DNA of 64,000 nucleotides from contig DCLA01000024.1 in assembly GCA_002320815.1 (NCBI GenBank), positions 767 to 64,766 on the forward strand, in the 5' to 3' direction. How positions within the stretch are numbered: the first letter of the stretch is position 1; each line of letters begins with the position of its first letter. Position numbers and translations under genes: made by a program. The DNA is from Myxococcales bacterium UBA1660. GTDB taxonomy: Bacteria > Myxococcota_A > Polyangia > Polyangiales > Houyiibacteriaceae. Under the pieces are notes generated by a model. The model searched no databases and had not been told where the DNA came from. It saw nothing but the letters and a program-made list of their open reading frames with translations. Of the stretch, positions 1-64,000 are shown piece by piece.

Positions 1-2178
1 GGCTTCGCGCCCCAGGGCTCCGGGCAGACCGCGACCTGCGTCGACGTGAACGAGTGCACCGCGACCCCGGGGCTCTGCGGCCCGGGCACCTGCTCCAACG
101 GGGTCGGCAACTACACCTGCGCCTGCAACCCGGGCTACACCTTCGACGGATCGACCTGCGTCAACGTCGACGAGTGCGCAGTGGCCAGCCAGTGCGGCCG
201 GGACCTGAGCGCGTCGAACGCCTGTACCGACACCGCCGGCAGCTACGATTGCACCTGCGCCAGCGGCTACACGGAGGTGTCCCCGGGCGGCAGCGAGGAC
301 TGCGTGGACACCAACGAGTGTGTCGTCACGCCGGGGATCTGCGGCGTCGGCACCTGCGTGAACCAGAACGGGGGGTACACCTGCACCTGCCCGAGCGGCT
401 ACGAGCTCGCGGGCGGCACGTGCGTGGACATCGACGAGTGCGCGGGCACCCCCTGCGGCGCGTCGGCCACGAGCTGCACCAACACCGCGGGCTCTTACGT
501 CTGCGCCTGCAGCGCGGGCTACTCCGCGCCCGCCTCCGGAGGGAGCTGCGCCGACGTGAACGAATGCGCCAACGCCAGCACCTGCGGCGCCGAACGCGCG
601 GGCTGCGCCAACACCGCCGGCTCCTACGTCTGCACTTGCAACGGCGGCTACCGCGCGCCGGGCTCCGGCGGCACCTGCGCCGACGTCGACGAGTGCGACG
701 AGAACCCGGGCACGTGCGGCGCGGGCACCTGCGCCAACACCGTGGGCAGCTACGCCTGCACCTGCGATCCCGGCTACGAGGCCCCGGCCCTCGGCGGGAG
801 CTGCGACGACATCGACGAGTGCGCGACCGCGTCCACCTGCGGCAGCGCCCGCGCCGGCTGCTCGAACCTGCCCGGCACCTACGAGTGCTCCTGCGACCCC
901 GGCTACCGGGCCCCCGCCAGCGGCGGCAGCTGCGCGGACATCGACGAGTGCGCCGAGGGCGAGCCCTGCACCCCGGGCACCTGCGCCAACGGCGCCGGCA
1001 CCTACACCTGCACCTGTCCGACCGGCTTCATGGAGAGCGACGGCGCCTGCGTGGACATCGACGAGTGTGCCGGAAACCCCTGCAACACCGGCACCTGCAC
1101 CGAGGGCGACCCCGGCACCTACCTCTGCGACTGTGACCCCGGCTACCAGGCCACGGCGCCCATCGACGGCACCTGCGAGGACGTCGACGAGTGCGCCGAC
1201 CCGGCGCTGAGCATGTGCGACACCAACGCCTCCTGCACCAACGCCATCGGGTCCTTCACCTGCACCTGCGACGAGGGCTGGGCCGGCGACGGTACGACCT
1301 GCGAGAACGTCGACGAGTGCGCCGACGCGAGCCTCAACGAGTGCAACCCCAACGCCCTCTGCACCGACCTCGACGGGACCTACGAGTGCACCTGCCGGGA
1401 GGGCTTCGAAGGCAGCGGGGTGGACTGCTTCGACGTCGACGAGTGCGCGGTCGCCGATCCCTGCGGGGAGAACGAGCGCTGCGTGAACCTCATCGGCACC
1501 GCCCCCGAATGCGTCTGTGTCTCGGGCACGGTCCGCGACGAAGAGAGCGGGGTCTGCGTCTCCGGCTGCGGCAACGGGGTCCGGGCGCGCGGTGAGGAGT
1601 GCGACGACGGCAACGACGAGGACGGTGACGGCTGCGACGCCCGCTGCCAGGTGGAGCCCGGCTGGGCCTGCTTCGAGCCCGACGGCAGCGCCTCGGTCTG
1701 CGACGACACCTGCCCCGACGAGTTCGTCCAGCTCAACGAGGAGTGCGACAACGGCGAGGGCGGGAACTCGGACACCGAGCCCGACACCTGCCGGACCAAC
1801 TGCAAGCTGCCCTGGTGCGGCGATGGCGTGGTCGACACCGGCGAGACCTGTGACGAGGGCGACGCCAACTCCGACGGTTCGCCCGGCGCCTGCCGCACGA
1901 CCTGCCAACCCGCCTACTGCGGCGACGGCGTCGTGGACAGCGGCGAGCGCTGCGACCCCGGTGGCGGCTCGGTGCTCGACGTCGCCGCCTGCAGCGAGAC
2001 CGGCTGCGCGGCGGATGGCGGCGTCTTCGACGGCGGGGAGCCCGACGCCGGCACGGACGCGGACACCGACGACGGCTGCGGCTGCCGGGTCGCCAGCCCC
2101 CGGGACGTGGGCATGGGCCTCGTCTGGCTCCTCGGGCTCGGCCTGGCGCTCCGCCGCCGGCGGGGCGAGGGAGACTGA
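1..2178 (+). CDS. Cell-surface protein (5' end outside window): calcium-binding EGF-like repeat array + myxobacterial Cys-rich repeats + MYXO-CTERM sorting tail
   Basis: Frame 1 is open from nt 1 (GFAPQGSGQTATCVDVNEC...), so the CDS begins upstream of the window. It has 12 tandem 40-45 aa modules starting D/N-x-D/N-E-C and containing G(S/T)YxCxCxxG(Y/F), the cbEGF pattern. About 4 CG(D/N)GVVDxGExCD Cys-rich repeats follow. The C-terminus is DDGCGCRVA + hydrophobic helix + RRRR. Stop TGA 2176-2178. Confidence 0.85.
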   Translation, partial: GFAPQGSGQTATCVDVNECTATPGLCGPGTCSNGVGNYTCACNPGYTFDGSTCVNVDECAVASQCGRDLSASNACTDTAGSYDCTCASGYTEVSPGGSEDCVDTNECVVTPGICGVGTCVNQNGGYTCTCPSGYELAGGTCVDIDECAGTPCGASATSCTNTAGSYVCACSAGYSAPASGGSCADVNECANASTCGAERAGCANTAGSYVCTCNGGYRAPGSGGTCADVDECDENPGTCGAGTCANTVGSYACTCDPGYEAPALGGSCDDIDECATASTCGSARAGCSNLPGTYECSCDPGYRAPASGGSCADIDECAEGEPCTPGTCANGAGTYTCTCPTGFMESDGACVDIDECAGNPCNTGTCTEGDPGTYLCDCDPGYQATAPIDGTCEDVDECADPALSMCDTNASCTNAIGSFTCTCDEGWAGDGTTCENVDECADASLNECNPNALCTDLDGTYECTCREGFEGSGVDCFDVDECAVADPCGENERCVNLIGTAPECVCVSGTVRDEESGVCVSGCGNGVRARGEECDDGNDEDGDGCDARCQVEPGWACFEPDGSASVCDDTCPDEFVQLNEECDNGEGGNSDTEPDTCRTNCKLPWCGDGVVDTGETCDEGDANSDGSPGACRTTCQPAYCGDGVVDSGERCDPGGGSVLDVAACSETGCAADGGVFDGGEPDAGTDADTDDGCGCRVASPRDVGMGLVWLLGLGLALRRRRGEGD

Positions 2179-2213
2179 TGAAACGCGGCCTTCGGCCGGT
2201 AGTTCATCGGTCT
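2172..2213 (+). terminator. Long imperfect GC-rich hairpin spanning the stop codon of the EGF-repeat gene; one copy of a repeated palindromic element
   Basis: The sequence AGAC-t-GATGAA-a-C-g-CGGCC-ttc-GGCCG-G-ta-G-TTCATC-g-GTCT folds into a long stem. A 23-nt core, tgatgaaacgcggccttcggccg, is identical to the reverse complement of 63889-63911. No U-tract follows. Confidence 0.45.
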
Positions 2214-2243
2214 GCTGCGGCCGCTGCGTGGTAGCGTTCGCCC

Positions 2244-2612
2244 GTGACCGAGACCTACCGCGAAGACGGCTTCCGCCTGAACGACCTCGAAGAGAACGAG
2301 CAGCTCGCCCTGGGTGGGCTGGTCCGGATCCTCATTCGGCTCGATGGCTCCTTCTCCGAAGCCGAAGAGGAACACCTGGACACCGTAGCCGACGAGGTCG
2401 GCGACCGGGAGACCCTCTGGCGTTTCATCAGCCGCTCCGCCCAGGAGCACGAGAACGACGGCGCCATCCGGGACGCGGCGATGGGCGTGAAGCGCACCGG
2501 CGCCCGGGAGCTGATCCGCTACGTCCTCGAGTCCATCGCCCGCGCCGACACGATCACCGTGACCGAGCAGACCCTGCTCGACTGGCTCGACGACACCGCC
2601 TGGACGAGCTGA
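2244..2612 (+). CDS. Small acidic cytoplasmic protein, TerB-like helical fold suspected
   Basis: 122-aa ORF with GTG start and high GC3. The pattern LALGGLVRILIRLDGSFSEAEEEHL resembles TerB/DjlA-N type helical bundles. That call is by eye only. Confidence 0.5.
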   Translation: MTETYREDGFRLNDLEENEQLALGGLVRILIRLDGSFSEAEEEHLDTVADEVGDRETLWRFISRSAQEHENDGAIRDAAMGVKRTGARELIRYVLESIARADTITVTEQTLLDWLDDTAWTS

Positions 2613-2630
2613 GGCTCGGCGCCCCGGCGC

Positions 2631-3938
2631 TCAGCTCGCCTGAGCGGAGGGGACGTCGCCGGTGGGCTCTTCGGGCGTCGGGGTCCGGCGGATGACCTCG
2701 ACCTGCTCCACGTGGCGGTCGTCGCCGGCGAGCACGCGCAGGTCGTAGTCGCCGAGGCTGACCTCGGTGCCCACCTCGGGGACGCGCCCGGCGACCTGCA
2801 CCAAGAGACCGCCGAGGGAGTCGAAGTCCCCCTCGGTGCCGCCGTTGATGTCTTCGCCGAGGTACTCCTCGAGGTCGTAGACGCTGATGGTCGCGTCGAC
2901 CACGAAGTGGCCGGGCCCCTCCTGCCGGATGGGGGCCTCGTCGTCGTCGTGCTCGTCCTCGATCTCGCCGACGATCTCCTCGAGGATGTCCTCGAGGGTC
3001 ACGATGCCCGCGGCGCCGCCGAACTCGTCGACGACGACCGCCAGGTGGAAGCGGCGGGACTGCATCTCGTGGAGGAGCACGCTGAGCTTCTGGGTCTCGG
3101 GGGCGAAGAAGACGTTGGTGCGGATGAGATCCGGCAGGACCTCGTTGGCCAGCCCCCGCCGGAGCGCGCCGAAGACGTCCTTGGCGTAGAGGATGCCCTC
3201 CACCTGGTCCATCGAGCCCCGGTACACCGGGTAGCGGCTGTGCCCGTTCTCCTCGATGGCGCCGATCACGTCTTCGAGGGGCATGTCGATCTCGAAGGCC
3301 ACCACCTGGGTGCGCGGGACCATGACCTCCCGGGCCACGGTCGCGCGGAACTCGAGGACGCTCCGCAGGAGCTTCGCTTGATCCGTGCCGAGCTCGCCCT
3401 TCTCCTCGCTCTTCTCGATCATCTTCTCGACGGCCCGGTGGCCGACCTCGCCGTCGAGCTGCGGCGCCGGCACCATGCGGGCCGCGACGCGGCCGAGCGC
3501 GGCGATGGGCACCGCGATGGGCGCGGCCAGCCACTCCAGGGGTCGCAACGCGCGGAGCATCCGCAGACCGCCGCGGGACGCCCGGCGGCGCGCGATGGCG
3601 CTGGAGACCTCCGCCAGGACGGCGTAGCCGAGCCCGACGGCGACCGCCGAGCCGAGCGCGAGCCAGGGGTTCTGGCGGCCGCCCAGGAGCGCGGCGCAGC
3701 CGGCGGCGGCACCGACGCAGAACACCCGGCCCACGAGGAGCCGGGTGCGGATGGTCCGCCCCAGCTCGACGCAGCGACGGGCCTCTTTGCCCAGGGCGCC
3801 GTTCTCGTCCTCGGCGATGGCGCGAATGCGCGCCTCACCGAGCGCAGCGAGGCCGGCGTTGGTGGCAGAGTAGAGCACCGCGAGGAAGAGGCCGAGGCCG
3901 ACTCCCAAGCCGAGCTCGATACTACCTGGTTCGTCCAT
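2631..3938 (-). CDS. Hemolysin-family / CNNM (DUF21)-CBS pair-CorC_HlyC transporter-associated protein
   Basis: N-terminal 4-TM DUF21-like region, then a CBS pair (REVMVPRTQVVAF...SRYPVY...; FHLAVVVDEFGGAAGIVTLEDILEEIVGEIEDEHD), then a C-terminal CorC_HlyC-like domain. Confidence 0.85.
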   Translation of the reverse strand: MDEPGSIELGLGVGLGLFLAVLYSATNAGLAALGEARIRAIAEDENGALGKEARRCVELGRTIRTRLLVGRVFCVGAAAGCAALLGGRQNPWLALGSAVAVGLGYAVLAEVSSAIARRRASRGGLRMLRALRPLEWLAAPIAVPIAALGRVAARMVPAPQLDGEVGHRAVEKMIEKSEEKGELGTDQAKLLRSVLEFRATVAREVMVPRTQVVAFEIDMPLEDVIGAIEENGHSRYPVYRGSMDQVEGILYAKDVFGALRRGLANEVLPDLIRTNVFFAPETQKLSVLLHEMQSRRFHLAVVVDEFGGAAGIVTLEDILEEIVGEIEDEHDDDEAPIRQEGPGHFVVDATISVYDLEEYLGEDINGGTEGDFDSLGGLLVQVAGRVPEVGTEVSLGDYDLRVLAGDDRHVEQVEVIRRTPTPEEPTGDVPSAQAS

Positions 3939-4145
3939 CGTTCATTTCACGCCCGCGGGCGGTTCCCCCCGATACCGAGATCGAGATTAGACGGGACGGA
4001 ACCCCCCTGCAACACCCCGCAGACCGAGTTTCCCGGCGGGAGGGCCACGACGAGTTCTGGGGGGTGGGCGTCCACTCGGCCGGCAGCCTAGCTCGGCGGC
4101 GGGGCGGCGCCAGCCGCGAACGCGGGCTCGTTCGTTCGCCCTGGC

Positions 4146-5222
4146 TCAGGGCACGTAGCCGACGGCGAAGGCCCGGAAGCCCGTGGAGTAGTCCGTGGGC
4201 GCCAGGTCGTCGAGGTCCGCCCCCGCGAAGGTGGCGCCGTAGCGCTTGGCGACCCATCCGCCGTCGGGGCCGCCGTAGGCCGCCTGCAGCACGTTCGACG
4301 GCGCGCTTTTCCACGCGAGCCCATCGGCCGACCTCCAGCGGGTGCCGGCCGAGAACACGTGGAAGGCACCGTCGTGGACGCCCACCGAGCTCACGCTGCC
4401 GTAGTCGAAGGGACACGGCTCGAAGGTCACCGCGTCTTCCGATATGTAGCAGGTGTACTCGCTGTGGTCCCCGGCCCAGCCGCTTCCGGCGAGCAACCAG
4501 CGGCCGGCGTGGAAGGCCACCCCATTGAAGCCGGCCGCGTTGTCCGGGTCCACCGAGCGCTCCGTCCACGTGAGACCATCATCGTTGGAGACCGCGATGG
4601 TTCCGCCGTCGCCGCCCACCACCCAGGTCCCGTCGGGCCCCGCGCCCACGGCGCGCAACCCGCCGGGAAGTTCGCGCGCCGAGACCGTGGCCCAGGTGTA
4701 GCCCTCGTCGACCGATCGGACGATGCTCGTGCCGCCCGCGGCGACCCAGGTGTCGCCCTGGCCCGCGACGCCGCCGAGCCAAGGGCCCGGATCCGAGGAG
4801 CCGCTGTCGGTCCACGTCACACCATCGGTCGATCGCAGGATCAGGGAGTTCTGGTGGCCGCCCACCGCGAGGAACACGCCGTCGTTCCAGGCGACGCCGC
4901 GGAGGAGGTCCGGAGTGTGGGGATTGCCGCTGCCCGAAGGGCCCGTCTGCCACCAATCGACTCCGTCGCGGGTCGATCCCATCAGCCCGAAGGCGCCGAC
5001 GCCGACCCACACCGGTTCGCCCGCGGGGGGCGCGCCGACGTCTGGAGCGCCCATGTCCGCGGGCGCGGCCTCGAGAGCCGCGTCCGCGCGGTCTCCCCCG
5101 TCGGAGGCCGGACTGGCGTCCTCGAGACGAGTCGCCGCGTCCAGGTCTGCCGCGTCGATGGGATCGGGCGACGAAGAGCAGGCCGCGGCGAGCAGCGCGA
5201 AGGCGACGAGCGGACGAACCAT
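4146..5222 (-). CDS. BNR/Asp-box repeat beta-propeller lipoprotein
   Basis: Start taken at ATG 5222 (MVRPLVAFALLAAAC lipobox); the ORF is open to 5258. Repeated S-x-D-x-G-x-(T/A)-W Asp-box motifs: STDGVTWTD, SVDEGYTWAT, SNDDGLTWTE, SADGLAWKS. Confidence 0.75.
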   Translation of the reverse strand: MVRPLVAFALLAAACSSSPDPIDAADLDAATRLEDASPASDGGDRADAALEAAPADMGAPDVGAPPAGEPVWVGVGAFGLMGSTRDGVDWWQTGPSGSGNPHTPDLLRGVAWNDGVFLAVGGHQNSLILRSTDGVTWTDSGSSDPGPWLGGVAGQGDTWVAAGGTSIVRSVDEGYTWATVSARELPGGLRAVGAGPDGTWVVGGDGGTIAVSNDDGLTWTERSVDPDNAAGFNGVAFHAGRWLLAGSGWAGDHSEYTCYISEDAVTFEPCPFDYGSVSSVGVHDGAFHVFSAGTRWRSADGLAWKSAPSNVLQAAYGGPDGGWVAKRYGATFAGADLDDLAPTDYSTGFRAFAVGYVP

Positions 5223-5282
5223 GGACCGATGGTCACTGCGCTGGGGCGAGGGGACCATTACGGGGTCTTCGCGCTCGAGACG

Positions 5283-6509
<1,227 letters not shown>

Positions 6510-6552
6510 GGCGCGGGAGCGTGAAGCACCACGCCGATCGCGTCAACGCGGG

Positions 6553-7224
6553 TCAATCCAGACGGATGGCTTCCGCCAGGAGCAGGTCCACCAGGGTCTT
6601 GAGCGTCTCGAGGGCCGGCATGCCGGACACCGCGAGGAGCTCCTCCACCGTGTGGGTCCCGTCGATGCGGCTGAGCAGGAAGCCGGCCCGGTGGTCGAGC
6701 CCGAGCCAGCGGATCTCCGAGGGCTTCACCACCACCTGCGCCCGGGCCTGAAGAGACCCGAGGCGGGCGATGTAGAGCTGCTGGAGACGCTCGCGACAGG
6801 TCTCCGAGACCCGATGGGCCTCCTCGTTCTCCGGGTCCCGACCGAGAAGGAGTTCCGCCGCGCGCAAGGCGCCGGTGAAGTCGTCCAGGTCGAAGCGCTC
6901 CCGCATCTCGGCCACGAAGTCGAGCCCCGAGGAGGTGATGCTCGAGCGCTCCACGAGGCCGAGGGCGCCACTCTGGGGCGGCGCGGGGGGAATGCTGGAC
7001 ACGTCGGCCGGGGGCTCCGAGACCCGCGAGGGCCGCCGGAGCGTGAGGTCTTCCGGGTCGGCCGGGACCTGGAAGCCGTCGTGGCTCTCGTCCGGGAGCC
7101 GGAGCATCGGGCCCACGAGTTCGGTCGTGATGCGACCGGAGCTCGCCGGCAGGGGGATGCTGTCCGAGGACGACGCCCGGCGGCGGCGCGGAGGCTTGGA
7201 GTCGTCTCCGTCGCCCTCGGCCAT
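6553..7224 (-). CDS. Hypothetical protein, partner of the upstream Hsp70; C-terminal domain shared with the J-protein N-terminus
   Basis: The ATG lies 2 nt after the Hsp70 stop. The N-half is Pro/Ser/acidic and looks disordered. The C-terminal GFLLSRIDGTHTVEELLAVSGMPALETLKTLVDLL aligns with GFILSRIDGETTIRDIADSTGATVERVLDILTRL of 9111-10691. Confidence 0.7.
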   Translation of the reverse strand: MAEGDGDDSKPPRRRRASSSDSIPLPASSGRITTELVGPMLRLPDESHDGFQVPADPEDLTLRRPSRVSEPPADVSSIPPAPPQSGALGLVERSSITSSGLDFVAEMRERFDLDDFTGALRAAELLLGRDPENEEAHRVSETCRERLQQLYIARLGSLQARAQVVVKPSEIRWLGLDHRAGFLLSRIDGTHTVEELLAVSGMPALETLKTLVDLLLAEAIRLD

Positions 7225-7225
7225 C

Positions 7226-9058
7226 TCAGGCGGACTTCCCGACCACGCCCTTGAACATGCGCTGGGTCCGGGTGAGCGCGTCGATCTGTTCCTTGAGTCC
7301 GGCGCTGTCGTTCCGGTCCATGAGCATGCGCGCTCGGTCGACGACCGCGCGCGCCTTCTCGATGGCGTCGCGGCCGAAGTCGCTCCCCGCCACGACCGCC
7401 TCGACCTCCGGGAAGAGCTTCTGGATCTCGGCGATGAGGGTCTCGGCCTGCTGCTTCACGCCCTCGGACTCCTCGTCGCCGCGGCGGGCCACCGCGTACT
7501 CGGAGGCCTCCTGCATCATCAGGTCGATCTCGTCCTGGGTCAGACCGCTGGTGGCGGTGACCGTGATGGACTGCTCCTTGCCGGTCTCGGTGTCCTTGGC
7601 GTGGACCGAGACGATGCCGTCGGCGTTGATCTCGAAGGTCACGTCGACCTCGATCTGCCCGGCCGGAGCGCGCCGGAGCCCGGTGAGGATGAACTCCCCG
7701 AGCAGCTCGTTCTCGTCGGCCTTCTTGGACTCGCCCTGGAGCACCAGGATCTTCACCGCGGTCTGGTTGTCCCGGACGGTGGTGAAGGGCTTGGAGTCCG
7801 AGGTGGGCACCGTCGAGTTCTGCTGGATCAGCTCCTCGAAGAAGCCTCCGGCGACCATGATGCCCAGGGTGTGCGGGGTGACGTCGAGCAGGACCATGTC
7901 CAGCTCCTTGGAATCGTCGACCAACGCGGCGCCCTGGATGGAGGCTCCGAGCCCGACGACCTCGTCGGGGTGCACGCCCTTGCAGGGCTCGCGCTCGAAG
8001 AACTCGCTGACCGCCTGCTGGACCCGCGGCATGCGGGTCATGCCGCCCACCAGGACCACGTCCTCGATCTCGTCCTTCTCGAGGCCCGCCTCGTCGAGGG
8101 TCATCTCGCAGATCTGGACCGTGCGCTCGACCAGGTCCTGGGTGAGCTCCTCGAGCTGCGCACGGGTCAGGAGCTGCTGGAGGTGCAGGGCCTCGTTGCG
8201 CGGGCTGGATATGATGAACGGCAGGTTCACCTCGGTCTCCATCACCGCCGAGAGCTCGCACTTGGCCTTCTCGGCCGCGTCCTTCAGCCGCTGCAGGGCC
8301 ATGCGGTCCTGCCGGAGGTCGATGTCGTGCTCCTCACGGAACCCTTGGACGAGCCAGTCGATGATGCGCTGGTCGAAGTCCTCGCCGCCCAGGAACGTGT
8401 CGCCGGCGGTGCTGACGACCTTGAAGACGCCCGCGCTGGAGATCTCGAGGATCGAGATGTCGAAGGTGCCGCCGCCCAGGTCGTAGACCGCGACCGTGCG
8501 GTCGATGTTCTTGCCGAAGCCGTAGGCGAGCGCGCCAGCGGTGGGCTCGTTGATGATCCGGATGACGTCGAGGCCGGCGATCTGGCCGGCGTCCTTGGTC
8601 GCCTGACGCTGCCCGTCGTTGAAGTACGCGGGGACCGTGACCACGGCCTTGGTCACCTCGTGGCCGAGGTAGTCCTCGGCGATCATCTTCATCTCCTGCA
8701 GCACCATCGCGCTGATCTCGGGGATGGAATAGACCTTGTCGCGGAGCTGGATCCGGCAGTCGCCGTGGGGCCCCTCGACGATGCGATAGGGGCACGTGGC
8801 GATGGCGTTCTTCACCTGCGGGGTGTCGAACTTCCGGCCGATCAGGCGCTTGGCCGCGTAGACGGTGTTCTCGGCGTTCGTGACCGCCTGGCGCTTCGCG
8901 ATGTGCCCCACGAGCCGCTTCCCGGCCTCGGTGACCGCCACCATCGAAGGGGTGACCTTGTATCCACCGCGGTTGGCGATGACGACCGGAGTGCCGCCCT
9001 CCACCACGGAAACGCACGAGTTGAACGTGCCGAGATCGATGCCAATGACCTTGTCCAT
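7226..9058 (-). CDS. Hsp70-family chaperone, non-canonical DnaK paralogue
   Basis: IGIDLGTFNS (phosphate-1, F instead of T), VYDLGGGTFDIS (phosphate-2) and VVLVGGMTRMP (adenosine) motifs. A beta-sandwich substrate-binding domain and helical lid follow. There is no C-terminal EEVD-like tail. 610 aa. Confidence 0.9.
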   Translation of the reverse strand: MDKVIGIDLGTFNSCVSVVEGGTPVVIANRGGYKVTPSMVAVTEAGKRLVGHIAKRQAVTNAENTVYAAKRLIGRKFDTPQVKNAIATCPYRIVEGPHGDCRIQLRDKVYSIPEISAMVLQEMKMIAEDYLGHEVTKAVVTVPAYFNDGQRQATKDAGQIAGLDVIRIINEPTAGALAYGFGKNIDRTVAVYDLGGGTFDISILEISSAGVFKVVSTAGDTFLGGEDFDQRIIDWLVQGFREEHDIDLRQDRMALQRLKDAAEKAKCELSAVMETEVNLPFIISSPRNEALHLQQLLTRAQLEELTQDLVERTVQICEMTLDEAGLEKDEIEDVVLVGGMTRMPRVQQAVSEFFEREPCKGVHPDEVVGLGASIQGAALVDDSKELDMVLLDVTPHTLGIMVAGGFFEELIQQNSTVPTSDSKPFTTVRDNQTAVKILVLQGESKKADENELLGEFILTGLRRAPAGQIEVDVTFEINADGIVSVHAKDTETGKEQSITVTATSGLTQDEIDLMMQEASEYAVARRGDEESEGVKQQAETLIAEIQKLFPEVEAVVAGSDFGRDAIEKARAVVDRARMLMDRNDSAGLKEQIDALTRTQRMFKGVVGKSA

Positions 9059-9110
9059 TCAGGCTCCCAGGCCCCACACCCGAGCGGACGCCCGGGCCCA
9101 ACAGGGGGTC

Positions 9111-10691
9111 CTACTTCAGCTCACGCTGGAGAGTCTTCACGATCTCGGCGTCGGGGTCCAGCTTCACGGCTTCCGCCAACTCCTTGGTCGCGCTGACCTT
9201 CATCTTGGCGGCGGCGTAGACCCGCGCGAGGGCCACCCGGTTCTTCACGCTCGTGGGGGCCAACTGGACGGCTTCCTGAGCCAGGTTCCGGGCCTTCCGG
9301 AGGTCTCCGCTGGCCATGAGCAGGGCCTCGGCGGCTTTGCGCCGAGACCGGTGGTCTTCGGAGCGCCCCTCGGCGACCTTCTGCCAGGACCGCGCGGCCG
9401 CCTCCCAGTTCCCGTGTTCTTCCTCGTAGGCCGCCTGGCGGCGGTACGTCTCGGCCATCTGGGCGGCGAGCTCCGCGCGAAGCTCGTCGTGGCGTGCGCG
9501 GAGGCCCTCCCGGTCCGGGTCGACGGCCAGGGCCATCTTCAGCGAGTTGATCGCCCCGACCAGGTCTTTCGCCGCCACCTTGGCGTCGGCGTCGTCGATG
9601 TGGCGGCGCGCCTTGTCCACGCCGCCCGTGAGGCGCGCGGTCGCCTTGAGCGACTTCGTGAGCCCCTCCACGTAGGAGGACCGCGTCCGGGGCGGTCCCG
9701 AGGACCCGGGGGCGGACGAGGGCACGGGCGCCGGGCCCGACGGCCGGCCCCCGGGGGGCGAAGACGACGCCAGGCGCGGCGCCCGGCTCGAGAGCCCGCG
9801 TCGCTCCATCAGCCGTCGCGCCATCTCGCGCCGCTCGGACTCGGAGAGCCGGGGTGGCGTCGGTGCCTTGGGGATGACCGGGTCGGGGGCACGCTCCTCG
9901 GGCGGGGCCGGCGCTTCGGTCGCGGCGTTCCCCAGGCGCTCGGTCTCGTCGCCGGCCGGCTCGACGCCCCCTGGCTCCCCACCAGCCGACTCGGCCGCGG
10001 CCTCGCCCTCCTCCAGACCGCTCTCCAGCGCCCGAGTCGCGTCCTGCATGCCCAGGTACTCGTCGTACGCGGCGCGCTTCCTCTTCTTGCCCAGGGTCTC
10101 GTAGGCTTCGGTGAGCCGGTCGAAGACCTTCTCCATCTTGCTCTTGAAGCTCCCGAGCTGCTTGCCGAAGAGCGTGTCGGGATGGAAGCGCTTCGAGAGC
10201 GCGAAGTAGGACGCGCGCACGGCCTTTTTATCGGCGTCCCGGGGGAGGCCGAGGATCTCGTAGTGGTTCAGGTCCGCCAGCCGGTGGAAGGTGTCCAGGA
10301 TCTCGTGCTTGCGCTCGCGATCCAGCTCGGCCTCTTCATCGAGCTCGCGCGGGTCGTAGATCAGGGGAGCTCTCGGCGCCTGCGGGACCTTGGGCGGGCT
10401 CGGCGCCGCGGGTGCCTGGGGCGCCGGACCCGCGGGGGGCGGGGGCGGGCGGGTGTGCAGCGCGGGCGGCTCGGGCGGTCCGCCGAGGGCTCCGAGCCCC
10501 TCGAGGCGCGTCAGGATGTCCAGCACGCGCTCGACGGTGGCCCCGGTGGAGTCGGCGATGTCTCGGATGGTCGTCTCGCCGTCGATGCGCGAGAGGATGA
10601 ACCCCTCGAAGGGATCGGTGATCGGCAGCTCGGTGACCACCAGGTCCTCCCGGAGCCGCGGCACCATCTCCGCGCTCTTGCTCTTCGCCAC
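9111..10691 (-). CDS. J-domain protein with N-terminal shared module, Pro/Ala-rich linker and C-terminal TPR-like repeats
   Basis: J domain NHYEILGLPRDADKKAVRASYFALSKRFHPD with an intact HPD. Long low-complexity P/A/G/S linker. C-terminal helical repeats are TPR-like (AEALLMASGDLRKARNLAQEAVQLAP...). Confidence 0.85.
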   Translation of the reverse strand: MAKSKSAEMVPRLREDLVVTELPITDPFEGFILSRIDGETTIRDIADSTGATVERVLDILTRLEGLGALGGPPEPPALHTRPPPPPAGPAPQAPAAPSPPKVPQAPRAPLIYDPRELDEEAELDRERKHEILDTFHRLADLNHYEILGLPRDADKKAVRASYFALSKRFHPDTLFGKQLGSFKSKMEKVFDRLTEAYETLGKKRKRAAYDEYLGMQDATRALESGLEEGEAAAESAGGEPGGVEPAGDETERLGNAATEAPAPPEERAPDPVIPKAPTPPRLSESERREMARRLMERRGLSSRAPRLASSSPPGGRPSGPAPVPSSAPGSSGPPRTRSSYVEGLTKSLKATARLTGGVDKARRHIDDADAKVAAKDLVGAINSLKMALAVDPDREGLRARHDELRAELAAQMAETYRRQAAYEEEHGNWEAAARSWQKVAEGRSEDHRSRRKAAEALLMASGDLRKARNLAQEAVQLAPTSVKNRVALARVYAAAKMKVSATKELAEAVKLDPDAEIVKTLQRELK

Positions 10692-10818
10692 GGGGCGACT
10701 CTAGCCCAAGACGCGCCCGCAGCGCTCGAAAAGGCCGACATGGGCCGACACCGGCCCACCTCCCCCCGACGCGGGGACACGGGCGGCGGCTCCCCGCGGC
10801 TTCGGAGTCCGAGCGACC

Positions 10819-11724
10819 TCAGGCGAGGAGGTGGACCAGCAGCGCCTTCTGCGCGTGGAGCCGGTTCTCGGCCTCGTCCCAGACCCGCGAGGCGGCGCTG
10901 GCCATGACCTCGGCGCTGACCTCCTCGCCCCGGTGGGCCGGGAGGCAGTGGAGGAAGATGGCCTGCGAATCGGCCTCGGCCATGAGCGCGCCGTCGACCT
11001 GGTAGTCGGCGAAGGCCTCCTCGCGGGCCTTCTGCTCCTCTTCCTGACCCATGGAGGCCCAGACGTCGGTGGTCACGACGTCGACGCCCCGGACCGCGGC
11101 CTTCGGGTCCCGCAGCAGCTCGACCTTCGCGCCCAGCGCCTCCGCCTGCTTCACGATGGCCGGCTTCACGTCGTAGCCCTCGGGGCTGGCGATGCGCAGC
11201 TCGAGGCCGGCGAGGCCCGCGGCGAGCATCCAGGAGTGGGCCATGTTGTTGCCGTCGCCGATCCAGGCAACCTTGACGCCCTCGAGGCGCCCCTTGGCTT
11301 CCCGCACCGTCTGCAGGTCGGCCAGGAGCTGACAAGGGTGGTAGTCGTCGCTGAGCCCGTTGATGATCGGGATCCGCGAGTGTTCGCAGAGGGTCTCCAC
11401 CTTCTCGTGCCCGAAGGTCCGGTAGACCACGCCGTGCACGAAGCCGCCGAGCATCCGGGCGGTGTCCTCGAGGGGCTCGCCGCGACCCATCTGCGTGTCC
11501 TTGGCGATGAGCGTGGTGGGCATCGCGCCCAGCTCGTGGATGCCCACCTCGAAGCTGATCCGGGTCCGGGTGGACGCCTTCTCCAGCACGATGGCCACCG
11601 TCTTGCCCGCGAGGGGTCGCTCGTGGGAGCCCCGCCGGGCCTTGAGGTCGTCGGCTCGGTCGAGGATGGCCACCAGCTCGGTGGGGTCGATGTCCTCGAG
11701 GGTGCGGAAGTGCTTGGGCGCCAT
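10819..11724 (-). CDS. argF: Ornithine carbamoyltransferase
   Basis: Motifs LEKASTRTRISFE (carbamoyl-phosphate site), DDYHPCQLLADL and HCLPAHRGEE. Start taken at ATG 11724 (MAPKHFRTL...); the ORF is open to 11784. An N-acetyl/succinyl-ornithine variant cannot be excluded by eye. Confidence 0.85.
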   Translation of the reverse strand: MAPKHFRTLEDIDPTELVAILDRADDLKARRGSHERPLAGKTVAIVLEKASTRTRISFEVGIHELGAMPTTLIAKDTQMGRGEPLEDTARMLGGFVHGVVYRTFGHEKVETLCEHSRIPIINGLSDDYHPCQLLADLQTVREAKGRLEGVKVAWIGDGNNMAHSWMLAAGLAGLELRIASPEGYDVKPAIVKQAEALGAKVELLRDPKAAVRGVDVVTTDVWASMGQEEEQKAREEAFADYQVDGALMAEADSQAIFLHCLPAHRGEEVSAEVMASAASRVWDEAENRLHAQKALLVHLLA

Positions 11725-11782
11725 GGGCGCGTGTGTAGCCCCGTTGACCCGTTGAGCCAAATCCTTACGCTCCCCCGACTCC

Positions 11783-12352
11783 ATGGCGAACCCATCCGTC
11801 TCCGCGCCCTTTCACGCCACCACCATCGTCGCCGTCCGCAAAGGCGGCGTGGCCGCGATGGCCGGCGACGGGCAGGTCTCCCACGGCCAGACCATCCTGA
11901 AGGGCACCGCGCGCAAGGTCCGCCGCATCGCCGAAGGCAAGGTCGTCGCCGGCTTCGCCGGCGCCACGGCCGACGCCTTCACGCTGCTCGAGCGCTTCGA
12001 GGCCAAGCTCCGCGAACACCGAGGCACTCTGCAGCGGGCGGCGGTGGAGCTCGCCAAGGACTGGCGCACCGACCGCTATCTGCGGCGCCTGGAGGCGATG
12101 ATGATCGTCATGGACGCCGAGCAGACGCTGCTGCTCACCGGGACCGGGGACGTGGTCGAGCCCGACGAGGGCGTCATCGCCATCGGGTCGGGCGGGAGCT
12201 TCGCGCTCTCCGCCGCCCGGGCGCTCTACCGCCACGCGGACATGGGCGCCGAAGAGATCGCCAAGACGGCCATCGGCATCGCCGGTGAGATCTGCGTCTA
12301 CACGAACGCGAACGTGGTCGTGGAGACCATCGAGGAGAAGAAGAGCTCGTGA
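11783..12352 (+). CDS. hslV: ATP-dependent protease subunit HslV
   Basis: [21 protein letters not shown] Ntn-hydrolase N-terminus, preceded by 12 codons. 4-nt overlap with hslU. Confidence 0.92.
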
Positions 12353-13758
12353 GCAAGAACAAGAACCGGGACTTCACCCCGCGCGAGACCGTCTCCGAGC
12401 TCGATCGGTACATCATCGGCCAGGACGCCGCGAAGCGCGCGGTGGCCATCGCGCTCCGCAACCGCTGGCGCCGGCAGCAGGTCGAGGGCGACCTGAAGGA
12501 CGAGATCGCCCCCAAGAACATCGTGATGATCGGGCCCACCGGCTGCGGCAAGACCGAGATCGCCCGCCGCCTGGCCAAGCTCGCCAAGGCGCCCTTCGTG
12601 AAGGTCGAGGCCTCGAAGTTCACCGAGGTGGGCTACGTGGGTCGCGACGTCGAGTCGATGATCCGCGACCTGGTCGAGGTGGCCATCGCGCTGGTCCAGG
12701 AAGAGGAGATGGAGCGGGTCCAGACCAAGGCGAAGGAGAACGCCGAGGCGCGCATCGTCGAGCTCGTCGCCGACGAACGGCGCCCCCAGGTGCCGCAGCA
12801 GCCGCAGGCGCCCCAGGGACCGCGCGGCTTCGGGCCCTTCGTGCTCAACCAACAGGCCGAGAAGCCGCCCCACCCGCAGAACGAGCTCGACGTGATCCGC
12901 GCTCAGCTCCGCAACGGGGACCTCGAAGACGAAGAGGTCGAGGTGAACGTCCAGGACACCGGCTCGCCCTTCATGAAGGTCTTCGGCCAGGGCGGGATGG
13001 AGGAGCTCAACCTCAAGGACATGCTGGGACAGCTCCCCGGCTTCCAGGGCAAGACCAAGCAGCGGCGCGCCAAGGTCAAGGACGTCCGCCGGCTCATCGA
13101 AGACGAAGAGGCCAAGAAGCTCATCGACATGGACGGCGTCACCCGCCGGGCCATCGAGCGCACCGAGCAGTCGGGCATCGTCTTTCTGGACGAGATCGAC
13201 AAGGTCGCCAGTCGCCAGGGCGCGAGCGGCGGCCCCGACGTCTCTCGCGAGGGCGTGCAGCGGGACCTCCTGCCGCTGGTCGAGGGCAGCACGGTGTCGA
13301 CCAAGCACGGCCAGGTGAAGACCGACCACATCCTCTTCATCGCCGCCGGCGCCTTCCACGTGGCGCAGGTGTCGGACCTCATCCCCGAGCTCCAAGGCCG
13401 CTTCCCCATCCGGGTGGAGCTCGAGCCCCTGAAGCAGGAGGACTTCGTCCGGATCCTCAAGGAGCCGCGGAACGCGCTCACCAAGCAGTACACCGCGCTC
13501 ATGGCCACCGAGAAGGTCGAGCTGACCTTCGAGGACGACGCCATCGAGGCCCTCGCCGCCTACGCGGCCACGGCCAACGAGCGGAGCGAGAACATCGGCG
13601 CCCGGCGCCTCCATACCGTGATGGAGGCGCTCCTCGAAGAGCTCAGCTTCGCCGCCGCGGAGATCGGCCGCCAGACCGTGGTGGTCAACGCCGCCTACGT
13701 GAAGGAGCGCCTCGATCCGATCCTCGGCGACGCCGAGCTCAGCAAATTCATCTTGTAG
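12349..13758 (+). CDS. hslU: ATP-dependent protease ATPase subunit HslU
   Basis: N-terminus [33 protein letters not shown], Walker [16 protein letters not shown], inserted I-domain, Walker [10 protein letters not shown]. 469 aa. Confidence 0.95.
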
Positions 13759-13759
13759 C

Positions 13760-13791
13760 GGGAACCGGGCCCCCTCGTTCGACCGGTTCCC
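13760..13791 (+). terminator. Hairpin 2 nt after the hslU stop
   Basis: GGGAACCGG - 14 nt loop - CCGGTTCCC, a perfect 9-bp stem. No clear U-tract. Confidence 0.45.
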
Positions 13792-13888
13792 TCGGTCGCG
13801 GGCCTCGCCTGGGCCCCGATGTTGGCGAGGGTCGAGTCGTTCGGTATCCTCGCTCGAGCGTCGGCAACAACGCCGAGGAGGCGCTCCG

Positions 13889-14257
13889 ATGTCCACCTGC
13901 GAGGTCCACTGGTTCAGCGATGACATTCTGGAGTTCGTCTATCGTGGTCGAGTCACGCTGGAGGACTTGCGCGCGATGGTGAACGAGACCCGGCGACTCA
14001 CGCGCGAGCAGACCCCGCGGGTGCAGCTGGTCGACACCCTCGCGGTCACGGGGGTTCCCAAAGAGATCGGTGCGGTCCTGGGGGAGCTCCTCGAGGACTA
14101 CCGGGCGCAGGGCGGTACTTGGGTGGTCATGATCGCGACCGACCAGATGAACGCGATGCTCGGCCGTTCGATGAGCTTCGGGGCCGGGGTGAAGCTCCAA
14201 CTCGTGGGCACGCGCGCCGACGCGCTTCGGTTCATCAGCACGCTCCGCGACGCTTGA
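13889..14257 (+). CDS. Hypothetical small protein (STAS/SpoIIAA-like fold suspected)
   Basis: 122-aa ORF with high GC3 and an AGGAGG RBS about 8 nt upstream of the ATG. I recognise no firm motif. Confidence 0.6.
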   Translation: MSTCEVHWFSDDILEFVYRGRVTLEDLRAMVNETRRLTREQTPRVQLVDTLAVTGVPKEIGAVLGELLEDYRAQGGTWVVMIATDQMNAMLGRSMSFGAGVKLQLVGTRADALRFISTLRDA

Positions 14258-14288
14258 CGGGCCCGAGGGGGCGACGATCGCGAGCGCA

Positions 14289-14438
14289 CTACTCGCCGAT
14301 GATGCAGAAGCCGTTGCCGAAGGGGTCGGCGCAGAAGGCCGCAGGCTTGGGGCCCTGATCGCGGTACCCGACTTCGACCGTGCCCCCGTCCGAGCGAACG
14401 CGAGCCACCCCTCGTCGAGGTCGGATGCTCACGTGCAC
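14289..14438 (-). pseudogene. C-terminal remnant of a VOC (glyoxalase/bleomycin-resistance) family gene
   Basis: Translation ...VRSDGGTVEVGYRDQGPKPAAFCADPFGNGFCIIGE* matches only the last beta-alpha-beta unit of VOC proteins (the DPxGN motif). Less than 50 aa is present, whereas a domain needs more than 110. It abuts the stop of the neighbouring gene. Confidence 0.45.
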
Positions 14439-14451
14439 CGTGGGGCGCGGG

Positions 14452-14927
14452 TCAGTCACCGCGGGCGACTCGCTCGAGACGCTCGTACGAGGCCTCCATG
14501 CCGTGTTCCATGCCGCTGGCCAACATCGCTTCCCGGGCCGCGCGGTCGGGGAGCGTCATGCGCATGACCATCCGGGTGCCTTCGCCCTCGGCGGAAAGGT
14601 GGTCTCGATGTGGTTGTCCGGCGTGGGGTCGGGCAGGAACATCCGCTCCACGTGGACGATCCGGTGGGGCGGCTCGAGCTCGAGGATCTCGCCCGTCAGG
14701 TAGAAGCCGCCCTCCCCGTTCGACCACTCGTAGCGGATGCGGCCGCCGACCTTCCCCTCGTTGATGCACACCGGCATGGTCCAGCCCTCGGGCCCGAGCA
14801 TCCACTGCTGGACCAGCTCCGGTTCCATGTGCGCGCGGTAGACCTCCGCGGGCGGCGCGGCGAAGTACCGGCTCACCACCACGAACCGATCCCCTTCGGT
14901 CTTCAGATCCATCGTCCCCATCGTCAT
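14452..14927 (-). pseudogene. SRPBCC / Aha1-like (AHSA1) family gene interrupted by a frameshift
   Basis: ORF 14556-14927 carries the N-terminal two thirds (FAAPPAEVYRAHMEPELVQQWMLGPEGW...HRIVHVERMF...DNHIETT). The expected C-terminus, SAEGEGTRMVMRMTLPDRAAREAMLASGMEHGMEASYERLERV, continues in another frame (ORF 14452-14805). The switch maps to the A/G run around 14595-14600. Confidence 0.7.
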
Positions 14928-15097
14928 CGCTCCTCGGCCCGCTTCGCCAAGAGGCGATCGAGCCCGTCGTAGTTCCGCTCCAAGGCCTCCCGGAGCATCG
15001 TCAGGTACGCGTCGAGCTCGTCCAGCGCGCCGCCGGCCAGCCGGCAGGGCCGCATAGCGTCGATCACATATTTACCGGGCCCCTCGATTGGGGTCAC
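14924..15097 (-). pseudogene. Truncated ArsR/SmtB-type regulator remnant (HTH missing)
   Basis: 57-codon frame ...GKYVIDAMRPCRLAGGALDELDAYLTMLREALERNYDGLDRLLAKRAEER*. Its stop overlaps the SRPBCC ATG (ATGA). It resembles only the C-terminal tail of the ArsR regulators that normally precede SRPBCC genes. An in-frame TAG lies just upstream. Confidence 0.4.
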
Positions 15098-15135
15098 TTG
15101 GAGCTACCGTCTTTCGTGCGCACACTACGGCTCCC

Positions 15136-16449
15136 ATGGCGTCCAAAGACCTCCCCGCTTCCCGCTTCGGCCGCGCCGCGCGCATGGCCCTCCTCGGTGC
15201 CCGCACCGGCGCGGGGTGGGTCTTCGATGGGGATGGGACCAAGAGCGCCAAGGCCGCCGCCGGAGTCCTGGGCCAGATGCGCGGGCTCGCGGCCAAGGCG
15301 GGGCAGATGGCCAGCTACGTCGACGGGCTGGTTCCCCCGGGCAAGCGCGAGGCCTTCGAGACCGCCCTCGGGGCGCTCCGCGCGGCGACGCCGACCTCGG
15401 ACCCCGCCGCGATCCGCGCGCTCGTCGAGGCGGAGCTGGGCGCGCCCATCGAGGAGCTCTTCGCCACGTGGGAGGAGGCGCCCTTCGCCAGCGCGTCGAT
15501 CGGCCAGGTCCACCGGGCCACCCTCACCGATGGCCGGGAGCTGGCGGTGAAGGTGCAGCACCCGGGCATCGACCAGGCGGTGGAGAGCGACCTGAAGAAC
15601 GCGGGCCTCATGGCCAGCCTGAAGTCGATGGCCTTCGGCTCGAAGATGGGGATCGAGGAGGGCATGGAGGAGATGGCCCGGGTCTTCCGCGAGGAGCTGG
15701 ACTACGGCCTCGAAGCCGATCGCCAGGAGGCCTTCCGCGCGATGTTCGCCGACAGCGCGCACGTCCGGGTCCCGGCGGTGGTCCGGGAGCGCTCCGCCAA
15801 GCGAGTCCTGGCCACCGAGATGGTCCACGGGCTGAGCTTCGAGGAGGCCTGCGAGGCGAGCGAGGACCTGCGGCGGCTCTGGGCGGAGACGCTCTGGCGC
15901 TTCGTCATCGAGTCGACGATCACCGGGGGCCTCTTCAACGGGGACCCGCACCCCGGCAACTTCGTCTTCCACGAGGACGGGACGGTCACCGCCCTCGACT
16001 TCGGGTGCGTGGTGGCCATCCCCGCCGAGCGCCGGGCGATCTCGCGGGCGGCGCACGAGGCGGCGCTCCGCGGGGACCGGTCGGACTTCTTCACCCAGGC
16101 GCGCCGGATGATGCAGATGCCCGCCGTGGTGGGCGGCGCGCGCGATGACGAGCCGGCGTTCCACCAGGCCATCGTCCAGTTCTGCGAGCGCCTCTTCGAG
16201 CCGGTCCTCGAGTCGCCCTTCCACATCACCCACGAGTGGGCGGGGAGCCTCGTCGACGATTGCCTGACCATCGCCAAGAAGGCGATCGGCACCAAGAAGC
16301 GCGACATGATCACCATGCCCGAGGGGATGGTCTTCCTAAACCGGCTCCAGTTCGGCTTCTACTCGGTGCTCGCCCGCTTCGACGTCGAGGTGGACTACGC
16401 CGCGGTCGAGCGCGACGCCTTCGCGGCCGCCGACGCGCGGGAGGGCTGA
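15136..16449 (+). CDS. ABC1/UbiB (ADCK) atypical protein-kinase family protein
   Basis: Motifs [22 protein letters not shown] and [10 protein letters not shown] (D-x-H-x-GN catalytic loop). ATG 15136 is preferred; the ORF is open from 15088. Confidence 0.85.
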
Positions 16450-16480
16450 CGCGCGCCGGCGCGGGCGATAGCATCGGGCC

Positions 16481-17416
16481 ATGACGGTCCACCGGGACAC
16501 CTTCCGCGCGCCCGACGGCTACGAGCTGGCCACCTACCGCTGGGAACCCGAGGGGGAGCCGCGCGCCATCCTGCAGCTCGTGCACGGCATGGCCGAGCAC
16601 ATGATGCGCTACGCCGCGTTCGCGGAGACCTTCGTCGAGCGCGGCTTCCTGGTGCACGGCCACGAGCACCGGGGCCATGGCCACAGCGTCCCCACCGGCG
16701 AGCGCCCGGGCCACATCGGGGACCACGACGGCTTTGCCAAGATGGTGGGCGACCTGCACGCCCGCGCCGAGGCGGTGAAGCGCGAGCACCCCGACCTGCC
16801 CCGCGCCATCTTCTGCCACTCGATGGGCGGCTACGTCGGCCAGGCGGCCCTGGGCCAGCACCCGGAGGACGCGGACGCGTGGATCATCAGCGGCAACGGC
16901 GGGAAGCCTCCGCTCATCGCGACCGCGGGTCGCGGCATCGCGCGCGTGGAGCGGATGCGCCTCGGCAAGAAGGGCGTCTCGGCGCTGGTCCGCAAGCTGA
17001 CCTTCGGGGACTTCAACAAGGGCTTCGAGGGCCGCACCGACTTCGACTGGCTCTCCCGGGACCAGGACCGGGTGAACGCCTACGCCGCCGATCCCCTCTG
17101 CGGGTACGACGTCAGCATCGAGACCTGGGTCCAGCTCCTCGACGCCATCCCCACCCTCACCCAGCCGGCGAACCTGGCGGGGATCCCCAAGGAGAAGCCC
17201 ATCTACGTGCTGGCGGGCAGCCGGGACACCTCCATCGGGGGCGCGCGCGGAGCCGAGAACCTCGCCCGGGCCTACCGCGAGGCCGGTCTGCTCGACGTGA
17301 CCCTGAAGGTCTGGCCCGAGGGTCGCCACGAGATGCTGAACGAATTGAACCGCGCCGACGTGACCGCCGCGCTGGTCGCCTGGACCGAAGAACGGCTGCT
17401 CCCCGGCCCGCGCTGA
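16481..17416 (+). CDS. Alpha/beta hydrolase (lysophospholipase / monoacylglycerol-lipase-like)
   Basis: HGMAEH...GHG oxyanion region, nucleophile elbow CHSMGG, and a late His (GRHEMLNE). 311 aa. Confidence 0.8.
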   Translation: MTVHRDTFRAPDGYELATYRWEPEGEPRAILQLVHGMAEHMMRYAAFAETFVERGFLVHGHEHRGHGHSVPTGERPGHIGDHDGFAKMVGDLHARAEAVKREHPDLPRAIFCHSMGGYVGQAALGQHPEDADAWIISGNGGKPPLIATAGRGIARVERMRLGKKGVSALVRKLTFGDFNKGFEGRTDFDWLSRDQDRVNAYAADPLCGYDVSIETWVQLLDAIPTLTQPANLAGIPKEKPIYVLAGSRDTSIGGARGAENLARAYREAGLLDVTLKVWPEGRHEMLNELNRADVTAALVAWTEERLLPGPR

Positions 17417-17513
17417 CCCTCGTTCGCCCTTTGAGGACGCGCAGTGGGCGAAGATCGTTCGCTCACCGGGTCTCTTGCCGGCGCGTCACGCCTTTGCTAC
17501 CCAGACGACGCCC

Positions 17514-18479
17514 ATGCTTCGTTCTTCCTTCTTTTTCGGCGCGACCGCGCTCCTCCTGCTCGCCGGCTGCGGCGATGACGACGGCGACACCATGGCCGGG
17601 ACCCCGGACCTCGGTCCGCCCCCCGAAGAGGACATGGGACCGCCCCCGCCCGCCGAAGAGCTCTTCGACGAGTGTGTGATCGACGAGCAGTGCCACGCCG
17701 CGCTCGGGCCGACGGCCTTCTGCCGCACCGCCGCCGAGGGTTGGCCCGAGGGCTTCTGCACCCTGCCCTGCGCCGACCGCACCCCGTGTGACGACGGCGC
17801 GATCTTCCACCACTGCATCGACGCCTTCGGCACCGGGCAGACGGTCTGCGAAGAGGCCTGCGACAACTCCTTCGACTGCCGCGAGGGCTACATCTGCGCC
17901 GCCAAGGGCGTGGTGGCCCCGACCCGCGGGCTCTGCGTGGGCTACTGCCAGACCGACGACGAGTGCGGCTCGGGCGCCGAGTGCAACCCCGACGCCGGCG
18001 AGTGCGTGGCTCCCGGGACCGTCCCCACGGGCGCCGGCACCGGCGAGGCCTGCGCCGATGACGACGGGTGCCTGAGCGGCTCCTGCAACCCCGGTGACAA
18101 CTCCGGCACCCCCACCGGCTGGAACAACGGGTACTGCCTCGGCCGCTGCGCTTTGGCGTCCGGCTGGAACAGCAACGACCTCTTCGCCGGCGACGCGCTG
18201 CCCACCAACTGCGCCGACGGCAACGTCTGCTTCCCCACCGGGGACTTCACCGAGCTGAGCCCCGGCGCCTGCGTCAGCGTGTGCAACAGCGACGCCGACT
18301 GCCGTCAGTCCGAGGGCTACGCCTGCCTCAAGACCTTCGGCCTGGCCAGCGGCAGCAAGACCTTCACCAACGGGGTATGTTTCCCGGTGGATTGCTCGGA
18401 GACCGCCTGTCCCGCAGGCTACAGCTGTCAGACCGTCTCGACCTCGAGCGGCACCGACTCGGTCTGCGCGCCCTCGTGA
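17514..18479 (+). CDS. Cys-rich secreted lipoprotein (33 Cys)
   Basis: Start at ATG 17514 (MLRSSFFFGATALLLLAGC lipobox). The mature part holds 32 further Cys in repeated C-x(3-6)-(D/E)C-x(2-5)-C modules (CQTDDECGSGAEC, CNSDADCRQSEGYAC). I recognise no named domain. Confidence 0.8.
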   Translation: MLRSSFFFGATALLLLAGCGDDDGDTMAGTPDLGPPPEEDMGPPPPAEELFDECVIDEQCHAALGPTAFCRTAAEGWPEGFCTLPCADRTPCDDGAIFHHCIDAFGTGQTVCEEACDNSFDCREGYICAAKGVVAPTRGLCVGYCQTDDECGSGAECNPDAGECVAPGTVPTGAGTGEACADDDGCLSGSCNPGDNSGTPTGWNNGYCLGRCALASGWNSNDLFAGDALPTNCADGNVCFPTGDFTELSPGACVSVCNSDADCRQSEGYACLKTFGLASGSKTFTNGVCFPVDCSETACPAGYSCQTVSTSSGTDSVCAPS

Positions 18480-18496
18480 GAATGATGGAGACCTCG

Positions 18497-19138
18497 ATGA
18501 AGAAGCTCAGCTTTGTGTTCATTGGCGCCCTGCTGGCGCTGGGTTGCGGCGACGACGACGCCGGCACCGACGACACCACGGACACCACCGTGATGGACGA
18601 CGCCGGTGTGGAGACGGATCAGGGCATGGTGGCGACCAACCTGCCGTCCTGCCTCGACGAAGCCCCCGGCCGCGGTGGCACGATCCCCGGCAGCGAGATG
18701 GGTGACTTCACCCTGCAGACCTGCGACGGCGAGGAGTATTCCTTCTACAACGAGGCGTTCTGCGAGTCGCAGGCCACCGTCATCAGCATCGCCGCCGGCT
18801 GGTGTCCGCCCTGCATCGCCGAGAGCATGCAGCTCGAGGAGGAGATCACCTCCGTGTACGGCCCCCAGGGCGTCCGCGTGATCCAGATCCTCATCCAGAC
18901 CGACGACTACTCGGCCCCCGACCTCGCGTACTGCCAGGGTTGGGTCGACCGCTTCGGCCTCGACTCCAACGTCGAGCTCATCGACCCCGCGCAGGTCACC
19001 AACCGCTTCTTCCCGGACGGCGCCCTGCCCTCGACCATCGTGGTGGACTCCGAGGGCATCATCCGCTTCCGCGAGAACGGCGCCAGCGACGGCCTGACCA
19101 CGCTGAAGGCGGCCATCGACCAGGTCCTCGGCAGCTGA
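18497..19138 (+). CDS. TlpA/redoxin-like thiol-disulfide oxidoreductase lipoprotein
   Basis: MKKLSFVFIGALLALGC lipobox. In-frame ATGs also occur at 18482 and 18485. Thioredoxin-fold active site AAGWCPPCIAES. Confidence 0.85.
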   Translation: MKKLSFVFIGALLALGCGDDDAGTDDTTDTTVMDDAGVETDQGMVATNLPSCLDEAPGRGGTIPGSEMGDFTLQTCDGEEYSFYNEAFCESQATVISIAAGWCPPCIAESMQLEEEITSVYGPQGVRVIQILIQTDDYSAPDLAYCQGWVDRFGLDSNVELIDPAQVTNRFFPDGALPSTIVVDSEGIIRFRENGASDGLTTLKAAIDQVLGS

Positions 19139-19157
19139 ACCGCGACCGGCGCCTGGA

Positions 19158-21206
19158 GTGATGCACGCGAACGCGGGCAGACTCCTCGCGCTCCTCCTGC
19201 TCGGGCGGGCGTTCCTCTTCGGGGCGCCCGCCTTTGCGCAAGAGGAGCCCGAGGACGAGCGGACGACGGCCCCGGCCGACGGCGAAGAGGCCTCGGCCGA
19301 CGGGACCGAGAACGAGGGGTCCGAAGACGAGGGGTCCGAGGACGAGGGGTCCGAAGACGAGGCGTCCGAAGGCGAGGGGTCCGAGGACGAGGCGGATGAC
19401 GCCGAGGACCCGGCCGCCGACGAGCCCGCCGAGGACGACTACGAGCTCCCCGACGACCTCGACGCCATCGACGCCGGCGAGGACGACTGGGAGCTCCCGG
19501 GCGACCTCGAGGGCGAGGGCGGCTCGGACGAGTGGGACTTCGACGCCGCGCTCGAGCACGCCGACGAGAACGCACCCCCCGACCTGCCGATCTTCGGTGA
19601 GACGACCTTTTCGCTGACGAGCACCACCCGGGCCCAGTACCGGCTGAACAACTACGACGGCAACGACCTCAACGACGACTTCGGCAGCCTCTGGGAGCGC
19701 CTCGAGGTCGCGATGCAGGGCGAGGAGCTGCGCCTCGGCGCGCGCCTCGACTTCTTCCTCCCCGTCCTGGAGGACGGCTGCCCCGAGGGCCTCGAGGAGA
19801 GCTGCATCGAGAGCGACATCCGCCTCGAGCGCTTCAGCGCCCACTGGGACCATGGGCCGTGGACCGTGGACGCCGTCGACAGCTACGCCGTCCTCGGTCG
19901 CGGCATCGCGCTCAGCTTCCGGCGCCTGGACATCCTGGGGACCGACGTCGCGCTCCGCGGCGGCAAGTTGGCCTACGACGACTCGGACTTCTTCTTCAAG
20001 GTCCTCGGCGGCGCGGCGAACCCCCAGAACCTCGATCCCAACACCCTGGCGATCATCGACCGGCCCGCCGACCAGCTCCGCAGGGACCTCTGGGAGAACC
20101 CCCGGAGCCGCGACTGGGTCATGGGCGGCGAACTCGGCTACCGGCTCCCCGGCTTCGAGCTCGGCGCCCACATGGCGCGCTACCTCTTCGCCGAGGACCT
20201 CTCGACCGGCTTCCGGGAACAGACCGACCTGGACATCTTCGGGTGGCACCTCGAGGCGCCCCGGCTCCTCGGGGGCGCGGTGAGCTTCTATGGCGAAGCG
20301 AACCTGGCCCGGCGTCAGGTCGACAGTGATCTGCGGGGCCAGAACTCCAACCTCGGGCGGGCGATCTACGCCTCGATCCAGGTCCAGGCCTCCGAGCGCG
20401 CCAGCCTGGCCATCGAGCTCAAGGACTATCGGCGCTTCTACGTCGCCGACGACGTCGCGGCCGATCCCCACCGGGTCTACAGCGCGGTCCCCGACCTGGA
20501 GCTCGACACCGAGCGCCCCGAGAACCAGAGCAACGCCCGTGGTGGCCGGGTCCAGCTCGACTACGGGTTCCTGCCGGGCCCGTGGGGCATCTCCGCCGCC
20601 GTGCTCAGCTACGGCCACGCCGAGCACCGGGAGAGCGACGACCTCGACGAGGGCGACCCCTGGTCGAACGACGGCTTCTGGCTGAATCACGCGACCTTCA
20701 AGCTCCAGAAGGTCATCCGCGGCGAGCCCGGGGCCTTCGACTGGACCTTCGATCTCCTGGGCGGCTACCGCGACGACCGCTACCTCGGCGCCCGGGACGG
20801 CCGCCAGGGCGGCGACCTCCACTGGCGGGTGGTCCACGGCACCCTGGAGACGGGCATCGTGCTCGGCCAGCACAGCCTCGAGCTGAGCATCATCCATCGC
20901 CAGGAGAGCAAGTGGAACGCCTCGAAGCTCGACTTCGACGACTACGTCCGCGGCTCCGCCTCGGTGACCTACTCCTGGCAGGGCCGCATCCGCGGCAGCC
21001 TCATCCTCGCCTGGAACGACGAGAAGCGCGGCTCCGACGTGCCCACCTACTACCCCGGCGCCGAGCTCCGGGTGGACTTCCTCGACGGCAGCTTCTTCCG
21101 CGCCTTCGGCGGGGCCCAGCCCGGAGGTCGCATCTGCTCCGGCGGCGTCTGCCGCGACGTGCCCCTCTTCGTCGGCGGGCTCGGTGAGCTGGTCCTCCGC
21201 CTCTGA
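19158..21206 (+). CDS. Secreted protein with acidic repeat region; probable outer-membrane beta-barrel, function unknown
   Basis: Signal peptide ...FGAPAFA/QE. About 100 aa of D/E-rich low complexity including (EGSED)n. The remaining ~550 aa is rich in alternating aromatic/Gly/Arg strand-like patterns. The C-terminus (LVLRL) is not a classical aromatic OMP terminus. Confidence 0.65.
   Translation: MMHANAGRLLALLLLGRAFLFGAPAFAQEEPEDERTTAPADGEEASADGTENEGSEDEGSEDEGSEDEASEGEGSEDEADDAEDPAADEPAEDDYELPDDLDAIDAGEDDWELPGDLEGEGGSDEWDFDAALEHADENAPPDLPIFGETTFSLTSTTRAQYRLNNYDGNDLNDDFGSLWERLEVAMQGEELRLGARLDFFLPVLEDGCPEGLEESCIESDIRLERFSAHWDHGPWTVDAVDSYAVLGRGIALSFRRLDILGTDVALRGGKLAYDDSDFFFKVLGGAANPQNLDPNTLAIIDRPADQLRRDLWENPRSRDWVMGGELGYRLPGFELGAHMARYLFAEDLSTGFREQTDLDIFGWHLEAPRLLGGAVSFYGEANLARRQVDSDLRGQNSNLGRAIYASIQVQASERASLAIELKDYRRFYVADDVAADPHRVYSAVPDLELDTERPENQSNARGGRVQLDYGFLPGPWGISAAVLSYGHAEHRESDDLDEGDPWSNDGFWLNHATFKLQKVIRGEPGAFDWTFDLLGGYRDDRYLGARDGRQGGDLHWRVVHGTLETGIVLGQHSLELSIIHRQESKWNASKLDFDDYVRGSASVTYSWQGRIRGSLILAWNDEKRGSDVPTYYPGAELRVDFLDGSFFRAFGGAQPGGRICSGGVCRDVPLFVGGLGELVLRL
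19314..19388 (+). repeat. 15-bp in-frame tandem repeat x5 encoding (E-G/A-S-E-D/G)5
   Basis: gaggggtccgaagac / gaggggtccgaggac / gaggggtccgaagac / gaggcgtccgaaggc / gaggggtccgaggac. Confidence 0.9.
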
Positions 21207-21276
21207 CCCCGGTACATCGTTCCTGCTCCGCCCGTTGAATGCGGAGCCCCTCCCAACCGTCTGCCGAGAGCCTCCC

Positions 21277-21816
21277 ATGCTGCGTGCCCTGACCTCGACC
21301 TCCGCCCTCCTCCTCACCGCCGCCCTCTTCGTGGGTCTCGCGGCGCCGCCCCACGCCGACGCGCGCGTCGGGGGTCGCCCGCCGGAGTTCGAGCTCCCTG
21401 CCATCCCCGGCGGTCCCACCCAGGGCACCTTCGACATGGGGGATCACCTCGGTGAGCACCCGGTGGTCGTCATCTTCTGGGCGACGTGGTGCGAGCCCTG
21501 CAAGCAGCAGCTCCCCCTCTACCAGCGGCTCTACGAGCGCTACCACGAGCAGGGGCTCGAGGTCGTCGCCGTGAGCATGGACGGCGCCGAGACCATCGCG
21601 CGGGCGGCCCCGACCGTCAGCCGCCTGGGCCTCGATTTCCCCGTCGTCAGCGACCTCGACACCGCCGTCACCAGCCGGCTGAACCCTCGCCGCGGCGCGC
21701 CCTTCACCATCTGGGTCGACCGCTCGGGTCGCATCGTCCACGAGCGCGAGGGCTTCACCCTCGCCGAACGCGACGACATCGCCCGGGGCGTCGCCGCCCT
21801 GGTCCGCCGCCGCTGA
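21277..21816 (+). CDS. TlpA/ResA-like periplasmic thiol-disulfide oxidoreductase
   Basis: Start at ATG 21277 (MLRALTSTSALLLTAALFVGLAAPPHADA signal peptide). Active site VVIFWATWCEPCKQQLP. Confidence 0.85.
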   Translation: MLRALTSTSALLLTAALFVGLAAPPHADARVGGRPPEFELPAIPGGPTQGTFDMGDHLGEHPVVVIFWATWCEPCKQQLPLYQRLYERYHEQGLEVVAVSMDGAETIARAAPTVSRLGLDFPVVSDLDTAVTSRLNPRRGAPFTIWVDRSGRIVHEREGFTLAERDDIARGVAALVRRR

Positions 21817-21829
21817 GCCGCGCCGAAGT

Positions 21830-21855
21830 GCGCCGCGAGTGACCACTCGCGGCGC
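21830..21855 (+). terminator. Perfect 12-bp-stem hairpin 14 nt after the stop
   Basis: gcgccgcgagtg-ac-cactcgcggcgc. The 2-nt loop implies the top pairs open. No U-tract. Confidence 0.5.
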
Positions 21856-21969
21856 CGGATTGGGGTCGACACACCCCACATGGGCGGACATTCCGTCGCA
21901 CACCATGCGAGAGATGGACTGGATCCTTCGAGGATCGTGCCTGGCAGGCCCCTTGCACGTCTGCGGGCC

Positions 21970-22578
21970 ATGCCCGCGACCGCCGAACACGCCATCGACC
22001 GAATCCTCGACGCCGTCCGTTCGCTCCGGGCCGGAGGCGACAGCGCCCTCTCCTACCGGACCATCGCCCGCAAGGCCGGGCTGAGCTCCGGGACCGTCTC
22101 CTACTACTTCGCCTCCCGCGCCGCGCTCCTCGAGGCCGCCCTGGACCGGCACCACGCCCGGGTGGCCGAGCTCCTCTCGCCCTTCCTCGACAAGGCCGGT
22201 CTCGGGCCGGGCCCGCTGGCCCGTCGGCTCACCAAGTACGCCTTCGCCAACCAGGGCGACATCCGGCTGCGCCTCTCGGCCTGGGTCGAGTCGTGGTCCC
22301 TACCGGCGACCCGCCGGGCGAACGTGGACCAGGTGCTCCGCCGCATCGGCGAGCGCTTCCCCCTCGATCGCTGGACCAAGGAGGAGCAGCGGGTGATCGT
22401 CCAGAGCCTCGGCTGGGGCGCCCAGCGCTTCGCCGCCCTGACCGACGAGGAGCTCTGCATCTACGTCGGCGTGGACGACCCCGCGGAGGCTCAGCGCATC
22501 GTGGTGGAGACCATGGGCAAGCTCGCCGAGGCCCTCGCCGAGGACCAGATGGCGCCCACCACCGACACCCGTCACTGA
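21970..22578 (+). CDS. TetR-family transcriptional regulator
   Basis: HTH SYRTIARKAGLSSGTVSYYFASRAALLEAAL. ATG 21970 chosen; the ORF is open from 21880. The 3' end overlaps the convergent gene by 7 nt. Confidence 0.85.
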   Translation: MPATAEHAIDRILDAVRSLRAGGDSALSYRTIARKAGLSSGTVSYYFASRAALLEAALDRHHARVAELLSPFLDKAGLGPGPLARRLTKYAFANQGDIRLRLSAWVESWSLPATRRANVDQVLRRIGERFPLDRWTKEEQRVIVQSLGWGAQRFAALTDEELCIYVGVDDPAEAQRIVVETMGKLAEALAEDQMAPTTDTRH

Positions 22579-23495
22579 GGCGCGCGGCGCGTGTAGAGCG
22601 CGCCTTCGGGGATCGCCGGCGCGCGGGTCTGGGGGGTGACCCGAAGGACCCAGAGATCGCTGCGGGATCCGATGGATTCGGCGCCCTCGTAGGCGCAGAA
22701 GTCCCGCCGCACCTCGCGGACGACCAAGCCCGCCTCCGCCAGGAGCCGTTGTTTCGCCAGGGCCCGGTCGGGCGCCCGTCGGCTGGCGCCGAACGCGAGG
22801 TAGAGCCGTCCGTCGGGCCGGAGCGCCTCGATGGCCCGGGCCACGAAGAGCGTGAAGCCCTCGATGGCGTAGGGGGGGTCGCTGAAGACGGCGTCGTGGG
22901 TGCCCCGGTGCTCGGCGGGGAGGGGCTCACGCAGGTCGTGGGCGGTGACTCGGACGCCTTCGGCGCCGAGCAGGGTGACCAGATCGGGGTCGACCTCGAG
23001 GACCTCGGGCGGCGGAGCGCAAGTTGGCAAGTGCGTCCCCAAAGCAAGTTGGGGGCGCGGGTCGGTGGTGAGGGTGGCCAGGGCGACGGAGGCCAGGTCG
23101 TCGTCGCCGAGGAAGAGGGGGCGCTCGATGCCTTCGCCGACCAGGAAGCGGGCGCGCTTCACCACGCTGGCCGGAGTGGCGTAGACCTGGTCCAGCTCCC
23201 GTTTGATGGCGCCGCGGCGCACGCCGACCTCCCGCAGGCGCGCCTCGAGGTCGGCGTGGGAGACCCCGCTGCCCCGGGTGCGGTTTCGGCGCTCGGCCTT
23301 CAGCGCGTCGACGCCGGCGGGGCTCAGCCGGAAGCGCTCGGCGCCCTTCGCGAAGAGCTCCGGCCGCTTCTTGGCCCAGGCGCGGAGCACACTGTGGGGC
23401 TCGCCCGCGCGGCGCACCAGATCGGTGCGGGAGAGGGTCGTCTCGCCCAGGGCGTCGAGTACACGGAAGAGGCCGGAGTCCATCGGGCGGAGCAT
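22572..23495 (-). CDS. DUF43 / bis-aminopropyl-spermidine-synthase (BpsA)-family aminopropyl/methyl-transferase-fold protein
   Basis: N-terminal winged-helix-like segment, then FLGDDDLASVALA ... EVDPDLV ... HDLREPLP ... HDAVFSDPPYAIEGFTLFVARAIEALRPDGRLYL ... FCAYEGA. This is the DUF43 signature order. Start taken at ATG 23495. Confidence 0.75.
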   Translation of the reverse strand: MLRPMDSGLFRVLDALGETTLSRTDLVRRAGEPHSVLRAWAKKRPELFAKGAERFRLSPAGVDALKAERRNRTRGSGVSHADLEARLREVGVRRGAIKRELDQVYATPASVVKRARFLVGEGIERPLFLGDDDLASVALATLTTDPRPQLALGTHLPTCAPPPEVLEVDPDLVTLLGAEGVRVTAHDLREPLPAEHRGTHDAVFSDPPYAIEGFTLFVARAIEALRPDGRLYLAFGASRRAPDRALAKQRLLAEAGLVVREVRRDFCAYEGAESIGSRSDLWVLRVTPQTRAPAIPEGALYTRRAPQ

Positions 23496-23586
23496 GGCGC
23501 GCCGGGGCGACCCTCGCACGCTGCCCGGGGAAACGTGTTCTCGCGCCCCCCGGCGGGGAGGTGGGCTGTGATAGCGTCTCTCGCGG

Positions 23587-24882
23587 ATGCGTGCGTCAGT
23601 TCTCCTCTTGATGGCGATCGTCGGGTCGTTCGCCATCCCCTCCGCCGTTCGCGCGACGCCACCGGATGTCTTCGGCTATGGCGCGCGCACCCAAGGCGCG
23701 GCCATGACCGGCACCGCGTACGTCGACGACTACGAAGCCGTCTGGGCCAACCCCGCCGGTCTCGCCGCCGCCGAGCGCAGCGGGATCAGCCTGGGGCTCC
23801 AGGCCGCGAGCTTCGAGCTCCAGCTCGATGGCCAGGACTTCGATCTGGAGGCCTACCGGGGCACCACGATCGGCTTCCACCTGCGCCTGCCCTTCGGCGG
23901 CGTCCTGGAAGACGTCCTGACCATCGGCGCCGGGTTCTACACCCCGCTCAACACGGTGCTCCGGACCGACATCATCTACCCCGAGACCCCGCAGTGGGCG
24001 GTGCTCGCGCGGACCCAATCGGTGAACCTGGCGATCGGCCTGGGCATCGACCTGGACCGCTGGGTCCCGGGGCTCCGGCTCGGCCTGGGCTTCTCGGCCC
24101 TCGCGACCATCACGGGTCGCCTCCAGGTCCAGCTCGACCAGGCGAACTCTTTCACCAGCCTCACCGAGACCCAGCTCCTGGTCTCCTACAACCCGATCGT
24201 CGGCGCGCAGTACGACTTCGGCGACTTCTCCCTGGGCGTGGTCTACCGCGAGGAGGTCCGGTCGGAGATCGACCTGAACATCGTCGTGGAGAACCTCCCG
24301 GTCGCGCTGCCGACGATCACCATCACCGCCCTGCCCCAGTACGACCCCCACACGGTGGCCGCGGAGTTCGCCTGGCGCTTCACCCCGCACTGGATGGGCG
24401 CCGTGCACCTGACCTACCGACGTTGGTCGGCCTTCCCCGGCGTGGTCGGCCAGACCAGCTCGAGCTCGTTCTACCCGGTGCATCCGGCCTTCCGGGACAC
24501 CGTCTCGCCGCGGCTGGCCTTCGAGTACCGCGCGCGGAAGCGGCGCACCGAGATCGCCGCGCGCTTCGGCTACGCCTACGAGATGACCCCCGCGCCGCCG
24601 GCCGCGCTGCGCCCCGCCCGGGACATGAACGACGCCCCCCGGGTCCCGGAGGTGCTCACCCCGAGCCGCTACATCGACGGTGACCGCCACGTCTTCACCG
24701 TGGGCAATGGCGTGACCTTCCACTCGAAGCTGGGCCCGGTGATGCGCTTCGACCTCTTCCTGCAGCTCCACCGGATGCCGGAGCGCACCCACGACATCCC
24801 GCGTACCGACGAAGGGACGAGCAACATGGTCACCGAAGGCTGGCTGGTCGCCGGCGGATGGACGGGAGCGATCGAATGGTGA
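23587..24882 (+). CDS. FadL/OmpP1/TodX-family outer-membrane transport protein, paralogue 1
   Basis: Signal peptide ...SAVRA. N-terminal hatch motif FGYGARTQGAAMTGTAYVDDYEAVWANPAGLA. Beta-strand-rich. Terminal ...GAIEW. Confidence 0.8.
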   Translation: MRASVLLLMAIVGSFAIPSAVRATPPDVFGYGARTQGAAMTGTAYVDDYEAVWANPAGLAAAERSGISLGLQAASFELQLDGQDFDLEAYRGTTIGFHLRLPFGGVLEDVLTIGAGFYTPLNTVLRTDIIYPETPQWAVLARTQSVNLAIGLGIDLDRWVPGLRLGLGFSALATITGRLQVQLDQANSFTSLTETQLLVSYNPIVGAQYDFGDFSLGVVYREEVRSEIDLNIVVENLPVALPTITITALPQYDPHTVAAEFAWRFTPHWMGAVHLTYRRWSAFPGVVGQTSSSSFYPVHPAFRDTVSPRLAFEYRARKRRTEIAARFGYAYEMTPAPPAALRPARDMNDAPRVPEVLTPSRYIDGDRHVFTVGNGVTFHSKLGPVMRFDLFLQLHRMPERTHDIPRTDEGTSNMVTEGWLVAGGWTGAIEW

Positions 24883-26228
24883 AGCGCATCGCCCCCCTGG
24901 CCCTGCTCCTGGGCGCGCTGGCCGCCCTCGCCCTCCCGGGCGAGGCGCACGCGACGCCCCCGGACACCCACGGCTTCTTCTCGCGCTCGATCAGCTTGGG
25001 CGGCGCCGTCACCGCCGACGTCGAGGACGCCAGCGCGAACTACTACAACCCCGCCGGCCTGGTCCGGAGCGGTCAGCTCCGCCTGAGCATCGGCTACATG
25101 GACGTGCACCACTTCCTGGAGCTGAACGGACAACGCTCCGACGTGGAGCGCCATGGCGCGCTGATCGTGGGCCTGGTCGCGCCGGTGAACCTGGGCGACG
25201 CCCGCTTCGCCTTCGGCCTCGGCCTCCACCTGCCCGACCAGCGGCTCGCGCGGACCCGCTCGGCCGTCGTCGACCGGCCGCGCTGGGAGATGTACGACAC
25301 CCGGCCGGGTCGCATCTACCTGGCCACCAACCTGGCCTTCAGCCCGGTGAGCTGGCTGACCCTCGGCGTGGGCATCACCTTCCAGGCGCCGTCGGAGCTC
25401 ACGCTGGACATCCGGGGTGACGCCGACGCCTTCATGCCCGACACCCAGTCGCGGCTCGAGCACCAGTTCCGCGGAGACCTGACCTCCATCCGCTACCCGC
25501 AGGCCGGTCTCCAGATCCGCCCGCACGAGATGATCTCCATCGGCCTCGCCTACCGGGGATCCTTCGAGCTCCGGAACACGATCATCGCCCTGGCCGACGC
25601 GAACATCACCGGCGTGGGCGAGCCCATCCCCTTGGACTTCTCGCTGGTGGCGATCACCACCAGCATGTATGGGCCGCAGCAGGCGTCCCTCGGCTTCGCC
25701 TTCGACCCCACCTCGCGGCTCCATTTCTCGGTCGAGCTCACCTGGTACGACTGGTCCAAGCACCCGAGCCTCATCGCCGACCAGGAGATCATCCTCCGGG
25801 CCGATCCGCCCCCCGGGCTGAACATCGACATCCCCGACGAGATCACCTCCCTCGAGCCGCTGCCGCTGGGTCTGCACGACACCTGGGTTCCGCGCATCGG
25901 CGTCGAGGTGGGGTTGGTGGAGACCGACGCCGTCCAGGTCGACGGCCGCCTGGGCTACGTCTACGAGAACAGCCCCTTCCCAGCGCAGACCGGGATCCTG
26001 AACTTCGTCGACAACGACAAGCACACCTTCTCGCTCGGTTTCGGCCTCACCCTCAGCGACCTCCGCCCCACCCTGCCGGGCACCCTCCGCTTCGACGTGC
26101 ACGGCATCTACAGCTACCTGCCCGCCCGCGACCACGTGAAGACCTCGACGGTCGATCCGGTGGGCGACTACCGCTCCGCCGGTCACCTCGCGGGTGGCGG
26201 CGCCGCGCTGGAGATCGCGTTCGAATGA
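24876..26228 (+). CDS. FadL/OmpP1/TodX-family outer-membrane transport protein, paralogue 2
   Basis: MVKRIAPLALLLGALAALALPGEAHA signal peptide. Hatch motif GFFSRSISLGGAVTADVEDASANYYNPAGL. ATG 24876 overlaps the previous stop (ATGGTGA). Confidence 0.8.
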   Translation: MVKRIAPLALLLGALAALALPGEAHATPPDTHGFFSRSISLGGAVTADVEDASANYYNPAGLVRSGQLRLSIGYMDVHHFLELNGQRSDVERHGALIVGLVAPVNLGDARFAFGLGLHLPDQRLARTRSAVVDRPRWEMYDTRPGRIYLATNLAFSPVSWLTLGVGITFQAPSELTLDIRGDADAFMPDTQSRLEHQFRGDLTSIRYPQAGLQIRPHEMISIGLAYRGSFELRNTIIALADANITGVGEPIPLDFSLVAITTSMYGPQQASLGFAFDPTSRLHFSVELTWYDWSKHPSLIADQEIILRADPPPGLNIDIPDEITSLEPLPLGLHDTWVPRIGVEVGLVETDAVQVDGRLGYVYENSPFPAQTGILNFVDNDKHTFSLGFGLTLSDLRPTLPGTLRFDVHGIYSYLPARDHVKTSTVDPVGDYRSAGHLAGGGAALEIAFE

Positions 26229-27244
26229 CCCGCGCCAGCATCCTCCTCCTCGCGCTCCTCGTGGCCTGCGCCACCATCGGCGACGAGACCGACTTCCCGG
26301 GCCCGCTGCAGACCAGCGGCGTGGGCCCCTTCCGGCTCCTCGACGAGGCCGAGACCGGCACCGAGTTCCGCCCCGACGCCCGCCTCGTGCGGCCCCAGGG
26401 CGCCTACGGACGGGCCATGGTCGCCGGCGACCGGATCTTCTACGACCTGGCGCCGGTCGTGGACGACGTGCCCGATCGCGCCGAGGGCCTCCCGGAGGGG
26501 GACATCGACCTCGCCCAGGTCGGGCCCTTCACCATCCGGCGCGGCGCCCGGGTGGCCGGCGACGACGCCGCCCCCTTCGGCTTCGAGCCCGGCGCCGAGG
26601 TCCTCGCCGCGACCGAGACGTGGGAGGGGGACTCCCTCCGGGATCCGTGGGCGGTCGAGAGCCGCTTCGGCGCCCAGCTCTACTACGCCGCCGCGGGCGG
26701 CATCGGGATGGCCGCCGCCGCCGAGCTGGGCGGCACCTTCACCAAGGCCGCCGGCCCGCTGGTGGAAGACGCCCGGGCCCCCAGCGTGGTCGAGTGGGAA
26801 GGCGAGCTCCTGCTCTTCTTCGAAGCCACCGACACCGGCACCCTGGGTCTGGCGCGCTCGACCGACGGAAGCACCTTCACGGTCGAGACCCGGGAGCTCC
26901 CCTTGGCCCTCGCGGGCGAGGGCGCCCTCGCCGCTCCGGGCGCGGTGGTCGCGCCGAGCCCCACCGGCCGCTCGATCCTCCGGGTCTACTTCGAGGTCTT
27001 CGACGCCGAGGGCGTCCGATTGGTCTCGATGGCGGGGACCGACGACCTGAGCACCTGGGACCGGCTGGAGACCGGCGTGCTCGGCGTCCTCGAGGACGCG
27101 CGCGGTCCGACGCCGGTCCTCCTCGAGGACTACGTGACCGTGCTGGTCGCCACCGCCCCCTTCGAGTCCCGGGGCGTCCAGCTCCGGGCCCCGGTGGGCG
27201 CCGTCGCTCCCTCGAGCGCGCGGCTCGCGCCCGAAGCGATGTGA
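26225..27244 (+). CDS. Lipoprotein of unknown function (beta-propeller/GH43-like fold possible)
   Basis: ATGA overlap with the upstream stop. Lipobox LLALLVAC. No named motif. Repeated strand-like blocks (LLLFFEATDTGTLGLARSTDGSTF). Confidence 0.7.
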   Translation: MTRASILLLALLVACATIGDETDFPGPLQTSGVGPFRLLDEAETGTEFRPDARLVRPQGAYGRAMVAGDRIFYDLAPVVDDVPDRAEGLPEGDIDLAQVGPFTIRRGARVAGDDAAPFGFEPGAEVLAATETWEGDSLRDPWAVESRFGAQLYYAAAGGIGMAAAAELGGTFTKAAGPLVEDARAPSVVEWEGELLLFFEATDTGTLGLARSTDGSTFTVETRELPLALAGEGALAAPGAVVAPSPTGRSILRVYFEVFDAEGVRLVSMAGTDDLSTWDRLETGVLGVLEDARGPTPVLLEDYVTVLVATAPFESRGVQLRAPVGAVAPSSARLAPEAM

Positions 27245-27248
27245 GGAT

Positions 27249-28193
27249 GTGAGCGCCCCCGACCGCGACCGGGTCCTCGAGAGCGCGACGCCCGTCGACC
27301 CGGTGCGCACCCTGCGCTTCCACAAGATGGGCCGCGGCGACGGCACCTACCGGGTCGGGGAGGGGTGGATCGCCTTCGCCGCCCGCACACCCGAGGGGCC
27401 CGTCGCGGTCCGCTTCGACGCCCTCGAGCCCGAGCGCATCCGGTACCGGGGTTGGGGTCCCGGGGCGGCCTACGCCGACGCGCGCGCCGAGTGGCTCCTC
27501 GGCTTCGACGACGACCCCGAGGCCTTCGACATCACCGCCGGCGGGACCGCGCCTCGCGCGGTGACCAAGCGCCTCCGGCGCATGGTCGAGGAACAGAAGG
27601 GGCTCCGGCTCGGCCGCATGCTCTCCCTCTTCGACTGTCTCCTGCGGGTCGTCCTCCAGCAGCGGGTCACCTGGATCGAGGCCACCGGCGCCAAGAAGTA
27701 CCTGACCCGCCACTTCGGCGAGGAGGCCCCCCACCCCGAGCTGCGGCTCCCGGCCCGGCCCGAGGTCCTGGCGCAGCAGCCGTACTACGAGCTGCACCCG
27801 GCGGGCATCGAGCGCAGCCGGGCCGACGCGATCCGCAAGCTGGCCAAGCGGCACGAGGCCATCGATGCCATCGCCGCCCTGCCCTTCGAAGAGGCCAAGG
27901 CCGCTCTCTTCGCGCTCCCCGGCGTCGGCGGCTGGACCGTGGGGATGACCGCCGGCTTCGGCATGGGGGATCCCGACGCGGTGCCGGTGGGCGACTACCA
28001 CCTGCCCAACCTCATCTGTCATTTCCTCGCCGGCGAACCCCGGGGCGACGACCGGCGGATGCTGCAGCTCCTGGCGCCCTGGAAGGGCCAGCGCTTCCGG
28101 CTGATCCGCTTGCTCTACGGCGCCGGCGTCGGACCCGAGCGACGGGGCCCGAAGATGTCCCCCTCCGCCTGGACCCGCGACTCCCGCCACTGA
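27249..28193 (+). CDS. HhH-GPD superfamily DNA glycosylase (AlkA / 3-methyladenine glycosylase II-like)
   Basis: GTG start 4 nt after the upstream stop. Motif ALPGVGGWTVGMTAGFGMGDPDAVPVGDYHL (helix-hairpin-helix, G/P loop, catalytic Asp). Confidence 0.8.
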   Translation: MSAPDRDRVLESATPVDPVRTLRFHKMGRGDGTYRVGEGWIAFAARTPEGPVAVRFDALEPERIRYRGWGPGAAYADARAEWLLGFDDDPEAFDITAGGTAPRAVTKRLRRMVEEQKGLRLGRMLSLFDCLLRVVLQQRVTWIEATGAKKYLTRHFGEEAPHPELRLPARPEVLAQQPYYELHPAGIERSRADAIRKLAKRHEAIDAIAALPFEEAKAALFALPGVGGWTVGMTAGFGMGDPDAVPVGDYHLPNLICHFLAGEPRGDDRRMLQLLAPWKGQRFRLIRLLYGAGVGPERRGPKMSPSAWTRDSRH

Positions 28194-28297
28194 GGGGGCG
28201 ACGATGGTCGCCATTGAAGGGGCGACGATGGTCCTCGCGACGAAGGTCGAGGCAACGAGTGGTTGACCCGAGCGCCCTTGAATCCAAACATCGGGGT

Positions 28298-28888
28298 GTG
28301 GACGCCAAGCCCCTCGGCCGTCGTGAGAAGCGCAAGATCGAAACCCGGCGCGCGCTTCTGGAGGCAGCCTACCGACTCTTCACCGAGCGGGGGTACGAGG
28401 CGACCACGATGGACGACGTCGCCGACGCCGCCGGGGTCTCGCGCCGCACCGCGTTCCGCTATTTCCCCACCAAAGACCAGCTGGTCTTTCCGGAGCGGGA
28501 CCGGCGCTTGGCGTTCTTCCGCGCCATCCTCACCGAGGACCCGAAGGCGGAGCCCTGGGCGGCCATCCGGCACGCGGTGCTCGGCATGGCCCGCGAGTAC
28601 GAGGGTGACAAGGAGTGGCTCCTCACCCAGGACCGGCTGGTTCAGGCCAGCCCGGAACTCGCCGGGCTGGAGATCCGCTTCGACAAGGCGTTCGAAGACG
28701 CGATCGTGGAGCGGCTCCGGAACGGCGAACGCACCAAGGCCGCTGCCCGGCGAGCACGAGTGCTCGGTGCGGCGGTCATGGGCGTCATCCGGGCCTCGCT
28801 CCGCGAGTGGTTGGACGCGGGCGCCACGGACGACCTGCAGCGCCTCGGCGAAGAGGGCTTCGAGGTCTTGGAGCGCGGGATCCGCTGA
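28298..28888 (+). CDS. TetR-family transcriptional regulator
   Basis: GTG 28298. HTH ALLEAAYRLFTERGYEATTMDDVADAAGVSRRTAFRYFPTKDQL. The longer ORF from 27365 is a shadow of the glycosylase gene. Confidence 0.85.
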   Translation: MDAKPLGRREKRKIETRRALLEAAYRLFTERGYEATTMDDVADAAGVSRRTAFRYFPTKDQLVFPERDRRLAFFRAILTEDPKAEPWAAIRHAVLGMAREYEGDKEWLLTQDRLVQASPELAGLEIRFDKAFEDAIVERLRNGERTKAAARRARVLGAAVMGVIRASLREWLDAGATDDLQRLGEEGFEVLERGIR

Positions 28889-28946
28889 TCCCGCCGGTCA
28901 CTCGCGCGGGAGGCCGTTGCCTCCCGGCGCGGAGCGACGGTTCGCC

Positions 28947-29237
28947 TCACTTCTGGCGGAAGACGATCATCCCGTGGGTGAGATCGTAGGGCGAGAGCGC
29001 AACGGTGACGTGGTCGCCGAGGATCACGCGGATGCGGAACTTACGCATCCGCCCGCAGAGCTGAGCGCGGACGCTGCTGCCCGCCTCGGTCTCCACCTCG
29101 AACTGCCCACCGGCGAAGACGTTGGTCACCACGCCGTTGAGCTTGATGTGATCGTCACGCGTATCGTCTTGTTCGGAATCGTCGAAGCGACGACGTCCCT
29201 TGCGGCGACGGCCGCCTCCTCTGGGTCGTTTGGCCAA
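28947..29237 (-). CDS. Translation initiation factor IF-1-like S1/OB protein with Arg-rich N-terminal extension
   Basis: Core IKLNGVVTNVFAGGQFEVETEAGSSVRAQLCGRMRKFRIRVILGDHVTVALSPYDLTHGMIVFRQK is colinear with bacterial IF-1. It is preceded by AKRPRGGGRRRKGRRRFDDSEQDDTRDD. A TTG start at 29237 is proposed; the ORF is open to 29327. Confidence 0.75.
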   Translation of the reverse strand: MAKRPRGGGRRRKGRRRFDDSEQDDTRDDHIKLNGVVTNVFAGGQFEVETEAGSSVRAQLCGRMRKFRIRVILGDHVTVALSPYDLTHGMIVFRQK

Positions 29238-29361
29238 ATCTGGTCTCCTGGTGCTGTCGCCGAAGCGACCTTGCCACCGTAGATGGTGGCGTGTTCCTAC
29301 CCCTCCCGGGAAGGAAGGGCGGCACACCCTAAGTCGTCATGACGAGTTGCGCCAGTCGGCC

Positions 29362-30294
29362 TCAGTTTCGGACCTGGTCGAGCTTTCCCTTCAGCTCCCG
29401 GCCGAGCTTGGCCAGCGAGTGATAGAAGGGCGTCTTCGACTTCTCGGTCTTCGGCGCGTAGGCGTCGGTGAGGTAGGGGACGTAGCAGGTCCGGCGGAGG
29501 CTCCGGATCCCGGTGTGCGGGCACTGCTCGACCCGGTGCCAGGTGCGGCCGTCGTGAACGGTGAGGTCGCCGGGCTCGGTCTCCACCGCGATCTCGTCGG
29601 GATCCACCCCGTGGGAGATGAAGTAGGGCTTGCGCGTCAGCATGTCCCAGAAGCCCTGCCGGTGGCTGCCGGGGATGATCCGCAGGCCGCCGTCTTCCTT
29701 GCGGATGCGGTCGAAGTGGAGGCCCACGTTGAGCATGGGGCCGGGGATCTCGCGGTTCAGGAAGAGGTCCCGGAGCCCGTCCGTGTGCCAACCGAGCCGC
29801 GGGTAGGCGCTGCCGGGGACGTTGAGGTTCCGGTTGAAGACCAGGCCGTCCTTCTCGTGGTCGCCGACCCGGGTCTCCTTGCCGACCAGGCTGCGCACCG
29901 GGGCGAAGCGCTCGTCGCGGACCAGCTCGTAGAGGTACTCGCTGAAGAGCGAGCTGAAGGGGAAGCGCTGGATGAAGGGCTCGCCGCCGACGCCCTTGCC
30001 GACCACCACCGGGATCCCGTGGACCTCCTCGCGCCGCTCGGCGAGCCAGCGCTCCTGGACGCCCTCGATCTCGGCGAGGACCCGGGCGACCTCGGCCTCC
30101 GAGAGGACGTTGGCGAAGACCAGGTAGCCGTGCTCGTCGAGGAAGGCCTGCTGCACCGGGGAGATGGTCTCGCCCAGGGTGAAGCGGGTGCTCAGCGGGA
30201 GCGACCGCGCCTCGCGGCGGTCGGCGTCGGTCACCTCGGCGCGGGGCGGCGAGGTGAGCATCTCGGGCGTGAAGGCGGGATCGACGGCGTACAT
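29362..30294 (-). CDS. Phytanoyl-CoA dioxygenase (PhyH) family Fe(II)/2-oxoglutarate oxygenase
   Basis: ATG 30294 (MYAVDPAF...). Motifs LGWHTDG (H-x-D) and GDLTVHDGRTWHRV (distal His). The 550-aa ORF in the track is a run-on through the upstream TetR gene in another frame. Confidence 0.8.
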   Translation of the reverse strand: MYAVDPAFTPEMLTSPPRAEVTDADRREARSLPLSTRFTLGETISPVQQAFLDEHGYLVFANVLSEAEVARVLAEIEGVQERWLAERREEVHGIPVVVGKGVGGEPFIQRFPFSSLFSEYLYELVRDERFAPVRSLVGKETRVGDHEKDGLVFNRNLNVPGSAYPRLGWHTDGLRDLFLNREIPGPMLNVGLHFDRIRKEDGGLRIIPGSHRQGFWDMLTRKPYFISHGVDPDEIAVETEPGDLTVHDGRTWHRVEQCPHTGIRSLRRTCYVPYLTDAYAPKTEKSKTPFYHSLAKLGRELKGKLDQVRN

Positions 30295-30365
30295 GCGCGG
30301 GCTCCAGGGTTCGGGGTTCGATGGGCGCCCGGCTCTGCCGCGGCGCCGAAGGGTCAGGCGAGAGG

Positions 30366-30992
30366 TCAGGCGAGGGGTCCGGCGAAGAGGGTCTGCCGGG
30401 CCGCCATGACCAGGTGGTCCTCGACGGCGGCGACGGCGGCTTCGGGGGAGGCCACGCCGGCGATGAGCATCAGCTCCTTCTCGTCGGCGATGGCGTAGCG
30501 GCCGGTCAGAAAGACCATGCTCTGCAGCGGGAGCCGGAGGAGCTCCTTGGGGCGACCGGTCGCGGCGGCGACCAGGGCCGAGGCCTGGTCCAGGAAGGGG
30601 ACCAGGAAGGTGTCCACGCGCTCGGCGTCGATGGCGCCGGCGGCGACCACCCGGCGCATCATCAGGCGCATGGTCGCCTGGTGGCTGCGGGCGAAGCGGA
30701 AGCCGGCGCGGATGGCCTCGTCGAGGACCGACTCGACGCCGTCGGCCTGGGCGGCGGCGGCGAACATGGTGTCCCGGAAGGTCCCGAGGTCCTCGTACAT
30801 GGCGTCGATGCACGCCGCGTAGAGGTCGTCCTTGGAGCCGAAGTAGTGGTGGACCATCGCCAGGCTGACCCCGGCGCCCTTGGCGATCTCGCGGACCGAG
30901 CTCTTGGCGCCGCGCTCGCTGAAGAAGAGCGTGGCGCTCTGCAGGATGCGCTCCTTGGTCGCCGCCGCGTCCGCGTTCACCGGTCTCGCCAT
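30366..30992 (-). CDS. TetR-family transcriptional regulator
   Basis: HTH ILQSATLFFSERGAKSSVREIAKGAGVSLAMVHHYFGSKDDLY. 208 aa. Confidence 0.88.
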   Translation of the reverse strand: MARPVNADAAATKERILQSATLFFSERGAKSSVREIAKGAGVSLAMVHHYFGSKDDLYAACIDAMYEDLGTFRDTMFAAAAQADGVESVLDEAIRAGFRFARSHQATMRLMMRRVVAAGAIDAERVDTFLVPFLDQASALVAAATGRPKELLRLPLQSMVFLTGRYAIADEKELMLIAGVASPEAAVAAVEDHLVMAARQTLFAGPLA

Positions 30993-31009
30993 GAGTCCGG
31001 ATGTAACTA

Positions 31010-31023
31010 ATCAAACGTTTGAT
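31010..31023. promoter_or_regulatory. Candidate TetR operator: perfect 14-nt AT-rich palindrome 18 nt upstream of the TetR start codon
   Basis: ATCAAACGTTTGAT sits in a locally AT-rich patch (taactaatcaaacgtttgataacaa) within ~70% GC DNA. Confidence 0.55.
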
Positions 31024-31066
31024 AACAACGGCAGTTGGAGAGATCCCTCACTCGGTACGGGAACGC

Positions 31067-32434
31067 TCACTCCTCGTAGCGCGCCAGGCGCGCGTGCAGG
31101 GTCTTGCGGTCGATCCCCAGGATCCGCGCCGCTTTGCTCTTGTTGCCCTCCACCGCGTCGAGGACCCGGAGGATGTGGCGGCGCTCCACCTCGTAGAGCG
31201 GTTGGAAACGGGTGGGTCCGTCGTCGCGCTCGGGGAGCGGACCGTCGTCGCTCAACTCCTGGAGCTCCCGGGGGAGATGCTCCACGCGGACCGCGCCGCC
31301 CTCGCGGGCGAGCGCGACGCAGCGCTCCATGCAGTTGTGGAGCTCGCGCACGTTGCCCGGCCACGAGTAGGCGAGGAGCCGGCGCGCGACGTCATCGGGG
31401 ATCTCCGGCGGGTCGCTCCGCTCGCGGACCGCGATCTCGTCGAGGAAGACCTCGGCCAGGAGGAGCACGTCGTCACCGCGGTCGCGCAGGGGCGGCACGT
31501 CGACCTTGATGACGTCGAGGCGGTAGTAGAGGTCGGCGCGGAAGTGCCCCGCGTCCACCTCGGCGCGCAGGTCCCGGTGGGTCGCCGCCAGCACCCGGAC
31601 GTCCACCTCGACCTCGCGGTCGCCGCCGACGGGGCGGAGCTTCCGCTCCTGGAGCACCCGGAGGAGCTTCGGCTGGAGCGTGGGCGAGAGGTCCCCGATC
31701 TCGTCGAGGAAGACCGTGCCGCCGTCGGCCTCCCGGAGCAGGCCCCGGCGCGCCGTGCGCGCGTCGGTGAAGGCGCCGCGCTCGTGCCCGAAGAGCTCGC
31801 TCTCCAGGAGGGCCTCGGGCATGGCCGCGCAGTTGAAGGCGATGAAGGGCTTGGCCGCCCGCCGGCTCCGGTCGTGGAGCGCGCGGGCGACGAGCTCCTT
31901 GCCGGTCCCGCTCTCGCCGAGGATCAGCACCGACGCCTGGGACTGCCCGATCCGATCGATGAGCCCGTAGAGGCGCTCCATGGGCGGGCTGGTGCCCACC
32001 ATCCCGGCGTGGCCGGGTCGCGATCCGGTCTGGCGCCGGAGCTGGCGCACCTCGTCCCGGAGCGAGCGGTCGGCCAGCGCGCGGCGGAGGCTCAGCTCGA
32101 GCCGCTCGGGCTCGAAGGGCTTGGTGAGGAAGTCGTAGGCGCCCGCCTGGATGGCCTCGATGGCCGAGTCCAGGCTGCCGAAGGCGGTCATCAAGAGCAC
32201 CGGGATGTCCGGGAAGAGCCGCACCACCTCCTTGCAGAGCTGGGTGCCCGAGGCGCCCGGCATGCGCAGGTCGGTGACCACCACGTCGATGGCGTGCTCC
32301 GAGAGCGCGTGCAGCGCCTCGGCGGCGCTCCCGGCGCCGACCACGCGGTACTCGCCGGTGGCCTCGAGCTGCTCGCCGAGGAGCTCGCGCAGCGAGCGGT
32401 CGTCGTCGACCAGGAGCACGGTCGGCTCGCTCAC
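31067..32434 (-). CDS. Sigma-54-dependent response regulator (NtrC-family enhancer-binding protein)
   Basis: GTG 32434 overlaps the kinase stop (GTGA). REC domain (VLLVDDD...VVVTDLRMPG). AAA+ domain (LGESGTGKE, ERGAFTDA = GAFTGA variant). C-terminal Fis HTH (KSKAARILGIDRKTLHARL). Confidence 0.9.
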   Translation of the reverse strand: MSEPTVLLVDDDRSLRELLGEQLEATGEYRVVGAGSAAEALHALSEHAIDVVVTDLRMPGASGTQLCKEVVRLFPDIPVLLMTAFGSLDSAIEAIQAGAYDFLTKPFEPERLELSLRRALADRSLRDEVRQLRRQTGSRPGHAGMVGTSPPMERLYGLIDRIGQSQASVLILGESGTGKELVARALHDRSRRAAKPFIAFNCAAMPEALLESELFGHERGAFTDARTARRGLLREADGGTVFLDEIGDLSPTLQPKLLRVLQERKLRPVGGDREVEVDVRVLAATHRDLRAEVDAGHFRADLYYRLDVIKVDVPPLRDRGDDVLLLAEVFLDEIAVRERSDPPEIPDDVARRLLAYSWPGNVRELHNCMERCVALAREGGAVRVEHLPRELQELSDDGPLPERDDGPTRFQPLYEVERRHILRVLDAVEGNKSKAARILGIDRKTLHARLARYEE

Positions 32435-33885
32435 GCGGCCTCCTCGGGGGCCACGGGGACCAGCACGCTCAGGGTCGTCCCTTCGCCGGGCGAGCTCTCG
32501 AGCGCGATCCAGCCCTCGTGCTCGCGGGCGATGACGAAGGCTACCGAGAGGCCCAGGCCGGTGCCCTGCCCCACGTCCTTGGTGGTGAAGAAGGGATCGA
32601 AGATCTCGTCCTGGAGCTCGGGCGGGATCCCGACGCCTTGGTCGCGCACGTCGATGCGCAGATAGCGCTCGTGGGGGGGCACGTCCGGCGGGGGCTCGAG
32701 GGCGCCGCAGCGCGAGAGGGAGACCTGCAGGCGCCCGCCCGCGGGCATGGCCTGGACGCCGTTCTGGACCAGGTTGGTCAGGAGCTGGGCCAGGTGGTCC
32801 CGGTCCCCGAGGACCGTCGCCGCCTCGCCGACCTCGGCCTCGATGACCACGCCCGCCTTCTCCGCGTTGGGGCTCAAGTGCTCGACCACTTCGGTGACCA
32901 CGGTACCCATGGCGACCGGCCGACGCACGCTGTGTCGCGGCCGCGAGAGGCTCAGCAGGCTCCGGACGATGCGCTCCATCCGCTTGGCTTCGGTGCGCAC
33001 GATGCGCGCGTGCCGTCGCAGCCCGTCGGGCGTCTCCTTGGCCTCTTCGATCATTCGGGCGCGACCGCCCACGACCTGCAGCGGGGTGCCCAGCTCGTGG
33101 GCCACGCCCGCGGCGAGGGTGCCGACCGCCGCCAGGCGCTCGCCGTGCCGGAGCCGGCGCTCGGCCTCCAGCCGGGCCTCCGTCTCCCGCTCGGTCTCGG
33201 CCCGCGCCTCCCGTAGTCGATCGACCATCTTGGCGATGGCGGAGTGGAGGAGCCCGATCTCGTCCCTCCGGTGGAGGCGCGGTAGCACGTCCAGCGAGCC
33301 CGCCGCGATCTGCTCGGTGTGGGCGACGAGCTGCCGCACCGGGCGACCCACCAGCCAGTTGCCGACGAGCACCGCCAGCGAGGCCGGGCCGAAAGCGACC
33401 GCCAAGGTGGTCCAGAGGAGCCCCATCGTCCCGTGTCGGATCCGCGTCTCCGCCTTCTCCAGCGACTCGGCGAGCTCGATGGCCGTCGCCGGAGCGTCGC
33501 CGCCGAGGGGCACGTAGGTGTAGACGATGCCCGGCGAGGAGCTCCGGTCGACGTAGGTGACCTCGCGCTCGCCGCGACCAGTGAGCCCGAGGGCGACCGA
33601 GGGCGGCGCCCCCAGGCCCGTGGGCCCGAGGTCGACCAGCCGAATGCCCACCTCGGCCTCCCCTTCCTGGGCCACGTGGAGGACCTCTTGGGCGGCGACC
33701 AGGTCGTCGTCCCGCAGGGCGGCGCGGACCGAGGGCCGGAGGGCGCGCCCCAGGAGGCGCTGCTCGTGGGCGATGTCGCGCTCGACGACCTCCCGTTCCC
33801 GGCGGAGGCGCAGCCATCCCTCCAGGGCCAGCACGGTCACCAGCAAGCCCAGGAAGACGACCATCAGTTTGAGCGCCACCCGCAT
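32431..33885 (-). CDS. Sensor histidine kinase (TM-sensor-TM-HAMP-HisKA-HATPase)
   Basis: H-box GVAHELGTPL, N-box LLTNLVQNGVQAM, G-boxes VRDQGVGIP and GTGLGLS. Confidence 0.9.
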   Translation of the reverse strand: MRVALKLMVVFLGLLVTVLALEGWLRLRREREVVERDIAHEQRLLGRALRPSVRAALRDDDLVAAQEVLHVAQEGEAEVGIRLVDLGPTGLGAPPSVALGLTGRGEREVTYVDRSSSPGIVYTYVPLGGDAPATAIELAESLEKAETRIRHGTMGLLWTTLAVAFGPASLAVLVGNWLVGRPVRQLVAHTEQIAAGSLDVLPRLHRRDEIGLLHSAIAKMVDRLREARAETERETEARLEAERRLRHGERLAAVGTLAAGVAHELGTPLQVVGGRARMIEEAKETPDGLRRHARIVRTEAKRMERIVRSLLSLSRPRHSVRRPVAMGTVVTEVVEHLSPNAEKAGVVIEAEVGEAATVLGDRDHLAQLLTNLVQNGVQAMPAGGRLQVSLSRCGALEPPPDVPPHERYLRIDVRDQGVGIPPELQDEIFDPFFTTKDVGQGTGLGLSVAFVIAREHEGWIALESSPGEGTTLSVLVPVAPEEAA

Positions 33886-33894
33886 GCGTCGACT

Positions 33895-34677
33895 CTAGGC
33901 GATCAGCGGGCCCCGATGCGGTCGCGAATCATCGCCGCGATCTCCTGGCATCCGCGCGCTTCGACCTCGCGGCCCAGCTTCTCGAGGACGATGGCGTAGG
34001 CCTCCTGGATGGAGGCGTTCGCCGGCGCGGCTGCTGTTCAGCACCTCCACGTCGACGGCGACGCCCTCGGTGTCCTGGGAGGCGAGCAGCGCGCCGACGC
34101 CTTCGTGGGCCTCGTCGGCGGTGAGCGGCCCGTCGTCGCTCACGACGGTCATCACCCGCAGGGGCGCTCGGAAGAGTCGGGCCACCCGGAGCCCCGCCCG
34201 GAGTCCGAGCCGGGACTGGGGGGTGAGGTCGACCGGGCAGAGCACCGGGCGTCCGCCCAGCGGCCCTCCCCGGGCGATCCAGACCGGCACCGTCGCCCGG
34301 CGGACGACGGCCTCGGCGACGGAGCCCACCAGCCAGCGCCGCACCGTCGCCGGCTTGCCGCCGCCCATCACGACGAGCTCGGCGCCGAGCCGATGGACGG
34401 CGCGGATCACCAGGTCCGCCGCCGGGCCCGCGGCGATCTCCTCGGTGACGGTGAGGCCCCCGCTCCGGAGGCGCTGGAGGTGGGGCTCGAGCTTCTCTCG
34501 GGCGCGCTCCGCCCGCTTCTCGAAGCCTCGCTCGTGCTCCAGCGCCCGGTCGCCCAAGGCGTGGACCACCACGAGCGGGCGGGCGAGGAGCCGGCCGAGG
34601 TCCAGCGCCTCGGCCAGGATGTCCTCGGTCTCCTGGTCCAGGGGCAGCGCCACGATCAGGGGTCTCGGCGACGTCAT
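33895..34677 (-). CDS. Tandem universal stress protein (UspA family); 3' end probably frameshifted
   Basis: The first Usp domain is complete (LVVMGGGKPATVRRWLVGSVAEAVVRRATVPVWI). A second domain begins at RPVLCPVDLTPQS. After ...VDVEVL the annotated frame has poor GC3, while the +1 frame (NASIQEAYAIVLEKLGREVEARGCQEIAAMIRDRIGAR*, stop 33903-33905) has near-uniform G/C third positions. Confidence 0.7.
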   Translation of the reverse strand: MTSPRPLIVALPLDQETEDILAEALDLGRLLARPLVVVHALGDRALEHERGFEKRAERAREKLEPHLQRLRSGGLTVTEEIAAGPAADLVIRAVHRLGAELVVMGGGKPATVRRWLVGSVAEAVVRRATVPVWIARGGPLGGRPVLCPVDLTPQSRLGLRAGLRVARLFRAPLRVMTVVSDDGPLTADEAHEGVGALLASQDTEGVAVDVEVLNSSRAGERLHPGGLRHRPREAGPRGRSARMPGDRGDDSRPHRGPLIA

Positions 34678-37600
34678 TCGGCCACTCCTTCGTCCGCGCT
34701 CTCCGCGCTCGGGGGATGCTTCCCCTCGTGGTCTTCGCTCAGCGGCACCTCCGTCTCGTCCCTCAGGAGGTGACGGCCATTCGCCATGCGCGCGAAGAGG
34801 TAGTAGAGGCCGGGGATCACCAGGACGCCGACCACGGTGCCCAGGAGCATGCCGCCGACGCCGGTGATGCCGATGGTCCGGTTGCCCACCGCGCCGGCGC
34901 CGTGGGCGACGACCAGCGGGATCAGACCGGCGACGAAGGCGAACGAGGTCATCTGGATGGGCCGGAAGCGCAGCTTGCCGCCCTCGATGGCCGCGTCCTT
35001 CAGCGAGGCGCCCTCGGTCCGGCGCTGGACCGCGAACTCCACGATGAGGATGGCGTTCTTACCCAGGAGGCCGACCAACATGATCATGCCCAACTGCGCC
35101 CAGACGTCGTTCGACAGCCCCATCAGTTTCAGGAAGAGGAAAGAGCCAAAGATTCCTATGGGCAGCGAGAGGATGACCGCCAGCGGGATCAGGAAGCTCT
35201 CGTACTGGGCCGCGAGCACCAGGTAGACGAAGACCACGACGATGAGGAAGATCAGCACCGCGGCGTTGCCCTGCTGGGACTCGTCCCACGACAGGCCCTC
35301 CCAGCCGAGCGCGTAGCCCCTGGGCAGCGTGTCCTCGGCCACCGACTCGACAGCCGCGATGGCCTGGCCGGTGGAGAAGCCCGGCGCGGGCACGATCTGG
35401 ATGGCCGCGGAGGGATAGAGGTTGTAGCGCGTGATCTCGTTGAGGCCCTGCTTCTTCTCGATGCGCATGAAGGCCGAGTACGGGACCATCTCCCCCCGAT
35501 CGTTGGGGATGAAGAGGTCGTTCAGGTCGTCGGGCATCCGCCGGAACTCGGGCCACGCCTGGACGTAGACCTTGTAGAACTGGTTGAAGCGGACGAAGCC
35601 CTGCTCGTAGGTGCTGCCGATCAGGATGTTGAGGTTGTTCAACGCGTCCTGGATGGAGACGCCCTTCTGCATGGCCACGTCGTTGTCGATGACCAGCTCG
35701 TACTGCGGGTAGTCGGAGGCGTAGAAGGTGAAGAGGCTGCCCACCTCGGGGCGCTCCGCCAGCTCCTCCATGAACTCTTCGTTGATCTGCCCGAGGCGCT
35801 CGTAGTCGGGGTTGGACGACTGGGTCTGGTCCAAGAGGCGGAGCGCGAGGCCACCGGCGGCGCCGAAGCCCGGGATGGCCGGCGGCTCGAAGAACTCGAG
35901 CTTCACGTCGGTCATGTCCGCCGTCTTCTCCTGGAGCTCGGCGATGATCTCCGCGGCGGTCATGTCGCGCTCCGACCAGTCGTCGAGGTTGATGATGGCC
36001 GTACCGGCGTTGGAGCCGCGGCCTTCGGTGAGCACCTCGTAGCCGGCCACCGAGGTGACGCTGGCGATGCCCTCGATCTCCTCGGCGATGCGCTCGAGCT
36101 CCTGGGACTTCGCGTTGGTGTACTCCAGGGTCGACCCGGGCGGGGTCTGGAGCACGGCGTAGATCATGCCCTGGTCCTCGCTGGGGATGAAGCCGCTCGG
36201 GAGCACCGCGCTGGTTCCCACGATGCCCAGCGCGAAGGCGCCGATGACCGCGATGGTGACGAAGCGGCGGGTGACGATCGGCCGGAGGCCGCGGCCCGCG
36301 TAGACGTTGGTGATCTTGTCGACGCCCCGGCTGAAGGGCCGCTGGACGAAGGGCACCAGGATGAGCAGGAAGCCGAGCGGTCCCCAGAGCTCGTAGGCCA
36401 GGAAGACGACGCCGGCCATCAGGGGCAGGCCCACCAGGGCGTACGTGAGGAGGGTCTTGGTGCTCATCGCGCGGAGGCGATCGCGGAGGCCCTTCTTCGC
36501 GGCGTGGTGTTCCTCCTCGTGCGGCTTCAGGATCATCGCGCAGAGCACCGGGGTCAGCGTCAGGGCGACGACACCGGAGAGCACGATGGTCGAGGCCATG
36601 GTCACGCCGAACTGGCGGTAGAAGACGCCGACGGGACCGGGCACGAAGCAGATGGGCACGAAGACCGCGGTCATCACCAGGGTGATGGCGATGATGGCGC
36701 CGCTGATCTCCTTCAGGACCTCGATGGTCGCCCGGTGGGGCGAGAGGTGCGCTTCGGCCATCTTGGCGTGCACCGCCTCGACCACCACGATGGCGTCGTC
36801 GACGACGACGCCGATGGCCAAGACCATCGCGAAGAGCGTGATGAGGTTGATGGAGAAGCCCATCAACTGGAGCACGAAGAAGCTACCGATGAGCGACACC
36901 GGCACCGCGAGGGTCGGGATCAGGGTCGAGCGCAGGTCGCCGAGGAACATGAAGACGACCAGCGAGACCAGGATGAAGGCCTCGACCAGCGTGTGGAGCA
37001 CCTGCTCGATGGAGGCGTCGACGAAGCTCGAGACGTCGTACGCGATCTCGTAGTCCATGCCGGGCGGGAAGGACTCCTCGAGCTCCTCCAGGGTCGCCTT
37101 CACCTCTTCGATGACGGCCGCGGCGTTGGAGCCCGGAGCCTGCTTGAGCACGATGGACGAGGCCGGGTGGCCGTTCACGTCGGAGTAGATGTCGAAGAAC
37201 TCGGAGCCGAGCTCGATGCCATTGGCGCCGCCCTCGCCGTCGCGACCGGGCGGGGGAACGCAGACGTCGCGCAGCCGGAGGATCTCGCCGTCGGGGTTCG
37301 CGCGGAGGATGATGTTCCCGTACTGCTCGGGCTCGTTGTAGCGGCCGACGTAGGTGAGGACGTACTCCTTCGACTGCGAGGTCATGCCCGTCGCCTGACC
37401 GAGGCGGCCCGGGGAGCCGATGACGCTCTGCTCGGCCAGGGCCTCCATCACGTCGTCGACGCCGATGTCGTAGGCCCGCATGCGCTCCGGGTTCAGCCAC
37501 ACGCGCATGGCGAAGTTCCGGTTACCGAGGTTCCGCGGGATGCCCATGCCCTCGATGCGCTTGAGCACCGGCATCACGTAGACGTTCGCGTAGTTGAAGA

Positions 37601-38060
37601 GGTCGGTCTGATCGGTGTCGGGATCGGTGCTGTACAGGTTGAGGTACATCAACATGCTGGGCACGACCTGGCTGACCAGGATGCCCTCCCGGACCACCAG
37701 CTCCGGCAACCGGCTCGACATGATGTTGACCCGGTTCTGCACGTTCACGACGTTGATGTTCGGGTCCGAGCCGGGCTCGAAGAAGATGACGATCGTCGCC
37801 TCGCCGGCGCTGGTGGCGCTGGACACCATGTAGCGCATGTCCTGGACGCCGTTGATCGACTGCTCCAGCGGGATCAGGACCGAGTTGGTGAGCACCTCGG
37901 CGCTGGCGCCCGGGTAGGCGATGGTGACGTACACCGTGGGCGGCGCGACGTCGGGGAACTGGGCGACCGGGAGGGTGCCGATGCCCATCCCGCCCAGGAA
38001 GAGGACGACGACGGATACGACGATCGCGAGGACCGGTCGCTTGAGAATCTTCGTGAACAT
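34674..38060 (-). CDS. RND efflux transporter permease (AcrB/HAE1-like)
   Basis: N-terminus ILKRPVLAIVVSVVVLFLGGMGIGTLPVAQFPDVAPPTVYVTIAYPGASAE is typical of AcrB-type pumps. 12-TM, two-loop architecture. 1128 aa. Confidence 0.93.
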   Translation of the reverse strand: MFTKILKRPVLAIVVSVVVLFLGGMGIGTLPVAQFPDVAPPTVYVTIAYPGASAEVLTNSVLIPLEQSINGVQDMRYMVSSATSAGEATIVIFFEPGSDPNINVVNVQNRVNIMSSRLPELVVREGILVSQVVPSMLMYLNLYSTDPDTDQTDLFNYANVYVMPVLKRIEGMGIPRNLGNRNFAMRVWLNPERMRAYDIGVDDVMEALAEQSVIGSPGRLGQATGMTSQSKEYVLTYVGRYNEPEQYGNIILRANPDGEILRLRDVCVPPPGRDGEGGANGIELGSEFFDIYSDVNGHPASSIVLKQAPGSNAAAVIEEVKATLEELEESFPPGMDYEIAYDVSSFVDASIEQVLHTLVEAFILVSLVVFMFLGDLRSTLIPTLAVPVSLIGSFFVLQLMGFSINLITLFAMVLAIGVVVDDAIVVVEAVHAKMAEAHLSPHRATIEVLKEISGAIIAITLVMTAVFVPICFVPGPVGVFYRQFGVTMASTIVLSGVVALTLTPVLCAMILKPHEEEHHAAKKGLRDRLRAMSTKTLLTYALVGLPLMAGVVFLAYELWGPLGFLLILVPFVQRPFSRGVDKITNVYAGRGLRPIVTRRFVTIAVIGAFALGIVGTSAVLPSGFIPSEDQGMIYAVLQTPPGSTLEYTNAKSQELERIAEEIEGIASVTSVAGYEVLTEGRGSNAGTAIINLDDWSERDMTAAEIIAELQEKTADMTDVKLEFFEPPAIPGFGAAGGLALRLLDQTQSSNPDYERLGQINEEFMEELAERPEVGSLFTFYASDYPQYELVIDNDVAMQKGVSIQDALNNLNILIGSTYEQGFVRFNQFYKVYVQAWPEFRRMPDDLNDLFIPNDRGEMVPYSAFMRIEKKQGLNEITRYNLYPSAAIQIVPAPGFSTGQAIAAVESVAEDTLPRGYALGWEGLSWDESQQGNAAVLIFLIVVVFVYLVLAAQYESFLIPLAVILSLPIGIFGSFLFLKLMGLSNDVWAQLGMIMLVGLLGKNAILIVEFAVQRRTEGASLKDAAIEGGKLRFRPIQMTSFAFVAGLIPLVVAHGAGAVGNRTIGITGVGGMLLGTVVGVLVIPGLYYLFARMANGRHLLRDETEVPLSEDHEGKHPPSAESADEGVAE

Positions 38061-38093
38061 GTTGGTGGCTCGTTGGCTGCTCGGGGGAGGGAG

Positions 38094-39230
38094 CTATTCC
38101 GCGTGGTGCTTCAGCTCGCGCAGCGCCTCTTCGGGGGTCACGAACTGGGTGTCCTCGAGGTGGCGCCCGTCGCGAACCTGGCGCACGCCTTCGAAGACCA
38201 CGCGTTCGCCCGCTTCGAGGCCTCTCTCGACGACGTAGATGTCCTCGAGCTCGTGGCCGACGGTGATCTCGCGCTGGTGGGCGACGCCCTCTTCGTCGAC
38301 GACGTAGACGTACTGGCGGTCGAGGATCTCGAAGGTGGCCCGCTGCGGGACGACCAGGGCGTCGGGCATCGTCTCGTTGATGATGAGCGTGCCGGTCTGA
38401 CCGTGGCGTAGGAGGCGCTCGGGGTTGGGGAAGTCCGCCCGAAACTTGATGTTGCCGGTCTCGTTGTCGAAGTCGGACTCGATGGTCAGCGTCGTCTCGG
38501 CGTCGTGGCCGAAGATCTCGCCGTTCGCGAGGCGGATCTGGATCTGCGCGCCGGGAATCTCGAGGCGCTGGGGGGCCTCGGGGTCGTTGGCGCCCGGCCG
38601 GGACTTGAAGCGCAGGTAGTCGGCCTCCGGGACGTTGAAGTAGACCCACATCACCTGGTTGTTGGAGATGGTGGTCAGGATGTCGCCGGCCTCGATGAGG
38701 CTGCCCTCCTGGACGAGCTGGCGGTCCATGATCCCGTCGAAGGGGGCGACGATGTTGGTGAAGCCGTACTCGGCGGCGGCCAGGTCGACCTTCGCTCGGG
38801 CGCGGTCCCGCTCGACGTTCGCCAGGGCGAGCTCCTGGTCGGAGACGACGCCCTGCTCGGCGAGCTGGCGGGTGTTCCGGAGGTTGATCTCCGCGAGGTG
38901 CAGCTCGGCGCGGTCCGCGTCGAGGCGCGCCCGGTACATGACCGGGAGCAGCTTGAAGAGGAGCTGGCCCTGGCGGACCGCCTGACCCTCTTGGACGGGG
39001 ATCTCCTGGAGGTAGCCCTCGTCCAGCGCGCGGACCTCGATGTGTCGCTGCGAGTGGATCTGGCAGACGAAGTGGCGGCTGGTGGGGACGTCCATCACCG
39101 CGGGGTTGGTGAGGACGATGGGGTGCTCGGCCTCTTCGTGATGGCCGCCGTCCGCGTGGGACTCGCTGCAGCCGGTGAGGGCGACGCTCGTCAGGGCGAG
39201 GGTCGCGAGGAGCTTCGTCGCGGTGTTCAT
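38094..39230 (-). CDS. RND efflux periplasmic adaptor (membrane fusion protein)
   Basis: ATG 39230 (MNTATKLLATLALTSVALTGC lipobox). Coiled-coil hairpin (RARLDADRAELHLAEINLRNTRQLAEQGVVSDQELALANVERDRARAKVDLAAAE) plus beta-barrel domains. The 905-aa ORF in the track is a run-on. Confidence 0.9.
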   Translation of the reverse strand: MNTATKLLATLALTSVALTGCSESHADGGHHEEAEHPIVLTNPAVMDVPTSRHFVCQIHSQRHIEVRALDEGYLQEIPVQEGQAVRQGQLLFKLLPVMYRARLDADRAELHLAEINLRNTRQLAEQGVVSDQELALANVERDRARAKVDLAAAEYGFTNIVAPFDGIMDRQLVQEGSLIEAGDILTTISNNQVMWVYFNVPEADYLRFKSRPGANDPEAPQRLEIPGAQIQIRLANGEIFGHDAETTLTIESDFDNETGNIKFRADFPNPERLLRHGQTGTLIINETMPDALVVPQRATFEILDRQYVYVVDEEGVAHQREITVGHELEDIYVVERGLEAGERVVFEGVRQVRDGRHLEDTQFVTPEEALRELKHHAE

Positions 39231-40732
39231 CGGGTGGCCTCTTCGACGTTCTGCGCGTCGCCTCGGTCGTCGAAGGCGGTGCCGGGTTCGGGGCCGAGGC
39301 CCGTCCGGCGCCAGCCGCCGCCGAGCGCCTGGTAGAGCGTCACGGTCGCTTCCATCTGTCGTTGCTTCATTTCGATCAGCTCGATCTGTGCTTCGAGCGA
39401 CTCCCTTCGGGTCGTCAGCACCTCGAGGTAGTCGGCTCGCGCCGAGTTGAAGAGCTGGTTGGAGATCGCGATCGACTGGGCGAGCCGGTCGACCTGCTGT
39501 TGCTTGAGCGCGTAGCCCTCGCTGAGGTTGTGGATGAGGCTCACGCGGTTGCTGACCTCGATGACGCCCACCAGGACCGCCCGCTCGTAGCGGAGCACGG
39601 CCTGCATCTCGCGGGAGTTGGCGGCGAAGTACTCCGCCTTCAGACCGCGCCGGTTCAGCAGCGGCGCGAAGATGTGGGCGAAGATGCTGTAGAGGAGCGA
39701 GTCCGGGGTCCGCAGGAGCTGCGTGATGTCGAAGGACTGGAAGCCGATGGTCCCGTCGATGCCGAGCGACGGGTAGAAGGCGGCGCGGGCGGCCTGGACG
39801 TCGAGCCCCGCCGCCGCCATCTCGCGCTCCGCCTGCCGGATGTCGGGGCGGTTCTCGAGGAGCTGCGAGGGCACGCCGACGCTCATCGCCGCCGGCTGGA
39901 GCTCCAGGAAGTTCGCGGTGGAGCGCTCGACCGGCTGCGGGAAGCGGCCGACGAGGAAGTTGATCTGGTTCTCGGTCTCGACGATGCGCTGCTGGATGTC
40001 GTACTGGGCGCTCTGCATCCCGCGCAGCTCCGCCTCGAAGCGGTTGGCGGCGAGGGAGGTCGCGCGGCCAGCCTGGAACTGGGCCTGGACCATCGCGAGA
40101 CCGTTCTCCTGCAGGGCGATGTTGTCGGTGACGACCTGGAGCTGCTGGTCCAGCGCCATGAGCTGGTAGTAGTTGCTGGCGATCTCGGCCACGAGCCGGG
40201 TCACCAGGAGGTTCCGCCCCTCGATGCTGGCCAGGTAGCGATGGGCCGCGGCGTTCGCGAGGTTCCGGAGGCGACCCCAGACATCGATCTCCCACGAGGC
40301 GTAGAGACCGAAGCCGTAGTCCTGGAGGTTGGCGGCGACGCCGTGGTCCTCGTCGCTTCGGCCCTGGCTGGTGAAGGCGCCGACGTGCTCGACGCCGGCG
40401 TCCAGACCGAAGCCGACCTGCGGGAGGTAGTCGCCGGTCCGGCCGAGCACTTCGGCGTTGGCGATCCACGCCTCCTGCATCGTGATGTTGAGCTCCTGGT
40501 TGTCGTGGAGCGCCTTCTCGACCAGGGCCGTGAGGTGCGGGTCGTCGAAGAACTCGCTCCAGACGATGAGGCCCGAGTTGCTCGAGTCGCTCAGGCCGGC
40601 GTAGGACTCGGGGACATCGCGCCGCGGGTCGCGGGCGGTGCCTCCGGGCGGGGTCGGGATGCAGCCGGCCCCGGCGGTGAGGATCAGCGTCGCGGCGAGG
40701 GTGCGCCGGAGCGAATTGGGATTCAGGGACAT
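39227..40732 (-). CDS. Efflux outer-membrane factor lipoprotein (NodT/TolC family)
   Basis: ATG 40732 (MSLNPNSLRRTLAATLILTAGAGC lipobox). Two TolC-like repeats. ATGA overlap with the adaptor gene. Confidence 0.88.
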   Translation of the reverse strand: MSLNPNSLRRTLAATLILTAGAGCIPTPPGGTARDPRRDVPESYAGLSDSSNSGLIVWSEFFDDPHLTALVEKALHDNQELNITMQEAWIANAEVLGRTGDYLPQVGFGLDAGVEHVGAFTSQGRSDEDHGVAANLQDYGFGLYASWEIDVWGRLRNLANAAAHRYLASIEGRNLLVTRLVAEIASNYYQLMALDQQLQVVTDNIALQENGLAMVQAQFQAGRATSLAANRFEAELRGMQSAQYDIQQRIVETENQINFLVGRFPQPVERSTANFLELQPAAMSVGVPSQLLENRPDIRQAEREMAAAGLDVQAARAAFYPSLGIDGTIGFQSFDITQLLRTPDSLLYSIFAHIFAPLLNRRGLKAEYFAANSREMQAVLRYERAVLVGVIEVSNRVSLIHNLSEGYALKQQQVDRLAQSIAISNQLFNSARADYLEVLTTRRESLEAQIELIEMKQRQMEATVTLYQALGGGWRRTGLGPEPGTAFDDRGDAQNVEEATR

Positions 40733-40794
40733 GCGAGGAGAAGGGCCGTCCCGGACCGCGAACTGCGCTCCCGAGGACGTCGAAGGAGCCCCTT

Positions 40795-40810
40795 TGCAAC
40801 GGTGGTGCCA
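40795..40810 (-). promoter_or_regulatory. Sigma-54 (RpoN) promoter, -24/-12 elements
   Basis: The minus strand reads TTGGCACcaccgTTGCAaa, an exact match to TGGCAC-N5-TTGCA. It lies 63-78 nt upstream of the outer-membrane-factor ATG (40732). Confidence 0.75.
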
Positions 40811-40995
40811 AGGCTCGATCACGCCGCCGAATGCGTTGGATGAGCGTCGGATTGGGGAGTTTCTACCCACCGTCCAACCCCTGGCCGGGTAGATCCTCCC
40901 CACATCCCCGCTCCCCGTGGGGGAGTCGCCACCCTCCATTTGGATTAGCCCGAGCGGGGGATGGCGCTGGTGCTTCCCATGGGGACCATCGCGGG

Positions 40996-42219
40996 ATGCG
41001 CTTGCACGGCACCCGGCCGCCGGACTGGATCGAGGACCTGGCGTTCGAGTACGAGCTGCGCTTCCGCGAGGAGCCCAGCGACGCCGTCTGCGCCCAGCTC
41101 GCGCGCCGGTGGGCCGAGACCTGCGATGGGAGCGGGCCGTGCTGGGCGGGGCGCATGCTCTTCAGCCGCGAGTACGCCTACCTCACCGCGCAACCCCGGT
41201 GGCCGGGGAGCCATCAGCGGGATCTCTTCGCCCACGTGGAGCGCTTTCTGCGGGCCGTCCATCGCGAGGTGGCCCCGCTCGACGAGGTGGTGCTCCTGCA
41301 GGCCATGGTGGACCTCGCCCACCTCGGACCCGGACCGCGGCACCCGGCGAGTCAGCGCCCGGTGGACCCCACCTATCCGGCCCCGGCCCCCCGCTCCGCC
41401 TGCGACGCGGTGACCCGGGCGATGGCCGAGACGGCGCGGCGGGAGCGCTTCGCGCGCTGGACCGCGGAGCCTCCGCCGGGCGCGCTCGGGCTCCGAGCGC
41501 TCGCGGGCCCGGTCGATGGCTCGCCGGGCCCGCGCGTCCCGACTCCCCTGCGCACGCTCTTCCCGGAAGGCGCCGCGCCGGCTGCGGTCTGGGCGGGCGC
41601 GACGTCGCGGCCCGTGCGCATTCCTCGCAGCCCCGCGATGGTGCGGCGGGAGGTCGAGCTGACCCTCCAGGGCGAGGTGCGCTCGGTTCCCCTCCCCGAC
41701 GACCTCGCGACCCGCGGCCACGCCGCGCCCCACCCCGACGGCACGCGGATGGCGATCGAAGCGAAGCAGGGGCACCGGGGCGCCGTGGTCATGGTGGACC
41801 TCCGCGACGGCGCCGTCCGCACCCTCTGGGCGACCGCGCCCGGCGAGCTCCGCTTCGGGACCCTGGGCCTCGGTTGGCTGACCGGGGACCACCTCCTCGT
41901 GGCCACCGGGACCCGCACCCTCGTGCTCCACGCGCCCGCCGACGGCCCGGTCACCGAGGTCTGCTCCCTCCCCGGGGAGCGCACGGTCCGGTCGTGCCGC
42001 GAAGGGCGCCTGGTCTATGACGTCAACCGCGGCTTCCTCGGGTGGACCGGCGAACGCCTGGTGGAGGTCACCCGGTGGCGCGTGGACTACCTCTCGCTCC
42101 ACGCCGAGACCGCGACCGACCTCGTGATGCGCCACGGCAAGCCCGAGCGTCTCCGGCCGGAGGACCTCTACTTCACCGTGACCCGCCTGGACGAGGTCCT
42201 CGCCGACCTCGCCGGCTGA
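40996..42219 (+). CDS. Hypothetical protein (C-terminal beta-propeller-like region possible)
   Basis: ATG 40996 (MRLHGTRPPDWIEDLAFEYELRF...). Upstream ORF residues have poor coding character. No named motif. Confidence 0.6.
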   Translation: MRLHGTRPPDWIEDLAFEYELRFREEPSDAVCAQLARRWAETCDGSGPCWAGRMLFSREYAYLTAQPRWPGSHQRDLFAHVERFLRAVHREVAPLDEVVLLQAMVDLAHLGPGPRHPASQRPVDPTYPAPAPRSACDAVTRAMAETARRERFARWTAEPPPGALGLRALAGPVDGSPGPRVPTPLRTLFPEGAAPAAVWAGATSRPVRIPRSPAMVRREVELTLQGEVRSVPLPDDLATRGHAAPHPDGTRMAIEAKQGHRGAVVMVDLRDGAVRTLWATAPGELRFGTLGLGWLTGDHLLVATGTRTLVLHAPADGPVTEVCSLPGERTVRSCREGRLVYDVNRGFLGWTGERLVEVTRWRVDYLSLHAETATDLVMRHGKPERLRPEDLYFTVTRLDEVLADLAG

Positions 42220-42225
42220 AAGGGC

Positions 42226-43266
42226 TCAGCTCGCCCAGTCGAGGACGATCTTGCCGGACTGGCCCGAGCGCATGATCTCGAAGGCTTCGGCGAAGTCGTC
42301 CACGCCGAAGCGGTGGGTGAGCACCGGGCCGACGTTCAGGCCGCTCTGGAGCATGGCGGCCATCTTGTACCAGGTCTCGAACATCTCCCGGCCGTAGATG
42401 CCCTTGAGCACCAGGCCCTTGAAGATGACCTGGTCCCAGTCGATGGTCACGTCGCTCGGCGGGATGCCCAGGATGGCCACCCGGCCGCCATGGTTCATCA
42501 CCCCGAGGAGCTGCTGGAAGGCGGCGCCGTTGCCGCTCATCTCCAGGCCGACGTCGAAGCCCTCGGTCATGCCGAGCTCCTTCATCGCGTCCCGGGGCGT
42601 GGTGTCCTTCACGTTGATGGCCAGGCTCGCGCCCATCTTCCGCGCGAGCTCGAGGCGGTACTCGTTGACGTCGGTGATCACCACGTGGCGGGCGCCGACG
42701 TGCTTGGCGATGGCCACCGCCATCACCCCGATGGGCCCGGCGCCGGTGATCAGCACGTCCTCGCCGACCAGGTCGAAGCTGAGCGCGGTGTGGGTCGCGT
42801 TGCCCAGCGGGTCCAGGAACGACGCGATCTCGTCGGGGATGTCCGTGGGCAACTTGAAGGCGTTGACCGCCGGGATGACCAGGAAGTCCGCGAAGGCGCC
42901 GGGCCGGTTCACGCCCACGCCGACGGTGTTGCGGCAGAGGTGCCGCTTGCCGGCGCGGCAGTTGCGGCAGTGGCCACAGGTGATGTGCCCCTCGCCGCTC
43001 ACCCGGTCGCCCACGGCGAAGCCGCGCACGTGGGAGCCGATGGCCGCGATCTCGCCGCAGAACTCGTGGCCCACGGTCATGGGCACCGGGATGGTGCGCT
43101 GGGCCCAGTCGTCCCAGTTGAAGATATGGATGTCGGTGCCGCAGATGGCGGTCTTGCGCATCTTCACGAGCACGTCGTTGGGACCGACGGCCGGGACCGG
43201 GACCTCTTCCATCCAGAGGCCCTGCTCCCGCTCGCGCTTCACCAGCGCGCGCATCGTGTCGCTCAC
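42226..43266 (-). CDS. tdh: L-threonine 3-dehydrogenase
   Basis: Zn-ADH fold with [18 protein letters not shown], structural-Zn cluster [15 protein letters not shown] and GAGPIG. 4-nt overlap with kbl. Confidence 0.9.
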
Positions 43267-44456
43267 GAGATCACCCCCAGCTCGCGACCGACCTCGGTGA
43301 AGGCCTCCACGGCCCGATCGATGTGCTCGTCGTCGTGGCCGGCGCTCATCTGGGTCCGGATGCGCGCCTGACCGCGCGGCACCACCGGGAACGAGAAGCC
43401 GATGACGTAGATGCCCTTCTCGAGCAGCTTGTCCGCCATGGTCGAGGCGAGCTTGGCGTCGCCGAGCATGACCGGGATGATCGCGTGGTCGCCGGGGAGG
43501 AGCTCGAAGCCGGCCTTCTCCATGCCCGCGCGGAAGCGCTCGGCGTTGCGCCAGAGCTTGGCCCGAAGCTTCTCGCCTTCGCGATCCAGCAGGTCGAACA
43601 TCGCGATGGAGGTCGCGGCGATCACCGGGGCCAGGGTGTTGCTGAAGAGGTAGGGCCGGGAGCGCTGCCGGAGCCAGGCGATGATCTCCTTGCGGCCCGC
43701 GGTGTAGCCGCCCGAGGCCCCGCCGAGGGCCTTGCCCAGGGTGCCGGTGATGACGTCGATGCGGCCCATCACGTCGAGCTTCTCGTGGGTGCCGCGGCCG
43801 CGCTCGCCCACGAAGCCCACGCCGTGGCAGTCGTCCATGAAGGTGATGGCGCCGTACTCGTCGGCCAGGTCGCAGATGGCCGGGAGGTTCGCGTAGTAGC
43901 CGTCCATGGAGAAGACCGCGTCGGTGGCGATCACCTTGAAGCGCGCGTCCTTGGCCTCCTCGAGCTTGGCCCGGAGGTCGTCCATGTCGTTGTTGGCGTA
44001 GCGGAAGCGCTGGGCCTTGCTGAGCCGGATGCCGTCGATGATCGAGGCGTGGTTCAGCGAGTCGCTGATGATGGCGTCCTCTTCGCCGAAGCAGGTCTCG
44101 AAGAAGCCGCCGTTGGCGTCGAAGCAGGCGGCGTAGAGGATGGTGTCCTGGGTACCCAGGAACTGGCTGATGCGCGCCTCGAGCTGCTTGTGCACGTCCT
44201 GGGTGCCGCAGATGAAGCGGACCGACGCCATCCCGAAGCCGTGCTCGGGCAGCGACCTCTGGGCCGCCTCCACCAGGGCCGGGTGGTTGGCCAGGCCGAG
44301 GTAGTTGTTCGCGCAGAAGTTGATGACCTCGGCGCCGGACGCGACCTCGATGGCCGCCTCCTGGGGGGTGACGATCACCCGCTCTTCCTTGAAGAGGCCT
44401 TCGTCCTTCAGCTTCTCGGTTTCCGCGGCCAGGTGCTCGAGCAGGGGGGCGTGCAT
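43263..44456 (-). CDS. kbl: Glycine C-acetyltransferase (2-amino-3-ketobutyrate CoA ligase)
   Basis: Alpha-oxoamine synthase family. [14 protein letters not shown], and PLP-lysine context [16 protein letters not shown]. Paired with tdh. Confidence 0.9.
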
Positions 44457-44528
44457 GGCGCGGAGCTTAGTGCAGCGCCGGCCGCGTCGCGGGGTCCCCG
44501 GTCCCAGGATGTGAGCGAAGTCAGGCGC

Positions 44529-45833
44529 TCAGGCGTCGTCGTCGGCCGAGTCCCCCTCGGCGGGACCGTCGGCGACCTCTTCGTCGGCGAGCTCGCCCTC
44601 GTCGGCCGAGTCGTCGCCGCCGTCCTCGGCCAGCTCCTCGCCCAGCGCGTCTTCCTCGGCGTCTTCGTCCGCGTCCTCTTCCTCGGCCACGCCGACGAAG
44701 GGCAGGAGGGAGACGCCACCCAGGCGCGCCGCGAGCCAGCGCACCGGCTCGGGCTGCTCGATGAAGGCGGCCAGGAGCTCCGCCTCCGGCCCCTCGGCGC
44801 CTTCCAGGTCGTGGGCCTCGAAGTCGGGGCTGTCCACGAAGACCTGCTCCTGCCCATCGGCGCTCACCACGCGCACCTCGAGCTCCAGGTCCTGCTCGAC
44901 CCGCGGGCGCGGCATGCGCAGGCGCCGGCGACGGTTGGCCGGCCCCCGCAGGGTGCCGTAGCGCGCCCGGCGACCGGGGCCGCTCCAGTCGACCCACTGG
45001 GTGCGGTTCCGGCGGGCGTCGACATGGACGAACGAGCTGCGCGGGTAGAAGCCGCAGCCGGCGTGGTTGATGCGCCGGCAGTACTCCCAGACCGCCCGGT
45101 GGGGCACGCCGGAGATGCGGATGTCGGTGGCGCGCCCCTTGGTGTGGCGGCTGCTCTCGCGGGTGCGGCCGCCCGCCGAGCGGTAGCCGCTGACGATGCG
45201 GATGGGTCGCCCGCCGAAGTGGTCGGAGATCCGCGCGAGCAAGAGCGCCAGGCGCGGGTTGGCCGCCGGGACGCGGTCGTCGTCGCTGCGCGCGAGCAGC
45301 TCCCGGAGCGCCGCGACGCCTTCCTGCAGGACGCGCCCCTCGCCGTCCACGAGCTGCACCTCGCGGCGCTCGGAGCGCCGCAGGAAGGTGACCCGGCCCG
45401 GGTGGTCGGCCTCGCCGTAGTCCCGGTTCAGCTGCTCCTCGGGGGTGTGCCCGGGCATGACGATACGCTGTCCGGGCCGGATGCGCGCGTTGCGCCGGAG
45501 CCGGTTGGCGCGCCGGAGCTCGTCGACGCCCACGTGCATCCGGTGGGCGATGTGGCTCAGGGTCTCTCCCCGCCGCACGTAGGTCACGCCGCGGTCGGGG
45601 ATGGTCAACGACTGCCCCGGCCGGAGCCGCGCGCTGCGGAGCTGGTTGGCGGCGCGGAGGTCGGACACCGAGACCCGGTAGCGCCGCGCGATGGCCGCCA
45701 GGGTCTGGCCCGAGCGCACCGTGTGGTGCCGCTCGGCGAGCGCCTGCGCGGGCCAGAGGGACCCCAGCACGAAGGCGAGCCCCAGAGCGCGGAGCGCCCA
45801 GCCGGAGAGCCGATTCCTCGGTGCGTTCGTCAT
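44529..45833 (-). CDS. Secreted LysM x2 + peptidase M15A (YcbK/DUF882-like) cell-wall hydrolase with acidic C-terminal tail
   Basis: ATG 45833 (MTNAPRNRLSGWALRALGLAFVLGSLWPAQALA). LysM repeats HTVRSGQTLAAIARRYRVSVSDLRAAN and YVRRGETLSHIAHRMHVGVDELRRAN. Zn ligand pattern SSRHTKGRATDIRI...SFVHVD. The last ~60 aa are D/E-rich. Confidence 0.85.
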   Translation of the reverse strand: MTNAPRNRLSGWALRALGLAFVLGSLWPAQALAERHHTVRSGQTLAAIARRYRVSVSDLRAANQLRSARLRPGQSLTIPDRGVTYVRRGETLSHIAHRMHVGVDELRRANRLRRNARIRPGQRIVMPGHTPEEQLNRDYGEADHPGRVTFLRRSERREVQLVDGEGRVLQEGVAALRELLARSDDDRVPAANPRLALLLARISDHFGGRPIRIVSGYRSAGGRTRESSRHTKGRATDIRISGVPHRAVWEYCRRINHAGCGFYPRSSFVHVDARRNRTQWVDWSGPGRRARYGTLRGPANRRRRLRMPRPRVEQDLELEVRVVSADGQEQVFVDSPDFEAHDLEGAEGPEAELLAAFIEQPEPVRWLAARLGGVSLLPFVGVAEEEDADEDAEEDALGEELAEDGGDDSADEGELADEEVADGPAEGDSADDDA

Positions 45834-45923
45834 ACGTGGGGTCGCCCCGTTGCCGGGCGAGGGTCCGGAGTATGACGGATCCCGCGCGCCTCGCCACGGG
45901 GCCCGACCATTGCCTCCCAGCCA

Positions 45924-46463
45924 TTGCCCCCGCAGCGCCGATCCGTTATGACGCGGCGCACCATGCGTTACCGGGTCACCCTCGAAGGCACCGAGCGAGA
46001 CATCGACGTTCAGATCGCCCCCGGCGGCTCGGTGGCGGTCACCGTGGACGGCGAGCCCGTCGACGCCGATGTCCGCCGCATCCCCGGCGGCGTGAGCCTC
46101 ACCCTCGACGGCAAGGTCTTCGACGTCCTCGTCGGGGGCCCCGCGGAGTCCATGGACCTCGCGGCCGGCGTGCTTCGCGGCACGGCCAGCGTGGAGTCGG
46201 AGCGGAACCGCTCGCGGAAGAAGAAGGGCGGCGCCGCCGGCGACTCGTCCGAGATCCGCGCGCCGATGCCCGGTCGCATCGTGAAGATCCTCGTCGCCGC
46301 CGGCGACACCATCGAAGCGGGCGCGCCCGTGGTGGTGGTCGAGGCGATGAAGATGGAGAACGAGCTCCGCGCCGAGAAGGCCGGCAAGATCGCCGCCGTC
46401 GAGGTGGAAGAGGGTCAGGCCGTCGAGAGCGGCACCCTCCTGGTCAAGCTCGCCGACGAGTGA
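45924..46463 (+). CDS. Stand-alone biotin/lipoyl-attachment (BCCP-like) domain protein
   Basis: C-terminal IRAPMPGRIVKILVAAGDTIEAGAPVVVVEAMKMENELRAEKAGKI with the AMKM biotinyl-lysine motif. The true start may be ATG 45948 or 45963. Confidence 0.8.
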   Translation: MPPQRRSVMTRRTMRYRVTLEGTERDIDVQIAPGGSVAVTVDGEPVDADVRRIPGGVSLTLDGKVFDVLVGGPAESMDLAAGVLRGTASVESERNRSRKKKGGAAGDSSEIRAPMPGRIVKILVAAGDTIEAGAPVVVVEAMKMENELRAEKAGKIAAVEVEEGQAVESGTLLVKLADE

Positions 46464-46529
46464 GCCCACGCCGGGTGCCGGCGAAACATTCGGGCTCCCT
46501 CGTCCGTTGGAGGCTATGAAGATCGAGGG

Positions 46530-47300
46530 ATGAGCACCGACGACCGCCGCGCCAAGGGCCCCGAGCGCCCTGCCGAGCCCGCCGCCAAGAGCGGCCTCGG
46601 CAAGCTCTTCCCCAAGCGCTACGACCCCCTGACCAGCCTGGTCCTCGTGGTGCCGGTCTTCGTGATCTACCACCTGGGCATCCTGCTCATGGACCGGCGC
46701 AACGGCGTCGATCTCGCCAGCACCCTCTTCTTCGGCGTGCTGCGGCAGAGCGTGGGGCTCTACGTCGGGCTCACCCTGGCCATCGGCGCGGCGCTCATCG
46801 GCGCGGGCTTCTATCTGCGGAAGAAGGGCAAGGCGCGGGTCTTCGCCTTCGTCCCCGTGCTCCTGGAGAGCTTCGTCTGGGCCATCGTGATGACCTTCAC
46901 GGTCGGCTGGCTGACGGCGCAGGTGCTGCCCGATCCGGCGCTCCAGGTCGGCGCGAACCCGCTGGGGCCCATCGACAAGATCGTGATGAGCTGCGGCGCG
47001 GGCTTCCACGAGGAGCTCGTCTTCCGGGTGGTGATCTTCGGGGGCCTGGGGCTCCTCTTCCGGCGCGTGCTGAACCTCCGGGCCACCCTCTCGTTCGCGC
47101 TGGCGCTGGTGATCTCGTCCGCGATCTTCAGCGGGATCCACTACGTCGGCGAGCTCGGGGACGAGTTCACCCTGGCCAGCTTCGTCTTCCGCTTCTTCGC
47201 CGGCGTGTATCTCGCCTTGCTCTATCGCTTCCGTGGATTCGCCGTCGCGGTCTATGCTCACGCGCTCTACGACGTGATGGTCCTGCTCTTCCTGAGCTGA
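46530..47300 (+). CDS. CPBP-family (CAAX-protease-like) intramembrane glutamic endopeptidase
   Basis: Polytopic membrane protein with all three CPBP motifs: HEELVFR (EExxxR), FSGIHY (FxxxH) and HALYD (HxxxN/D). Confidence 0.85.
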   Translation: MSTDDRRAKGPERPAEPAAKSGLGKLFPKRYDPLTSLVLVVPVFVIYHLGILLMDRRNGVDLASTLFFGVLRQSVGLYVGLTLAIGAALIGAGFYLRKKGKARVFAFVPVLLESFVWAIVMTFTVGWLTAQVLPDPALQVGANPLGPIDKIVMSCGAGFHEELVFRVVIFGGLGLLFRRVLNLRATLSFALALVISSAIFSGIHYVGELGDEFTLASFVFRFFAGVYLALLYRFRGFAVAVYAHALYDVMVLLFLS

Positions 47301-47324
47301 CCCCGCCCCTGCGCCCCGAATCCC

Positions 47325-48746
47325 TTGCCTCGCATCCTCCTCGCCCTCCTGGCGGCGACGCTCGCGCTCCCCAGCCCGAGTCGCGCCGATTGGCTCCAGG
47401 TCCTCCCCAACTGCGCCATGGGGGACACCGTCCGGCGCCCCGGCCCCGCCGAGCTCCTCTATCCCCAGGCGGGTCTCGCGGCCTACGCCAATCCCGGCCA
47501 GCCCCTGGTGCTCCGGGTCAAGGTGCCCGCGCCGCTGACGCCGCCCCCGGGGGTCCAGCAGGAGCGCGCCCTCCGGGGTTGGCTCTTCGAGCTGGTGGAC
47601 GAGGACGCGATCGCGGTCGGCGGCGCCCGCCATCACTACCGGCTCCGGGTCGAAGACGTCCGACCCGACGGCCAGTCCACGCTGGTCTATCGGGTCACGG
47701 TCCAGCTCCCGCCCTGGCTGGCGCCGGGGACCTACGACGTGCGCCTCCGGGCGCCGGGCAGCGAGGACATCCGCGTGCGCGCCGGCGTCCGCATCGGGGC
47801 CGGGGCGCCGCGGCTGGGCACCCTCCGCGAGCTCCCCGCCGATCCCGGGGTGCTGCGGAGACTCCCGGTCGACGTCTGGCTCGTGGGCGAGCCGGACCCG
47901 GCAACCGCCGACGCGACCCCGGCGACCGCCGCGGCCACCGGCGCCGTCCCCTGGCTGGACCGGCGCCGCACCTTCGCCGTTCGCGTGGGCGACGACCTGC
48001 TCACCAGCGGCGGCTGCGACGACGTCCACCTGCCCTTCGCCGTCGGCGTGGCCCGGGTGGGCGGCGCCGTCGTCGAGGCTCCGCCCGTACCCCCGGTGGG
48101 CACGATGGCGTTCGCCGGCGAGACAGCTCCGGTCCCCACCGAGCCCGGCCTCCGGGCTCGCGGCGACGGCTGGGTCGCCCGGGGCGCGTCCCCGCTCGAG
48201 GTCTCGGTGGTCTTCCCCGAGGGAGACCGGGGCCTCGCCCTCCGCGGCGCGAGCGAGCGCCTCGGCTTCTGGCCCGGCACCCCGGTGCGCCCCCACGGGC
48301 AGCGCGCCAGCGTGGTCGGGCGATGGTCGGTCGCGCCGGGCGCGGCGCTCGGGGTGGTCCGCCTGGACGCCGATCCGCCGAGCCTCGAGGTGGTGGTCCC
48401 CTCCGCGCCGACCACCCACGGCCCCACCCCGGTCCGGGTGCGCAGCGAGGGCAGCGTCGCGCTGGCCTGGGAAGAAGACGGCACCGCGTACGTGCCGGGC
48501 GCGGGCGACCGCTCGGTCCCCCTCCACTTCCACTGGCTCGAGCGGCGCGAGGTCCACGCCCTGGCCATCGGCCCCCGGGGCGCGGCCACCCGCACGGCCA
48601 CCGTCACCGAGGTGGTCACCGAGCGCCCGGGCTGCAGCGCCAGCCCCGGTCGAGGGCCCGCCGGCCCCCTCCTGGCCCTCCTCGTCGGCGGCTTCCTTTG
48701 CGGAAGGCGCCGGCCGCGCTACACCCGTCGCCGCCCCCGGGAATAG
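47325..48746 (+). CDS. Secreted protein of unknown function with MYXO-CTERM-like C-terminal sorting tail
   Basis: TTG start 24 nt after the CPBP stop. Signal peptide MPRILLALLAATLALPSPSRA. C-terminus ERPGCSASPGRGPAGPLLALLVGGFLCGRRRPRYTRRRPRE (Gly-Cys, small residues, TM helix, Arg cluster). Confidence 0.75.
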   Translation: MPRILLALLAATLALPSPSRADWLQVLPNCAMGDTVRRPGPAELLYPQAGLAAYANPGQPLVLRVKVPAPLTPPPGVQQERALRGWLFELVDEDAIAVGGARHHYRLRVEDVRPDGQSTLVYRVTVQLPPWLAPGTYDVRLRAPGSEDIRVRAGVRIGAGAPRLGTLRELPADPGVLRRLPVDVWLVGEPDPATADATPATAAATGAVPWLDRRRTFAVRVGDDLLTSGGCDDVHLPFAVGVARVGGAVVEAPPVPPVGTMAFAGETAPVPTEPGLRARGDGWVARGASPLEVSVVFPEGDRGLALRGASERLGFWPGTPVRPHGQRASVVGRWSVAPGAALGVVRLDADPPSLEVVVPSAPTTHGPTPVRVRSEGSVALAWEEDGTAYVPGAGDRSVPLHFHWLERREVHALAIGPRGAATRTATVTEVVTERPGCSASPGRGPAGPLLALLVGGFLCGRRRPRYTRRRPRE

Positions 48747-48764
48747 CCCCGCGGGCTCCAACCG

Positions 48765-49271
48765 TTGCGAACCGTCTCCATGTCTCAGAGCCTCACCGCG
48801 AAGATCGTCCTGGCCCTGGCCCTCGTGGGCTGCGCCCAGACCATCCCCAACACCACCGTCGAGGACACGGCGGACAACCGGTCCGTGGTCTCCTTCATGG
48901 AGAGCTACCGCAAGGCCATGGAGGAACGGGACGTCCGGCGCCTCATGGAGATGGCCTCGCCCCAATACCTCGACGACAACGGGACCCCGAGCGGCGCCGA
49001 CGACATCGACTACGACACCCTCCGCGAGAACCTCGCCCTGTGGGCTCAGCGGGTCGACGACGTCCGCTACGACATCAGCTACCGGCGGATCACCTACGCC
49101 CCGGGCGACAAGGTGTACGTCGAGGTGCGCTACGGTGGGTCCTTCCACATCAGCCGCCCGGCCACCGAGGACGAGCAGTGGTCCCGGCGCCTCTCGAACC
49201 ACCGCCTGATCCTGCAGAAGCTCCCCGAGGCCGAGGGCGAAGACGAATTCCGCATCCTCTCGGGGATGTAA
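48765..49271 (+). CDS. Lipoprotein, SnoaL/NTF2-like fold suspected
   Basis: Lipobox LALALVGC. The pattern VVSFMESYRKAMEERDVRRLMEM... is typical of the N-terminal helices of NTF2-like domains. Call is by eye only. Confidence 0.6.
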   Translation: MRTVSMSQSLTAKIVLALALVGCAQTIPNTTVEDTADNRSVVSFMESYRKAMEERDVRRLMEMASPQYLDDNGTPSGADDIDYDTLRENLALWAQRVDDVRYDISYRRITYAPGDKVYVEVRYGGSFHISRPATEDEQWSRRLSNHRLILQKLPEAEGEDEFRILSGM

Positions 49272-49348
49272 GGGCCTCTCTTCGGCGCAGAATCGTCCGA
49301 AGCCATTGATGCGGGGGCCGCGAGTCGGCTAGGGTGCCGTTGTCCCGC

Positions 49349-50818
49349 ATGAGTGGCGACAAGAAGAAGCTCGGCAAAATCCTGCTGAAGCAGCGAGCGG
49401 TTACCCCCGAAGAGTTGCAGCGCTTGCTCGAACGGCAGGAGTCGCAGCCCGGGCATCGGCTCGCGTCCGTCGCCCAGAGCAGCGGTTCGGTGGCCCCCAA
49501 GGAGCTCCTCAAGGCCCTGAGCGAGCAGCACGGGGTGCCGGGGATCGACCTCGACCAGGTCGTCGTGCCCCTGCAGAACCTCGACCTGGTGCCCGAGGAC
49601 GTGGCGCGGCAGCACCTGATCCTCCCCATCCTGGTCAAGGAGGACCGAGTCTTCCTGGCCATGTCCGATCCGACCGACCGCCGGGTCATCGAGGAGATCG
49701 AGTTCGTCACCGGGCGCCGGGTCTTCCCCTACGTGGCCATCCACGACGCCCTCGCCGGGATCATCGGCAAGGCCTACGAGGGCAAGAAGCGCGGCGACGA
49801 GCACTACATCGGGCCCACGGTCCCGGCGGACTACCTCGAGTCCCTGGGGCTCGCGCCGACCTCGGGCCGCCCCTCGGAACCGCCCAACGAGCCCTCGGGC
49901 GTGGTCGTCGACCGCGCCATCGCCGACGGCGGGCTCGACCACGACGACGAGCTCGGCCTGGCCGAGCTCACGAAAAAAGCCTCCGCTCCCCACGACCCCT
50001 TTGCATCTCAGGTGGCGCCGATGCCCACCGAAGGAGCCGTCCGCGTGCGCCCCGCCAGCCCGAAGATCCTCGTCGTCGACGACGAGGACGACATCCGCAA
50101 GATGCTCAGCCGGGTGCTCCAGAAGAAGGGGTTCGAGGTGCTCGAGGCGTCCAAGGGGCTGCAGGCGCTCCAGCTCGTGCGGGAAAGCACGCCCGACGTA
50201 ATCCTCCTCGACGCGATGCTCCCCGAGGTCCACGGCTTCGACATCTGCCGCCGGATCAAGGGCTCCAAGCGCTACGGGCACATCCCCATCATCATGGTCA
50301 GCGCGATCTACCGGGGTTGGCGCGTCGCCGAGGACCTGCGCACCAGCTACGGCGTGGACGCCTTCCTGGAGAAGCCCTTCAAGATCGGCGAGGTCGTGGC
50401 CCACGTCGAGCGGGTGCTCGAGGGTCGCGCCTCCGAGCTCCCGATGGACGACATGCTGAGCCGCGAGGCCAGCGACGCGCTCGAGCGGGGCATGGACATG
50501 TACCGCCAGGGCGACCTCGACGGCGCCATCGACAAGCTGCGCTCCGGGCTCAAGATCGACCCGCTGAGCTTCCAGCTCCACTACCACCTGGGCCTGCTCT
50601 GCGGTCGCCGCGACGACGTCTTCGAGGCCATCCACGAGCTGGAGACGGCGGTGGACCTGCAGCCCCGCAACTTCAGCGCTCTGAAGAACCTGGCGATCCT
50701 CTACCAGCGCGCCGGCTTCAAGCACAAAGCGGTCGAGATGTGGGAGCGGAGCCTGGGCGCGGCCACCGACGAAGGCACCCGCCAGGGCATCAAGGAACAC
50801 CTGATGAGCTTGCTTTGA
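49349..50818 (+). CDS. Response regulator with N-terminal T2SSE_N/MshEN-like domain, receiver domain and C-terminal TPR
   Basis: N-terminus KLGKILLKQRAVTPEELQRLLERQ (GspE/PilB N-domain type). REC domain KILVVDDEDDIRKML...DVILLDAMLPEVHG...KPF. C-terminal TPR-like repeats. Confidence 0.8.
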   Translation: MSGDKKKLGKILLKQRAVTPEELQRLLERQESQPGHRLASVAQSSGSVAPKELLKALSEQHGVPGIDLDQVVVPLQNLDLVPEDVARQHLILPILVKEDRVFLAMSDPTDRRVIEEIEFVTGRRVFPYVAIHDALAGIIGKAYEGKKRGDEHYIGPTVPADYLESLGLAPTSGRPSEPPNEPSGVVVDRAIADGGLDHDDELGLAELTKKASAPHDPFASQVAPMPTEGAVRVRPASPKILVVDDEDDIRKMLSRVLQKKGFEVLEASKGLQALQLVRESTPDVILLDAMLPEVHGFDICRRIKGSKRYGHIPIIMVSAIYRGWRVAEDLRTSYGVDAFLEKPFKIGEVVAHVERVLEGRASELPMDDMLSREASDALERGMDMYRQGDLDGAIDKLRSGLKIDPLSFQLHYHLGLLCGRRDDVFEAIHELETAVDLQPRNFSALKNLAILYQRAGFKHKAVEMWERSLGAATDEGTRQGIKEHLMSLL

Positions 50819-50983
50819 CGCGGCTCGGCTCGAGAAACGGGCCAAGGAGCGCGCGCTCCACGGTTTCCCTCATGAAACGGCCCCTCGCGAGGGTCTTCCC
50901 GAGAGCCGTCTCCGGTCCAAAATCCGTGAGGCGGTTCGCGTGAGAGCTCTCATGGTCTATAGTCCCCCGCACAGCGCTGCCCG

Positions 50984-52531
50984 ATGAAGTTCCTCTGCGA
51001 CAACTGCAAGGCCAAGTACCAGATCCCGGACGAGAAGATCCGGGGTCGCACCCTGAAGATGAAGTGCCGCAAGTGCGAGCACCCCATCCTCATCAAGGGC
51101 CCCCAGGAGGCCGCCGCCGCGGCTCCCGCCGCGCCCCGCCGCCCGGCCAGCAAGCCCACGGCGAAGCCCGCCGCGCCCCGCCGTCGCGGCGGCTCGAGCG
51201 TCGGCCCCCGCCCCGTCAGCCGGCCGGCTCCCTCGACCGCCGCCGCCAGCGCCCTCGGCGCCGAGTTCCGCCGGAGCGGCTCCCTCGCGCCGGAGCCCGC
51301 GCCGCAGAAGACCGCCGTCGAGTGGTACGTGGCGATCAACGACGTCCCCGTCGGCCCGGTGAAGCGCGACGAGATGGCCCGAAAGATCGGGACCGGCGCC
51401 GTCCACGGCAAGAGCCTCACCTGGCGTGAGGGCATGGACGATTGGAAGCCCCTGGAGCAGATCCCGGAGCTGGCCTCGCTCCTGGCCTCCCGTCGGGTTC
51501 CCGCGCCGCCGCCCCCGGTCGCCGGCGGACCGACCGCCAAGGAGGCCTCCGGGCGCTCCAACGTCGTGCCCATCGGCGGCCGCATGGGCGCCACCGCCTA
51601 CGACGACGACGACGAGAAGACGATGATCGCCGCGATCCCGACGGCGGCCCCGGACCCCAGCTCCCCCGACCTCACGCCGCTCCCCATCGGTGAGCCGGCC
51701 GTCGCCGCCGCGATCACCGCGCCCGCGACCGACGTGGGTGGCTTCCAGCAGGCGCCCCCGGCGGTGATGGAGCCCGCCTCGCCGGCCCTCACGCCCGCCC
51801 AGCCCCAGCAGTCCCGCGGGCTCCCGCCGCCCCTGCTCATCGCGCTGGTCGGCGCCGGCGCCTTCGGCGTGGCCCTGGCGGTCATCGCCGGCAAGAAGAT
51901 GTTCGCCGACGAGCCGGCGGTGGTCGCCGCCGTCGAGGATCCCCTGGACCAGGTCGAGGACTACGACCCGGACCTGGAGATCCCCGAGGAAGAGGTCCCC
52001 GAAGAGGAGACCCCCGAGGAGGAGACTCCCGAGGAGGAGACCCCCGAGGAGGAGACCCCCGCGGCCGAGAGCGGGACCCGCACCACCCGGCGCGCGACCA
52101 CCACCGCGATGACCGGCACCAGCACCATGGCGCTGAGCGCCGAGCAGCAGGCCCTCCTGGCTCGCTATGGCGGCAGCGGCGCCTCCGACCCGAGCCTGAT
52201 GAACGTGAACGTGGGCACCGGGTCGAACAGCAACCGCCCCGAGCTCGACGCCTCGGCCGTGCGGCGCGTGGTGAGCGCCTCGAGCAACCAGCGCGCGCTG
52301 CGACGCTGCTACGAGACCGCCATCCGCGGCGCCAGCGACGCGCCGAGCGTCCGCATGGACGTCGAGGTCCGGGTGGGTGCCTCGGGCACCGTCACCCGGG
52401 TGTCGGCCGTGGGGCAGGACTACAACGGACTCAAGAGCTGCATCGAGCAGGCCGTCCGGCGGTGGCGCTTCCCGGCCTCCTCGGCGGGCGGCGAGACCCG
52501 CTTCCCGGTCGTCTTCTCGCCCGCGGGCTGA
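50984..52531 (+). CDS. GltJ/AgmX-like protein: Zn-ribbon + GYF_2 domain + TM + AgmX/PglI (TonB-C-like) C-terminal domain
   Basis: MKFLCDNCKAKYQIPDEKIRGRTLKMKCRKCEH (MJ0042-type zinc ribbon). EWYVAINDVPVGPVKRDEMARKIGTGAVHGKSLTWREGMDDWKPLEQIPEL (GYF_2). TM helix LLIALVGAGAFGVALAVIAG. C-terminus RALRRCYETAIRG...VRMDVEVRVGASGTV...LKSCIEQAVRRWRFP. Confidence 0.8.
   Translation: MKFLCDNCKAKYQIPDEKIRGRTLKMKCRKCEHPILIKGPQEAAAAAPAAPRRPASKPTAKPAAPRRRGGSSVGPRPVSRPAPSTAAASALGAEFRRSGSLAPEPAPQKTAVEWYVAINDVPVGPVKRDEMARKIGTGAVHGKSLTWREGMDDWKPLEQIPELASLLASRRVPAPPPPVAGGPTAKEASGRSNVVPIGGRMGATAYDDDDEKTMIAAIPTAAPDPSSPDLTPLPIGEPAVAAAITAPATDVGGFQQAPPAVMEPASPALTPAQPQQSRGLPPPLLIALVGAGAFGVALAVIAGKKMFADEPAVVAAVEDPLDQVEDYDPDLEIPEEEVPEEETPEEETPEEETPEEETPAAESGTRTTRRATTTAMTGTSTMALSAEQQALLARYGGSGASDPSLMNVNVGTGSNSNRPELDASAVRRVVSASSNQRALRRCYETAIRGASDAPSVRMDVEVRVGASGTVTRVSAVGQDYNGLKSCIEQAVRRWRFPASSAGGETRFPVVFSPAG
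51986..52060 (+). repeat. 15-bp in-frame tandem repeat x5 encoding EEEVP(EEETP)4
   Basis: gaggaagaggtcccc / gaagaggagaccccc / gaggaggagactccc / gaggaggagaccccc / gaggaggagaccccc. Confidence 0.9.
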
Positions 52532-52567
52532 GCCGCGGCGGCTGAGCGGGTCGAGCCGCGCTGAACA

Positions 52568-52652
52568 GGCTGAGCCGCGTCGCTCGGCCGCGAAGCATGC
52601 GGGCTGCCGCACCGAGCGGCTGAGCCGCGTCGATCAGCCGCGGAGCATGCGG
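52568..52652. repeat. 35-nt imperfect direct repeat (2 copies, 15-nt spacer) in a convergent intergenic region; the second copy is the 3' end of the minus-strand gene
   Basis: ggctgagccgcgtcgctcggccgcgaagcatgcgg (52568-52602) versus ggctgagccgcgtcgatcagccgcggagcatgcgg (52618-52652), 32/35 identical. Further GGCTGAGC(C/G)G copies occur at 52527 and 52540. Confidence 0.8.
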
Positions 52653-52966
52653 ACGAGCAGGAACGCGCCGACCGCGAGCAGGACGGCGCCGACCACCGTG
52701 ATCAGCCACGGGAGCACCGAGCCCTTGCCCTGGGCGGGCTGGAGGCCCGGGGCGGGCTTGCCCACCGGCTGGTGCGGCGCATCGGCGGCGCCGAGCTGGA
52801 GCTCGACCGAGCTGGGGCTGGCGCCCTGGCCCTGGGTGGCGGGTCCGGCCTGCTGGGCCTCCGGCGGCTCGTCGAGGTTCAGCGCGGCGACCGCGTCGGA
52901 CCCCCACATCGCGGTCGGCTCGTCGGCCGCGTAGAGCATGGAGTCCTTGTCGTCGTCTTTGGCCAT
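52634..52966 (-). CDS. Small tail-anchored membrane protein, unknown function
   Basis: ATG 52966 (MAKDDDKDSMLY...). Acidic then Pro/Gln/Gly-rich region. A single C-terminal TM helix (LPWLITVVGAVLLAVGAFLLV). Confidence 0.55.
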   Translation of the reverse strand: MAKDDDKDSMLYAADEPTAMWGSDAVAALNLDEPPEAQQAGPATQGQGASPSSVELQLGAADAPHQPVGKPAPGLQPAQGKGSVLPWLITVVGAVLLAVGAFLLVRMLRG

Positions 52967-53073
52967 GTTCTTGGGCCCCAGAGTGCCAGACTCTGCGCCT
53001 ACCCCCAAGGGATTGAACCATCGGGGCCCACGACCCGCGACAGGGGCGGGGTCCCTGGGGTAGCTTCGGCGCC

Positions 53074-53340
53074 GTGGACCCCGCCGAGCTCACGCGCCTG
53101 ACGGCCGAGACTCTCTACCTGGTGCTGCTGGTCTCGGCGCCGCCGCTCCTGGTGGCGTTGGCGATCGGCCTCGTCGTCGGGCTCCTGCAGGCGGTGACCC
53201 AGGTCCAGGAGCAGACCCTCTCCTTCGTGCCCAAGCTCGTCGCGGTGGCCACGGTGCTGGTGGTCGGCGGCGGCTGGATGGGCGGGCAGCTCCTCCGCTT
53301 CACCGAGCGCCTCTGGACCGCCATCCCCGAGCTCATGTGA
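53074..53340 (+). CDS. sctS: Type III secretion [15 protein letters not shown] protein, SctS/FliQ family
   Basis: 88 aa. LVLLVSAPPLLVALAIGLVVGLLQAVTQVQEQTLSFVPKLVAVATVLVVGGGWM is colinear with FliQ/YscS (the QxxTQxxExTLxFxPK core). Confidence 0.85.
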   Translation: MDPAELTRLTAETLYLVLLVSAPPLLVALAIGLVVGLLQAVTQVQEQTLSFVPKLVAVATVLVVGGGWMGGQLLRFTERLWTAIPELM

Positions 53341-53346
53341 GCCCCG

Positions 53347-54159
53347 GTGGAGGCGCTCCTTCGACTCCTGGGTGGGGAAGCCGCGGCCACCGAGTGGCTG
53401 GCCGTGGGCGGCTTGGTGGCGGCCCGGGTGGGCCCCCTGACCGTGCTCGCGCCCTGGCTCTCCCTGAAGCGCACCCCGCCGGTCATCCGCGGCGCGCTGG
53501 TCCTGGCGCTCACTCTGGCCCTCACGCCGCTGGCCCTGCCCGGCGCCCGGGAGGCGGTCATGGCCATGGGCGGGCTCACCTACGGCGCCGCCGTCCTCCG
53601 CGAAGCGATGGTGGGCACCCTCTTCGCGGTGGCCACCGCCCTGCCCTTCTACGCCCTCGACTGGGCCGGGCGCCTGACCGACACCTGGCGCGGGGCCTCG
53701 ATGTCCGAGGTGATCGCGCCCAACACCGGCGAGCGGACCAGCCCCCTGGGCGACCTGCACATGATGCTGGGCATCGCCCTCTTCCTGACCCTGGGCGGCC
53801 ACCGGCTGGCCCTGGCCGCCTTCGCCGAGGGGCTCCGGGTGGCCCCGGTGGGCTCGGTGGACCTGGCCGGCCGCGCCGACGCCCTGGCCCTCGGGGCCGC
53901 GCTGCTCACCGGCTCCGCGCTGGCGTTCGCCCTGGCCATCGCCGCGCCGGCCGCGGCGGCAATCGTCACCGTGGAGGTCAGCCTGGGGCTCCTGGCCCGG
54001 AGCGCGCCCCAGGTGCCGGTCTTCTTCGCCGGCATGCCCCTGCGGGCGGCCACCGGCCTCGCCGCCGCGCTCCTGGCCATCTCGCTGGTCTCGGCGCAGC
54101 TCCCCGAGGCCTTCCGCGCGGCCATCGACCTCGGCCGCCGCTGGGTCGTCGGCGACTGA
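53347..54159 (+). CDS. sctT: Type III secretion [15 protein letters not shown] protein, SctT/FliR family
   Basis: GTG start 6 nt after the sctS stop. 6-TM protein. Motifs ARVGPLTVLAPW, REAMVGTLFAV and LLARSAPQVPVFFAGMPLRAATGL (the aRxaPQxNvFxxgxPlk core of FliR/YscT). Confidence 0.8.
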   Translation: MEALLRLLGGEAAATEWLAVGGLVAARVGPLTVLAPWLSLKRTPPVIRGALVLALTLALTPLALPGAREAVMAMGGLTYGAAVLREAMVGTLFAVATALPFYALDWAGRLTDTWRGASMSEVIAPNTGERTSPLGDLHMMLGIALFLTLGGHRLALAAFAEGLRVAPVGSVDLAGRADALALGAALLTGSALAFALAIAAPAAAAIVTVEVSLGLLARSAPQVPVFFAGMPLRAATGLAAALLAISLVSAQLPEAFRAAIDLGRRWVVGD

Positions 54160-54221
54160 TCGGTGACGATGGGGGCGTACGCGTTGACAGCGCCCGCTCG
54201 GGGATCGTAGGGCCCCGTCCC

Positions 54222-54743
54222 ATGACCACGATCGACACGCTGATCGACGCGGACGCCATCCAGGCCCGCGTCGCCGAGATGGCCGCCGAGATCAACCGGG
54301 ACTACGCCGGCCAGGAAGTGGTCATCGTGCCCGTCCTGAAGGGGAGCTTCGTCTTCGCCGCGGACCTCATCCGGCACCTCGACATCGACTGCAAAATCGA
54401 CTTCCTCGGCCTCCGCTCCTACGAGGGCACCGAGTCGACCGGCGTCGTCCAGATCACCAGCGACCTCACCAAGAGCATCGAGGGCGAGCACGTGATCGTG
54501 GTGGAGGACATCGTCGATACCGGCCTGACCATGCAGTACATGATGGAGAACCTCCGGACGCGGAAGCCCGCCTCGGTGAAGCTCGCCTCGCTCCTGCACA
54601 AGCCCTCGCGGACCACCGTGGAGGTGGACATCGACTACCTCGGCTTCTCCATCGAGGACGTCTTCGTCATCGGCTACGGCCTCGACTTCGACCAGCTCTA
54701 CCGGAACCTCCCCTACCTCGGCGTCGTCCGCCAGGAGGGCTGA
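54222..54743 (+). CDS. hpt: Hypoxanthine(-guanine) phosphoribosyltransferase
   Basis: 173 aa. PVLKGSFVFAADL, PRPP motif HVIVVEDIVDTGLTM, and GYGLDFDQLYRNLPY. Confidence 0.92.
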   Translation: MTTIDTLIDADAIQARVAEMAAEINRDYAGQEVVIVPVLKGSFVFAADLIRHLDIDCKIDFLGLRSYEGTESTGVVQITSDLTKSIEGEHVIVVEDIVDTGLTMQYMMENLRTRKPASVKLASLLHKPSRTTVEVDIDYLGFSIEDVFVIGYGLDFDQLYRNLPYLGVVRQEG

Positions 54744-55061
54744 GTGGCCGACCCGCGCCAGCGTCTCGCCATGCTCGAGACGATGATCGCCAAGGGCAGT
54801 GAGGACCCCTTCGTCCACTACGCCCGGGCGATGGAGCATCGCTCCTTGGGCGAGCTCGAGCGGGCGATGGAGCTCTTCGGCGAGGTGGCCACCCGCTTCG
54901 CCGACTACGTGCCCACCTACCTCATGGCCGCCCAGGTGGCCGAGAAGCTCGAGCGCGAAGACGACGCGCGGAGCTGGTGCGAGCGCGGCCTGGCCAAGGC
55001 CCGGGCCACCGGCGACGCCCACGCCGAGAGCGAGCTCCAGGCCTTCCTCGACGACCTCTGA
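54744..55061 (+). CDS. Small TPR-like helical protein
   Basis: GTG immediately after the hpt stop. 105 aa of paired helices (FVHYARAMEHRSLGELERAMELFGEV...YLMAAQVAEKLEREDDARSW). Confidence 0.65.
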   Translation: MADPRQRLAMLETMIAKGSEDPFVHYARAMEHRSLGELERAMELFGEVATRFADYVPTYLMAAQVAEKLEREDDARSWCERGLAKARATGDAHAESELQAFLDDL

Positions 55062-55079
55062 AGCGCCTGGGCCGCCCGC

Positions 55080-55646
55080 TCAGTCCGGGCGGGTGATCGA
55101 CGTCAGCACGTGGTCGCGCCACTCGCCCGCGATCTGCAGGTAGTCGCGCGCGTAGCCTTCGACCGTGAAGCCCAGCCGCCGCAGCAGGCGGCCGCTCCGC
55201 TCGTTGACCGGCTGGTAGTTGGCCTGGATGCGGTGCAGCCGGAAGGTCTCGAAGGCGACCGGGATGGCGGCGCGGAGGATCTCCTCCATCAGCCCCCGGC
55301 CCACCTGGGCGTGGTCCAGCCCGTAGCCCAGCGTGCAGGCCTGGAAGGCTCCGCCGACCACGTTGCTGAAGTTGCAGCTCGCGATGACCCGGTCGGGGTG
55401 CTGGGGCGGCAACCCCCGGCTGACGGCGAAGAGCCGCATCGCCGCGCCCTGCTCGAGCTCCCGCCGGTTGGCGATGAGCCGGTCCCGCCAGAAGCGCTGC
55501 GTGTAGAACGTGTCCGGCCGGGCCGGCTCCCAGGGCTCCAGGTGCGCCCGGTTGCGCTCGAAGTAGCGCAGCACCGCGTCCGACTCCGCCGGCGGCGGCA
55601 TCACCAGCCAAGTGCGCTCGGTCGCGAAGGGACGGAAGGTGGCCAC
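55080..55646 (-). CDS. GNAT N-acetyltransferase (RimJ/RimL-like, Acetyltransf_3)
   Basis: GTG 55646 proposed. LGYGLDHAQVGRGLMEEILRAAIPVAFETFRLHRIQANYQPVNERSGRLLRRLGF (acetyl-CoA-binding core). Confidence 0.8.
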   Translation of the reverse strand: MATFRPFATERTWLVMPPPAESDAVLRYFERNRAHLEPWEPARPDTFYTQRFWRDRLIANRRELEQGAAMRLFAVSRGLPPQHPDRVIASCNFSNVVGGAFQACTLGYGLDHAQVGRGLMEEILRAAIPVAFETFRLHRIQANYQPVNERSGRLLRRLGFTVEGYARDYLQIAGEWRDHVLTSITRPD

Positions 55647-55689
55647 GACGCGAGTCTTGCACGACCACCCCGCGAGGTCTCCCCGACCC

Positions 55690-56490
55690 TCAGGGAACGG
55701 GCCGCCAGTCGGCATCGACGCACTCGTAGACCCCGGGATAACGCGCTCGGTAGGCACGGCAGCCGCCATCGAAGGCGAACCACCCCCAGTCGGCGAGCCG
55801 CCCTGCGGCATCGACGGGGACCACACACACGGCGCGCCCGTAGCGCATCTCGGTCGCGAGCTCGGCGTACTGCAGACGCCCCCGCTCGTTCTGGCGGCGT
55901 TCGCAGACCTCCTGCGAATTGAAGACGCAGAGCCCGAGTCCGCGCTCCTCGTTCACACCTACGCACGAAGCCCGGATGGTGTCGTAGGGGTCGGGAATGG
56001 GCTCGCACCCGCGGCACCCAGGACCACAGAACCCGCTCGGTCCCTCTGGAAGCTCCGGGCATCCTTCGTCGGGCGGTCCTTCTACGTAGGGAGACCGGTC
56101 GACGTAGAAGCAGGATGCCCCGAGCCCCCCGTCGAGCGCTTCGATGCAGGTCGACTCGGCCACACAGGTTCCCGCCAAGGTCTCGGCCCCCTCGTCCTCG
56201 TGCGGAACCAGGCAGAGGTTCTCGCCGCAGTAGCGCATGTTGGCCGCGCGGTCGTCGGTCCGATCCCGCCACATCTGGCACCCCTCCACCGTCGAGACGC
56301 AGCGGTCCAAGCTGCGGTCACAGCGCCAGCCCGAGTCGCAGCCCCGGTCCACGCATCCCGCGGCTCCGGCATCGCCACGGCGGGGAGCGCCGCCATCGAC
56401 GGCAGGCTCCCACTCGAAGGAGTGCCCAGCGAAGCACCCGACGAGAGCGACCGGCCACCCCAGCGCCATGACCCAACTCAGGGAACGCAT
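55690..56490 (-). CDS. Cys-rich secreted lipoprotein (21 Cys), unknown function
   Basis: ATG 56490 (MRSLSWVMALGWPVALVGC lipobox). 20 further Cys. No named domain recognised. Divergent from the large paralogue pair. Confidence 0.7.
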   Translation of the reverse strand: MRSLSWVMALGWPVALVGCFAGHSFEWEPAVDGGAPRRGDAGAAGCVDRGCDSGWRCDRSLDRCVSTVEGCQMWRDRTDDRAANMRYCGENLCLVPHEDEGAETLAGTCVAESTCIEALDGGLGASCFYVDRSPYVEGPPDEGCPELPEGPSGFCGPGCRGCEPIPDPYDTIRASCVGVNEERGLGLCVFNSQEVCERRQNERGRLQYAELATEMRYGRAVCVVPVDAAGRLADWGWFAFDGGCRAYRARYPGVYECVDADWRPVP

Positions 56491-56644
56491 CGCCCCTCCA
56501 TACACCGCTCGCCAGCCGCGCACGAGGGTCGACCCGAACGGAGGGGGCGAGGCATGGGCGGGCTCTCGGTCGGGCGTCGTCGCGGTTGCTTCATTTCGTT
56601 TCGCGGTGTGCTCCCCGGTGCGACAGCCTCTATGCTGCGCGCCG

Positions 56645-59218
56645 ATGACCGTTCCGCATGCGGGGACCGTCCGGGTCGTGCTGGCGCTCGCCGTGGCGTC
56701 GATCGGCTGTGGGGGACGCACACCACTCGATCTCGAGGTGGACGCCGAGGTGCTCGAGCGCCCCGTCCCGGGCGAGGAGATCTGCTCCGGGCTCGACGAG
56801 GACCTGGACGGTCTCGTCGACGAGGGATTCCGGGACGAGCAGGGGCGCTACCTGCACCCGGACCACTGCGGGGGCTGTGGCCAGCCCTGCGCGGTCGGCG
56901 CGTTCCCCGAGGTCGCCGTCGAGTGCCAGATCCTGGAGGAGACCGCGGTCTGCGCGGCCACCGAGTGCGAGCCGGGCTTCGCTCCGGGCCCGGCCGGCCG
57001 CTGCGTGGAGGTCTTCGACCGCCTCTGCCTGACCTGCCTGGAAGACGCCGACTGCGGGCCCCTCGAGGGGCAGCGCTGCATGGACGTCGGCGGCGAGATG
57101 CGCTGCGTGGCGCCCTGCGAGACCGGGTGCCCCACCGGTTACAGCTGCAGCGAGGATGGCTTCTGCCAGCCCCTCGGCCGGAGCTGCGCCTGCGAGCCCG
57201 GCGACACCTTCGACCTGGCCTGCGCGCTGACCGACCCCGAGGGCAACCGCTGTCCCGGCGCGGCGACCTGCAACGACGGGCTGCTCAGCGAGTGCGTGGC
57301 CCCGGAGGACGTCTGCGACGAGACGGATAACGACTGCGACGGGCTGGTGGACGAGGCCTTCGTGGACGGCCGCGGCGCCTACATCGTGGACCCGCGGCAC
57401 TGCGGCGAGTGCGGCGTGGACTGCACCGCCGAGGCGCTGCCCGAGGGCGACCTCACCTGCGGCGGCGACCCCTTCGCGCCGAGCTGCGTGCTCCTCTGCC
57501 CGGACACCCTGGACGGAGTGATGCCGGGCGACCGGATCGACGCCGACCGGGACATCGCCACCGGCTGCGAGTGCACGGTGACCTCCCTGAGCGACGAGCC
57601 GGGCCCGGTGTTGGCCGTCGGTGAGATGCTCGACGTCAACTGCGACGGCGCCGACGGCATCGTGGTGGAGAGCTTCTACGTCGCCCCCGACGGGAACGAC
57701 GCCAACCCCGGTTCGCCGACCCTGCCGCTCCGGAACATCCAGACCGCCCTCGACCGCGCCGCCGAGAGCCTCGGCGAGGGCGAGGCTCGGCCCCACGTCT
57801 TCGTGGCCTCCGGCGACTACACCGAGGTCCTCGAGCTCCGCGACGGGGTGCTTCTCCACGGCGGCTACCGCCGCGACTTCCTCGCCCTCGACCCCAGCGG
57901 CTTCCGCGTGGAGGTCCGGGCGCCCGCCGACGCGACCAGCGCCGGCGGCGCCGCCCTCGTCGCCGAGGGCATCGGGAGCCAGACGACGGTGGTCGAGTGG
58001 ATCACCCTCCGGGGCCGCGACGCCCTCGCGCCCTCGAGCGCGACCTTCGGCGCGGTGCTGGTCGACCCCGGCCGCCAGCTCGTCGTGCGCGACACGGAGA
58101 TCCTCGCCGGCACCCCCGGCGGCGGCATGAACGGCACGCCCGGCACCGTGGGCACCTCGGCGCCCGCCGCGGGTGCCGCCGGCGCCGCTCCCCGCGGCGC
58201 CGCGGAGGACGCCGGCCACGTCTGCACCCGCGGCGCGGCCAACACCGTCGCCGGCGGGGCCGGGAGCGCCAACCGCTGCGACGGCGTGGACGTCTCCGGC
58301 GGCACCGGCGGCTCGCCGGCCTGCCCGACCTTCGCCTCCTTCCAGCCGGCGGGCGACCGCGGCCGTGGGGGTGGCGCCGGGTCCGGGGGCAACGGCGGCC
58401 AGGACTCCCAGGGCCCGATCACCGGTCCCGGTTGCCCCGGGTCTCCTCTCTGCTGCGGCCTCGCGGACTTCACCGTGCCCACCGACTTCCAGGGCCCCCA
58501 GGCGGGCGGCAACGGCGACGACGGTCTCCTGGGCAACCCCGGCCGGAGCTGCGCCGACGCGCTGGGCAGCTTCATGGGCGACGCGTGGGTCCCCGCCACG
58601 GCCAGCATGGGCACCGGCGGCCGACCTGGCGCCGGGGGCGGCGGCGGCGGCGGCGGCGGCGGCACCGTGATGGACTGGACCCGCAGCCTCTGCGAGTTCG
58701 CCGACGGTCTCGGCGGCGGCGGCGGCGGCGGTGGCGCCGGCGGCTGCGGAGGTCAGCCGGGCAGCCCGGGGACCAGCGGCGGCCCCTCGGTGGCGGTGCT
58801 GGTGCGCTACACCGGCGCGCCGGCGGTCCCGACCCTGGAAGACCTCCGGCTGCGGCCCGCCGACGGCGGGCGCGGCGGCGACGGCGGTGCCGGCGGCGAC
58901 GGCGGGCGCGGCGGCAGCGGTGGCCTGGGCGGCGAGCTCCCCCGGGAGGCGCGCTCGACGCCGACGCTGGCCGGCCCCTTCCCCGGCGGTCGCGGGGGCC
59001 AGGGCGGCAGCGGCGGCAGCGGCGGCGGCGCGGGCGCCGGCTGCGGCGGCGGCAGCATCGGCATCTGGGTGACCGGCGCCAGCCCCAGCGTGGGCGACTG
59101 GCGGAGCGACAACGTGTTCGTGCTCGGCGCCGGTGGGCGCGCGGGCCAGGGCGGCGGCGGCGACGCTCCGGCCCCCGATGGTGCAGAGGGAGGAGCGGTC
59201 GATGTCGTCGTTCGCTGA
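56645..59218 (+). CDS. Large lipoprotein A: 2 x MopE-like Cys/Asp modules + DUF1565-type beta-helix cap + Gly-rich (GGxGG)n C-terminal region
   Basis: ATG 56645 (MTVPHAGTVRVVLALAVASIGC). Modules EEICSGLDEDLDGLVDEGFRDEQGRYLHPDHCGGCGQPC and EDVCDETDNDCDGLVDEAFVDGRGAYIVDPRHCGECGVDC. Beta-helix cap FYVAPDGNDANPGSPTLPLRNIQTAL. The last ~350 aa are dominated by Gly runs, including G10. Confidence 0.85.
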   Translation: MTVPHAGTVRVVLALAVASIGCGGRTPLDLEVDAEVLERPVPGEEICSGLDEDLDGLVDEGFRDEQGRYLHPDHCGGCGQPCAVGAFPEVAVECQILEETAVCAATECEPGFAPGPAGRCVEVFDRLCLTCLEDADCGPLEGQRCMDVGGEMRCVAPCETGCPTGYSCSEDGFCQPLGRSCACEPGDTFDLACALTDPEGNRCPGAATCNDGLLSECVAPEDVCDETDNDCDGLVDEAFVDGRGAYIVDPRHCGECGVDCTAEALPEGDLTCGGDPFAPSCVLLCPDTLDGVMPGDRIDADRDIATGCECTVTSLSDEPGPVLAVGEMLDVNCDGADGIVVESFYVAPDGNDANPGSPTLPLRNIQTALDRAAESLGEGEARPHVFVASGDYTEVLELRDGVLLHGGYRRDFLALDPSGFRVEVRAPADATSAGGAALVAEGIGSQTTVVEWITLRGRDALAPSSATFGAVLVDPGRQLVVRDTEILAGTPGGGMNGTPGTVGTSAPAAGAAGAAPRGAAEDAGHVCTRGAANTVAGGAGSANRCDGVDVSGGTGGSPACPTFASFQPAGDRGRGGGAGSGGNGGQDSQGPITGPGCPGSPLCCGLADFTVPTDFQGPQAGGNGDDGLLGNPGRSCADALGSFMGDAWVPATASMGTGGRPGAGGGGGGGGGGTVMDWTRSLCEFADGLGGGGGGGGAGGCGGQPGSPGTSGGPSVAVLVRYTGAPAVPTLEDLRLRPADGGRGGDGGAGGDGGRGGSGGLGGELPREARSTPTLAGPFPGGRGGQGGSGGSGGGAGAGCGGGSIGIWVTGASPSVGDWRSDNVFVLGAGGRAGQGGGGDAPAPDGAEGGAVDVVVR
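58637..58663 (+). repeat. (GGC)9 trinucleotide microsatellite inside lipoprotein A, encoding poly-Gly
   Basis: Nine uninterrupted GGC codons. A second (GGC)6 run lies at 58712-58729. Confidence 0.9.
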
Positions 59219-61754
59219 TGGGATCCGGTTCGCGGGCGTGGCCCTGGCCCTCGTGCTCGCGGCGGGCTGCTACGAGCAGCACCTCTGCGGCGAGGCGGAG
59301 ACCTGCAACTTCGACGACGACGACTGCGACTTCCGCATCGACGAGGACTTCGTCGACGAGAACGGCGTCTACGCCACGCCGGAGCACTGCGGGGGCTGCG
59401 GCGTGAGCTGCGCGGCGGTCTTCCCCACCGCCGCGGAGACGGCCTGCGAGGTCATCGAAGAGGACGGCTCGTTCCTCGCCCAGTGCGTGCTGGTGGCCTG
59501 CCCCGAGGGCTGGCACCGCGCCGGCGAGGGCGCCTGCGCGCCCGACGTGCCCGCCCTCTGCCTCGCGTGCAGCGAGGACGCCGACTGCGAGCTCCGCCAG
59601 CCCGGCGCGCGCTGTCGGGAGACGGTGGGCACCGACGGCGAGACGGTCTCGCTCCGCTGCCTCACCCCTTGCGACGCCGAGGTCGGCGGCTGCGAGCCCG
59701 GCTTCGAGTGCAACGCCGAGGGGCTCTGCGCGCCCGAGACCGGCCTGTGCTCCTGCACCGCGGAGACCCTCGGCGCCGAGCTGGCTTGCCTCTTCGAGCG
59801 CGACGCGAGCTACTCCTGCGCCGGCGTCCAGGTCTGCACCGAGGAGGGTCTCGGCGCCTGCGCGCCGGTCCTCGGCGAGACCTGCAACGAGGCCGACGAC
59901 GACTGCGACGGCGCGGTCGACGAGGACTTCCGCGACGACGAAGGACGCTACGTCGATCGCCTCCACTGCGGCGGCTGCGCCGTGCCCTGCGTCGAGCCCG
60001 GCGAGAACATGGTCGCCAGCTGTCTCCCCGACGGAGCCGGCGTCCAGTGCGTCGTCGAGTGCGAAGAGGGCTTCGTCGACGTCGACGGCATCCAGGCCAA
60101 CGGGTGCGAGTGCGAGCGCTTCGACGGCGAGGGTCCGCCACCCGCGGTGGGCGGCGACGCCGACTGCGACGGCGTCGTCGACGACACCGACGACTTCGTC
60201 TACGTGGCCACCACCGGCAGCGACGCCAACCCGGGCACGCTGGTCCGGCCCATGCGCACGGTGCGAGCCGCCGTGGCGCGCGCCGACCGGGAGAACAAGG
60301 ACGTCCTCGTCTCCCGGGGCATCTACGACGGCGGCTTCGAGGTCGTCGCCGGGGTCTCGGTCTTCGGCGGCTACCGCCCCGACTTCCGCGACCGCGATCT
60401 GGCCCTCTTCCCGGTGGTCCTGGAGAACCGCGCGGACCCCGGGGCGCCGGTGATCACCTGCGCCGACGTCGGCGCGAGCACGCGGATCGAGGGCTTCACC
60501 GTCGCCGGCTCCGACGCGACCCAGCCGGGCCGCGGCAGCACCGCCATCTTCAGTGACGGCTGCGGGTCCGCGCTCACCTTCGCCAACCTGGAGGTCCGCG
60601 CCGGGCGCGGCGCCGACGGCGTCGGCGGGTCCAGCTCGTCGGTGCGCTACGCCGCGGTCACCGGCGGGACCCTCGAGGAGATCGACGGCAGCGACGGCTC
60701 CTCCGGCAACGAAGGCTCTGCGGCCGGCGTCTGCCGCCGCGTGAACGCCGGGGACGGCGGCGCGCAGGTCTGCCGCTTCAGCGCCCTGGACGTCTCCGGC
60801 GGCGACGGCGGCGACGCCGACTGCCCGGCGCTGGGCTGCACCAACGGGCGCCCGTGCGGGAACGCGGGCTGCACCGACTTCACCTCGGGCGGCGTCTGCG
60901 ACATCGAGGCGGCCCGCGCGGTGGCCTCGCCCAACCCGTCCGCCGAGGACGGCAGCGGGCCCGCCGGCGGCGACGCCGGCGAGGACACGTACAACGCGCC
61001 GACCAACCGCGGCGTCTGCAACTTCTGCGACGACAACCCCACCCTGCCCCGGACCGGGCTCCAGGGCGACGACGGCGGTGACGGCCTCGACGGCGCGGGC
61101 GGCGGCGGCTGCGGCGGCACGCCGACCGTCGACGGCAGCGGACGCATCAGCGGCGCCGCCGGCGCGGCGGGCACCGACGGGACCGGCGGCAGCGGCGGCG
61201 GCGGCGGGAGCCCCGGCTCCGGCTACGCGGTCATCGGCGGCACCAGCGGGAGCTGCGAGGACCGGAGTGGCGGCGCTGGCGGCGGGGGCGGCAGCGGCGG
61301 CTGCGGCGCGCCGGGCGCCACCGGCGGGACCGGCGGCGGCACCAGCGTGGCCGTCGTGGTCCGCGCGACCGGCAGCGGTCCCACCTTCGAGAGCGTCCGG
61401 CTGGTCACCGCCAGCGGCGGCGAGGGCGGCTCGGGCGGCAGCGGCTCCGCGGGCGGCACCGGCGGCGCCGGGGGCCTCGGCGGCGCCACGCGCTTCTGGT
61501 GCTCGCGCACCGGCGGCCGGGGCGGCGATGGCGGCCGCGGCGGCGCGGGTGGCGGCGGCGGCGGTGGCTGCGGCGGCGGGTCCCACGGCTTCGTCCTGCT
61601 CGGTTCGCCGGACGGCGACTACGTGACCGACCTCGGCGCCACCACCGTGGACCAGGTCGGCGTGGCGGGCCGCGGCGGCGCCGGCGGGTTCAGCCCGGGC
61701 GCGGCGGGCAGCGCCGGTACCTCGGGGACGGCGACGCCCGTCGCGGTCTTCTGA
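59202..61754 (+). CDS. Large lipoprotein B, paralogue of A with the same architecture
   Basis: ATG 59202 overlaps gene A by 17 nt; RBS GAGGGAGGAG is upstream. Lipobox LVLAAGC. Modules AETCNFDDDDCDFRIDEDFVDENGVYATPEHCGGCGVSC and GETCNEADDDCDGAVDEDFRDDEGRYVDRLHCGGCAVPC. Cap VYVATTGSDANPGTLVRPMRTVRAAV. Gly-rich tail. Confidence 0.85.
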   Translation: MSSFADGIRFAGVALALVLAAGCYEQHLCGEAETCNFDDDDCDFRIDEDFVDENGVYATPEHCGGCGVSCAAVFPTAAETACEVIEEDGSFLAQCVLVACPEGWHRAGEGACAPDVPALCLACSEDADCELRQPGARCRETVGTDGETVSLRCLTPCDAEVGGCEPGFECNAEGLCAPETGLCSCTAETLGAELACLFERDASYSCAGVQVCTEEGLGACAPVLGETCNEADDDCDGAVDEDFRDDEGRYVDRLHCGGCAVPCVEPGENMVASCLPDGAGVQCVVECEEGFVDVDGIQANGCECERFDGEGPPPAVGGDADCDGVVDDTDDFVYVATTGSDANPGTLVRPMRTVRAAVARADRENKDVLVSRGIYDGGFEVVAGVSVFGGYRPDFRDRDLALFPVVLENRADPGAPVITCADVGASTRIEGFTVAGSDATQPGRGSTAIFSDGCGSALTFANLEVRAGRGADGVGGSSSSVRYAAVTGGTLEEIDGSDGSSGNEGSAAGVCRRVNAGDGGAQVCRFSALDVSGGDGGDADCPALGCTNGRPCGNAGCTDFTSGGVCDIEAARAVASPNPSAEDGSGPAGGDAGEDTYNAPTNRGVCNFCDDNPTLPRTGLQGDDGGDGLDGAGGGGCGGTPTVDGSGRISGAAGAAGTDGTGGSGGGGGSPGSGYAVIGGTSGSCEDRSGGAGGGGGSGGCGAPGATGGTGGGTSVAVVVRATGSGPTFESVRLVTASGGEGGSGGSGSAGGTGGAGGLGGATRFWCSRTGGRGGDGGRGGAGGGGGGGCGGGSHGFVLLGSPDGDYVTDLGATTVDQVGVAGRGGAGGFSPGAAGSAGTSGTATPVAVF

Positions 61755-61770
61755 GCGGCGTCGTCCTGGC

Positions 61771-61826
61771 GCCGCCTTTCGAGCGCCGCCGTCCGAGCGC
61801 CGCCTTTCGATCGCCTTTTCTCGAGC
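61771..61826. repeat. 14-nt tandem repeat x4 in the intergenic region upstream of the hybrid kinase
   Basis: gccgcctttcgagc / gccgccgtccgagc / gccgcctttcgatc / gccttttctcgagc, followed by a short hairpin (ccggc-tgctgaa-gccgg). Confidence 0.8.
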
Positions 61827-61881
61827 GCCGGCTGCTGAAGCCGGGCTTGCTCTCGTCGTCCATCCGGCGGACCCTCCGCGG

Positions 61882-63882
61882 GTGAGCGAAGCCCCCGGCG
61901 ACAGCCCGTTCCGGCTCCTGGTCGAGGAGCCCTCGACCGTCACGGGGATGGAGTACCTCCGGGCCCTCACCCGCAACGCAGCGCGTCTCCTGGGGGCACG
62001 GTGGGCGTTCATCGGGCGCCTGGACGAGGACGATCCCGGGACGCTCCGGATGCTCACCCTCTGGGCCGACGGGGAGTTCGCCGAGCCCATCTCCTTCGAC
62101 CTCGCCGGGACGCCCTGCGAACGGGTGATCGCCGGTCGGCTCTGCCACCACCCGACCGACGTCCAGGCGCACTTCCCGGGCGACCCCATGCTCGGTCAGT
62201 TCGGCGTCGAGGCCTACAGCGGCGTGGCCATCTGCAATCGCGAGGGTCCCCTGGGGCTCCTCGCCCTGCTCTCGGACGAGCCCGCCGGCCCCCTGGACGA
62301 CGTGGAGCCGCTCCTGTGGGTCGCCGCCGCGCGCGCCGCCCTGGAGATCGAGCGGATGGGCGGCGACGCGGCCCTCCGCGCCTCCGAGCGGCGCTACCGC
62401 AGCTTCGTCGAGCAATGCAGCGAGGGCGTCTGGTCCATCGACGCGCAGGGGGTCACCGACTTCGTGAACCCGCAGATGGCGCGCATGCTGGGCGTCGAGC
62501 CCGCCGCGATGCTCGGCCGGTCCATGTTCGACTTCATGGACGACGCCGCGCGCGCGGAGGCGGAGCGGAACCTGGCCCGCCGCAACCGCGGCGTCCGCGA
62601 GCGGCACTCCTTCCGGCTGAAGCACGTCGACGGTCACGACGTGTGGACCGAGATGGCGACCTCGCCGATCGTCGACGACCACGGCGAGGTCACCGGCGCG
62701 CTCGCGCTGGTCACCGACGTGAGCGAGCACCAGCGCCTGCAGGAGAGCCTCCAGCAGCGGCAGAAGCTGGAGAGCCTGGGGCTCCTCGCCAGCGGCGTGG
62801 CCCACGACTTCAACAACCTCCTCGCCGGCATCCTCGGCAACGTCGACGTGGGGTACATGCAGGCCGACCTCTCGCCGGCGGTGCGCCGCTGCCTGGACCG
62901 CATCCAGAGCGCGGGCCTCCAGGCCGCCGAGCTCACCAAGCAGCTCCTGGTCTATGCCGGGCGCTCCGCTTACCGCGCCGAGCGCCTCGACCTCCCGGAC
63001 CTGGTCCAGGAGGTCGCCACGATGCTCCAGGCGGCGGTCCCCAAGGGGGTCACCTTCTCCATCGCGCGCAACGCCGAAGCCCTGCCGCCGATCCAGGGCG
63101 ACCGCACCCAGCTCGTCCAGGTCCTGATGAACCTGGTCACCAACGCCGGCGACGCCCTGGGCGACTCCGGCGGCGAGGTGCGCATCGAGACCGGCGTGCT
63201 CGCGCCCGGCGACGAGCTGCTCGAGCGGGGCTACGTCGCCGACCGGGTGGAGCCGGGCAACCACGTGTACGTGCGGGTGACCGACGACGGCGTGGGGATG
63301 GACGAGGAGACCCGGGCCCACCTCTTCGACCCCTTCTTCACCACCAAGGACAGCGGCCACGGCCTGGGGCTCGCCGCGGTCCTGGGGATCCTCCGGCGCC
63401 ACCGCGCGGTGATCGTGATCGACAGCGCGCCGGGCGCGGGGAGCACCTTCACCGTGTGCTTCCCGGAGTCTCCGGTCCGCGAGGAGGCGGCATCGGCGCC
63501 GTCGACGCCGGAGCCCCTTTCGCTCGAGGGGCGCCGCATCCTGATCATCGACGACGACGCGGAGGTCCGGCGCGTGGTCACCGAGCTCCTCGGGGCCGCC
63601 GGCGCCCAGGTGGACGAGGCCGCCGATGGCGTGCTCGGGCTCGCCCGCGTCGACGGCGCGGCCCAGCCCTACGACGCCATCGTGCTCGACGTGGCCATGC
63701 CCAACGTGGACGGCCAGGAGACCCTGCACCGCCTGCGGGCCGGCGGGTGCGAGACCCCCGTCATCCTCTGCTCCGGCCACGCGCCCTTCACCGGCGCCGA
63801 CCGGTCCCGGACCACCTCCCTGGCCAAGCCCTTCCGCGCGGCCGACCTTCGCGCCGCGATCCGCACCGCCCTCGACCGCTAA
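61882..63882 (+). CDS. Hybrid sensor histidine kinase (GAF-like + PAS + HisKA + HATPase + receiver)
   Basis: GTG start. PAS SERRYRSFVEQCSEGVWSIDAQGVTDFVNPQMARMLG. H-box GVAHDFNNLL. N-box VLMNLVTNAGDAL. G-boxes VTDDGVGMD and GHGLGLA. REC RILIIDDD...IVLDVAMPNVDG...KPF. Confidence 0.9.
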   Translation: MSEAPGDSPFRLLVEEPSTVTGMEYLRALTRNAARLLGARWAFIGRLDEDDPGTLRMLTLWADGEFAEPISFDLAGTPCERVIAGRLCHHPTDVQAHFPGDPMLGQFGVEAYSGVAICNREGPLGLLALLSDEPAGPLDDVEPLLWVAAARAALEIERMGGDAALRASERRYRSFVEQCSEGVWSIDAQGVTDFVNPQMARMLGVEPAAMLGRSMFDFMDDAARAEAERNLARRNRGVRERHSFRLKHVDGHDVWTEMATSPIVDDHGEVTGALALVTDVSEHQRLQESLQQRQKLESLGLLASGVAHDFNNLLAGILGNVDVGYMQADLSPAVRRCLDRIQSAGLQAAELTKQLLVYAGRSAYRAERLDLPDLVQEVATMLQAAVPKGVTFSIARNAEALPPIQGDRTQLVQVLMNLVTNAGDALGDSGGEVRIETGVLAPGDELLERGYVADRVEPGNHVYVRVTDDGVGMDEETRAHLFDPFFTTKDSGHGLGLAAVLGILRRHRAVIVIDSAPGAGSTFTVCFPESPVREEAASAPSTPEPLSLEGRRILIIDDDAEVRRVVTELLGAAGAQVDEAADGVLGLARVDGAAQPYDAIVLDVAMPNVDGQETLHRLRAGGCETPVILCSGHAPFTGADRSRTTSLAKPFRAADLRAAIRTALDR

Positions 63883-63928
63883 GCAGGTCGATGAAATGGC
63901 GGCCGAAGGCCGCGTTTCATCAACCTGC
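63883..63928 (+). terminator. Strong ~19-bp-stem hairpin immediately after the kinase stop; second copy of the palindromic element seen at 2172-2213
   Basis: GCAGGT-c-GATGAAA-tg-GCGGCC-gaa-GGCCGC-g-TTTCATC-a-ACCTGC. Confidence 0.5.
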
Positions 63929-63932
63929 TCCC

Positions 63933-64000
63933 TTGCCCCGCCGCAGGCGGTTGCCCCGCCGCAGGCGGTCGCCTCGCCGAAGGCGATTGCCCCGCCGCAG
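63933..64000. repeat. 18-nt tandem repeat, at least 3.8 units, cut by the window edge; each unit holds a small hairpin
   Basis: ttgccccgccgcaggcgg / ttgccccgccgcaggcgg / tcgcctcgccgaaggcga / ttgccccgccgcag... Internal hairpin: ccgcc-gca-ggcgg. Confidence 0.85.

Follow-up and report, generated by a model that had tools for sequence, protein, structure and literature searches.

Organization of the locus

Two neighbouring genes, one for a predicted intramembrane protease of the CPBP family and one for a secreted protein with a Cys-containing C-terminal tail, lie within the window, that is, the whole 64-kb stretch of DNA that was analysed. The features that bear on their relationship are the following.

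1..2178, + strand, cut by the window edge: Cys-rich acidic-repeat protein (TIGR02232, 44.1 bits) with a canonical GCGC MYXO-CTERM tail, used as a control
45924..46463, + strand: biotinyl/lipoyl carrier-domain protein (PF00364, 76.8 bits), directly 5' of the CPBP gene
46530..47300, + strand: predicted CPBP/Rce1-like glutamic intramembrane protease, 256 aa (PF02517)
47325..48746, + strand: 473-aa secreted protein, TTG start, identical in the ENA gene call
47325..47387, + strand: predicted Sec signal peptide, aa 1-21 (...PSPSRA followed by DWL), read from the sequence
48624..48746, + strand: tripartite tail of the 473-aa protein, aa 434-473, up to the stop codon (Cys signature, Pro/Gly-rich spacer, TM helix, Arg-rich end)
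48765..49271, + strand: NTF2/SnoaL-like predicted lipoprotein with lipobox LVGC; the ENA call starts at ATG 48780
49334..50818, + strand: protein with MshEN (PF05157, 75.6 bits), response-regulator receiver (PF00072, 84.7 bits) and TPR matches
50984..52531, + strand: GltJ/GltG-like paralogue with a zinc ribbon, GYF_2 and an AgmX/PglI (TonB-C-like) C-terminal domain

Counted from the TGA of the CPBP gene at 47298-47300, the gap to the gene for the 473-aa protein is 24 nt. ENA, whose gene calls for a 176-kb contig were made independently, has the same two genes. The first-pass annotation had described a CPBP protein followed closely by a signal-peptide protein with no recognizable domains, and both gene structures are as it gave them. 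Promoter and terminator scans of the + strand between the two genes found neither a promoter-like nor a terminator-like site. Co-transcription of the pair is compatible with this result, but in a genome of 72% GC an empty scan is not evidence for it.

The genes that follow form a conserved string consisting of the 473-aa gene, the lipoprotein gene, the MshEN-receiver-TPR gene and, last, the GltJ-like gene. The match of the lipoprotein to SnoaL_2 and NTF2_YvbJ is weak and falls below cutoff in each case. The product of 50984-52531 passes the cutoffs of PF13717, PF14237 and NF033768, and its zinc ribbon, GYF domain and AgmX/PglI C-terminal domain recall GltJ and GltG of the Agl-Glt gliding machinery. 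Unlike those proteins, it fails the equivalog models (103.5 bits for GltJ, where 450 is required, and 28.2 against 650), and among the genes of the string no further Glt component was recognized.

A regular-expression search of the stop-to-stop ORFs that reach 100 aa, 297 in the 64-kb window, recovered a Cys/TM/basic C-terminus in two proteins only, the 473-aa protein and the product of 1-2178. MYXO-CTERM proteins are expected in Myxococcia or Polyangia, and in large numbers per genome. Within the same window no further CPBP-like ORF was found besides 46530-47300. The 64 kb available show no canonical myxosortase, a point to be counted against assigning the 473-aa protein to such an enzyme.

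The CPBP protein

The 256-aa protein scores 43.0 bits against PF02517 (gathering threshold 22.4), in agreement with the precomputed ENA annotation. The three catalytic motifs reported in the first pass (HEELVFR, FSGIHY and HALYD) are in place, since GFHEELVFR, AIFSGIHY and AHALYD all fall in ORF 46530-47300 and fit the patterns EExxxR, FxxxH and HxxxN/D, the third with D where N is possible (HxxxD). Among 45 orthologues E161, E162, R166, F200, H204, H244 and D248 are invariant. Conservation is also strong in the N-terminal half (D32, T35, P42, Y47, G59, D61), which includes RNGVD and YHLG motifs.

The suggestion that this protein is a myxosortase did not survive the model check that had been proposed along with it. 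The myxosortase core model (NF040914, Mrt_core) gives 11.8 bits (E=0.19) against a cutoff of 100, and the MrtJ model (NF033192) gives 18.9 against 75. The MroQ model gives 23.7 bits against a cutoff of 270. A bacteriocin-immunity or Abi-type protein, the former named in the first pass as the outcome that would overturn its proposal, is equally unsupported, no specific subfamily model having matched. Judged by its sequence, the protein is a CPBP/Rce1-like paralogue of an uncharacterised subfamily lying outside the myxosortase family.

Homologues number 859, and the subfamily extends over Polyangia, Nannocystia and Bradymonadia. The best relatives are Sandaracinus and Sandaracinaceae MAGs. The AF2 model (pLDDT 88.4) consists almost throughout of long helices. 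Foldseek comparison of the model with the PDB, in which a polytopic fold like that of MmRce1 was of interest, gave no significant match; the best relevant one was SpdC (6u0o_A, TM ~0.37, rank 44). Matches to Mcl-1-type helical bundles were judged spurious, as was the single match from a profile search of PDB sequences, which yielded nothing real.

The secreted protein and its tail

Pfam and NCBIfam scans of the 473-aa protein give zero matches, the family having no model in either collection, and its 37 homologues all come from Myxococcota-type metagenomes or MAGs. At the signal-peptide region the family conserves A21, D22, W23 and L24 to 90% or more, and the AF2 model places a hydrophobic N-terminal helix at aa 2-13. 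The model (pLDDT 87.5, pTM 0.84) is mostly beta, and as modelled the protein is a series of several beta-sandwich domains ending in a MYXO-CTERM-like sorting signal. Foldseek matches are limited to strings of Ig-like or macroglobulin domains of a generic kind, at TM ~0.15, so no function can be transferred to the protein in this way.

The C-terminus reads ...ERPGCSASPGRGPAGPLLALLVGGFLCGRRRPRYTRRRPRE, with Cys437 (codon 48633-48635) 36 residues from the C-terminal end. The AF2 model puts C437 in a disordered linker of low confidence past the last beta domain, and the TM helix follows at aa 448-461 (48666-48707). The helix, LLALLVGGFLCG, is free of charged residues and of Pro and is followed by the Arg-rich RRRPRYTRRRPRE. 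The succession of Cys, TM helix and Arg cluster is therefore present just as the first-pass annotation quoted it.

Whether this layout amounts to a MYXO-CTERM signal has a divided answer. The tail alone scores 17.4 and 17.7 bits against TIGR03901, below the cutoff of 20, and the whole protein gives no match at E<=1. The model is short and lineage-specific iteration is needed (Haft). Across 56 tails of the family the Cys is the sole invariant column, 10-25 residues N-terminal to the helix in variable surroundings; 9/56 tails score about 20 bits or higher with TIGR03901, 19/56 have E<=0.1, and 11 of the 56 match TIGR03382. In several members the motif is the canonical GCGC, and these pass the MYXO-CTERM model. 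The control protein, whose C-terminus is ...DDGCGCRVASPRDVGMGLVWLLGLGLALRRRRGEGD, passes TIGR03901 with 20.0 bits as a whole and 27.2 bits for its tail alone. The first pass had likened the 473-aa tail to that of an EGF-repeat protein; it is this protein that was meant, and the tail was read correctly, while its repeats are of the myxobacterial Cys-rich acidic type and not EGF repeats as such. From these comparisons the 473-aa C-terminus appears to be a borderline MYXO-CTERM-type tripartite Cys signal. It has one Cys and additional conserved cytoplasmic motifs, FLC and RY. A sub-cutoff, single-Cys tail with such motifs could also mean a variant signal with an enzyme of its own, which would tell against a housekeeping enzyme.

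Gene order among relatives

Related loci numbering 126 were compared, of which 71 were testable for the CPBP neighbourhood and 36 for the presence of a CPBP gene upstream of a 473-family gene. Counts of co-occurrence were made on six-frame ORFs anchored by HMM and phmmer matches. Several 473-family genes clearly detected with the HMM escaped a simple gene caller based on GC3, which was consequently dropped for counting and used solely to list neighbours roughly.

Where both genes occur their arrangement is well conserved. They stand in tandem order in 19/20 genome loci and in 22/25 close metagenome homologues, on the same strand and some 0-160 nt apart, down to ~30% identity of the 473-aa protein. 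A tandem that is near constant to such depth could reflect functional coupling, and in that respect counts against a view of the 473-aa protein as a client of some other enzyme.

The wider distribution is less regular. A 473-family gene adjoins the CPBP gene in 20/71 testable loci and is not adjacent in 51/71, and the catalytic residues are intact also in the loci that lack it. The lipoprotein, MshEN-receiver-TPR and GltJ-like genes follow CPBP in 38/71 loci, and none of these neighbours is found in 32/71; in one locus (L021) just the 473-family gene of the string was detected, on the strand opposite to CPBP. The order CPBP, lipoprotein, MshEN-receiver-TPR, GltJ-like is retained without a 473-family gene in 19 loci, and in six loci the lipoprotein gene comes immediately 3' of CPBP. 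The slot vacated by the 473-aa gene never holds another Cys-tailed protein, being either empty or occupied by unrelated genes that by sequence look like flavodoxin, GTP cyclohydrolase I and an FprA-type reductase. The ORFs downstream of CPBP in Nannocystaceae and Bradymonadales have no Cys tail, and the neighbours there are entirely different. Upstream of CPBP lies a sigma-54-type response regulator gene in some Sandaracinaceae and a gene for a zinc-ribbon, Lys-rich protein in Nannocystaceae; the biotinyl/lipoyl carrier gene is a frequent neighbour, on either strand, in many loci. A search across the loci for a gene that always accompanies the CPBP family found none.

Viewed from the secreted protein, the constant companion is the lipoprotein. 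The NTF2-like lipoprotein gene follows the 473-family gene in 34/34 testable loci (18 nt downstream here), whereas in 14/36 loci no gene of this CPBP family lies within 1-6 kb upstream, and there the Cys tail (often GCGC) and the downstream genes are kept. Loci with and without a 473-family gene are intermixed among close CPBP relatives, which indicates repeated gain or loss of that gene with CPBP retained.

A dedicated cassette would be expected to comprise a protease subfamily limited to sites that bear a client, and usually adjacent to it. That is not the pattern found. A client elsewhere in the genome is possible, and CPBP loci without an adjacent 473-aa gene may carry one there, a possibility that weighs against the housekeeping alternative developed below. 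Nor are there unrelated adjacent clients alike in their tails alone: every Cys-tailed protein next to a CPBP gene is a member of the single 473-aa family. Comparative genomics thus argues against a dedicated enzyme-substrate pair. Of the protease-substrate cassette proposed in the first pass, the adjacency stands, as a conserved feature of a clade, and the exclusive relationship is not supported, given CPBP genes without the 473-family gene and 473-family genes without CPBP in the proportions above.

Relationship to known sorting systems

MYXO-CTERM processing is credited to a housekeeping myxosortase that is universal and present once in each genome (bioRxiv 10.1101/2023.06.07.544157; PMC11980579). 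Sixteen MYXO-CTERM species, including Sandaracinus amylolyticus, have exactly one myxosortase-cluster protein each, and paralogues give no SIMBAL signal (bioRxiv 10.1101/2023.06.07.544157). The statement in the first-pass annotation that experimental support for myxosortases is limited is outdated, as MrtX has been demonstrated to cleave the MYXO-CTERM of TraA in M. xanthus as well as in E. coli, and MrtX orthologues are present in all Myxococcota genera (PMC11980579). Mutants in two other M. xanthus CPBP paralogues, MXAN_3287 and MXAN_5231, have no additive TraA defect (PMC11980579). Some surface localization remains, unexplained, in delta-mrtX mutants (PMC11980579), which is a point against ascribing all such sorting to the housekeeping enzyme.

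With the MYXO-CTERM/MrtX/MrtC/MrtP system (TIGR03901; NF040914) the locus shares the tripartite tail, the signal peptide and a Polyangia-type genome, and the 473-aa tail is similar in layout, spacing and composition to the validated TraA tail, ...FCCGTTADATPAGSTTFLLLLAAGLTFLRPRRPAR (PMC11980579). It differs in its sub-cutoff score, its single Cys in place of GCGC and its extra conserved cytoplasmic motifs. The adjoining CPBP falls outside the myxosortase family, and housekeeping myxosortases are not expected beside their clients.

A precedent for CPBP-client neighbours is provided by JDVT-CTERM/MrtJ cassettes (NF033191/NF033192), in which the pairs are adjacent in 16/17 cases. As in those cassettes, a CPBP gene here adjoins one whose product ends in a tripartite tail with a single Cys. 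Unlike them, the CPBP is far below the MrtJ cutoff and the 473-aa helix has no DP motif; MrtJ is confined to client genomes, whereas the present CPBP is widely distributed in places where no client adjoins it. Beta- and gammaproteobacteria are the reported hosts of the MrtJ system, which is said to occur "never in the Myxococcota" (PMC11980579).

There is also a likeness to the CPBPs of myxobacteria that are not myxosortases, such as MXAN_3287 and MXAN_5231 or the nine MrtC paralogues of Chondromyces crocatus. The present protein has PF02517 and intact motifs in common with them, and like other such paralogues it coexists with MYXO-CTERM proteins and is patchy in the phylum. Its subfamily has a strongly conserved N-terminal half of its own, with the RNGVD and YHLG motifs, and is spread over Polyangia, Nannocystia and Bradymonadia.

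Proposed processing of the 473-aa protein

The 473-aa protein, itself encoded in a conserved envelope cluster, is probably an ordinary client of a housekeeping myxosortase, with the adjoining CPBP an uncharacterised paralogue. The canonical MYXO-CTERM protein at 1-2178 indicates that a general sorting system is in use. In an uncultured Sandaracinaceae-like myxobacterium the 473-aa protein would belong to the cell surface; after export by Sec, its C-terminal helix would first keep it in the inner membrane. If TraA is a guide, Cys437 would be lipidated and the chain cut just after the Cys by a housekeeping myxosortase of the MrtX/MrtC type, presumably encoded outside the window, and the processed protein would be moved to the cell surface. 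Its most likely partner would be the NTF2-like lipoprotein, within an envelope cluster that includes the MshEN-receiver-TPR and GltJ-like genes. The position of the CPBP gene would reflect lineage-specific gene order at the cluster edge and no dedicated protease-substrate relation.

An unlikely alternative is that the CPBP is tied in another way to the cluster of lipoprotein, MshEN-receiver-TPR and GltJ-like genes, as a processing or regulating component or as a non-proteolytic scaffold of the SpdC kind, with the 473-aa protein as optional cargo. The 38/71 loci with these genes downstream, and the six in which CPBP leads directly into the lipoprotein gene, would fit such a role, and SpdC is the sole plausible structural neighbour that was found. 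Yet the string, 473-aa gene included, survives where CPBP is missing, and in Nannocystaceae and Bradymonadales the CPBP family is retained amid wholly different genes. The invariance of the catalytic residues argues in addition against a pure scaffold.

It is distinctly unlikely that the two genes encode a dedicated or semi-dedicated pair in which the CPBP recognises and cleaves the lipidated Cys437 tail, as proposed for MrtJ with its JDVT-CTERM client. The CPBP would then be a second Myxococcota sorting protease, outside the Mrt core family. Such a pair would account for the same-strand tandem with short gaps in 19/20 genome loci and 22/25 metagenome homologues and for the absence of promoter-like or terminator-like sites between the genes; intact catalytic motifs, a tail under the MYXO-CTERM cutoff with family-specific cytoplasmic motifs, and the JDVT/MrtJ precedent are also in keeping with it. 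Against this, the CPBP fails both the Mrt_core and MrtJ models, 51/71 of its loci have no adjacent client, with motifs intact and no alternative Cys-tailed protein in the slot, and the 473 family keeps its tail in the 14/36 loci without a nearby CPBP. With one client family only, the Haft-type argument, which draws on unrelated proteins that have the tail alone in common, is missing, and the two other M. xanthus CPBP paralogues have no role in TraA processing.

The broader proposal that this CPBP subfamily is a second, lineage-specific sorting protease of the Polyangia, one that cuts the single-Cys tail of the 473 family and perhaps other substrates, is quite improbable. Least probable is that the tail is an unprocessed membrane anchor tethering a periplasm-facing protein to the inner membrane: the sub-cutoff tail and the lack of a whole-protein match would suit it, but a plain anchor needs no Cys, and the Cys is invariant in 56/56 tails amid variable sequence, several of them canonical GCGC tails that pass the model.

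Implications

Were the dedicated cassette real, it would offer a simple two-gene system for CPBP recognition of lipidated Cys tails, and sorting would not be limited to the Mrt core clade. A second sorting protease would likewise represent the first MrtJ-type protease-client cassette in the Myxococcota, where none has been reported. The evidence against a dedicated cassette makes the practical value of the locus more modest. Adjacency alone would have misassigned the sorting enzyme here. What the comparison defines is an unannotated family of MYXO-CTERM-type surface proteins, always accompanied by an NTF2-like lipoprotein, in a cluster with MshEN-receiver-TPR and GltJ-like genes; it also draws attention to a well-conserved CPBP subfamily that spans three myxobacterial classes.

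The gene pair

Two same-strand open reading frames, placed by the first-pass annotation within 46530-48746, are confirmed at 46530-47300 and 47325-48746 in this window of ~72% GC, and identical genes for 256-aa and 473-aa proteins were called independently by ENA on a contig of 176 kb.

Features of the window
1-2178: Cys-rich repeat protein with a canonical GCGC MYXO-CTERM; ORF cut by the window edge
44529-45800, - strand: protein combining a pair of LysM domains with peptidase M15 (MepK/DUF882-like); divergent, upstream of the biotinyl-carrier gene
46530-47300, + strand: 256-aa CPBP protease
47325-48746, + strand: 473-aa predicted secreted protein
Downstream gene of the 473-aa cluster: MshEN-REC-TPR protein, by domain matches
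50984-52531: 515-aa protein with zinc ribbon, GYF_2 and AgmX/PglI C-terminal domain
~53074-54159, just past the cluster: Bac_export_3 and Bac_export_1 (FliQ/FliR-type export apparatus; locus L127, 11750-12835, ENA gene calls)

The spacing is as annotated, with 24 nt between the TGA of the CPBP gene and the 473-aa ORF, which starts with TTG and has no obvious Shine-Dalgarno sequence ahead of it; the sequence of an orthologue, P0122, starts there too, with MPRILLAL.... The two genes share a reading frame in which the TGA at 47298-47300 is the sole separator (window 47298-47327), and there is no second stop within the 24-nt spacer.

The protease motifs HEELVFR, FSGIHY and HALYD are all found in the 256-aa protein, which passes Pfam PF02517 (43 bits, cutoff 22.4) and is thus a CPBP protease. 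Its homologues number 859, those named being Sandaracinaceae, Polyangiales or Myxococcota, and among 45 orthologues the catalytic E161, E162, R166, F200, H204, H244 and D248 are invariant, as is much of the N-terminal half. The AF2 model (pLDDT 88.4) is composed of long helices, and comparisons with solved structures were uninformative. The proposal that the enzyme is a myxosortase fails against NCBIfam, where it scores 11.8 bits on the NF040914 core model (cutoff 100), 18.9 bits on MrtJ, the JDVT-CTERM cassette enzyme (cutoff 75), and 23.7 bits on MroQ (cutoff 270); it is a member of no named subfamily.

A predicted divergent sorting signal

The 473-aa protein, described as lacking recognisable domains, indeed has no Pfam or NCBIfam match over its whole length. 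Only 37 homologues are detectable, with C30, C231 and the tail Cys437 conserved. The N-terminus resembles a signal peptide, as read from the sequence, and the C-terminus ends ...ERPGCSASPGRGPAGPLLALLVGGFLCGRRRPRYTRRRPRE, a Cys/TM/basic layout that a regex scan found in 2 of the 297 window ORFs of at least 100 aa, the other being the protein at 1-2178. The latter, annotated as an EGF-repeat protein, does carry a MYXO-CTERM tail, but its repeat is the myxobacterial Cys-rich acidic TIGR02232 (44.1 bits); used as a control, it scores 20.0 bits on TIGR03901 as a whole protein and 27.2 bits as a tail alone. The 473-aa tail alone shows the expected layout but reaches only 17.4-17.7 bits on TIGR03901 (MYXO-CTERM; cutoff 20).

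Among 56 distinct family tails gathered from proteins and loci, the sole invariant column is the Cys; 9 reach ~20 bits on TIGR03901, 19 match it at E<=0.1, and 11 match TIGR03382, the older MYXO-CTERM model. Because of the invariant Cys and these matches, the family is assigned, from sequence, a divergent MYXO-CTERM-type signal. Its layout of Cys, small/Pro-rich spacer, short helix and RPRR-type end is that of the MrtX-cleaved TraA peptide (PMC11980579). Conservation at the cytoplasmic ends goes further than the Arg cluster: the closest relatives share 'RRRFLC..RPTR' and others 'ARY..RR', motifs that the MYXO-CTERM description lacks; the window tail (48708-48743) has both FLC and RY. The AF2 model of the 473-aa protein is confident (pLDDT 87.5, pTM 0.84) and comprises several beta-sandwich domains, with Cys437 in a low-confidence linker before helix 448-461; Foldseek returned only generic Ig-like or macroglobulin-type domain strings (TM ~0.15).

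Conservation of the neighbourhood

A CPBP alignment scanned against species-representative genomes recovered 80 loci, which belong to Sandaracinaceae, other Polyangiales, Nannocystaceae and Bradymonadales, and neighbours were found by HMM search of six-frame ORFs.

Neighbours of CPBP at the 71 testable loci of the 80 (counted by individual locus, not by whole genome; many are MAG or metagenome fragments)
473-family gene adjoining: 20/71 (downstream and in tandem at 19; upstream on the other strand at L021)
Backbone only (NTF2-lipoprotein, MshEN-REC-TPR, GltJ-like), 473-family gene absent: 19/71
None of these neighbours: 32/71

At L021, the opposite-strand gene lies upstream of the biotinyl-carrier gene and CPBP, near and not co-oriented. 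In 6 of the 19 loci with the backbone only, the slot is empty and the lipoprotein gene follows CPBP after 72-181 nt; the others hold unrelated genes resembling, by sequence, flavodoxin, GTP cyclohydrolase I and FprA-type reductase, and no Cys tail was found among the slot occupants of the 19. In Nannocystaceae the downstream ORF encodes ~3,000 aa; at the Nannocystaceae-type loci L056, L060, L065, L069 and L072 it lies within 30-180 nt of the CPBP orthologue, measures ~3,070-3,100 aa and has a conserved C-terminus (...SLRQAVRGSEELRDLIAFACTKTY...) and no sorting tail. The corresponding Bradymonadales ORF is a small acidic protein of ~90 aa, and genes upstream of CPBP vary with lineage. UPGMA clustering of CPBP, which tracks phylogeny only roughly, mixes loci that have the 473-aa gene with loci that lack it: of those in one cluster at <=45% distance, 7 carry it, 8 have just the backbone, and 4 have neither or are untestable. 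The gene therefore came and went, CPBP staying intact.

In the reciprocal direction, the 473-family alignment was scanned against metagenomes and recovered 46 loci, again counted singly, 36 of them testable for upstream CPBP. The protease gene lies directly upstream in 22, and in the other 14 the available 1-6 kb upstream does not contain it; among close full-length homologues it is present in 22/25. Copies without it keep their Cys tails (often GCGC) and their downstream genes, and an NTF2-like lipoprotein gene follows the family gene in all 34 testable loci. The 473-aa gene is thus linked most tightly to its downstream genes, those for the lipoprotein and the MshEN-REC-TPR and GltJ/GltG-like proteins. 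The 515-aa protein resembles GltJ/GltG in architecture, with scores far below the equivalog cutoffs, and is therefore probably a paralogue of gliding-machinery proteins. In L101, L102 and P0155, the family ORF runs without a stop into the lipoprotein ORF (673-aa product in P0155), which is either a genuine fusion or an assembly error (missing stop or frameshift).

Protease, proposed substrate and housekeeping enzyme

An in-silico study (Haft, bioRxiv 10.1101/2023.06.07.544157) argues that a housekeeping myxosortase, serving dozens of proteins, should adjoin none of these clients, whereas single-client JDVT-CTERM/MrtJ systems are adjacent in 16/17 cases. In that study, all 16 of 16 MYXO-CTERM species, including Sandaracinus amylolyticus, have exactly one myxosortase-cluster protein; cluster members share >40% core identity, and paralogues lack the SIMBAL signal. 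The TraA tail is cleaved by MrtX in M. xanthus and E. coli (Guo, Haft, Wall, mBio 2025; PMC11980579). All Myxococcota genera have MrtX orthologues, mutation of two other M. xanthus CPBP paralogues adds no TraA defect, and MrtJ-type cassettes are reported as 'never in the Myxococcota' (PMC11980579).

Of the cassette proposed in the first-pass annotation, the identities of the CPBP and of the Cys-tailed secreted protein hold, but the protease-substrate link is weak: the CPBP falls outside the myxosortase family, its conservation reaches well past the range of the 473-aa gene and it persists where that gene has been lost, and the 473 family keeps its tail with no copy of this CPBP nearby. That the neighbouring CPBP has a dedicated or an added role is improbable. 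Most likely, by analogy with TraA at every step, the 473-aa protein would be exported by Sec and held in the inner membrane by its C-terminal helix; Cys437 would be lipidated and the chain cleaved after it by the housekeeping Mrt enzyme, whose gene would lie elsewhere in the genome, beyond the window. The protein would then reach the surface and act together with the NTF2-like lipoprotein as part of a conserved envelope cluster.
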